Of a stretch of DNA of 64,000 nucleotides, positions 1-64,000 are shown in pieces. The translations under genes were made by a program, and so were the position numbers. The notes under the pieces were generated by a model. It was not told where the DNA came from and did no database searches. It saw nothing but the letters and a program-made list of their open reading frames with translations. Position 1 is the stretch's first letter, and every line of letters begins with the position of its first letter. This DNA is from Iphione sp. A-MEVVRFRX5 (lineage: Eukaryota), in contig OZ320314.1 in NCBI GenBank assembly GCA_976226885.1, forward strand, positions 97,092,001 to 97,156,000. Direction: 5' to 3'.

Positions 1-3000
1 GACACACATGTCAGTCATGTCACTGTCGCGACCTACACTCCATGGTTTGCTCATGAGCTGAATAAAAATACCTGAAAGGAAAGTCTATAAGGCGGTTCGC
101 CTTTCTGGAGCCGGACCTGGCCGTGTCGGCGCTACCCGTTGGGTTTGTGTGTTTTCAATGAGAGACGAGGCTGCAGACTATGAGGGCCATGAGGGTTTCA
201 TGTAGCCTTTGGTCTCCAGGGTACCCACAAGAGGCCGTCGGCAGCCTCTCATGTCGTGAGGGTGCTGTATCAAACCAAGGCAGGCCCGCACTCACTCATT
301 ATCTCACAATCCCCCATTGTTGCTCAGACAAACAGAACAAAACTCTTTTGCTTACCAAATAGGGAAACACAAATATGCACCAGAGTCGTATTTGTGTTTT
401 TTTCTCTCTGTCTCCACATGATCCTCTTTTGTGTTAGTTGGCTTCCGGAGCAAGACTGCCTGTAAGTGAAGGAGTATGGAATGAGAATTACGAAGCTATG
501 GGATTTAAACTCCGACCAGGATTCATGCTTCCTGGAATGCGTCAGATCTCAGCAACAGCCGCCGAGTCGCCTTTTGACATTTCGTACGCCTCCAGACGCC
601 CGTCTCCCCCTTTCGCCCATCCCGCTGCAAACTACCTCCCCATCCCATCATCAATACGGCCGCCGGCGGTCCTGGGACCAGTCGGCCGTGAACCTTGACC
701 TGTTGCCCTATCGATCCCTCCCGGGGCCCCAGACCCCGAAGGGCCCCGAGGACGTCTTCGGCACGTCAGTGGTTATTAATTAGTTGATTGGCAGCCGGAA
801 AATATTAGGTTTTGTCAGGGAATGTGGGGTAGGGCAGTGGGAGTTCTTCTCTCCGCCTAGTCTCTCGGTTATAGCCTCCATGGACCCTGGCACGTATCTA
901 ATGGATGGTCGAGGTCGGTAAAATAATGCAAAGACGCTGTCCTGAGGGGTAATCTTCCGCCAGAGCGGGCTGCGATGAACGGTGAGGTGGTGCGGATTGC
1001 AGGCAATGAAAAGTCCCTTCTCTCCGGGTCTCCTGTTTGCACGGTAGGGTCAATTTTGACTCCTTGTCTAGTTTTTGTGCGGGGATCACTTCCGTCTAGA
1101 GACCTGTTGAAAAGAGGATTAGATTGCGTGGAGGTAACTATAATCAGTTACCTCCATATTCAGTATCAGGACGTAAATCAGATGCCTTCCTTTACCACCA
1201 CAACGTGAATCTACCAAAGCAAGTTGATGGCCGTCTTTTGTGTTCCACATATAATCTACATTTGTCGATTTTTTTTTTACTCTAAGCAGTTTTCACTTTT
1301 GGCACGGATATGTCCGAGAAAAGATATATGTGGTGAATGGCTTTATACAGGAACAAAAAATTCTTCTTCTAACGGTTAGTGCTCATGAGTGCGGGACTTG
1401 TGTTTTCATTTGTATTCCTATATAGCTCCAGCTGCGGTAATCGTAGTAGAAACTAGAAGGGTTGTACTGAATCTGTTTGCTAATGAAAGCCCAGATGGTG
1501 ATGTCGTTCCCGAACTAATCATGCCGAGTAATGAAGACGAAGAGACTATCGATCTACAAGGGTGGAAACATAACACAGGGCATCGCCTCGATTTAACGAA
1601 GGCTGCTGGGGAGAGGACACCCGCTGAACACATGCCGGGCACGTGCCTACCGAGAGACGGTACACTCACACATACACATACATTACATACGGACGCGCAT
1701 TAGAGCTTGCATATAGGCTGCTGCGGGCGTATGCTGCCGTTACGCAATCTCTTGATGACTCACCCATCATCCAGCGAATGCAAACATTCCCTCCTGCGAG
1801 CATACAGACATCTGTGTGAACATTCTCCGAACGCGAACAAACTGATTCATTTTTAATGATGAAACAACTAGCCGTGTTATTCTAAGGTCGCCATGTGTGT
1901 ATATGCGTGTCTGGCTGTGCATGCATGTGTGGGTGTACGTGTATGTATGCGTGTGTGTGTCTGCTGAGAGTGATGAGTAGGTCAGTGACCTTCTCTACAT
2001 GCCCCTGCCACAACGTTTACCGTGGCACCTTTGCCGTCCCCCGCGACAAGCGTTATGTTTAAATGATGAGGGGTAAAACAACCCATTCCCATTATGAAGG
2101 TTGCTGTCCTAGGTGTAGCGCGATAAAAAGTCCAAGCCCAAAGTGTCCCGTACTGAGCAGTGCTGAAAATTGAGTTGTATTGACACACTTGAAAGCCCTG
2201 GTATAATGTCGTTCGTCTAACGTACGAACGCTCACGGCAGCATAAACAATAATAGCCTTTTTTAAAACTTTAAATCAGACTATGAAGCACACTTTTCAAA
2301 ATGACATGCCCACTTAAACGCCATCGCCATGGTAATGGTTCTGGGGGAGCTTCGCTGGGGCTTCGCGAGTCCCATCCCTACCATTCTTTGCCGACCTACT
2401 TAACTGGTGTACAGACAAAGAGGCGGCGCTTGCAAATTACGTTATTGACTCCACAGGTGAAACGTTTGCTTTTTAAAACCTGCCGTCCCACCTAGCTGTG
2501 GAGTCTGCCTCTCGCCTTCTGGTTCTTTGTTCTGATCTCATCATCGACGGTACGTAAAGCCACCCATAAGCTCCTATTTAAGTATAAAATCACTTAAATG
2601 GTCAAAGCATTGTAGGAAGATACAATAAAATAAATTCCAAATCTATGAAGCTTCAATGTAATAAACATTTAGGGATCACCCCGTGAGAGAGAGGCACATC
2701 CTTTTTAAGGTCGAGAGAATATTTGCCTTGATTCCTGTTTGTGCTGTATATTTTTACTTGGTTTCTTCTTGTGCCGTGACTTTTGGATGAAGTCAGTAAT
2801 TTTCCAACCCACAAGACGTACCGCCTGTGCTGTGGTGCGGTGTAACCAAAGCACACCAGCTAGCTATGCTCCAAACGTTGACAGAGCGACTGATTGGGCT
2901 TGTGATTCGGTCAAGTCGGTGGCTCAGCATGTAATAAACCATATGATGCAATTGCTGATGCGCCCCCCTTTCTTCCTTTATTACACTAATCTCATATGCA

Positions 3001-3999
3001 ATTGGCAAGGCACAGAGCCACGTATACGGCGGTCTAGCAGGCCATAAGACCTAATGACCCTAGCCATGATATGATTGAGGATGACATGTTCGAGACAGTG
3101 ATCTATGTACATAACTTATGACATTCTCTGTGTACTTTGGCTGTGTTGCAGTAGTGGCCGGTAAACGTGAGTACTCTGCTTTAGAATTTGCATGGAAATG
3201 TTATTTGTTTCCATTAAAACCTTATTTCATTTTTCTCCAGCATGTTTTTAGAAATAATCAATTCTTAATATGAAAGATATCCTTTGATATCTGGTTGTGA
3301 TCTGATTCGTGTTTCAAATAATACATTTTGTTTTCTTCAGTGACACTGCCTTAAATTTTTCCCTGCTACAAGAAAACTAGTCTTTCTAAGGTTCTTTTGT
3401 TTGAAATTAATCCCCAGCACACATCCAGCAAGTGTTTCTGTTATCCTGTTATAGCCTGCTAAATTTCCGTAAAGGCACTGGTTGTAACCCAAGAACTGTA
3501 ATATATATGTTTGAACTACGTAAATGTAACAACTAATTCGGCACTCAGCAAAAAAGATACAGCTTGCACAAGATAACTAAGCAGCATGTCTACAACCTTT
3601 GATATAGTCCTCCCTTGATGTTAGGTGGTACGCTTTGATGAAGCAGCAACTACCCTCTGGCTTTAGTGATGGACATCAATAGTCACCTGAAGCAGGTGCT
3701 GCGCCATTGCGTCACGCAGCTACATGCTCTTGTTCACCTGAGCATGCAGGAAGACCATGCATGGGGAGCGAGTAGCTCGTAGTCATGGTTCTAATTTGTT
3801 CACCTGATTCATCTTTCATGGCTTCTAGGCGGGAGACGGCCTGGCCAGTCCGCCTTAAGGGTCTGTGGACCGCGTGTGGTTCGCGGCCAGGCAATGCTGG
3901 CGTGCCGGCAGGCCGACAGGGACCCAATAACAACACCATCACTCTCCTTCCCTCTCCAACCCCCCCAGCCCTCTACCCGACTCTGTCCTATCACCGTAG

Positions 4000-4059
4000 C
4001 ACACACACATACACACACAAACACACAAAAACACATACACACATGCACAAGACACACAC
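4000..4059. repeat. Imperfect (CA)n microsatellite
   Basis: cacacacacatacacacacaaacacacaaaaacacatacacacat... Confidence 0.9.
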
Positions 4060-4708
4060 TAGCGGGCCTGCGTCCTCTCTTTAAATATGGAGGACGTGCG
4101 TCATCACGACATGTCTTCGGCCTTCGATGTCGAGATGCACAACAATGGATAGTAAATCATCCCAAAGGCCTCCAGCATTATTAGGCATTGATCCATGGTA
4201 GGAACTGCAGGGATGGCTTGATGCCTTCTAGGGCTCCATACTCTTTCATTCAGAACACTCTTCTGTAAAGAAGAGAAAGAACGTTTATTGAAAAAAGTTA
4301 TCCAAAAAATTAACAACAAACAATTTTTTTTTCATTTTGAACGAAACATTTTAGACAAAAAATGGCTCTTTTGAAAACTGCCGTATGTGTGTTCTTTAAA
4401 TCAGTGATGGCAAAATATCAAGATTGCTTCCATGTTGCAAAATAAACAATATGAGAAACAATTATCAGTGCAGTATAAATGAGTGTTTTAAAGCTCCCTT
4501 GTCGAGTCCATCTAGCCCAGCTGTTGCATTCCGCCCGGGGTCAGGTCAGGGTGCGTGCGCAGCGACTGGTTGTTCCCAGAGTCATCTCCACCCGAAGGCG
4601 CTGCGTCAAGCGCGTGCGCCGTGCAGCCCTACGGTCGCGTCTCACACACGTGCACCTGCGCGCAGCAGTGCGCGACCCCTCGGGCGCGCGCACGCACGGA
4701 CGCTGCTT

Positions 4709-4748
4709 GGGGCTGGGGGGCTAGGGGGCTGGGGGCTGGGGGGCTGGG
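4709..4748 (+). repeat. (GGGGGCT)n G-rich repeat with G-quadruplex potential
   Basis: Six G-tracts of 3-6 G separated by 2-3 nt loops (CT or CTA). Confidence 0.75.
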
Positions 4749-6825
4749 CCGGGAGATGACAACGAGGAGGGGAGGAAAGATTGACAGGAAGGGAGGAGGA
4801 CCGGCAGGAAGGGAGGAGGCCATCAGGAAGGACGCAGGGTTACGGTGGTAGTGGGCGGGAGTAGGTTAGTATCGGGGCGTGGGGAAAGTTCAGTCAGTAG
4901 TTGCAGGAGACATCTGTATGGTCCACAGCCTGTAGCAACCTCCTCCTCCTCCCCCTCTGGTCAACGCCCACCCACCCAAGTGATAGTGACAGTCAGGCCT
5001 ATAGCAGCGAGCGGATGAGACGACTCTCCACCGCGGCTGTGTCCACGGGTCCCTCTGTAATTATCACCGCGCTTTGTGTCAGTGATGTTTTACCGACGGC
5101 CCCGAATCCTATACGAGCAGAGACATATCGTCGCCAGGAGGCGCCCTTGATGATAGGTTATGCTAATGGCACGTTTTGAACTGAACCATGTGGCACAGAG
5201 AGACAATGCGCAAGGTTAATGACACGCTTATGGACCCTCAATGATCACAAACAGCAGTAACGCTAGGCTTTTGTTGCTATACATTTACATGAATCCATCA
5301 CTTTAGTCTGATGAAACAACTAACGACCATCCACTAAAAAGGTTTGTTTAAAAGAATGTTGCTTTTCGGTAGTGAACAAAAACATAATGATATATTGCAA
5401 CAGTCAACGTTATTTAATTCACTCGGTGAACGCAAAGGCAATTAGTGATTAATTAGATATACAATTAGTATTTTTATGGGGAAAAACAATGATAAGACGC
5501 CCTCCCTACCTTGCCAGCAATATGCATCGGAACATTCACTTAATGGTTTTCTTACTAGAATGGTTCTGTGAATATCTAGACAAAATTAAAATGTATTTCA
5601 CAATTAAGATTTTTTTCACAACGAATTAAATGTTTTGTTAGCATATTTCACACAATGAACTTGCCCTGTTATGCTTATGATTAGAGAAAGCACACACCTA
5701 GAAAAGTCAACTAACGTAGTAGACACTGACTCTGCATATACAGTACTCGTTTTACAAGAGTTTGTGTGTAATGATGTTTCTAGTAGCCCAGTGTGTTACC
5801 ATGACACCGGGGCAGGTGGGTAGGCTAGGCCATATGGCACACCTGTACCAGGACGGGCTCCGACCCAGTACTTAAGAATGACAGGTGGTGTGTCCACGTG
5901 AAGTGTACTAGAGCATGCCAAATTAGATACAAAGGTTCACTTGAACAAAAAAAACTGTTGACAGAACATATCACACGACGTAAAAGACAATTTAGAAGCA
6001 AGAGACAAATCGTAAGTTTTCTTTAGGGATTGGGCTTTTACGATTCCACCGATAGTTGCCAATTGAATTATTCTCATATTTAAAAAAAAACAACACCGTT
6101 TCTAAACAGGTGTGCCGGTCCTTATCTGTTACGGCGATATTGCTGGATCTAAATGGACAGCAAACTAAAGCCCATCTCCCAGCAGTATGACAGGCCAGAG
6201 GTTAAGTTTAAACTGATAGCAATGTGCGACGATACTGTTCGGATCTCATCTCGAGGCCTCATAGAGAAACAGACATGGTAAATTTCACATGTCTAGCGCA
6301 CCTTCATGGCAAATGTAAATGAATACGTTATACAGATATCTATATGGATTAACTATTTCAGTTACTTTCATCCGGTCTTACCAATGTAGTTTAACCATTA
6401 AATTGTATATTTTGCATTCCCAGTAAAAAATAAAATGCATTCTATAAGAGTCAGGCATAGAACAAGTCCTTCGTGAAATATGGCTGTAAAGAAGTCCGTT
6501 TACGGTTTTTGAGCGAATTTAGAAGAGAAATAACTAGTAACTTTACACGCTTTTTTCATATTGAACAATGCCAGTCGTTTTCATGACGCAGGCGCATAGA
6601 TCGTTTCCGATTAACGTTCCTGTCTTTAGTGTACTATGATACATTTATAAAGGACACATAGGCACAGAGAGAAAAAGGGAATACGTGAGCACGCTCCAAT
6701 TCATTCTATATCTCCGCTCACAGCAGTGTTCGTTTACCCGTATTGTCCCCATCTGCCGAGACCTTCGGATGGATCTTTCCCTTCACCGCATGCTAACAAC
6801 TACTTTGTATTCAAATACAGTTCTG

Positions 6826-6860
6826 GTGTGTGTATGTGTGTGTAAGTGTGTGTGTGTGTG
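6826..6860. repeat. Imperfect (TG)n microsatellite
   Basis: gtgtgtgtatgtgtgtgtaagtgtgtgtgtgtgtg. Confidence 0.9.
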
Positions 6861-9800
6861 CACACAACCTGACAGAAACCCGACTCAATCCTCTAGGTCC
6901 TCATGATGCACATTACTATATTTGATTCGAAATAGACGGAAATACCATTGTAGTGGCTATACATGTGTCATGTTACCACTATAATGGCCCTATACACAAA
7001 TTCGAACATCCCCAGGACATTAAGTTAGGAGGGATATATACATTACTATATACACTATCGGCCGAGAGAAGGAAAGCTCCAAGAAACGTCAATAATTTTA
7101 GCATTTCTTTTTATAAACGAATAGCTTTTTACAGATCCTCATTTGGTATTCTTTTAAACAGTATAAAAGGATAACGTCATATCTATTCTTTGATTAATAC
7201 CGGAAAATTATGAGGTAGCATGAAAATAATTATATGCATAAGATGACTGTATTGATCGGTGACGTTAGAATACTGGATGTACAGCTCTAGATGTAACAAA
7301 CAATAGCTATATTTAATGATTGATATACTAAGATCATCGAAGAGTTTAAACTTACGATTACACTAGACAAAAGGGTCTTGGGGCAGTGTACAACCAAAGA
7401 CGTTAATGGGACCCACAATCGTTTTTACTGGCATAGGATATTAAAACGTGTTACCAAATCCCCTCATGTATATTCACCTTTGCATAGTATTTATCGCAAT
7501 CATAACGATGAAAGCATTATTTTTAGCGTTGCCGTCCTTCCTGGCATTAAAACTGATAGTTTGCTTACACTGAATACTTTATGACAGAGGGTAGCACAAA
7601 TATTGCTTTCATTATGACAAGTTCGTTATTGTTGATGGCCATTTTGCAGTAGGAAAGGACCTAGCATTGACCTTTCCGTTTACGTAATTTGTTGAGTCAG
7701 TGCCATATTAGGACGGGCACGTAAGGGTATGGCTCTTCAATAGAGTCTTTACGTAAGAATCCATAGTGTGTGTAAACATGACCCCAAGGCCTCTTATATG
7801 ACGAGGCAATAATAAAATGTGACGCGTTTTCCCGAGCATATGGTAGGTAATTATATGAGTCAGACGAAGTGGTAAATTTGCCAAACTTGAACCCCTTTTC
7901 CCTATACTACTGATGCCAGTCTGCCGTCTTCAAGATAAGAGGCAATTTGCCGTCAGTACCTAGACCATTTCTAGCTGAAGAGGCAGTGTTGCCTCTTGCC
8001 AGTCGGAGTAACCGTTTCTCAAGCACTTCCATCGATAACGACAATGACGATGGCCACCATGGTTACGGGCGTGGCTTGTGGCCACGCCACAGCCGAGGTT
8101 TCAACCGTCGAGTCCTTGTCTGCTTGCCCGTCCGTTTTCTCCCTCTCCCTCGTCTCTCACTCTCTCTCTTTCTCTCTCAGCCGCTGGTCAATGCCAGAGA
8201 GGTCCCAAAACGACCACAGAGGAACGCGGCCGCCGCCCCCAAAGTCCCATTTCCGGTCTGATTGCCACCTGCTTCCGGTTAATCTGGCTGATGATCCGAG
8301 CTGATATGAGCAGATTAGAGGGCAGCCGAGCAAATCTGGAGCGGCTCTCGGCGCCGGACCGTCTGAGAGCCGGGGAAATTTGATTTAGCACTTCATAGAA
8401 AGCAGCCATAAAGGCGCGAGGGACCTTTGAGCAGGCCAGCAAGCGCTGTTCAATCTTTTAGATTGGACGGTTTACCTCCCGTTAGGGTTAAACAAACGGG
8501 AACGACTGACAGCTGCATCTGAAGCCAGTCAAAGCCTGATATATATTTCATGAGATCCCTCTGCCCTACACAATCACACTAAGCACATCGTTTTATATCT
8601 GCTGATAGGATAATGTAGAGGACAGCCAACGGGCCCTGTACCATTAAAAGTAGGCAGTGTTTCCAAAAGAGGTTGCAGATCATAATCGTGTCCCACATAA
8701 ACTATGGGAATCAGTTGAGCTCTCATATTTATTTTTCACAATCCATTATATTCATAAATTAATATGCCTGATATAATCTTAAAGGAGGATATACGTGTAA
8801 TATAAGAAAAACATTCTTTTTACAAGACCGAAGCAATCGGAGAATGTTTGTGTACAATCAGCTTTAATTATAACTTCAGTTGTTTTGCCCCCAGTCTTCA
8901 TACATATTGAATGTTTCATTGCATCGATTCCAAAATATGTAGCACGAGAATATTGGATGAAAGGAAAGGTCTTTTGGTCATGCAAACGAATGTGATTATG
9001 TCAAAGTCCAGCATGTAAATTCGTATTTGTGTTCATCACATTCATTTAAACTTCAAGGTGGTAGGATAAAAGCCTTACATATCCGTGTATGTTTCAATGA
9101 GGTGAATTGACTTCCACAAGAAGAAACAATTCTATTACAAAGCGGCAGTCATGGAGGAGCAAGTTTCATTGGCCTGGATTGGTATGTCAGGGATTAGGGA
9201 ATAGCTAAAAGATTGATCAAAATGAGTGTGAGAAAATCTGTAGATGAGATGAAATTGAATGAATTGAAGTGACATCGACTGAGACTGCGATGTGGATTGG
9301 TGTGATAGAATTGCCCTTGATGATTTAGTAGTGATATACTGGGTTGAATATAGTAGATGATATATTCATTTGCATGTTAGGGTAATGTACTGATTCAGAG
9401 TGATAGCTTAAAAACTTGCTTATTCACAGTAATGTCATGTGTCTTCCCTCTTTGTGTACCATATATTGATATCGAAGCCTGCTTATATGGAAAGAGTGAG
9501 ACCTCTGTTTTCTCTACTGCGTCGCCAATCAAGCTTGGGTGCAAATCCTCTTAAACCTAATTACCATGTATCTTTAAGCTACTTACAAGCTTCCTTGTAC
9601 GCTTATTCCGACAAATGAATCCTAGAGCATTAAGCTCTAGCTACAACTATTTTATCTTTTGACATATAGAAAGCAGTTCTATTCGTGAAGTAATTGTGCG
9701 AAGCTGCAGAAATTAGAAGAGCATGGGTGATTGCCTGTACTATGTGTACGGTTTTGTATCAACATACGCACACAATAGTTATGTCCATGACAATATAATT

Positions 9801-12800
9801 ATGTCGTCATTTCATGAGTTGCTCTTGTGGCCATCTCAGTAAATTGGACGTCCACTCTACAAATAAGTACTATTCCGATATAAGCACAACCCTGCCATTT
9901 TCGAGTATGTCTATATGTTAGCATACATACTAGCAGAGATGATACTGAATAATATAAAAGCCATTATGAACAATATGTGAGGTCTGACATGAAGAAGCTG
10001 ACCCCACTGTTAGTGTCTCCCTTGAAACCCCTTTCCCAGGTGTCATTGCCCCTCACGAAAGGTCACCATATGTCATACCTGGACACACACGCACAGCCAT
10101 GACCAACCGAGCGTAATTATAGTGAACCTTTCGGCGCGGCTCACCACCTCCCCGTCGTTATCATCTTCCTGACCCACCGTCTAAATTCTAACGATGCTAG
10201 GTAGCAAAGGACAGCGGCCGACCTGCTGTTAGGATCTGCGTGACACCCGCTGTGCCCCATGGGGTCGGCGTCGCTCGTCCCTATAGATGCGTCGACCGTG
10301 CAGGATCACCGACAGTCGCCGGGTCGTGAGGCTTCGGACGGCGCCGACCTGGGGGTGGGGATGGGGGGATATGAGCCCAGGATTTACCGGCGCTCCTCGT
10401 CACCTCTCAGCTACCACTCGGGCATTGTCTACGGAACCGTCAACATGAGAGCCGCGGCCCGGTCCCGAATGGATGGCGCCTGCCGGTGCGCGGTTGGCAT
10501 CACGGTATAGCGCCATTACCGCCAGCCTGATTATTGGTAATGATTGAAGCTCGGGCTTAGATGGAGCCCAATGGCAGGGGCAATAAAACGCTGACTCATC
10601 CTGCTCAACACGCTCGCGCAATTTATATGGGTTTCCCCACCCCCAGATTCTAATGGTTTCATTTCATTAAACATCGCGTCGTGTTTTGGTCATAGACCTT
10701 TTTTATGTGTCACCCTCCACCTGTGGATAGTTAGTTGGATGTGTACGACATACACGTAGAGGGGGGAGTGTGGTGTTATTGGCGTATCGCACGGTAAAAT
10801 GACATAGACATGGCGACAGGAAACAGCTCGGAGCTTAATGGCCGCAAGTCACACCATAGTTAAAAGGAGGAGGACAATTTATCGGGTTATTTGGTTCAAC
10901 TCAATACCGGAATGAATATATAATGAACAATATACTAATTTTGGATCTGTGACACACATATAACGTTTTGCCTGATATATGCTGCATACGTATCGTATAT
11001 GTTCAATGCCTATGTATGATATTTAGAATGATTTAGTGGAGAAACATTTTAGAAGATACGTGCATTATTTTTTAAATCCTAAGAGTTGTTAGCAGTGGGC
11101 AGTAAGAAAAGGACGCTCTAGCTATTGGCAAAGATCTCTAACTCGTGGCTTTTCCCTAGAAATGAGCTTTATAAGGTAGGTTAGGCAATGGCAGGGTTTA
11201 GATACTGGACTTGTAATTCTACTTAATTGGCGCCAATGACAGCGTCTTAATTAATTAGGATCGACGCGAGCTTTGCTCTGCCAGAAACAGTTCCGCCTAC
11301 CCGTCCATATGCTGAACAAACAGAACACTAATTAGAAGAGAGCATGACTCGTTTTATTTACAGCCGTACTTGCGGTTGCAGAGCTTAGGTTTTGGCTTCC
11401 TGTAACAATTGAAGGAATCACGCTTTGAGTGCCTTGGTATTTTTAATATAAAAAATATTTTGAGAAAAAATACATAATGATGTCCCCGTATTTATCATGG
11501 GTGATTCAACGAGAATGGTACATGCATTTTATAATTTAAGCCTTCATTTAACAGGAGTGTGTTTTACCAAATGTACCGATTTCAAGATTTGTATCGAGAA
11601 AATATGGCCCCCTCCGCTATTACCTATTTGATAGAAGTAAACACCACCATTGTATTCAAAATAGTCACTAACGTTGACGCCCATCTTTTTACCTAGACAC
11701 TATCTATACAAGCCAGAACCTTTGAGGTAAGACGCTTTCTGCTGACTTGATTTTGAAAAAAAAGGATGAAGAGCCACTTTGTACTTCAGGGAAAGGTTCT
11801 GTTTTGTTTGTACTGACTCGTGTCCAATGAAAATCGTGCTTTGAAGGATCTGACACTAAGTGGGCTGAGCTAGGATGCCCTGAGTCAATTTTCCTTCTTA
11901 TGTGTATAGTGCTTATGTACGAATGGGCACAGGTACATTCGTTCTCTTTAAATAAATCGAGTGATTTGAATGGACCCAGACTATAGACATGGTTTATTGA
12001 GAACGACCGTGCGCTGTCCACCCGGCCCACATAGCCATGACCTTCCCTACGAGCCAACTCTACTGAGGCTTGATCCTGAAGCGAACCAAGACGTACCATT
12101 TGAACTGAGGGCAATGGCTGGGGAGAGGCATTGAAGGCTACGGAGCCCGCCCATATTGGCGATGGTGTCTTTCAGTATTTACACCCACCTGACCCTCCCC
12201 GTCGAGTTCGTTCTGCTGCGTCCCCTCAGTTCAAATTGAGCGTGCAGGGGCTTATTATGAAGCTTTATGGCGTGTAAACTGCATGCAGTGCGCATGATGT
12301 ATAGTTTGCGCCGGTCTGTCACGGTACACAATCCTTGTTGTCACAGATGTATTTTCGCAGGGTGTATTGATCATCTCTTAAGTCTGCGGCTACAGTTTCG
12401 GGTTGCTGGCCTGCAGCCACCCTCGGCGAGGTTGTCGCGTGCTGTTATTATGTCTGAGGGATTTAAATACTGCTTCTTCAGTGGTGGTCTTTGCTTAGGT
12501 ACTTGAAAGTTAATGTCAGTTGAACTCCGTCTCCGATGGTGGTCCGTACGTGTAATTCGATGGCAGTTTGCCATTAAGAAACCCAATATTCTCTCAACGC
12601 ACAGGCGCATCGTTATCTCCATTCTTACCTTACCTGACAACAATATCTCAGCACACAATAACGTGACTAGATAAGGGGGAAAAGTAGGACTATACAGCCT
12701 CAAATTTATCTCCAGCCGTAAGGCATCAATCAAGTAGCACGTTGGTGGGGGACCCCAACATGTCACGAGTTGTACTGGCACCGTGTGATTTTAGACGATC

Positions 12801-14174
12801 GGCATTCTGTCGCTTGACGCACTGCGTCAACAAATAGGCGTCTACTGGAGCGGAAAGATCAAGTGCCGCTGGCAGCATTGGGCGCTGTCTCGGTCAGCCC
12901 CGGCTTAGGAAACTGGGGCGTGAGGTTGAGTGTTTTCCGACGATCTTCCCATGAAGGGCTAGCACAGCATCCGAGTGGCACAAATTCTACTTAGACTTTC
13001 CTAAATAATATTTTTGTGTGTGGCAGGCCATACGAAATGGCAATGCAATATCGCAGTCACTGGCGTACATAAAGTTGACATGTTATACAATCTTTGCACC
13101 ATCACCTTCTCTCGGCATGTTTACGCCATGAAACTTGAAGCTTGTAGTTTATCTGCCTACCTCTGTCTTGACATCTTTATTGTTATCGACCGGTTAGGTC
13201 TGGCCCCGCGTTCTGGCAAGTGGACAGATAATCTCTGCTATCGTGTGACAGGATCATATAACAGTATGAGACAGTCTATACAAACCCAACGTTGTCGCGC
13301 ACAGCCTCACCCATAGACATGACCATATATTCTCAACCCTGTGTGGAAAGATACCCATCCACAGACACTGATGAAAAAGAGTATTTTCATGAACAGATTT
13401 TCCTTAATAAAACGTCTTCCAAATGCCATCCGAAACCACACATCAGGGCACTATTTACTCGGGGTGTTGGGATTATTCATAAGCAACGTTTTAATAGTAA
13501 TCGCCTGTTCTCCTAGCCTCAGTGAGGCACAACCTTGTGGCGCCATTTCAGAGGCCATAATGGAAGCCCGACTTTCACACGTTGTGGGGCTTTCATGCGT
13601 TCTCTCCTTTTTCAGAGCTTCTCTCGTGCATGCTATCCCTCAACATATTTATCGTCAAAAACCCTCTCTTCGCGTGTGTGTTGAAAAATGTGCCACCCAC
13701 AAAAGGAAAGTGACGGTAGTCGATTTTCAGCCGAGGCGATAAAAGGATTTCACATGCGTTGACAAATGGATTCTCTCAGTGTGTAAGTCCTTGGAATGAT
13801 CATGCGAGGATATTTGTTAAAGGGAACGAAAACTGGCGATTAAAAGGGCCGAAAAATTACATTGGCGCTGAAGAAAATATGAATAATTATGCATAATTTG
13901 GCGCATTGAGTTGGCGCTCGCATCACAAGGGTAGGCATTCGGATTGGACACATTTTGTCCGCTCGCGCTTCTAAAGAATTGAGCTCGGTGGAATAGTATT
14001 CCGAGGGAATGATGGGGTCAGAGGTCAGATATGTCAAATGGCTGCGTGCTCCGTGGGCAGCAGGAGGCCGTGTCCAGCAGACGTCGATTTATAAATAATG
14101 TTAAACATTTATAGACTCCCCCCATCTGTTAACACTCGACTAGCACGGCACCTACCGGTTTCCAGGCTGAGTTG

Positions 14175-14188
14175 CCGCCAGGAGGCGC
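14175..14188 (+). promoter_or_regulatory. CTCF core motif
   Basis: CCGCCAGGAGGCGC; a second core CCACCAGGCGGC follows at 14201-14212. Confidence 0.55.
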
Positions 14189-14879
14189 CACTAATCAGTG
14201 CCACCAGGCGGCCATAGCTCGGGGCGCGGCGAACGGGGGGCTGGCGGTGGATGGAAGAGCCCACGGGTGTCCTCTCAGGTGGTTCCCAACAGGACGAAGG
14301 CGCCGGGAAGCGACTCAAGAGCAACAGGCGGCATGGGTAGGAGCCTCTTGCCGGGAGTGCATTTTGATATTAATTAACACTTTTCTGCCCTTTTTCTCTC
14401 CAAGCTGAAAGTGCTTTCTCCCATCCGAAAACACGAAGTTCAAGTTTGATTTTTTACCGACAGTTTGTAGTGACGACTTCGGTGTTTCTCATAGTCAATT
14501 ACATAATTGCGTTTCTCTCCCAATATTTATTTTCAGATTTTTCGAACTCACTGCCAGACCGAACAAAATACTAACTCTCGATATTTGATGACTATAATGT
14601 GTTTACCGACAGCGGCAAAAACTACTTCATTATGGCAGAAATATTTGCCAGGGGGGTGTTACTGCCGGAGTAATTGGGTGCCTGGCTCCGACGACGAGCA
14701 GCTCGACTATTGACCGTTCGGAGGACTCTCCCCGGGTGGGTAACTGCATGTGGTGGGTCGTGCATAGTTTAAGAGCAACTCAAAGTCCAGGGCCTCGAAA
14801 GGCCGGGCTCGTTGCAATTGTTTACCCAGCGCTGTATGATCCACGTCAGTTCTCGGGCTGGCCCTGTTTGCATGGCCTA

Positions 14880-27485: not shown

Positions 27486-30400
27486 CATTGATCACGAAGG
27501 TCGCCCCAAGGTCACGATCATGATCACACTCCGGGTATGCTAAGGTCGCTCCTGGGGCGGCACCCAACAGGCCTGGGTACATCTTAAGGTAGACACCTCC
27601 GCGTAGGCTACTGTAACCCGGAATGTGGCTATCATGCGTGTGCACGTGGTTGACAGGTGGCAAAGAGACGGCGACCACGACAGATCAACAAGAACGCTCT
27701 TCGTAAAATACACACTATTCGGCAGGATGCACACCGCCAGGAATTCTTAAAGTATTTGGATATGGTCTCGGCCATCTGTGGTTATTTTCTCTTCCATTCA
27801 AGGGAGGGGTTTCCCAGGAGCAGTGGATGTGATTTTTATCATTTTCATGATGCAGACACACAAATGCCAGAGAAACAAAATATATCCCCCCCCCAAAAAA
27901 AAAAAAATAAAATAAAAACGAGTAGAATAATGCTGACGCCCACATGATTTTTAAAGAAATGAGTTCAGCCTTGTAGGTGGCAAGAGATACATATATATAT
28001 GATAGATCTGATGGAACCTTCGGGAATCCAGTGCTATTTAACACGGTAGACCACGGCTTGCCACCGACTCTCCTCCCTGCATGCTGTTATAGTGTATGAT
28101 AGCAGGCCATATGTCATAATCACAGCTCGATCAGAGCGGGACGAGCTGGCCTACGCGATAGCCGAGGCTACAGAGGTATCAAAGGCTCCTGGCGAGGCAG
28201 CCGTCAGCCTCGGCCAAACATAGGACATGATTGTCACGACAGAACAAACAGACCCTGGCTTTGGCAGTGCCACTACAAGGCCCGCTGGTGCATTTGGGTA
28301 AACAGCCATCCGCGGAGGGTTGGGAGCGGGAGAGAGCGCTGCTGCTATTTGGAGTGGACACGGCATGCCGGCGCACAGTCACAGGGCAGGATTACTGCAT
28401 GTAATGAGATACGATCTGGTATAATGTCAGCGAGATCGGTGGATCCATATCATGGGTAAAAATCGTACCTGAAAGCATTGCGAGGTTGCCGAAAAGCATA
28501 CAAGGACATGGGACCGCAAACGCAAAGCCATGGACGCACTTGTATTTGTACAAATATATGGTTTTCCATTATAGAAAATTGTGTTTTCTTTTAGCAACAT
28601 GAGTGAAGGGTCTCGTGCTAAACACAATATCCATACATATGTGATGAGGAAATCTCGTGCAAAACAGCTTTACCACAATGCACGGCGGTGTACCCTTTTT
28701 AGGATATATTGTCGAATGGGTGAGGTGCATACTGACGTTACAGTGTATGTAAAACTAAAGTCACGCAATATATGTCACCAGACACCTAAATTATCTATGG
28801 AATTAGCTTAATTATATGTGATTCTTCATATTCACGTACTTATATTCGACATGTCTGGAATGTCGTGCACTTTTTCTCTTCTGTATCATGCTGAGTTTTG
28901 AAAGCATTAATGTTCATAGCGTACAAAGATGGAGTACATATATGTACAGGTACATAGACACATGCGAACTTAAGCATAGTCTACATGGAACTCGGTCTGT
29001 CCTGAGGTTTGGGCCGGATTTCACTTATTATCACCTCTCTCTATGAAGCAAGAAGGATTTTTGATTTGTTGATAATTTGTGCAATTTGACCTACAATATG
29101 GACAAATAAGGTACGTTATCTCCACATGTGTCAACATGTAAACGTTTTATGATGAATCGACCGACCTTCCTCATACGGGGGAGCAGAGTCTACCTGCACT
29201 ACCCTAGCACAGGTGAATTTTTTTTAAGAGGTTGCCTTTTTTACGGCAGAGACCAGCACCTGGCGGCTATTAAGATCGTGTCTGATACTCGATAGTGCAG
29301 TTAGAACGTTCTTTTACTTTCGGCGACTATTTGATAACGTAGTTTAGTACTAAACGTTAGGGCCCTGGGCTATTTTACGCACCGATGTGTTTTTAAAGAT
29401 TCCCATTCCGCGTACATGTATAATATACATACGGCACACAAACGTGTCTTACTAGCTTACGGGGAAAAGGTAGCGTATAAGGTCTTAACGGTATAGCACT
29501 CGCGAACGTTAATACGGGCTGTTGTGATAGAATTTGGACATGAAGCGAAATCGTCATCCGTGAACGTCTCGTGAACGATCAGAACGCCGGACCAGAACGT
29601 CCTGCAGGTTGATGAGTCAGCAGTAATGGGACATGCTAAAGTGCTCTCGTGGAGATTGGTAGCTTTCGGCAAGGGGGCCTGATGGTAAATGTGTAACAAG
29701 CACGCTTTCCCCCTGACACCTACACACAGTCAAGGCTGCCGACATGCTCCCCTCTGTCTGCATACAAACCACCCTACCGACAGTCGGGACAGCTCGTAAC
29801 ACTTTAATTCACGTGTTTATAGCCAGATTTATATACAGGAGGCGCACTTACCGAAGAATTTAATTGAGATCACTGTCTCTTGAAAATATGTCTGAAGCCA
29901 GTTTGTTTGGTTAAAAAAAACCCAATAAATTAGGGTGAATTTTGACTTATGCTTAAGTCATCGCCGATTTAGTTCCGCTTTATTGTAGGTTCCTATATTT
30001 TTCTGGAAAACAATTTTCTGTGTGTCTGGTAATGTTTGTCCGGGTGTTTGAATAATGGTGTCAAAAAAACATCTGTAAGAGCGCGCCACGTATAAAGCGA
30101 ATGGAAGAAGTATTTAGATTGCCTCAAGTGTCTCCTGAGGCGATTCCATTTTGCCTTATAAGGTCTCCTGTTGGGCCTCACCGTGGTTGTCTTTGATAAG
30201 CTGTCTGTAGTGTCAAGCCTCCAACGTCTCTTCCCTACGTTTTTATGCTGTTCAGATGTATAGCCCCGAGTGCGGCGTGAAATGTCAGGCCACGGGTGGT
30301 CAGCTTTCCTGTTTGCCCTAACCCACGAGCACACCCACCTGCTATTCCCCCCTAACTCAGCAATCTCCCAACCCGCCCCTGCATCTCCTTTCTCCCCTAC

Positions 30401-32878
30401 ACTGACTCAGCTTTCCCTCATGGGGCTCAGCGGGCAGCCACTTCCGAAGCCAGGCTGGAAGCCACTCTAGAGACGTCAAGAAGCCATTTGTACCACGTGT
30501 GTCCGTCGGTGGCTGATTGCGTTTGAGGTTAGGAAAACGTATGAATTGCAAAGAGAAAGGAGATAAATAAATCACCTTCACGAACACGACTCACAAACCT
30601 TCGTAATAATCATGAACGGTACGATCTTAAGTCCTTCCTGGCCGGTATACATAATGAGTAACAAATTATACAGCTTTCCCGTGGGTGAGACAACTCCACA
30701 GGTAGAAATGGATTTAATTACCGAGAAATAACTCTGGCCTTTGAAGTAACCAGATGATAAGAAAACAACAATGGCTATCAATACCCCCACCCCTATCACC
30801 AGTCTCTCGTAACAATTCTATTTATCGCTTAAAACAACATGGTCACATTTGCATGTTCGAAATAAAATAATTCCAGTGTAGTATAGGGATTCCGCATCTA
30901 TTTGCAGAGACTGCGGGGGAGAAAAATAATATCCCTTAACACCGCTTCTACAAGTCTCGACGTTATTTTGAACAAGCCCCCGGGAAATGAAACAGTAAAC
31001 AAAATCTATGCCATGAAAAAAGTAGGACGGGGTGTTGCCGACGTTGAACTGTGATGCCTTGCCTCTGATATTTGATAGGACCGTGTCGCGGTATGTGTCT
31101 ATGGTGGCGACGCCTAGACGTATGGAGAGCCCCTAGCGGCAAAGTCTCTCGATGTTAGCTGCAGATGCGTTGGGGGGGGGGGCGGTGGAGGAGGGGTGGG
31201 GGGAAACTTTAGGAATTACGAGGGGCGGCCCGCACCTGCTTCCCTGATAGAGTGAGCTTAGGAGCGGCGGGCGGCGGGACCGTGGCCCGACAACGCCCGG
31301 GCGCCTTACTGTGCCATGGCGCCAACTCAGGCTGCAGCCCATCGCTCAAGTCGATCAAATCACTGCCAGCGCCATCGTTTCACAGGACAAGAAATATAAC
31401 CGGATAAAAGAAACGACTCCTGGCAGACAGACAGGGAAAGGAAGTTATTCCAAGAAGCTCCTCCCATGATGTAATAATAAGTAAGAGTGTAATTTATTCC
31501 CAAGCAGTAAATATGAAGGCAACTCATCCATTGATGTATCAGTACAACATGTAGTATAGTTTGCCATGTAAACGTAAACAGTTATCAGTTCCATGCTTTA
31601 TTGTCAGACATTTAACTTAAGACGTGTAGTCCAACAAAAACACACACGCATGTTGATAAAAACAGGTGTAACCTGCTGGCAATGTGGGTCAGTACTGTCA
31701 GAGACTTGTTTTTTAAACGGCCGTCTCTAAACCAAGTCAGGACATGAATTAATAATTTGTCCCTAATAAATTTTTTTCACACTGAATTTAGTCAATATTA
31801 TATTTCACAAAATGCAAACATACTGCGAGGCATGGTTATTTGAGGACCTAGGTTTCTTTTGACATACATGTACATAGAGCGGATTTTCCATATACACATA
31901 TCCACTGTGTTCAATACGTAGCTGTAACATATATTCAGCTGCTTTCAGATCAGGTTGTGTGATGTTCTTTCCATGTATGCATATCAGAATATTTAGAATG
32001 ACTCCAAGGGGCAAGGCTAAAAATTGCTAATGGTTTAAATAAACTATATCGTGCACCCCAGACCTGCATCTGTATGTGAGAAAATAACCAGGACTCCCAA
32101 GCCCGATGATGAACCATCTCAAGAAGATGACTCAATTTACAATTTCTAAGCATTTAGCCTAGCTAATTAATATTTTAATTTGTGGACAAATATGTAGCTG
32201 CCTATACGCTCACTATTAACTAACACTATTTTTCGAAAATTACATTGAATGGTTTTGGGTGACCTGTGTACAAATATCTGTTTGTGTATGGATATTACTA
32301 GAATAAAGAAAGTTAATCATAAAATCCATCCACAACTGACCAGTTTCATGGTTATACATTCATATATGTTATGTCCGGACACATGAGTTGGGGATAGTAA
32401 ACATTCAGTATTTCGTGTTTCCCGCCATCTATCAGACACTGTGAATATGTATACATGAAAAGCCCACCTAAGCATGTGGCATTTTGCCATGTAAGGAAAG
32501 CTTTGACTATTTTTCTAGAGCTTATATTATCGCCTTTCCTCCGCTCCACACAAGACAAGACATGCATATCAAAACGGGCACCATTTTACATTAATCTCAT
32601 ATCTACTCATTGTATAAACATGTATGACACACATTATGTGCGACACTATGCATAAACTGGATAATCATATAACGGTACTAATGTATACTTCATCATCCAG
32701 TGTAAATAAAGTCTTTAAAAAAGGCTGATCACATACTTAATATGTTTCAATATTAAGTGGTAGAATGTAACAAGCGTTAGGTATAAGCGAAAGTGTTCTC
32801 CTGAGGAAGTGTCGCATAATAGCGACACAGGACGGCTTTGTTGCACACTTTGAACAGCTATATAAGATCCTGTGCCTC

Positions 32879-32891
32879 CCGCTAGGCGGCA
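32879..32891 (+). promoter_or_regulatory. CTCF core motif
   Basis: CCGCTAGGCGGCA. Confidence 0.45.
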
Positions 32892-35800
32892 ACCTGTGAT
32901 GATTCCTCTATAGAGGAAGCGTCCGTCTTTGTCAAGTCTTCATTGCGCATGCGTGTCCTACTGCCATTCCTCAGCCATTGAGCGATCGGTTGATGTGGAC
33001 GATTTTTCTTGTCTACTGACGTTTACCAACCTGCAGACGACATTTAGAGTAAGGCGGTAATGCCCGTCCTGGGACGATGCCACCAGTGGTTTGTTGATGA
33101 TGTACGGAACACAATCTTCATGCTACAGAGGCAATCTGAAACGTGAACGATTGAGATACGCATTCTAGTCGGATACTGATCTCTTGTGCTATGATAATTG
33201 GGGTAGTGCAATGTGCTGCAGCGACTTGCGCGGTAGGACGTCGAATCATTGGTCGTTTCATGGTAAACGTTAATAATAACACAGACAGCTGTCAAGTTAA
33301 GAGCTTCAAGATAAAACCAGTAATGCATGGAAGGCTCATTCCCCCATCAATCATCGGCAAGAGCTAAGCTATGCTTTCTGACTAGGTGTGTTTACGTCCA
33401 CATCGGTTTTATCTGATTAAGACAGACAGTACAAAATAAATTTCTGAACGACTCTAAAAAAGAGATACAGCGAAAGTGAATAAGAGGTACTGGGAGAGAA
33501 AGGGATGGATTTTTCACTCGCATTTCACTCAGTGAGTATTGTGCTGACTGTCACAAAAGTCGGGCGGCTAAGGATTTTTATCGGTCCTCCTACGATAACG
33601 GCCATAAACGAAATTAGAAATGATATATCAAGAGCATCCCTGCCATGGCTCACATAGTGATGTCCACCGAGCGGAATGTGATGAGTTTCACCTTATCGCT
33701 TTGATGTATCCCTGCTGAAGGGCCGGATGAGTGCTACCAGCGCTCCTTTCGTCGGGGGGCCGAACTGGCCCCTGATAAAACCCCGGACGAATTTATCTCA
33801 CATGTGTGTTTTCGCTAGCACTTCAGCGCCGCCAGTCGGCACGATAGATCAGGTGGCGCGACAGGATCAGAACTATTTAATGGATACAACATCTGTACTC
33901 AAATAGAAAAATGTTTTTCCCTTTCACCCCAGCCAGTAACCGGGTCTATCAAATGCAGACCGTAGCGTTCCCTTGATCTCTGATACCAAAAGGGAGCAGA
34001 CCAAGAAACAGCCGCCCCACCTAGCGGGAAGAGTCAGTCACTGTGCTGCCGGGGAAGGGAATATGAGGCTCGAGCTTCCCCCTCCGTAAATCTGTTGCCG
34101 CCGAGCGAAACACATCTATAGCTATTCCATGACGGTCGGAGGCGGTTTAGGCGTAATGGCCGCTGTGCCGATGAGCCAGCATGTTCGCCTGAGAAAACAA
34201 GACAACCTGAAGTGCTGAGAGGAATCCTTCATGTAGTGGGCATAGTGCACAGAGTGGTCTAATAACACGTCAGCCCAGGGGGTTGAAGTCTCACTCTTTA
34301 GCGAATGCTTTTAGGTGCAGCTGTAACATTTAGACCGCCATCCGTCAAGATTCAGAACCACAAACGTTGAAACAATGCGCCAAACAACTGCATGCTGCTT
34401 ATGTCATTTTGAAAAGAGATACCAGAAAGTTCAGCCCTCCTGGAAAACACATTGTTAGGGGGTGTTTGGTGTCTTCACGTACATACATTATGAATAAAAA
34501 TGTAAAATATCTCCACGACTTGAAGGGAGACATTTGTCGTGAGGATAAAATATTGCATAATCTAACCTGCAAGTCAAACAAATACCGACATTAGTGTCTA
34601 TATATCAACCCTCTTAACCCATGTTAACACGTTTAGGGAAAGTTTATGCCCTCCTTCAAAGGGACTCTTACCCAGTAGGTGTGAGCACTTCATTGCCAAT
34701 AGAAGCGGGCGGTGGACTAAGTGGGTGTTTTGACACGCAGTTCGCAGTCCTTTGACCAGCTGTTCGTGTTCGTCCTCATAGCTTAAACTGCATATTTTCC
34801 ATGTTTGTTTTCGAGTTTCAAGTACGAGCAATTCGTCTCTTCCCATCAAGGGCCACGATGTCATATCCACAGCTGCTTACCCAGGCATTCCTATTACGTA
34901 GAGGCTCCTACAATCTTCTTTATCGCCGTTTATAGGAAGACTGGCGGAAGGGTGCTGACAGTTCTAAATTGGAGGAGGGGGTCATTTGAGAAGAGGGGAT
35001 GGGGGTGTAATTAGCTAAAACTACACGCGGTCTTACCATCCTGAATACCTGTCTCCATTGGTGTATATGCACAGGATGCAAACCTGGAACAGCCCTCGGT
35101 GTGTCGGACGTTTGGCTTTGTACGAGCTGGCTACTGTTGATCCTGAGCATAATCCAAGGTGTTAGGCAAGCTGCCAGGCTTGGCTGCCTGGGCTGGACTG
35201 ACCGGACAGACCAGGTGTGATGACCCATCATCATACATCAAGCACCGCCCCACAGACGGTCCCGGTGGAGATACACTTAACGGCTGCAACATTCACCGAT
35301 AAACTTTCCCTACTATGGGATACAACAGTGCCCATCTCATGTAACATAGTAATCATTTACATAGAATTCTGGAACAGCATGGAATCGGTATTGTCATTAA
35401 CACATGCATGTATATCAAACATGTAACGTTTATGGAGATGCTTTTTTCGAACTTGTGAAAGTATCAATTACTTTGTTGTTTGATTTATTTTGTGGTTGAT
35501 TTAGGTTGACAAGGTGCAAGGCCAGTCTATATTCAATGATTTCCTTATGGTGTTCAACATTATTTCAAGTGTTTCTGATTTATTAGTTCAACTGCTGCCC
35601 TTTTAAAGGAAGGGTCGCGGTAGTGCAGGATTTATGAACTCAGTGCCCGAACCTATTGATAAGGATAAGAGAAAAACAGTCTTGAGGTCTGATTGGATGT
35701 GCCTGAAACATCATCATGGGTCACTATAAAGTGAACGTTTGGAAATTCCATGGAAAGCACATTTGCTTGTCCTTTTTAACTGACCATGAAGGGTTTACTT

Positions 35801-36559
35801 ATGTGAGCATCCGTGACTAGTACTGATCCTTAAAATGTTTTAAGTTTAAATCTTATCTAATAATATAGAAAGAAAGGGAGTACACCGTCTGCTTTGACTC
35901 ATTGAATCTATAAAACATACAACTTGGTGTCTAGTCCTCAGTTTGGAAAGTTATTGAAAGAACAGGTAACAGAACACATGTATATAGAAACATGTTCTAA
36001 TTTGCATTTGTCATATTCGTCTGTAGTGTGCTGATGCAGATATGGCTGCCACTACCTGCTGGTGTTTTGTAACACCCTGAGGGAGGGCAATCAGTGGGGA
36101 AATCATTAATATATCTGCTATACTTTTCCTTAAAATAATAACAATACAAGAAAGTAACGTGTACGTGTATTATGATTTTCCTTAAGTTCTTCACTTTCTG
36201 ATGATTTCTGTTTCATGGAAGTCTGACCTGTATTTCTCCATCTACTTAATACAGCGTCTATTATTGGGTTTTTGAAAATGCTGTTATTTGTAACTAATGG
36301 TTGAAATGAAATGGGACAAGAATACCTGAAAGGTGAATGTATCTGTTACAAAATGACACCTCAAATTGATTTTTGTTATCATTACTGAAGAAGTGATAGG
36401 TCGAAGTCATTGATGATGCCTCCTTATTCCGTTCTGAGCATCCCCATTAAAGGAAAAAATCTTATTATTTTGATATAAGTAGAAGTAAAAGTGTAGTACC
36501 ATTGTGTAGGAGAACTTTCCGCCTGACTACTTGATCTCATCCTATTTTAATCTGAACAA

Positions 36560-36930
36560 TAATTTTGAAGTTGAAGTCCAAAACCACACTATGCACTTGA
36601 TCATGTAGAGGAAGAAATATTGATCATTAGGTTTATGAAACATGTACTGTTGGACAGTTAATGGCATAAAAGAGAATTGCCTGAAGGATACCCTGTCTAG
36701 ATATAACACGTAGAACAAGACTCTACTCCGCTCGTTTCGTTGTAATTACCAGGAACAATTGGCATTAAAGATCTCTCTGATACTACACAGGCAAGGCATT
36801 GGATTTGCGTAGACCAAATGTTTTTTTTTCATCTCGTGAAATAGATTCTCTATAGCACCTCTATTATGAACACGAATGGAAGGTTCAATCCATTCATGAA
36901 TCTATCAGCAAAGAATAGGAGAATTATCAA
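36560..36930 (+). mobile_element. Heavily decayed non-LTR retrotransposon (RTE-like) 3' fragment
   Basis: Frameshifted pieces CWTVNGIKENCLKDTLSRY and KDLSDTT..R.GIGFA loosely resemble the RTE C-terminal ETWT...LDG.YTR and ISD.IR.RRLRFAG motifs. Alignment was by eye only. Confidence 0.3.
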
Positions 36931-38492
36931 GGAACTACCTCCTTGAAGAATATTCTACTGACCTTCTACCACTACAGTCAGGTTACCCCATGTCCAAATC
37001 ACTGCCTTTTCACACATTTGTGCTCTGTCCGATATTGAATTCGTTCATATATAGAAATGTGGCCTTTAGGCTACTGTACAGTTTCAGCCATCCGGTGGGC
37101 TCCAGAAGGCCTCCTTCAGAGTGAACTCCTTGGGTGCACGTGAACCCCACCACTCCCATCGAAGAGCCGTCACAGTCTACGTGGCTGATTAAAGTTGTAA
37201 CATTGAGGGAGTGTGTTGGGTATTTGAAAACCCTTGCCATGCCCATCGAGGATCTGTTCTCGTCAATGTGACTGGTCGAAATCATTAGCATTCAGGCAGT
37301 GTTTTGGGTTTGGCCACACGCATTCCGATATTCAATGTGCATAATACAGACATGGATTTAACTCGGACCAATTCATATTCGGAAATCAGATCTTCAGATA
37401 TCTGAATACATTCATAGTGAAATTTAAATGATTAAACGGAACTCCATGGATACATCACATTCACGTGGATATCGAGTGCGCAGATATCTAGTCCCGACGG
37501 TATACATACCGATCATGTTAATCAGACACTATAATTGTTGCGACGTGGGAGTGCTGCTCTTGAATCATGACACAATGCACCCTCATTATTGTTGAGGATA
37601 CAACTCCGAACAATTGGTCCCGGGATGACATAGTGGTACTGAAGGCAGTCACATGTCTTTTTGATTACTGCAAGTCTGACCGACTCTGTGATGTGAACTT
37701 CCGAGCGCTGGTCCCTTTTAGGCAAAGCGGTCTACAAAGGATGACCATGTACGGCGATAAACAAAAACATGCAGCACAAGATACCTCACCTCGCTCGAGG
37801 TCATAGGAAACAGTGAGTGAAGCATGCACACCGTCAAGCTCTATAACCGAGAGAAAAATGGCATCTCAGACGAGTGGCGAGATGGGATTTACACAGGGTA
37901 GACCACTCCGCCCTGGGTTTCCGCCGGGCTATGCTGAGGACCTTGTGAACGGATATTTTTTGATCAAAGGTCATGGTCTCCAGTGCCCAGGAGGATGCCC
38001 GAGTCGATCCGCTAACGCCTTCCCCTCCATCCTACCCTCAACACCCTTTTGCCTTAACTCCTACTCTCCCCACTCTCATCCTCTCACATAAGAGCAGCAT
38101 CTGCCCTTACCGGCTGATGCCTCCACCACCCTCCATCCCACCCACCCGCCGCCGCCCCTGGAGTGTGTTGACACCTCGGATGATCTTCTAAGAGGGTTTC
38201 CACCTCTAGCATCTCCCGGCTTCAAGCAGAAGAAGTCGCAGACTGAAATATCGCCACTGTCGGAGGAAAATCAATAACGCACCGCGCAAGATCAATGTAG
38301 AGATTCCGAAAAGACAGCCTGGACGTTTCTGATTGATTACTTCCAGTAGACCTTTGGGGAGATGTTAGAGGGGGGCTCTTTTCAACAGCAAGGCCGAAAA
38401 AAAGAAGGAAAATGGTGATGAAGATATAAAAAGAAGGCCGACCGTTGGTATATTGGGAGCCGTGGATTTCACCAGTACTTTAGCAGCCCCCA

Positions 38493-38506
38493 CCGCTAGA
38501 TGGCGG
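38493..38506 (+). promoter_or_regulatory. CTCF core motif
   Basis: CCGCTAGATGGCGG. Confidence 0.55.
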
Positions 38507-38612
38507 GTCGGGAAGGTTGGCCGCGAGGGCGCGACCAGCTCGGACGGACGGAAGGACCTCTGGGCCGGTGACGGTGAAAATGAATAGTGTGAAGACACAC
38601 GCAGCACACGAA

Positions 38613-38680
38613 ATGGCACTTTCAGGCAGCGTCAAAACCTTTGACTTTTGGTTTGTTTCTTTGCTTTCTGTGCGGGCTTG
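38613..38680 (+). CDS. Candidate first coding segment (possible signal peptide) of the DDR-like gene
   Basis: ATG at 38613 reads MALSGSVKTFDFWFVSLLSVRA, then a phase-2 donor TTG|gtgcgg. It lies in a CpG-rich stretch just after a CTCF motif. The hydrophobic core (FWFVSLLSV) is short, and I recognise no homology. Confidence 0.3.
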
Positions 38681-39086
38681 GTGCGGGCAGAGGCGGAAAA
38701 AGAGCGTGAGGGATGCCAGTGTGTTTGTCACGTACACACGATCTCTCTCCATTGTCGAGATAATATAGAGACTTAGATGTTGGAGTCAAAAAGGAGAAAC
38801 TAGTAGTTCTATTCAGATAATAATGAAAGGTGCGGTCTAAGATGATTATGAACGAATTGGATGCATCCTTTTCATAGTATTTTTTGTATTTCGTAGAAAA
38901 TAGGTGATTGGCTTTCCTTTATGTTTACAAAAGAAATATTATGAAATTTGCAACTTGTTCATAAAATACTATTTCTGTCTTCACTAAGAGAGTTTTTCTC
39001 TTTATTTTAAGTTAATGACGGAGGATAATTGAAGCGCTGATGAAAACTTGCTTGTATTAAATCATATTTTTTCTCTTTTTCTGCAG

Positions 39087-39129
39087 GTAAGTACCGAGTA
39101 AATATACGCATGCGTCGATTTACTGAAAG
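39087..39129 (+). other. 43-nt exon-like segment starting at a recursive-splice-type AG|GTAAGT junction
   Basis: tttttt-ctc-tttttctgcAG|GTAAGT at 39086/39087, and a second consensus donor AAG|GTAAGT at 39129/39130. Confidence 0.55.
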
Positions 39130-39464
39130 GTAAGTGCAAAGCGAGGATCATATCAGGAACTACCCGTAAGAAACACTAAACATTGGTAAAAACACTAATA
39201 TGGCTTTCTTCATCACAACTCATGATATTGCGGACTCGTGATGATAAATCTGCGCCATCCCTGGGTTGTGCCATTACCAACTCACACCAAAGCTGAAGCA
39301 AAGGTACACCACATCTCTGCTTTACTGAAGGGACTGAGTTGGTATTTTTAAATAACACAAATCTGTGCATCTACTACACCTGTAATAATTCCGAACTGAA
39401 AATCTAGCAGTCATAAGAGTTTGGACTGTTTATACTCAGAAATGGCGGCAGGCCCGTAATCAGA

Positions 39465-39522
39465 TGTGTGTGTGTCTGTGTGTGTGTGTGTGGTTGAGGG
39501 GGAGTGGGTGGGTGGGTGGGTG
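39465..39522. repeat. (TG)n followed by (GGGT)4
   Basis: tgtgtgtgtgtctgtgtgtgtgtgtgtg...gggtgggtgggtggg. Confidence 0.85.
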
Positions 39523-39843
39523 GCTGTTTCTTTATGGTTCAAGTAGACAGGATTTTGTTAATCTAATTTCAGTCCTATATTGCATTTGTATAGGACAGTA
39601 TATGTAATTTAAAGCATGGTCGCCATCTCTACTTCATTTTGATTCTGTGTAGGAGGTGTGGCCAATATATCATATACTGCACAGCTGCACCTAAGAAACT
39701 AAGCCCTCTGTTGATGGCGTAAAAGCCAATGTAGCTCGCTATGGAGTTCGAGAGACTAAATTATAGTAAGATAATACATGTTGCATTTATAGAAATACAG
39801 CCGAAGTATATAAAGGAATTTACCGCAGCTTAGGGTTCTAGTC

Positions 39844-40100
39844 TTTAAACTCACCACAACTCAGCTTTTTCTCCTCAAATTCACTGCAAATCAGGTTTTT
39901 GTTCCTCACATCCATCGCACCTCATGTTTTTCGTCCTCAAATTCCCTGCAACTCAGGATTTCTCCTCAAATTCACGGAAATTGCCTCAAATTCACCATAA
40001 CTCAGGTTTGTACTCCTCAAATTTACTAATATCCCTAATATTAACTCTGGGGATTATTTCCTCGAATTCACAACAAATCAAGTCTTTACTCCTCAAAATC
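39844..40100. repeat. Degenerate minisatellite with a unit of about 31 bp, about 8 copies
   Basis: CCTCAAATTC-like unit starts at 39873, 39904, 39935, 39964, 39984, 40015, 40060 and 40091. Consensus is roughly CCTCAAATTCACNGCAACTCAGGTTTTTNNT. Confidence 0.85.
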
Positions 40101-42255
40101 ATAAAAATGCGATACTTTAAGTGAGGTACACACCTGTAAGGCTGTATTCACATGTATTCATATCTTTCTACATCTCTAGACCCATAGTAATCTATTTCAT
40201 AGAATCAAGTAAACCCTTCACATGTGGCAGTATCTGTCGTATGATGTTACAGGTACGGACCCATACCTGTACCTACTGAATCCATCCTGAACGAATTTTC
40301 TATGGCTATGGATCCATTTCCCATATCTAGAATGCAATAGTACAGAGACATCTGGTTAACATATTATAGCAGTTTATACACACTCTATTGTTTTTTTTGT
40401 GGCTGTGGACCCATAGACATGTTTTTTTTTCTTACGCATACATGTGAACTTTGCCTAAGGCATTCGCCTGATACATTGTATATTAACACGAGGTGTATGC
40501 ATCCTTTACATGCAGCATGAGGAGCTGTCAGTTTCATCATGAAAGCCAAGTCCTTCTTCCAAGTGGTACTAAACTTCTCTGTGAGGGTGTTAGATCAAGC
40601 ACCCGAACCTCCCCTCGTTGTTGGCCTGTAGGGTGTGAGTTACTAAAGCTGTATGTTAGTTCTAGAGCGAATTTGCGCGGGTACGATTTGGCGATGGGAC
40701 AAATAGTCGCAGAACCATTTCCTCAACATACAATATGCACAATGTTACCGATGCACGAATGAGCCCCCACCTCAATATTTTGTACTTTTGTTTCCTGACA
40801 ATCTCTGCATTTTTTAAAGCAAGGATTTTCTTACAAAAAGAACCTTTTTTAAACTTACGTATGATTCATACATTAGGAAACTTCAGTCATGAGTTGCGCT
40901 CATGACTCAAACAAATGTAGGCATCCGGGTTAAGCTTCCAAAATGTGGGACATCTTCATCGTCGTTGTTCGTCGGTGGGCCTTTGCCAAGAGAAAAATAG
41001 TCCAACAAAAAGTGATGAGCGGACGTAACTGGCAGTTCAAGTTACATGTATCACTAGTGGATGGGCACTGATAAATAGGCTCCTCTTACATCTCATCTTT
41101 CCCCTTTTTTCACATCGGCCTACAAGAGAAGATCCTACATGAAGCGCGCCACAGACAGATTAAGGACAGCTCCAAAAAGGTTCTCAGTTCTGTGCCGGGT
41201 CTTGTACCAAGCCTTTTACAGATGTCTCAGGCCTCCCAGTCACAAACCCAGTGGCTGGGGTCTCCCCCGTTCTTCTCGCCAACCGTCTGATGAAAGGCCG
41301 TTTGCTGGGCAGAATAGAAGGGTTTCAAGCCTTTGTACCCCATTGCAAGTGTTCTCATTACAGGCTCAAACTGTGACACAGAGCAGTAATGAGCACGAAA
41401 GCTTAAAATCAGCCGCGGCGAGTGCCACATTTTACATGAAGTCTCTGTATGATATTGGCGCTAAGTACGTACTTCCTCCCGAGGCTGTTCATGTCTATTT
41501 AACCCATCCACTGTCCAGGTACGCGTATACATTGTATTTGATTTTACCACACATACTTTAAACTATATCTCACAGTGTCCCATTCCAAAAATATTAGCCA
41601 GCATCACAAAATATTCATTGCTGCTTTCCATTTTACCAGTGTAATTTTTATTACACACTTCGATATGGTTGTAAAGATTGTGCGTTTACAATGTCATCGT
41701 TGAAAGCGTGGACAGGCCGTTGTTAAGTCCATTATGCAGTGTAGGGCCATTAGTATTCGGGAGCAGCCGCACGGGAGTCTGTTCACACGCAATACATTCG
41801 CACACATTCCTTTGATGAGAAGCAGCAATCCTTTATAGTGATTTAGTATCAAAAACCTCTCTGTGTGTCGGGGGATGGCGGTGTTCAAATTGACTAGGTC
41901 GCGTATGGTGATATGAATTTGACGTGTACTCGGTAGCTTTCCGAAACCCTTTTACGAGCACAATGTAAATGAAAAGGATGTTGGCCGCACATGATTTAAA
42001 ATGAGGCATTGTGGAACAAGGAAAATTCAAACCGAAGTGCCTGTTTTCACACAGAGCGCCTCTCATTGCTGCTCATAAAGTGAAAAGGTATACATGTCGA
42101 TTTATTGCAATAAACCACCAGGAGCGTATGGCTTTGTTTTTCAAGTTTTAACCTTTCGTTCAGGCAATATTGGGTTATTTATTTACAAGATTGGACATGG
42201 TAGTGTGCAAGGGAATTAAAATTTTCAAATACGTTGTGCGGCGTTAATATCGATA

Positions 42256-42327
42256 TTCTCTTCTTCTTCTTCTTCTTTTTCTTTTTCTCCTTCTTCTTCT
42301 TCTTCTTCTTCTTCTTCTTCTTCTTCT
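42256..42327. repeat. (TTC)n microsatellite
   Basis: Interrupted TTC run. It explains the spurious poly-Arg ORF 42244-42459 (-). Confidence 0.95.
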
Positions 42328-43457
42328 ATTTAGCATATTAGCGTCCGTGGCAGTGCAATTAGACAAACTCAAATGCAGCATGTTTGCACAACACAATGAC
42401 GATGAAAATGCGAAGATGTATCGAATATAATTATTGAGCTTTGCCGTACATTTCAACATCTTTCTCCACCTAACAACAAGTCAATAAAAATACAGACGAA
42501 TGATAATAACGGTATCATGGGTAATTCTATTTTCCCATGGTTATCCTGACGAGAAGAGCACCTTTTTTTCGCTTTTTCTCTAGCAGGGCTTTTCAGGGCA
42601 AGACTGCTCATGTTCCAAGTATCTCGTGTAGAATTCACCTGCAGTGAACAGACCCCGCCACCAACGCCTACTCAACCCCTGCTGGTCGCGACCGGATGTG
42701 ATAAACGTCGCACATTCATTATGGTATAGCTAACAGAAGGAAGCCAGCAATCTCATACAGCAGCCCCCGCCCCTCGCTTTCTGCCCACCTGGCTTCCGCC
42801 TGCACCCCCCCCACACACACCCGCCCTCCTCGCCCGCCATACTAGCGCTGATCCTGACCCCTTCTCCGTAGCTCAGCGATCAACCTACTCGCCCTTCTCC
42901 ACTGTCACCGCACCTCTGCTGCTTGTTTCCAGTCGACAGACAGGCGTTGGTGGCATCGAGTTGTCGACAGACCGACGCTCGGCAGACACATATACATTTT
43001 CACGAGTGCGCCCTGTATGCCGTGTTATTTCGTTAGGGTGTTTTTTTTCTGAGTCTTGTTTTTCGGTTTTCATCGGCTAACTTTCCCGCCTTCGCCCTAC
43101 TGGAAAATGAGCCAATCTCACGCTGACGTGATTCAAGGCGAGAGAGTGAAGAAGAATCAAGCGGGAGACGCTGACAAAAAAGACCCTTACGACTTACAGA
43201 AAAAAAGTGCCATGGGAACCGGTGCCGAGGGTCGAAGTGACAGTTGGGCACGGATGAACGCCACGGGAGGGCATGTGGGCGACTCGTATTACTTGCTATC
43301 TGGCCCTTCCTCACGGGTTATGGGACGTAAACGGCCAGGCTACAGCTAATATCCCATCCCATGCCCCTCCCATGAGCTAGCGTCTGCCATCTCATACGGC
43401 CCAACGCGAGCCAGGAATAATTTAATCTATCACGCAGCTGCCCACCAGAATGCTGAA

Positions 43458-43597
43458 TCCCTCCCTCCCTTCTTCCTCTTCCCATTCCTCCATCCCTTCA
43501 TCTCTCCCTCCCTCATTCCCTTCCTCTTCCCCCCTATTCTTTCCCCCCCCCTCCTCCCTCCCTTCGTGCTCCTTCCCCTCTCTCCCTCCCTCCCCCC
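43458..43597. repeat. Homopyrimidine/homopurine tract of about 140 bp
   Basis: Almost entirely C/T on the + strand, ending just before caacAG (43601-43602). Confidence 0.85.
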
Positions 43598-43849
43598 AAC
43601 AGGGTGACTTATCTGCTACGAAGTAGACGGCAACTGGGTGGGGAGCCTATGTATCATATCACCGGAATCTGATGTTACTCATCGGGAACGGATGAAGAGC
43701 TGCGGTCTAGAAAGCCTAAGATTCATGCGTGGCAAACGTTCGACGACCTTCTATCCCAACTACATGGGTGGCTGGATGGGTGGGGCTCTCAGAGGGAAAG
43801 GATGATAGTGAAAATAAGGTTATACATGCTTTTGTATGTCTCTCTTGAC

Positions 43850-44050
43850 GTATGTATATATATATATATGTATGCATGTATGTATCTACTATGTATGCAT
43901 GTACATGTTTGTACAATGTACATGTAGATTATACACATAGTTATGTATGTACCTGAATTCACGTATTATTTGTTAGAATTATCTCTCTCATTATATACAC
44001 ACATATATATGCACATGCGCACGCATCTGTGGGACCATGTATGTATATGA
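43850..44050. repeat. TA/TACATG-rich low-complexity region
   Basis: Runs of tatata, tgtatgcatgta and gtacatgt. Confidence 0.75.
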
Positions 44051-47000
44051 ATATACCAATTACTCAGAAGCGTTCCCCTCAAGAGGCTCCCTTAAAAGCC
44101 TTGCCAGCAGCTCCTTACAAGCAAGTGGAGTCGACAAAAGAGAGCTGCTATGCCTTCCTGTACGACCTTCCAGGTGTCTTTAAGTAAGCCCTCGACAAGA
44201 TCGGAACCAATAAAACATGCGGCCGTGCAAGTCGGACTCTTTGGTCGAGGTTCAATAACATCAGCTTTATTGGATGAGGTGGCCGCGCAAGCACTTAGAT
44301 AATCTTATCAGACGCCGATAACGACGCCGGCGGAGACGACGTCCCCCCCCCCCCTGCCCATCTGTATGTGAACCATGTGAGGGTGATTTATCAAAACATT
44401 ATTCTTATCGGTCCGTCCGAGCTTCTAAGCCCGGATCTTCAGATAACGTTCTGCTGCCAAATAATCGAAGAAGCTCCTTTTTTGCGCTTATAGCCAAGGG
44501 ATGGGCGGTGTCGTCTTTCGCTCTCACGCTTTTGGGAAGCCACGTCCGGAGGCCTTTCCGAGGAAATCATGCTCTCAAGATCCAGGTCGAATCGACCACA
44601 TCGTTTTCCCCCCCTGATAATGAATTTCTCTCTGATGGGAAAGTCACCAATATCTGGCAGTGGAAGGACGCAATTGGGTAGCAACTTAGACCAATTAATT
44701 CTGGAATGTGCCTATGACATTACAAAAGATACCTCGCCGCTTGACTTTCTTTTGCCACACGCTACAAGTACCAAGCGTTTCTCAGCATCACTGTGGTTAA
44801 GGTAATAACTATGGCTACTGTATTTTTTTCTCTACAAAGGGAACGTCTTGATTTTCAAGTTGCGAGGTCTTCGATAGGGGCTTTGTCATAAGAAATATTC
44901 ACAATTATAGATGCATGGTATTCATAACTGTGCATGCAGCTTGATTCTTAGTGTGAAAATATCAGTACTGAAGCAGTTCAATTTATGGACACCTCACCTT
45001 TACAAGAGGGCAATTATTTTCTACACAAAATCAACCTACATATGAGCGCAACCTTCAAATGGGTTTGTCTGGTGGGAGTGGCTAATAAACATTGTGCATT
45101 TACAAAATATTCTTCAGGACAGTAGGCATTACTGTCCTCTCCGCAGGAGACGAAATGGTCCAGGTTTATTTTCAAATGGGTCATTTCCTTTCGGAAAATT
45201 AAAGCAAAGGTTAAAGCAAAGCAAATTAAAAGCAAAGGTTCTCTCATAAAAGAAAAATTTGATCAGTTAGTGGCTTCGGGGTCAAGCATTAAGGATGATG
45301 GCAACCTCAAGGGAGAAGCTACTGTTGCGGACAAAAGATAAAGCAAATATTGTTACACTATCCAGGATCTATAATAGTAGGGCATAAGGTGAGTCTTCTG
45401 AAGCATCTCGTTCTTCGTTGCTTTAGTCCAGTGATACATTGTTCACAACATTACCAGGTAATGTACCGTGACTGGTCTGTAAAATGGCAGAGGGTTCACT
45501 GTAAGAAATGGACAATGCACCTTACTCACTTTTATGTCTGTTACCATCTACAGTTCAGAAACATTGACACTGCATATCTAAAAAGGTAAACTCATATGAT
45601 AAATATGGCTTCAGGCCTTCTGCCACCTATACATTGTTAAGTTCTACTGGTCATGAATACTTCCTGTACATCATTTCTTCCGAGGATTTTATACGCCACA
45701 CGAAAAAAAAACTGTTATACTTCTCCCTTTGTTGAAAGGTGCACCATAAATGCCAGGCTGTATAGGTTGCATCCTGAGGAAGCGTTGATGGCAAGGGCAG
45801 GGCGGGAAGTGCCTTGGTGTAGGGGAGAAGTGAGGACGATATACAAGACTCATCAAACAAAGAATGCTGCCAATGAATTGCGGCCCGGCACTTGGTAGCG
45901 ATTTATGAGTGTTACTCACAGTATCCGCCGCCACTATCGGCGCGGGTAACGGCCGGCGACGCCTTTGTTGTTCGTTCATAAAGCGGCGCGGCAAGATCGG
46001 AGCTTGAGGGACGATTGGGTTTGTTCCAGCGCCTGCCGAGTGGAGCGGTGCTAAAGCTGCAGGTGCTTGGACCATAATGGGACGAGTCCCCCTATAGCGG
46101 TGTGTATTTGGTGGAGATGTTGGACTGGTGGGAGCTGGAGACCGGCTGTCGTCACGTGTGCCACAAGGAAGATGGGGTATAGCGACGACGAGTACGTCTA
46201 ATGCCTTCAACAGATGGCCTCAAGCACACCGCCAAGCATGTGTGTTGATATGACCTGCCTATTTACCTGAGGACTGCTGGGACTGACGCAAATCCCGCTC
46301 AGCAAGCGCGAGGTCCGGGCCTTTTCCAGACACGAGTGGGAAGGGTGCATAGAATTGCTATACCTGAAAAGGCGGGCATAACAACCTTCCGCTATGCTAC
46401 TATATAATGATGTCTTACTGAATGCCATTATAGTAAGTGGCTGAGAACCTGGATAGAATGCACTGTGTACGTTCGTAAAGATATTTGACACACATTCACA
46501 GCTTAATACTCTGTGAAGAGCAAAATGTGGCAACAGCCCGGCAGCCTTCCTCTCTAGATAACAGCACAGGTTTATAATGGTATCTTGTTGAATACCCTTC
46601 AGAGAATGCAGCTCAATCCTGAAAGAGGGCGTTGTACACGTTCATAAAGACCTCTGGCAGACATTCAGGTCTTAACAATACAGCACCATATAAACAACAA
46701 AATAACCGTCGTCTTGATATAATGGTGCTACTTTAGAATGCCAGCTTACTGAATACCTTTATATACCATTATAGTATGCAACTTGAAACTCCAGAATACA
46801 TTTTGTATGTCCTTAACACACTTTCACATCGTAAGAATTGAGTACTTTATAAACAAGAAAATCATATCAAAACAGCTGGCGTCGTAAACACTGATACCGT
46901 ATGAAGTGATGGATTGATATTTTGGTTAGAAAAAAGAAAAGCTGATACCGCTCTAGAGACTGCCATGAAGGTAAACCAGACAAACTTATCCTAAGTAATT

Positions 47001-48240
47001 CTACGGGGTATAATTTTCATCGTTTATCAGTATAAATGGAAGTGGATACAAGAACGGGAATCATTTTATGCTGTTGGACTCTTTTGCCATAGGGAATCTG
47101 CGCTTAACCTTAGAGAACTTGAACTTTTTTCTTCTCCTTTTTTAAAAATGCTACGAGGCACTTCATCCTCCGTGACTTCTCTTCCTGGAAGTAATACCGA
47201 CATCAGCATTCGTCGCCATGACGATAGTCCATACACAAATATTTCCTCACCCTTTGGCACCATGAATGTAGTTTTTGTTGTAGTCTCAGACCCCTCTAGC
47301 TGGCACCTTTCCCATTTGAGGGGTAAATATTTATGTTGGGAGGCGGAGTAGCTTTTGGTCTCCTTCACGCAACACATGTCGGATTCCGACTTAGTACGTC
47401 GGGCAGATCCTCAGCAATGCTGCATACTGTAGAGTAAGGCGATTACAACTTATATATGTGGCCGGAGACCATACACTCTGCTTACGTATACTGTGAAGTA
47501 GGAAGCAGTCTTTGTTGAAGCCATGCAGTGGCTTCTGTACCTACCTCATGACCGCTCAATCTGACGTATGAAATATCGAGTACGTATAAACCAAGGTTGA
47601 AATATAATCATTCATATGAATAGTCATTTCGTAATCAACCCGTAGGATATGTAAATATATTTACCATCAATTTCACCGTAAACTATTCGTACGTAAAGTT
47701 TTCAACATTTCCTCCACGTCAGGTCTGTAGTTATTAAGATGGTAGAGAAATCAGCACAGGCCATTGGGAAAAATAAATGATTTTTGTCTAACTTTCCCAT
47801 CCACTTTTCCCGTCACTCCGATTTTTAAAAGCACTAGAAGACATCGTATCAGTTGGGACGGAACCATACATTTTTTAAAAGACCTGTCATAACCTGCAGG
47901 CAATGCCTCCGGGCTTCACAGGGAAAATTACATTAACGCTACGTTCAAAAGCCGCGTGGCCGGCAACTTTTTATACCGAACGTACATATATCTCTACATG
48001 TAACAGCCGCACGAAATAGGTTGATTGTACATTCAATGTTTATATTAACCTTTATTTAGCCAGACGTTTTCGATGGATTCTATAAAAAACACAAAATATT
48101 TCTCTTTCTTTTGGACAGCAAAGACTTTACATATTGCACTTGCCGCTTACGTGCATGTATTCCAAGGACTTAGAGGGTTTCCAAAATACTATATTTACGC
48201 TACCCCTCCATATCGGCAACACAAATCCGTTATATGAGTA

Positions 48241-48298
48241 TCACGTGATGATGTGCCTGTCACGTGATTGATTCATATATCAATTCAGGTCACGTGGT
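48241..48298. promoter_or_regulatory. Cluster of three TCACGTG E-boxes
   Basis: TCACGTGA (48241), GTCACGTGAT (48259), GTCACGTGGT (48289). Confidence 0.45.
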
Positions 48299-48532
48299 AT
48301 AATCGACACACTAAGTCAGTATCTCTATGGCGAAGTGGTTCATTACATTAACGTTTTATAGTTTCTGGGACGAGGTAATTGTTAGTGAACCTTACATATG
48401 GGTAAACAATTGTAACTCTAATACATACGTACATACATACATATAACGCGCCTACACTTACATACATGCCTTCTGAGCTGAGCCTCTTCAATGTGTATGT
48501 ACTTTGTCCACTTTATGACACAAACATGCAAT

Positions 48533-48661
48533 NNNNNNNNNNNNNNNNNNNNNNNNNNNNNNNNNNNNNNNNNNNNNNNNNNNNNNNNNNNNNNNNNNNN
48601 NNNNNNNNNNNNNNNNNNNNNNNNNNNNNNNNNNNNNNNNNNNNNNNNNNNNNNNNNNNNN
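48533..48661. other. Assembly gap (129 N)
   Basis: Run of N characters; the true length is unknown. Confidence 0.99.
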
Positions 48662-49499
48662 TATCAGCTTCTAATAAATCGGTTGCTGAAATTCGCAGGC
48701 AGGGGGATGTACTCTATTCGGAAAAAAAACTAATGCCACCAGATGTGGTTCAATACATGCTGTTGTAGGGTCTGATTACATAAATCCGTGGATGTATCCG
48801 TGCAAGTGGTAGCGTCCATCTCTCCTGTTACCACCCGCCTCGCTATCCCCGCCGCGCCTGCTTCTCAAGCATTTACATGAAACCTGCAAAATGATATACA
48901 TGCTTCAAACCAGCTGTTCAATGGAAATAAGAGAGGGATGTGAGGTTTGAAGGGCACCGCAGTGAACCGCATGGGGTTGTCACTGAAACATTACAAGGCA
49001 ATGGGCCTGAAATACATTGACGTAAATATGTCGACAGTAATATATTGCAACATTACATACCTTTTTAGATCATAAAGATTGAGATAATTCCTGAAATAAT
49101 GGCCATATTTACATATATGTATATATATACATAGCTTTCAACACCAACGTTGATAGTTGCTGACTGTGTATGGTATGGTAGGGTAACTGTTTTTTACAAT
49201 CAAACCTTCTGGCTCTGAAGGTATTTCAATCGGGATAGTAGTATTTTTTTGGGTGATGTTTACCCTGTAGGAGAATAGAACCCATATGTGGCAACAGCTA
49301 CAGTTAGACACTTCATGGGGTCTTAGGTGCTATACCAATCAACGTACTTGGGGCGCATTGTAATGGAATCTGGTGTACAGTTACAGGCGGCTTTACTTAA
49401 ATGCTATATTATTGTTTGGTAGCTGAACGTCAGGGACGCCATGAAATGTCACAGAGGTGATGCTAGCTGCAGGTAGAACCGGAGCTGGCTTTTCTACAG

Positions 49500-49561
49500 T
49501 CCTGGATCGTGGGGAGCCGATAGAAATGCGGCCTCCAAACCACTAGACGTTATTCATCATG
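49500..49561 (+). CDS. Candidate 62-nt coding exon (phase 2 to phase 1) upstream of the discoidin exon
   Basis: Acceptor ...ttctacAG| with a short pyrimidine tract, strong donor ATG|gtgagt. The open frame x-PGSWGADRNAASKPLDVIHH-(A) joins in frame to 58588. No homology recognised. Confidence 0.3.
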
Positions 49562-52500
49562 GTGAGTTAATGTCAAATGCCACTCTCTATCGCACTCGCC
49601 GGTGCTTACTCCCTGAACCATATGGTTCCTAATGGGGCGTGCCATGAAATCCAAGATATCGCCTCGGCACTGTACCTGCGCTCAGAACAAAAACGGATCC
49701 ACGAAGGCCAATGGTATTCTTCGCGATCGTTTTTAAAAGAAAATGTATACCGGAAACGTCTTTGCCTGTGCTTACTTTCATCGACATACACAAATGAAAC
49801 TTTGTAAATCCACATTCACAACACTTAAACCAATGGTTTATAGAACGATTGTAATGACAATGGGAATGATAATAATTCGGGTATCTCTTTCTCTAGATCA
49901 TTTATGGATTTAGGAAATACTGTCATTCATTGATACGCAGGGATATCGCTGTTTACAAGCCAGTACAAATTTATCACGAGGGCATCAGCCCCCAAATAAT
50001 GTGGTGTTCAGGAGGTCTGCGTCCTTAGTTTTTAGACGTATACATTACCCGCTGATGTATGGATGGGTTGTCAAATCAAGGGTATTGGTATACAGATCAT
50101 ACTCTATTTCATCCACCTTGGTGAATTAAACTACATACATGCTTCGCCCAGCCATGTTAAACCTGTGCGATCCGCCCGCCAGGTGTCGACCCCTGTACAG
50201 GACCTGTCAAGTGGACGGTAGATTTGATGTACAGCTAAGAGTCCAGAAATTCCTTCTGGGAAGAGCGTTGCGCTGAGATCCGTCCCCTTCATCACACCTT
50301 TTCCTCGAGGTTATCTTGCCCAGTACAGATAGGCCTGGGGCAGCCCAGGTCAAACGGGGCCATCAGCCGTCAGGGAAAAAAGACATGCGGCAAATACAAC
50401 TATCCCCACTCCTGCCCACACCTTCCCTCTCTACTTACCTGGGTACATGCCTGAGGGGACGCGGGCGTAGGGGGGGGGAGTAGAACTTTCCCGCTGTGCA
50501 GCCCTAAACGCGGAGGCGTGACCCAGTAGGGGGCTAACAGCTGCCAGTCAGGCATGACCACCCCTCTGAGCAGAGGTGCGGACATGACCCCTCAGGTCAT
50601 GGTCAAAGCCCGCTTTCGAATGCCAACGTTGTTGGAAAGGGTGGACGCTTTGCATGTCTCTTGCTTCAGTGAACCTGCAACTCTCCTCCGGCCCGTTTGA
50701 ACAAGATATGGGATTTTTTTTTGTCTAGAGATGCATTACATATAGATCTTGCAGAAAAGAACATGATACTCTGAACAACATGCATGAATCGATTGTAGAA
50801 AACCTCTAAATCAAATACGTTGCCAGTGAGCGTACAGCACGTAGTTGCCGGTAGCACAAATCATCGCGTTTCTCAAGGCATCCTCCGCTGAGGTCCTTCA
50901 CAGTAATGGACTAGGTCTGAACCCAAGCTAAGACATTTTACACTTGTACCACTGCACTCAACACCTGCGTTCCCAACAAGAGCTGCTTTGATCTGTGGGG
51001 CATTTCTACCCAGTCTGACCCCTAGCGGTTTATGTCGACCCTAGCAGTTTTTAAGGCCGCTACACTTCAGAATGTAGCTGAAACAGATCACCAACTGTTT
51101 GCACTAACCTCTTCTTTTCTTCTCTGCTCTGTTTGATTTTTTTTGTAGCTGACTTATATGCGAGTACATAGATAACGTTTAAATGTACGTTCTACATTGG
51201 TTGGCTGTGACACTGCATCTTTTAACATTACCAAAGGCGTGTTGTGGTGAGCGGACCAAAACATGGGTGTATTTCATAAACGAACTACAACTCATTTTAG
51301 TAATTAAACTCAGTTTTTAATACTTTCGCTAATTCATCTCGTTTGGCATTCACAAAACATTTATCATCGCTCTGCCTTCATGACGCCCGCCATGAAAGAA
51401 CGATCGAAGGGGAAACGTTGCAACCAAGGTGGTATGGCCAAATAGAATAAAGGGCAAGGTCCCCATGGCAACCATGACCTGTAGCTGTTGGGTGGTGCCG
51501 CACCGAGCCCCAGGAGAGGAAGAATTCATTATCTTATCCATTTGAATCCCGCCTTGCATCAAAGGCCGCAGGGTCTGCTAATGAAATTTATGTTCGTGCG
51601 AGAGCACCCACTGGCCACAGGCCGAACCCAGGTACCGGTGGCAATCTAATTGCTGTTTGACAGAAAGAAAAGCACGAATTGGCTCAAACATAGACTTGAT
51701 TTGTCAGATAAATATACATATTTAAATATATGTATAGTTTAGTACATATTTTCACGGAGTAAAATAAACTCCTTTCGAGTGAGACATAAAAAGAAAATAA
51801 TTTGACAAGTTCGCATTATTTCACTTATATACAACATCTCAGACATGTAAAAAATGAACATATTCTTGAGTATAGGCTTAATTTCCATGTGAGCATGTTT
51901 TGATGGCCGTGGTGGTGTGTTCTCGCCATGTTATCATCAGAGCCACCTCTATGTTGCCATGCAGCGTGTAGCATGACACTGTAGTTTCAGATTCGGACGT
52001 GTACCAATTTGCATGGTGGTGCTGTCATATTTAGGTATACAAGTACAGGTACATATAAGAGTTATTTATGCAGTTGTTATTATAGTGCAGTTTTTCATGA
52101 GTTATTTCCCTACTGCGCTTTTTTGAGAGTATATTTCATTGTTGCCCAGCTGCAAGAGGGTAAGGGGAGGTAGGCAGGGATCACAACAAGATTGCCTTAC
52201 AAGACACTATTGAAAGGTTTTGGAAAATAGGGTACATAAGTGGGAAAATGATGGGAAAACACACACACAATGATACACTTGTTTTGTGTCTCCTAGTGAA
52301 GACACAGTGTCATGGTAAGATTTTTCTTCATGGCACCGCACAGCGCCATGGTAGAATGCACGCATGAAAACGAAGCATTATGCAGGAAAATTCTGCAAAT
52401 GGAGCACATATAACTTACAACCAATTGCCTGATGCTGGCTTATCGGTAAAACACCAGTGTTTTCTTCTAATCGTTCACCAGTCAGTCACTGGCAACCCTT

Positions 52501-55500
52501 TTAGACATTCCATAGAAGTTCCTATAATGGAATAAGGAAATGCTTCCTGATGTAGAAAGATGGGAAACTGTCAAGTCTACGGTGACGAGGGACTGGGCTT
52601 GGCAAGATGGAGGCAGCCGTTGGTCCCTGAGGTACTTGACATGCCGGTCAATCCTGAGGGTGTTAGATGACTGTAACAAGGTTTGGAGTAGCGTGACATC
52701 TTGGTAGGAAGGGCTGGTACAGCAGGCCAGTGGTCCCAGGTCAATAGCTGTCCCACGCCGTGGCTTGATGCTGCCTCGACAGGTGGCGTGCCAGTGCAGG
52801 CAAAGAGGAAGCAATCAGCGGGACTTCTGGTCAGTGGCGAAAAACAGCTCTAGAAGCTAATACTCACCTGCAGTTACAGGGAAGGCTTTGCAGTGCACCA
52901 TGCACGCTCACGCCCTTAATGAAACAGAAGGGGAAAATGTGACAAAATTGGTCGTCTCGACGAGAAGAGAATGTTATACGGCGGGAGCGATATTAACGGA
53001 TGGCAGTACCAGCGCCATCATAGTATATAGTGATAGAAAGACAAAAAATGTTGCGTGAGAAGCTCAAGTGTCTGAATTAACCATGCAGGATACCGGGATG
53101 AATCATATTCCATAAATTACTCTCAATATATTCCTTCATGCCCATTTCCGTGACTAATGAAGCAGGCAGGAAGCCTTTGGCTATTACATGGATCACCTGT
53201 TAAGAAAACATGTTTTTATATCATAGCAGGGTAGTAAAACCTATGTGAGTTCGGGCAGATTCCCCATGACACTATATGTAGCCTCCCGCAAAGAAATGGC
53301 GGTGATAATGCCGTTCTCCTATATGCTCAAAAAAACTCGAAAATCCCCGGTCATGATAAAAAAAAACAAAAAATCGCCTGGCCGAACTTCAGTGCTCAGC
53401 CATGTGAACTGACATTTTCCTAATACCGAATGAGTGGCACAGGTACAATATTTCTCTGCATTTCACCTGCAACTGGGTTGTAGGTATAGCGCAAAACCTT
53501 TGTAAGTATAAAGAACATTTCCTGATGTGTGAGAGTCATTCAAAAGCTGTACAGATAAACAAAGATGCAGAACTGATTAAGTCTTCAGATAAACTACACT
53601 TAACATGTGTTCGATGTGCTGGTTCTACTGCTGTTATTAGACATTTAGATTTTAGCAAGAATATCAAAGATCATTTTCTCAGAAATCATTTGTAAAAGGG
53701 TTAAAAGCATCACTTCGGTAACGATTAAAGGGAAAATCTCCCTTAGACAACGGCTAAAGGGCTGGTAATATTTTTTTTACCGCTCTGAGGCTCTCCGCTT
53801 CCTATTGATGTGCATACGATCAGCCTTTTTGTATCCTTCGTGCCACGACTGTCAATAGCGTTTGCGTGTGTTTCGAAAGGTGCGCTGAAAAATCTCTCCC
53901 TGTATGGTCATTCAGGGACGTGAACAGGCTTAGGATAGGGTGATAATGACAGTGTATGATGAATGAGTCCCAAGCCTCCTACCCTCCTGCCCTCCCGCTC
54001 CTCCTCTTACCTGCACTCTCCCCTCCCCCTCCTCACCTCATGGCTCGACGGGGTTCTTACTGGTACGCTCGTTAAGCTGGTTCTTTGATGTTTGTCGCCA
54101 CCCGACCCGTGCACAACCTGTATGAAGGCCACAGCGAGAGAGGGAGAGAGAGTCTCCTCCTGCAGCTAGAGAGGCGCAGGTATTATTTTTCTGCTCAATA
54201 TGTCGGGCCAAATTGTTAGTTCTGCCTCACGCGACAGGGGCTAATGATGGCTACAGGGAGAATGGTATTACATCTGAACAAGCACATGTAGGGGAAAAAA
54301 CAACACTGGTTGAGGTTGAGGAGGCTGCTACAGCCACACTGACACGCTTTATCTATGTGGACGCGGCATTTCGGTTGGAACCCAGGGGCGAATCATTATT
54401 TGAAACAAGGCCCGACACGGATTTAATAGTGTCCTCTTTAAAAGGACACCGAAATTTATTACTTGCCACTAAGACCTGCGTAAAGGCATCAGGCCCTCAT
54501 GTAAAACTATGAAGTGCCAATCACGGAGGACAGTGTTGACGTTTTTAAAGGTTTGCCCTTCAGTTGATGCATTGGGCTGTCATCGACGGCGCGCGTAACC
54601 AAGGTAACCGTGAAGGTAACCCCTGCCCCGCCTCTCATATTTTCCCAGCCCCCAAGGCTCTCCGGTGAACAGCCGCAGGTGGCAGAGCGAGTGGACACGG
54701 AGTCATGGCTACAGGCGCGGGATCAGAGGTCGGGGGGACCGGGTTTGTGGAGGTTGTGGAGGGTGGCCGGTCAGGGCTCGCTAACTCAGGTGGTACGGAG
54801 AGCACGCCCAAAGCGGGGTGGGCTTGGACGTGTCCGAGCACTGTGCCTGACCTTTCCTATCCTAATGGCCATCCCTGATGACAGCCACCTCCATGCTTTC
54901 ACACCCACCACAGAGTGGCGGGCAGACCGACTCTAAATACGGTACTGCTGACAGCCAGGGCGCCCCTTGCAAGTGCTGCAGTGCCGTATAACATACACAC
55001 ATTCAACGTGTTCGACAGCTTAACCTGATAGAGAAAAAAAAAACCACTGACACGACACGTTGCTACCGAAATAACCAGTCCGGTAACGCTGATCAATGTT
55101 TACCACTTGCAGTGCTCCTTATTTGGAGAATGGCGCAGGCTTGTACTCTTCCCGCAAATTGCTTGGGACCCCTCGTCAGTGACGAGAACTTATTTGAGTG
55201 GTAGCTTTCGAGATGCACCGCATCGACTGATATGTTACTTAACAACAGGGGTGGGAGCACCTTATAAGACGCCCTCCTAATGAAAAAGGCCAAGTGTGGG
55301 AAGGGAGGGCATGAAAAGCTCGGGATGGCAATTCTTATGAAATATGATCAAGCTGTTGTTTTAGCTACACGTCGAGACGGACTTGTGTTGGCGCAGCTGT
55401 GGAATGGCCTCCAAAGAAAACGAAAGGGCGCGCTGCGGACGCGGTCGAGCCGCTGGTCCTGCCCATCTCGCGTTGCTCAGGGCCTGGTGGTCAGTCCATT

Positions 55501-55949
55501 AGCTGCAGGGCTTTGGGTTCGAGGATTCCAGCCCCGAGGGTGAACCCATCACGGGGCAGAAGAAAGATAAACACCAGCCTGAGACTGGATGACGCAGGCT
55601 GGTGGTTGGTCGCCTCGTTCACCCTGGAGAGTTAGGATGAAGGATGCCAGCCTTAGTCAAGGCGTCAGACCACCCATCATCACCCGCTGTAAGTAGTAGT
55701 AGTGACCGCTAGTGAGCTACAGTGACCACCGCTCCGTGGTATCTTAATTACCTTGATTAACCTCCAACTTATCTACGCCCACTTCACTCAGCACCCCTCG
55801 GTTGAGTTCTCCAGGGAGGACCACCACTCTGCTATCAGCAATCCATTGGGGGATCAGGCCAGACAGACAGCCATAACAACGTCTCCCAAGTCATCCGAGA
55901 AAGTCCCCTACCAGGCAACGCTAATCACTTCCATGGGCGGCTGATAATT

Positions 55950-56240
55950 CTGGAGATAATCCAAGGCAACACTGACGCGCTTTTCACTTTAATCGATGTG
56001 GGCCATCTTTTGTTTTTTGTCAAAAGGACATTATTAGCGAGCAACAATCCTTTCTCTTCGTTTCTTATCATATCTGTGACAGAGATCTCGATGTCTTCAT
56101 AGAGATTGGATCCTTCTTCAGTAAAGACTCATAGGAGTCTTCCAAACATGTCGTATTAAGAATGGAAAAGTGGAAGTTTCAAGGACGATATGAACAAATC
56201 TGCAGCTTGAGACTAAAGCTTATCTCAGATTGTTGATAAC
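55950..56240 (-). mobile_element. Possible decayed RTE-like LINE fragment
   Basis: The minus-strand piece NLYEDIEISVTDMIR resembles the RTE motif ELYG.LP.ISD.IR. Multiple stops and frameshifts. Confidence 0.25.
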
Positions 56241-57008
56241 AAAGAGGTAATTTTTATGGAATGACCGCCAATTTTACATTGTTAGACTCAGAAAGGATTA
56301 CTTGGCGACCATACTCGTAGCTGTGAGCTCGTTCGTGATGGTGATAGTGTTGAACTGTTTCCTGTTGGTACTGGCGCTGCCACCTGGGAGGGGCTGTGGT
56401 GTCGGTGGACATCAAGCTGAAACCTAAAAGACGACTGTTCACATCAGTTTAAAGGAGAGTACAAGCAGAGCCTCCACACCTACTCGTACATGTGTTCACT
56501 GCTCATACCAATGTGAAATACACTGAATGCTGATATCGTATTTGATATATCAAAATATTTTGTAGGCTTTAAGAACATAATATGTCATGCTGTTTCTGTA
56601 CCATGATATTAACTTTTGGTTGTGTTGCCCTATTTTGGTACTTCACCTGAGGAGGTTTTGTCTTCAGGCAGACACAGTTGCCTCATGAGACAGATGCCCG
56701 CCACGCATGCGCTGTGGGATGTGCCAACACGAGGAGGAAACCCCAGGGGCACTACATCTGGTTGGCCATGCCAGCCCGCAGGACCCTGGTCTGTAGAAGG
56801 GAAAGAAAATAAATCAAGTTGAACTGCCAAAGGAAACAGCATCAACAGCGAACCAAAAATACGAAAGAAAAGATGAAAAAAAGGAAAGGGCCCATGGATC
56901 ACCCGGGGGCCGTACCACGTCGTTCACTCCTTCAGAGAAACGACAAAGAGCGTCCAATGACTATTTGTTGGCTCTTTGGTAACAGTACGGACTTACCCGA
57001 AATGAACG

Positions 57009-57084
57009 CACCACCACCACCATCATTACCACCAACAACACAACCAACACTACCAACACCACCAACACCACCATCGATACCAAC
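57009..57084. repeat. (CAC/CAA)n low-complexity repeat
   Basis: caccaccaccaccatcattaccaccaacaacacaaccaacactaccaacaccaccaacaccacc. Confidence 0.85.
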
Positions 57085-57175
57085 ATAAACCAGCACGTCC
57101 CGCCAGGGTGCAAGGATTCACGCTTCATCTCGTCCAATGACATGACCACGCGAGACATGTCGTTCTAGGTTAGGA

Positions 57176-57189
57176 CGGAAGCGGAAGTG
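57176..57189 (+). promoter_or_regulatory. Tandem ETS (GABP-type) motif
   Basis: CGGAAGCGGAAGTG in a CpG-rich patch 1.4 kb upstream of the discoidin exon. Confidence 0.4.
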
Positions 57190-58587
57190 AAACCGCCTCG
57201 CGGCACTCGACGGAAACGTGCGCAGAGTTAGTGGTTGGTGACGTTAACCCGCTGGACCTGAATCAACAACAGTGCAGCCAGAGGAACCCTTCAAAAAGGA
57301 GGAATAAAACAGTGCGAGGGGAAAACACACGGACAGAAAACAGTTCCTTTAACGTTGAGTCATTGTTGTTCATTGATCCAGCTTGAGTCGCTCAAAGCTG
57401 GAGGGTTTGTTACCAGATTGCTGATATTTAACCTCGGACAAGAATTTATTTAGGATTTTCAAGAACTGTTCCAAGCCTAATGCCTATAGCATCTTAGCTA
57501 TTTAATTTTCTGACGTATCCCATCGAAAATGTATAAAGATTCAGAACTTCACTGTTGATTTTGACCTCTTTAGTGGTACATGTATGTACAACAGAATAAG
57601 GAGATCAAGATGTAGAATGGTTGATTATTCATTCTTTGTAGCACTTAGCTAGGCATGAAATAGGAAATGTGGTCATTTAATGGGTAGTAATCAACTTTTG
57701 AATAAATGAGCCCCACAAACTGGATACTATAGAGGCCAACTGGAAATTGAAATGATTTTGTATACATTTATATTCCTAGTTATTCATTCAGCGTGTTCTA
57801 TTATTTAACCAATGCCTAAATTCCGCCTCGTTTGACAGCGTGGCCGCCACCACCAACGAAACAGTAATTTCATTCACCTTTTGAAACTTGAGTAGATTAA
57901 GAGAGTTCCATACAAAAGCACTAAAACAGAATGTTTACACACGCTGATGTCTCTTTCCATCACCTCATATATATGAAATATAAACATAGATACAGATGCA
58001 AAAATTGTCCCCTTGATTCAGGCCATAGGTGCCTTTAAAACTGACCTTGCATATCTCGATTCCTAGTTTCAAAATCACCAGTGCCTTCCTCTTTGGTTGA
58101 CCTTACAGGCGTCCAGGGTCATGGGAGGCACGCTGCAAAGGCGGATGAGCGTCTGGGCGACGTCAAATGAGATTAGTATAGCTGGAGTAAAGGGAGACAT
58201 AAGTTGAAATGTGAGGGCATGGGCACTGTGTTGTACATGATGTACTCTGATTAATTGGAAAAATGTGAGAAATAACATTTAAAAAAATTCATTTACATTG
58301 ATTCTTATGCGGATGTTTTACGAGCTAACTTAGTAACCATCTTTGGTTCTACGTGTACATTTGATAAGCTAGAACTGCCATTACCTAAGCATGTTTTTAC
58401 ATAAGGAGAATACTATGCTCTTAAGGAAATGCATTTTGATATCTGTTACATACTTTAACGGATACACCGTTTGCTAGGATGTCTAAACAAGTACATGTAC
58501 CATGTCAACCGTTCTTAAATTCAGTTAAATTCGTATAAAAAAGTGTTATCTTCGGCTATAAAATATGATGTTTTTATTTACTTTCAG

Positions 58588-58693
58588 CCCAATGTCGAGT
58601 GTCGCTTGGCATGCAGTCTGGAGAGATCCCAGATGAAGCCATCACGTCGAGCTCCTCCTACGACCCGGACAGCGTGGGACCCGAGAACGCACG
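58588..58693 (+). CDS. DDR: Internal coding exon (106 nt, phase 1 to phase 2) encoding the N-terminal part of a discoidin/F5-8 type C domain; most likely a discoidin domain receptor tyrosine kinase
   Basis: Acceptor tttttatttactttcAG|, donor ACG|gtagga. Hand translation: x-QCRVSLGMQSGEIPDEAITSSSSYDPDSVGPENA-R. It fits the discoidin start motif C..xLGM.xg.IPD..I.aSS. About 16 of 35 positions match human DDR1 as I recall it ([34 protein letters not shown]), and SSSYD..SVGP.NAR is typical of invertebrate DDRs. The domain call is firmer (about 0.9) than DDR orthology (about 0.7), because other F5/8C proteins start similarly. This frame is absent from the supplied ORF track. Confidence 0.85.
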
Positions 58694-59149
58694 GTAGGAC
58701 TACATGTTCCCTTGTCGTAGTCATCGTCGTCTACAGTCTCCCCGCTGCGCCCCAGTTCCTCATCTGCCCTTCAATTCATGTTTGCCATCAGTTCATTCTT
58801 CCTTCCCGTTTGATGATTTATCGTCACTTCTGTCAATAGCCTGCTGTTAAAATGTCCGGAGCACACTTTACCTCCACCCAGCGCATCCCAAAGTCAGCTT
58901 TAATCAATATTTATTGAAATCAAGCGGCGCCACCATCGGCAGATAGAAAGACGCGAAAGGCAGCGTATTTGTTGTGAATGGCAGAATGGCAATTGGATGA
59001 TTTATGCTAGAATTATCGCATTTTCTTGGACTGAGGAGCTGTGTCCTTTAGGCCTCCCCACAGGTGAAAGTCGGAAATAAATACTTCGCGAGAGACATTA
59101 AAGCATTGTTACTTAACAGGCAGATAATTGATTTATTTGAGACAGGACT

Positions 59150-59950
59150 AGAGCAGTATGAAAGCTTTTATTAGGCCGAAAGGAGACCCAGTCGACGGGT
59201 TCCAAGGGTTTTAATATCATCAATAAGTTTTATCTCTTTAGCCTAACATTTCCCTTGCTCGTATCGGCCTTGGGAAATGACCTCTCCATTGATTTCATTG
59301 CACAGATTCCCCACCAATTCCTGACTGGAGAACCAATATGAGAAGGCGATTTTCATCGATTAACCAAATATTCAAAGCATTATTTGCACTCTCCGCCACG
59401 GTATTGCTTGCATTGAGGTCCACTGTGGTTGGTTTTCATTCAGTTATGCTCGTCCTTCTAAACAGTAAGCACACAGACCTCTAGATAGCCTTTAAAATAT
59501 TTGGATGTCCTTTCTCTAATTCAGGCGGTGGAATTTCTTGTTCGCCTACAATTTGTTATAAACGGTTGTATTTCGTTTATCTTGGCGAATTCTGTAATAT
59601 AGATCTTCTCAATTGTTCTGCCATAATTACTACATAATGAACATTGTCCAGCTTATCCGTTAATAGATTAAATAGTTGAAGGTTTTTGCCTCCCTTCTTA
59701 CATTTCGTACCGGAACAGTATGCGGAGAACATAACGAGACATCCGAGACTAGATGGATTGTGGATGACTGATGTTTGTAATGGCTCACCGGAATAATTTC
59801 CTATTTATGTCATTATTCCGTCTGTTTCTGACGGTTCAGTACTCATCTTGTAAAATAGGTCCTTTGATAAAACTCTAATGTTGATCTAATTATAATTCCT
59901 TGTTCGGTCTTTGTGATGTGTTCTATTCCGTGAAAGGATTTATAGAAAAC
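59150..59950 (-). mobile_element. Possible decayed LINE ORF2 fragment (region upstream of the RT core)
   Basis: A-rich minus strand. Fragments LIDE....VLQSG and LCNE.NGE resemble RTE-type G.D.IP.EVW.SG...VCN...NG. Many stops. Confidence 0.3.
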
Positions 59951-62900
59951 ATTAAATGATGGGAGTGGCTTCTTGAAAGTACATGTATTTATAGTCAGAA
60001 ACACGAATTTGACAATATTTATACTTATTCATCCATTCTGAACAGATATCAGGTGAACATATGGGCATTACGTGTGTAGTATCGTACTACACACTTGGCT
60101 AGTTTGTATAATCCACTAGTTAAACAAAGTAAATGTAATTCCAGTTGCCAAAGACTGGGGAGGGAGGGGGTTTGCATAAGACCTAGCAGGACCGAATACC
60201 ACCCTCTCGCTCCATTCCCAGGCATTATTCCGTTCGCCTGATTACATAACACAGGATGTACATGTCATCACGTGAGGGCGATCATCTGAAGAAACATTAT
60301 CGTGCTACCGCCCCCGGGTAGTGGTGTCTCAAACACCCGCCTACAAGTGCACGAGACGTTGTTCTTCGACTGCATGAACATGCCTTGACAGTTCTAAGCT
60401 TTGCATGTGAAAGGCCTCTAACAGGCTCGCATATATCAAATGTACGCTTCTTATGACAAGTCGGGGGCACTTTTAACATGAAATTTCAACAAATCCTAAA
60501 CTTCTTGCGCCATTTTCATGAACATTTCGTGTCGGTGAATACGTGGCCAAAGGTAATACGTTCTGGAGTAACAGGACCGCCAAAGATGTGTATGAAGAGT
60601 TATCCTGTTTCCTCACATACAAGGAGAAGAAGAATGTTGGATGTCCAAAAAGAAAAAGCTGAATGAAAGGGAAAGTAACATTCTGTAAAGATAGCATTTG
60701 AATATCATTCACCGCTGCGGGCACTATCGATCTATCGTGACATAAACAACCGTTCTTTTTTGTTATTGGGGTATTTTATGCATTACTCGGATGTATCGAA
60801 AAAAATGTCACATAGTTATTTTTGTTCTCTCCTCACCCATATGCACTCGTGGGAGGAAGGGGGTAGGAATTTGATTGAATAAGGCACACATTAATTTGAA
60901 GGAAATTACTCAGAAAAAGCAGCTATTTAGCATCGATTTTAAATCAAATTGTTCCTTTTGCTAAGTAGCATCGTCCGTGAAAGCGAAACAATCTATATGT
61001 TTTCATTTCAGCTGACAGGTTTAGAACGCCATTTCTTGAGTAATTGATATACGCAAACACCATATTATAGAGGATAAGATTACTCTGTATGCCGTTAGTA
61101 ATTAGGTAAATCCAGTGTTCCACTTATGCACATTGAAATCTACTTTCCAGTGGGAGAACTATTCACAAGCTCTGAACATCATTCAAAGACTGCCCATCAG
61201 GCTGCACAGATGCTTCCATAAAGAATCTCGCCTTATCAATTGCCTTTTCAGTCGTATTTGGAAGCCATCTGACAGAGTAACAGGAAATGAAAACAGGCTA
61301 GATTTGAGAAGATTTATTTCGAGAGAATAATGTCGAAATAAGCCCCAGCTGAAGGATGTAGAAAATTACTGCCACATTCGATATCCTATTGGGGCGTGAA
61401 GCCCCCTAAGGGTTGATCTTTATGATAGACGGTAGGCACATTCCGGAGCTGAGCCTCTTTCGCCCGAGGCTGTGTATCCAGAGAGAAAGGTGCTTCAGAA
61501 CCACAGGACCAGCTTGTGCTTGTGTTGGCTCCTTGTCACCGGCGTGAGGGATACACACTCCTAGCGCCCGACCATTGCCTCCAGGGCAGCCAGCCCTCGT
61601 CCGATTTCACCGTGTTATCTCAATAACCCCCTGAAGAACCCTTCTTGCAAAGTCCCACCCGTAACCTGACAGAGGAAAGCCGACAACCGCCCGACGTCGA
61701 GCCGCCCACAGTGTCACCGCGGGCAAACACTGAGGTCGGTATAGATATAATCTTAGAGAAATCCGCCGCCAACTGTTGACACTTTATAGGAAAGCATAGC
61801 TATTTCACATAAAGATTTTGGATCATTTGGGTTATGGCTTGAATGGGACAAACCCTCGGGTATGATAGTTATACATTGATTGGATAAAGATACAGATGGT
61901 CATGTGCATTTCGTGAAGGAGCCTTAAAGAATGCGGGACAAATGTCATACCCGGAGCAATCTGGTCTGTGTGCACAACTGGCCTTAGTGAGATGTGAAAT
62001 TGGCAATGACTGGCCATTGTGATAACCAGACGCGACCGCCCAATGCCTGTCGCCGTTCCGCTCCCTAGAAAAACAGCCGACTACCCCGGAGGCAATCAGC
62101 AGAGGAGACTTTCAGACAGACACTGGCGTCGCCGGAAAAATACTCCAACACCCCTATATACATTCAGGTGCACAGAATAATATTTCAATCCACAGTAGGT
62201 CTTGTTTTTGTAACACTTTGGGTGTCCTTTTTTAGGCAGATCGTTTGATATGGACTTCATACGTCTATGTTGAGTCCTTTTTTCTACAAAACGTTTCTGT
62301 GATGCCATTTAGAGGTATACAAAGGATAAGATAGCATGCGCTTCAATGTAGAATACTCAGCAGGATGCTGTTCTTGGGATGGATAGAAAGCAAACATCCA
62401 TTAAGTAAAGATCTGTGGGCTAGCCTTGGTTTCGGTAGAGATATAGATATCTAGCATAGATGTAAATAGAATGAGTGCACTCAATGAATATTGCAAACTA
62501 TATCATCTGCGTTTTGCAGAACTTTCGCATGCTGGGGCTGCACGAGGTTATTTTTTAATCTTCCTTAATTGGCAGGAAACTCTTTTGTGAGCGGCCAGTG
62601 GCCAGGCCTTGAATGTGGCGAAAAAGATCTGTTTGTGAGTTGTATAGGGACGTTCCGGCCTGTGAACGCTATTGGGAAGCCTGGATTGTGGTGTAATCTC
62701 GGCTAGATTTCCCCCGGGCCCACTTTGCTCTGTGCCCGCTTGCCGCTTGGCGCATACAGGCTGCGGGTCTCGGCCGGGCGCACCGCACACAGCTAAAACT
62801 CAACCGTTTCGCCCGAGTCTCCCCCACCCACTCCCCCAACCAGCACAGAGCCTACTGTGCTGTATTGTATCTCACTTCTGGCGAGCTCCCCACGGTGCGG

Positions 62901-64000
62901 CCGGTAGTGAACATGCGGAAGCGAGTAAACCATACTTAGATAGATCGAGTGATGATGGTCGTATCGATGGAAGGGAGGACTACATTAGAAACACACAGAG
63001 TAATGCAAACATGAAAGATTGGGAATCATGGGGTTAATCTTAAAGAGCCCAACTACCGTACAGGTGCCACCTTTCTCCAAAGCCGCTCTGGCGCTGGGCC
63101 TTTTCCCAGTGATTTAATGAAGACAATCAACATTCAGGCCCTGTGCAGTGACCATCCTTCAAGGAGGTCGTCCTTCACATTGTTATGCAGTAAGCACAAC
63201 ACAATTGCCAATCCCACCTCCTTTCTTTCCTACTTCACACCAACCAAGATCCCATTCACATGGCCAAGACCTACATGTTGACCACTACCCACATTTCGGC
63301 TCCTCTGTTTGGCCTGGGAAAACTGTGTCACTCCAGCAAAAACACATTGCAGAATGTTTAGCCTAGGATCGATGTATAATTGCAGCAATTTGATTTTAAT
63401 TAAAGAGTAAAGAAGATGAGCTCCAAGATGATCAATGTGCTCTCAGAAAAAAGGTGATGAAGAGCCGTATGGATTGGAAGTTATAGAAGTGTTTCTTGGC
63501 TGACGACAGGCAGAAATAGGTGGGTGGATGGTGTCGGTGGTGCACGTGCGCGACCTGTAGAGCGTGAGAGCGACCTGCGGATCTGTCAATAGGTCATTGG
63601 ATCAGCCAGGGATCCCCTCGGATAAGAGAGACGCGCACAATGGCCTGCGCGGGTGATTACTAGGGCATCAGCTCCAGCCGCATCACCGGCACCGTGGCAA
63701 GCTCAAACAACGAGCGTGGTGGACTGTCACTTTATTCCTCGTCTCCTCAGCCAGGGCTTCTTGCCTGCAGCTTGTGCCCCCCTCCCGGTCGCTGTTCGAT
63801 GTTGTTTGATTGGTCAGAGATTATAATCCTATCATCGGCGCTTTCTCTACGCCAGCAGAAACTAGCACACGTCCGGATTCCTTTATTGCAATTTTTTCTC
63901 CGCCCTTTCTCTCGCAAATCTGTAACAGGAGTGTGGCGCTGGGCCCGGTGATGCGTGCTGCAAGTATTCAGATCAGATAGAGCCTACCCGGGCGTGAAGC

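What the first reader, a model, noticed from the sequence alone, without database searches (positions are those of the whole stretch)
39061..39135. Recursive-splice site with a 43-nt RS-exon layout in a probable invertebrate chordate DDR gene
Seen: a strong pyrimidine tract plus CAG is followed immediately by GTAAGT (39087-39092), and a second perfect donor AAG|GTAAGT lies 43 nt later. This was the only + strand CAG|GTRAG I found by eye, and it lies on the DDR strand. Established: AG|GT ratchet points subdivide long introns in Drosophila (e.g. Ubx). In humans, recursive sites in long-intron adhesion and guidance genes (e.g. CADM1/2, ROBO2, NTM) are defined through a downstream RS-exon that is usually skipped and often carries a stop codon. 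Inference: the same layout may operate here. The segment has stops in two of three frames. Splicing the candidate exon ending at 38680 onto it gives TG|G TAA (Trp-stop), so inclusion would be a poison event, whereas recursive skipping regenerates TTG|GTAAGT. It also carries an ATG (39110, MRRFTE-S) in frame with the 49500 and 58588 exons, so it could instead start a signal-less isoform. Caveat: if the upstream exon really ends at 38680, the first segment is only about 400 nt, shorter than usual for recursive splicing.
Basis: partly seen in the sequence, partly recalled or inferred. Interest (0 to 1): 0.75.

Follow-up and report, generated by a model that had tools for sequence, protein, structure and literature searches.

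The report
Likely recursive splice site, DDR intron
About 400 bases into the first intron of a collagen-receptor (DDR) gene of an unidentified invertebrate, a strong intron end is fused to a perfect intron start with a 43-base decoy exon behind it; this design is far commoner in the genome than chance allows, so it probably works as a recursive splice site, but no RNA data could be obtained.

Summary
A 16-base pyrimidine run plus CAG abuts GTAAGT at 39087, and a second AAG|GTAAGT follows 43 nt later. Both lie on the sense strand of a discoidin domain receptor (DDR) gene, 406 nt after its signal-peptide exon.

The simple motif is barely enriched in this 1.18-Gb genome (118 hits against 83 in the control). 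The full design (acceptor, donor, then a second donor 20-50 nt on) is strongly enriched. It occurs 29 times, about 21 outside tandem arrays, against 0-2 in four kinds of control, and the excess fades as the spacing grows.

The site therefore belongs to a real class of recursive-splice ("RS-exon") modules. The scan had already flagged several elsewhere in this genome.

Its position is atypical. The first segment is 406 nt, the intron only 10.8 kb, and the gene's longest intron has no such site. A gate or poison-exon role fits better than subdividing a long intron.

No RNA run was listed. Four distant orthologues and the neighbouring paralogue lack the module. The "chordate" label is not supported: the closest DDRs found are lophotrochozoan.

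Verdict: a probable but unproven recursive splice site.

The parts
38613..38680 (+). Coding part of DDR exon 1 (signal peptide, 22 codons plus TG). An in-frame upstream ATG lies at 38580. The donor TTG|GTGCGG at 38681 is weak.
   Evidence: Translation and phase. This is the only ATG-plus-hydrophobic exon in 25000-49499 that is in phase with exon 2, apart from a low-complexity TG repeat. U1 pairing is 4 of 11 positions, -4.2 kcal/mol. The exon model is inferred, not shown by RNA.
38681..39086 (+). First intron segment (406 nt), AT-rich, which would be removed in step 1.
   Evidence: Coordinates. GC falls from 0.57 to 0.29 after exon 1.
39037..39041 (+). Candidate branch point CTGAT (A at 39040), 46 nt before the acceptor AG. 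No AG occurs between 39035 and 39084.
   Evidence: Script scan and sequence. Inferred.
39067..39086 (+). Acceptor: 16 consecutive pyrimidines, then G, then CAG.
   Evidence: pyrimidine fraction 0.85 over the 20 nt before NAG, against 0.55 for the exon 2 acceptor.
39087..39092 (+). Recursive donor GTAAGT. After joining to exon 1 it reads TTG|GTAAGTAC.
   Evidence: U1 pairing is -13.5 kcal/mol unspliced and -10.5 for the regenerated junction.
39087..39129 (+). 43-nt RS-exon (decoy or poison exon). Inclusion after exon 1 gives TGG TAA.
   Evidence: Its length sits at the centre of the genome-wide class (28-56 nt, median 44; coordinates).
39130..39135 (+). Downstream donor AAG|GTAAGT, which would define the RS-exon.
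   Evidence: U1 pairing -11.7 kcal/mol.
39130..49499 (+). Remaining intron (10.4 kb) up to the exon 2 acceptor. It contains an N run at 48533-48661, which I left untouched.
49500..49561 (+). DDR exon 2 (62 nt), open only in the frame that follows a phase-2 exon. Donor ATG|GTGAGT.
58588..58693 (+). DDR exon 3, the start of the discoidin domain (QCRVSLGMQSGEIPDEAITSSSSYD...).
   Evidence: tblastn to DDR2-like proteins.

Best explanation
This is a recursive-splice module of the RS-exon type, placed at the 5' end of intron 1 of a DDR receptor-kinase gene.

Proposed mechanism (inferred):
1. The strong acceptor at 39086 and the donor at 39130 define a 43-nt exon. It is transcribed about 400 nt after exon 1, and 10.4 kb before the weaker exon 2 acceptor exists.
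2. Exon 1 is therefore first spliced to 39087, removing 406 nt. This recreates a good donor, TTG|GTAAGT, at the junction.
3. Either this regenerated donor is used with the exon 2 acceptor, removing the 43 nt and leaving a normal mRNA with no trace. Or the donor at 39130 is used and the exon stays, putting TGG-TAA right after codon 22 (an unproductive transcript).

The two donors are about equally strong, so the module probably acts as a gate on productive DDR mRNA rather than as a way of cutting a long intron into pieces.

Shown: the sequence layout, the host gene and strand, and the genome-wide excess of the design. Inferred: every splicing step.
For: 1. Anatomy. There are 16 pyrimidines plus CAG, a 50-nt AG-free zone with CTGAT at -46, and GTAAGT directly after the AG. 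A second AAG|GTAAGT lies 43 nt on.

2. Host. The site is on the sense strand of a DDR gene whose exons 1-3 are mutually in phase.

3. Class-level excess in the own genome.
- Y6-N-YAG|GTRAGT-N(20-50)-AGGTRAGT occurs 29 times, about 21 outside tandem arrays, against 2 for the reversed pattern.
- With the order of the two elements swapped: 10, of which 1 is outside arrays.
- With GT changed to TG in the first or in the second donor: 0 and 0.
- The excess fades with spacing: about 7 at 51-81 nt and about 3 at 120-150 nt.
- RS-exon lengths in the class are 28-56 nt with median 44. Only 8 of 21 are multiples of three, so these are not coding cassettes.

4. The layout matches published RS-exons.
- A roughly 50-nt cryptic exon with its own donor, whose inclusion is set by donor competition (PMC8605326; PMC6224609).
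- RS-exons that carry premature stops and act as a binary switch (PMC5126111).

5. Kinetic argument (inference). A strong acceptor with exon definition 400 nt after exon 1 would poison most transcripts unless the exon can be respliced out. The GTAAGT start provides exactly that.

6. The region is single copy, not a repeat.
Against: - No RNA evidence of any kind; no RNA run was listed.
- The first segment is 406 nt, whereas nearly all fly recursive segments exceed 1 kb and average 9.1 kb (PMC6110457). The intron is only 10.8 kb, and the gene's longest intron (16 kb) has no such site.
- The regenerated donor (-10.5 kcal/mol, 8 of 11) is not stronger than the downstream donor (-11.7). In flies, a weaker ratchet donor favours inclusion.
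- There is no composite module in the first introns of four DDR orthologues: Owenia, Lingula, Liolophura and Tubulanus. There is none in the tail-to-tail paralogue either.
- Exon 1 itself is a model. Its donor is weak, though several other donors in this gene look weak by the same crude measure.
Confidence: 0.58

Rival explanations
1. It is an ordinary alternative cassette or 5' regulatory exon of 43 nt that is included or skipped in one step. The GTAAGT at its start is never reused as a donor.
For: - Strong acceptor and donor.
- Inclusion gives an early stop, as in many poison exons.
- The downstream donor is at least as strong as the regenerated one.
- The short 406-nt upstream intron is typical of ordinary exons.
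Against: - The chance that an ordinary exon starts with GTRAGT is about 1 in 2000.
- Genome-wide, the same pattern starting with TGRAGT instead has 0 hits against about 21. The donor at the exon start is therefore what is enriched.
- Single-step skipping would require exon 1 to ignore a much stronger and earlier acceptor.
Confidence: 0.15
2. The two GTAAGT sites act as donors or U1-binding sites only. They could be alternative donors of a longer or alternative first exon starting near 38.7-39.0 kb (a dual-specificity AG|GT site). Or they could be promoter-proximal U1 sites that suppress premature cleavage, for example at the ATTAAA at 39056-39061. On this reading the pyrimidine tract is incidental.
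For: - Both sites lie about 630-680 nt from the presumed transcription start (TATAAAA at 38425).
- An ATTAAA followed by a U-rich run sits just upstream.
- The native exon 1 donor is weak.
- Dual-specificity sites are known in human (PMC10156609).
Against: - Extending exon 1 to 39086 runs into a stop and gives no DDR protein.
- The order-swapped control shows that donor pairs near pyrimidine tracts are not enriched as such.
- A 16-nt pyrimidine run, CAG and a 50-nt AG-free zone are what an acceptor needs, not what a donor needs.
Confidence: 0.12
3. It is a chance juxtaposition of splice-like motifs with no function.
For: - The 9-mer alone is not significant in the window or in the genome (118 against 83).
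- No conservation was found.
Against: - Controls give 0-2 composite sites in 1.18 Gb against about 21 observed, so at most about one in ten is chance.
- This one also lies on the sense strand inside an intron, at the modal spacing.
Confidence: 0.08

Closest known systems
Drosophila intronic ratchet points with cryptic RS-exons (Ubx, kuz, Bx; Hatton 1998, Duff 2015, Joseph 2018; PMC8605326, PMC6110457)
   Same: - Fused pyrimidine-tract-YAG|GTAAGT motif.
- A short cryptic exon of about 50 nt with its own donor, needed for exon definition.
- The outcome is set by competition between the two donors.
- A preference for first introns.
   Different: - Fly sites sit deep in long introns (segments nearly all over 1 kb, mean 9.1 kb). 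Here the first segment is 406 nt.
- In flies the regenerated donor is usually the stronger of the two. Here it is equal or slightly weaker.
- Fly sites are conserved among drosophilids. Here no close relative could be examined.
Vertebrate RS-exons in long genes (CADM1/2, ROBO2, NTM; Sibley 2015, as summarised in PMC5126111 and PMC6224609)
   Same: - RS-exon definition comes first.
- Inclusion brings a premature stop.
- A "binary switch" between resplicing and inclusion.
- Host genes are cell-surface adhesion or receptor genes.
   Different: - Vertebrate cases lie in introns of more than 100 kb.
[quoted passage not shown] None of this could be tested here.
Annotated or expressed RS-exons and poison cassette exons (PMC6224609)
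   Same: An exon that rebuilds a 5' splice site at its upstream junction and can be removed after being joined. Inclusion would be unproductive.
   Different: Those exons are seen in mRNA and are mostly coding and constitutive. This one is non-coding after exon 1, and its inclusion has not been observed.
Dual-specificity AG|GT splice sites and intrasplicing (Zhang 2007, Parra 2008, as cited in PMC10156609 and PMC5126111)
   Same: One AG|GT can serve as either acceptor or donor. Nested splicing near alternative first exons changes which 5' end is made.
   Different: There is no evidence here for alternative promoters, or for use of the site as a donor of an upstream exon.

Membership tests
Recursive splice site with RS-exon | Acceptor (pyrimidine tract, YAG) directly fused to a consensus donor (GTRAGT) | tested here: met
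   16 pyrimidines, then G, then CAG|GTAAGT at 39067-39092.
Recursive splice site with RS-exon | A second strong donor within about 100 nt downstream that defines a short exon | tested here: met
   AAG|GTAAGT at 39127-39135, exon length 43 nt. The class in this genome peaks at 28-56 nt.
Recursive splice site with RS-exon | The motif or layout is more frequent than chance in the genome concerned | tested here: met
   29 hits (about 21 outside arrays) against 2, 1, 0 and 0 in four controls. The single motif alone is only 118 against 83.
Recursive splice site with RS-exon | Lies deep in a long intron and splits it into kilobase-scale segments | tested here: not met
   The first segment is 406 nt and the intron 10.8 kb. 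In flies nearly all segments exceed 1 kb (PMC6110457).
Recursive splice site with RS-exon | The regenerated donor competes successfully with the RS-exon donor | tested here: inconclusive
   U1 pairing is -10.5 against -11.7 kcal/mol, 8 of 11 consensus positions each. This is a crude measure, not a trained splice-site model.
Recursive splice site with RS-exon | RNA intermediates: an exon1^RS junction, a lariat with its 5' end at the RS site, sawtooth coverage | not testable with these tools
   No RNA run was listed for 38400-39400, so no reads could be laid.
Recursive splice site with RS-exon | Conservation of the AG|GT and of the downstream donor in related species | tested here: inconclusive
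   Only distant orthologues could be fetched (Owenia, Lingula, Liolophura, Tubulanus), plus the in-genome paralogue. None has a composite module. Introns are not alignable at that distance.
Discoidin domain receptor (host gene) | Discoidin (F5/8 type C) domain, DS-like domain and tyrosine kinase domain, in that order | tested here: met
   - PF21114 at E 1.6e-66.
- PF07714 at E 2e-30 and 2e-22.
- PF00754 on one exon only, at E 3e-4, below the cut-off.
- Exon-by-exon tblastn to DDR2-like proteins.
Poison (NMD-targeting) cassette exon | Inclusion introduces a premature stop upstream of later exon junctions | tested here: met
   TG from exon 1 plus GTAA gives TGG TAA. Sensitivity to nonsense-mediated decay (NMD) was not testable.

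The most novel reading that the evidence does not exclude
A promoter-proximal recursive-splice gate. In this non-insect, non-vertebrate animal, most DDR transcripts would first be spliced from a weak first-exon donor to a decoy exon only 406 nt away. Productive mRNA would then form only when the regenerated consensus donor wins over the decoy's own donor. On this reading recursive splicing sets receptor output, or relays a weak donor into a strong one for the 10.4-kb jump, rather than subdividing a long intron.
Probability: 0.3. Interest if true: 0.6.

Novelty: new member of a known kind. Interest (0 to 1): 0.42.

Why it matters
Recursive splicing has been demonstrated in flies and vertebrates. 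In the paper library I could search, I found no report of it for molluscs or annelids.

The composite RS-exon design is clearly over-represented in this genome, which argues that the mechanism is used here too. This site would add a case where the module sits next to the first exon. There it could control how much functional receptor mRNA is made.

It also matters for annotation. Gene predictors may wrongly include or ignore such 43-nt exons.

The scan had already flagged several recursive-splice candidates elsewhere in this genome, so this is one further instance rather than a first.

Tried and rejected
RNA evidence
- The look-up of sequencing runs (kind rna) listed none, and its cap is one call. 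Read laying was therefore unusable.

Context of the other class members
I could not see whether the other roughly 20 sites lie in giant introns or near first exons. I did not try another route.

Organism identity
- The representative search returned mostly unnamed fragments.
- A first word search seeded with a crab DDR was uninformative.
- The Patella-seeded search listed no protein of the window's own genome.
- The species stays unknown. I did not compare chordate DDRs directly.

Orthologue loci
- Four isoform look-ups were not on record.
- The Lineus and Patella genes exceed 100 kb, so no DNA was returned.

Alternative first coding exons
- There is no better signal-peptide exon in 25-49.5 kb.
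- Upstream + strand donors at 11.7, 17.0, 20.0 and 21.0 kb do not end a signal-peptide frame. That rules out a longer first segment starting from an upstream coding exon.

"Weak donor relay" idea
- Exon 1's donor is weak, but so are several others in this gene by the same crude measure, so I kept this only as speculation.

Other checks
- Pfam found nothing on ten long ORFs in and around intron 1.
- Two literature searches were badly aimed.
- Sibley 2015 is not held, so I cite it through reviews.

Joined exon model
- I did not send the joined exon 1-2-3 protein model to any search tool.

Full report
WHAT IS THERE

- Sixteen pyrimidines run from 39067 to 39082, followed by G and then CAG (39084-39086).
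- GTAAGT follows directly at 39087-39092.
- A second AAG|GTAAGT lies at 39127-39135, so a 43-nt segment (39087-39129) is bounded by an acceptor and a donor and itself begins with a donor.
- Upstream there is a 50-nt stretch free of AG, with a branch-point-like CTGAT (A at 39040) 46 nt before the AG.
- CAGGTRAGT occurs once on the + strand of the window.
- Of all + strand AG|GTRAG sites in 114 kb around the gene, only this one has a pyrimidine-rich tract (0.90).
- The 500 nt around it are single copy in the genome.

HOST GENE

The + strand carries a discoidin domain receptor (DDR) gene.

Exon 3 (58588-58693) encodes the start of the discoidin domain. Further exons lie downstream of the window in G000:C2, which I fetched as loci L002-L015. 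They give a DS-like domain (PF21114, E 1.6e-66) and two tyrosine-kinase pieces (PF07714). They align exon by exon with DDR2-like proteins.

Exon 2 (49500-49561, acceptor ttttctacag, donor ATG|GTGAGT) is open in only one frame and needs a preceding exon that ends with two bases of a codon.

The exon that fits is ATG 38613 to 38680. It encodes MALSGSVKTFDFWFVSLLSVRA plus TG. It sits in a GC-rich, promoter-like stretch with TATAAAA at 38425-38431, a short upstream ORF and an in-frame upstream ATG at 38580.
- A scan of 25.0-49.5 kb found no better signal-peptide exon.
- Strong + strand donors further upstream do not end such a frame.
- Its donor, TTG|GTGCGG, is weak (4 of 11 consensus positions, -4.2 kcal/mol to the U1 5' end). 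Several other donors of this gene also look weak by this crude measure.

The exon 1 model is an inference. I did not send the joined exon 1-2-3 protein to any search tool; exons were handled one at a time, by reference.

- Joining exon 1 to 39087 gives TGG TAA.
- Skipping by resplicing regenerates TTG|GTAAGT.
- ATG 39110 is in phase with exon 2.

That ATG has C at -3 and at +4, and the product would lack a signal peptide. I regard the "signal-less isoform" as unlikely.

IS IT MORE THAN CHANCE?

The single motif is not.
- In the window, CAGGTRAGT occurs 3 times against 1.07 expected.
- In the whole 1.18-Gb genome, Y8-N-CAGGTAAGT occurs 118 times against 83 for the reversed pattern.

The composite is. 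I counted Y6-N-YAG|GTRAGT followed by AGGTRAGT at various spacings, and several controls. "Outside arrays" is my own count of hits that do not lie in tandem arrays.

| Pattern | Hits | Outside arrays | Built-in reversed control |
|---|---|---|---|
| Second donor 20-50 nt downstream | 29 | about 21 | 2 |
| Order swapped (donor first, then the fused site) | 10 | 1 | 2 |
| GT changed to TG in the first donor | 0 | 0 | 2 |
| GT changed to TG in the second donor | 0 | 0 | 0 |
| Second donor 51-81 nt downstream | 24 | about 7 | 1 |
| Second donor 120-150 nt downstream | 14 | about 3 | 4 |

The excess therefore fades as the spacing grows.

From the coordinates, the RS-exons of the class are 28-56 nt long with median 44. 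Only 8 of 21 are multiples of three. Their sequences are unrelated to one another. They are therefore neither a repeat family nor coding cassette exons.

The design is directional, needs both GT dinucleotides, and prefers a short exon. This is what the exon-definition model of recursive splicing predicts (PMC6224609; PMC8605326; PMC6110457).

At most about one in ten such sites should be chance, and the present site (43 nt) is a central member of the class. My independent counts agree in direction. Other notes report similar candidates in Fat, Dachsous and Homer introns.

WHAT COULD NOT BE SHOWN

No RNA run was listed for 38400-39400, so no junction, lariat or coverage evidence exists here.

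Close relatives could not be found.
- The species is unknown.
- Among the proteins I could compare, the best matches are chiton, nemertean, limpet and brachiopod DDR2-like proteins, all at a similar distance.
I did not test chordate DDRs directly.

I fetched four orthologue loci: Owenia L016, Lingula L017, Liolophura L018 and Tubulanus L019. The Owenia and Liolophura first introns are about 50 kb, and none of the four genes has a composite module.

A tail-to-tail paralogue (DDR-B, minus strand, about 34-47 kb beyond the window end) is compact and also has none. Only the discoidin-start exon is DNA-similar between the two genes.

At these distances the absence is weak evidence. It does show that the module is not an old feature of DDR genes.

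HOW IT MOST LIKELY WORKS

The acceptor at 39086 is much stronger than the exon 2 acceptor (pyrimidine fraction 0.85 against 0.55; the exon 2 acceptor has an AG 17 nt upstream). It is also transcribed 10.4 kb earlier.

If it is functional at all, exon 1 will usually be joined to 39087 first. The junction then reads TTG|GTAAGTAC (-10.5 kcal/mol), which competes with AAG|GTAAGTGC at 39130 (-11.7).
- Use of the regenerated donor removes the 43 nt and yields normal mRNA.
- Use of the downstream donor keeps them and stops translation at codon 24.

A strong exon 400 nt after exon 1 would be harmful unless it can be respliced out. The GTAAGT start provides that, and I take this as the reason for the design.

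The donors are nearly matched, the first segment is only 406 nt, and the gene's 16-kb intron has no such site. A gate or poison-exon role therefore fits better than "cutting a long intron short". Nearly all fly recursive segments exceed 1 kb and average 9.1 kb, although human lariat data show recursive sites in small and medium introns too (PMC10156609).

All splicing steps are inferred.

RIVALS

- An ordinary one-step cassette exon. This is disfavoured by the TG-swap control.
- Donor-only or U1-binding sites near the promoter. An ATTAAA at 39056-39061 sits just upstream, which fits this idea. It is disfavoured by the full acceptor anatomy and by the order-swapped control.
- Chance, at most about 10%.

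VERDICT

This is a probable but unproven recursive-splice module in an atypical, exon-proximal position, in an invertebrate lineage for which I found no published report. It is one more instance of a class the scan has already met in this genome.

The N run at 48533-48661 was left alone.

Noticed in passing
L009/L004 (G000:C2 about 97190380-97202804, minus strand): A second DDR gene (DDR-B) lies tail-to-tail with this one. It has compact introns (0.3-3.5 kb). Its discoidin-start exon is 80% identical in DNA to exon 3 of the window gene, while its 5' exons and introns are unrelated.
   Followed up: partly
G000:C11:7984592-7985031; C13:16208271-16209172; C22:2276590-2276983; C2:6972488-6972898: Tandem arrays whose 38-80-nt unit carries a pyrimidine tract plus CAGGTGAGT or CAGGTAAGT. 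They inflate raw genome counts of recursive-site patterns and must be removed before judging enrichment.
   Followed up: no
window 38425-38612: The 5' leader of the DDR gene has TATAAAA at 38425-38431, a 23-codon upstream ORF (ATG 38500, stop at 38569-38571) and an in-frame upstream ATG at 38580. That ATG would add 11 residues before the signal peptide.
   Followed up: no
window 39056-39061: An ATTAAA hexamer followed by the U-rich tract lies directly before the two consensus donors. This layout would also fit U1-mediated suppression of a promoter-proximal poly(A) site.
   Followed up: no
window 48533-48661: A run of 129 N inside DDR intron 1, about 840 nt upstream of exon 2.
   Followed up: no
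window 39464-39600: A TG-rich low-complexity stretch with strong GC skew lies about 330 nt downstream of the RS-exon. It reads MCVCLCVCVW in one frame.
   Followed up: no
window 49466-49476: A second AG|GT juxtaposition (gctgcag|gtagaa) lies 27 nt before the exon 2 acceptor. Its donor and tract are weak, so it is probably incidental.
   Followed up: no
L016 35780-35815 (Owenia fusiformis DDR intron 1): The only moderately recursive-like site in the 52-kb first intron of the Owenia orthologue is tactaatag|GTAAGTGAAA (pyrimidine fraction 0.65). No strong donor follows within 200 nt.
   Followed up: partly
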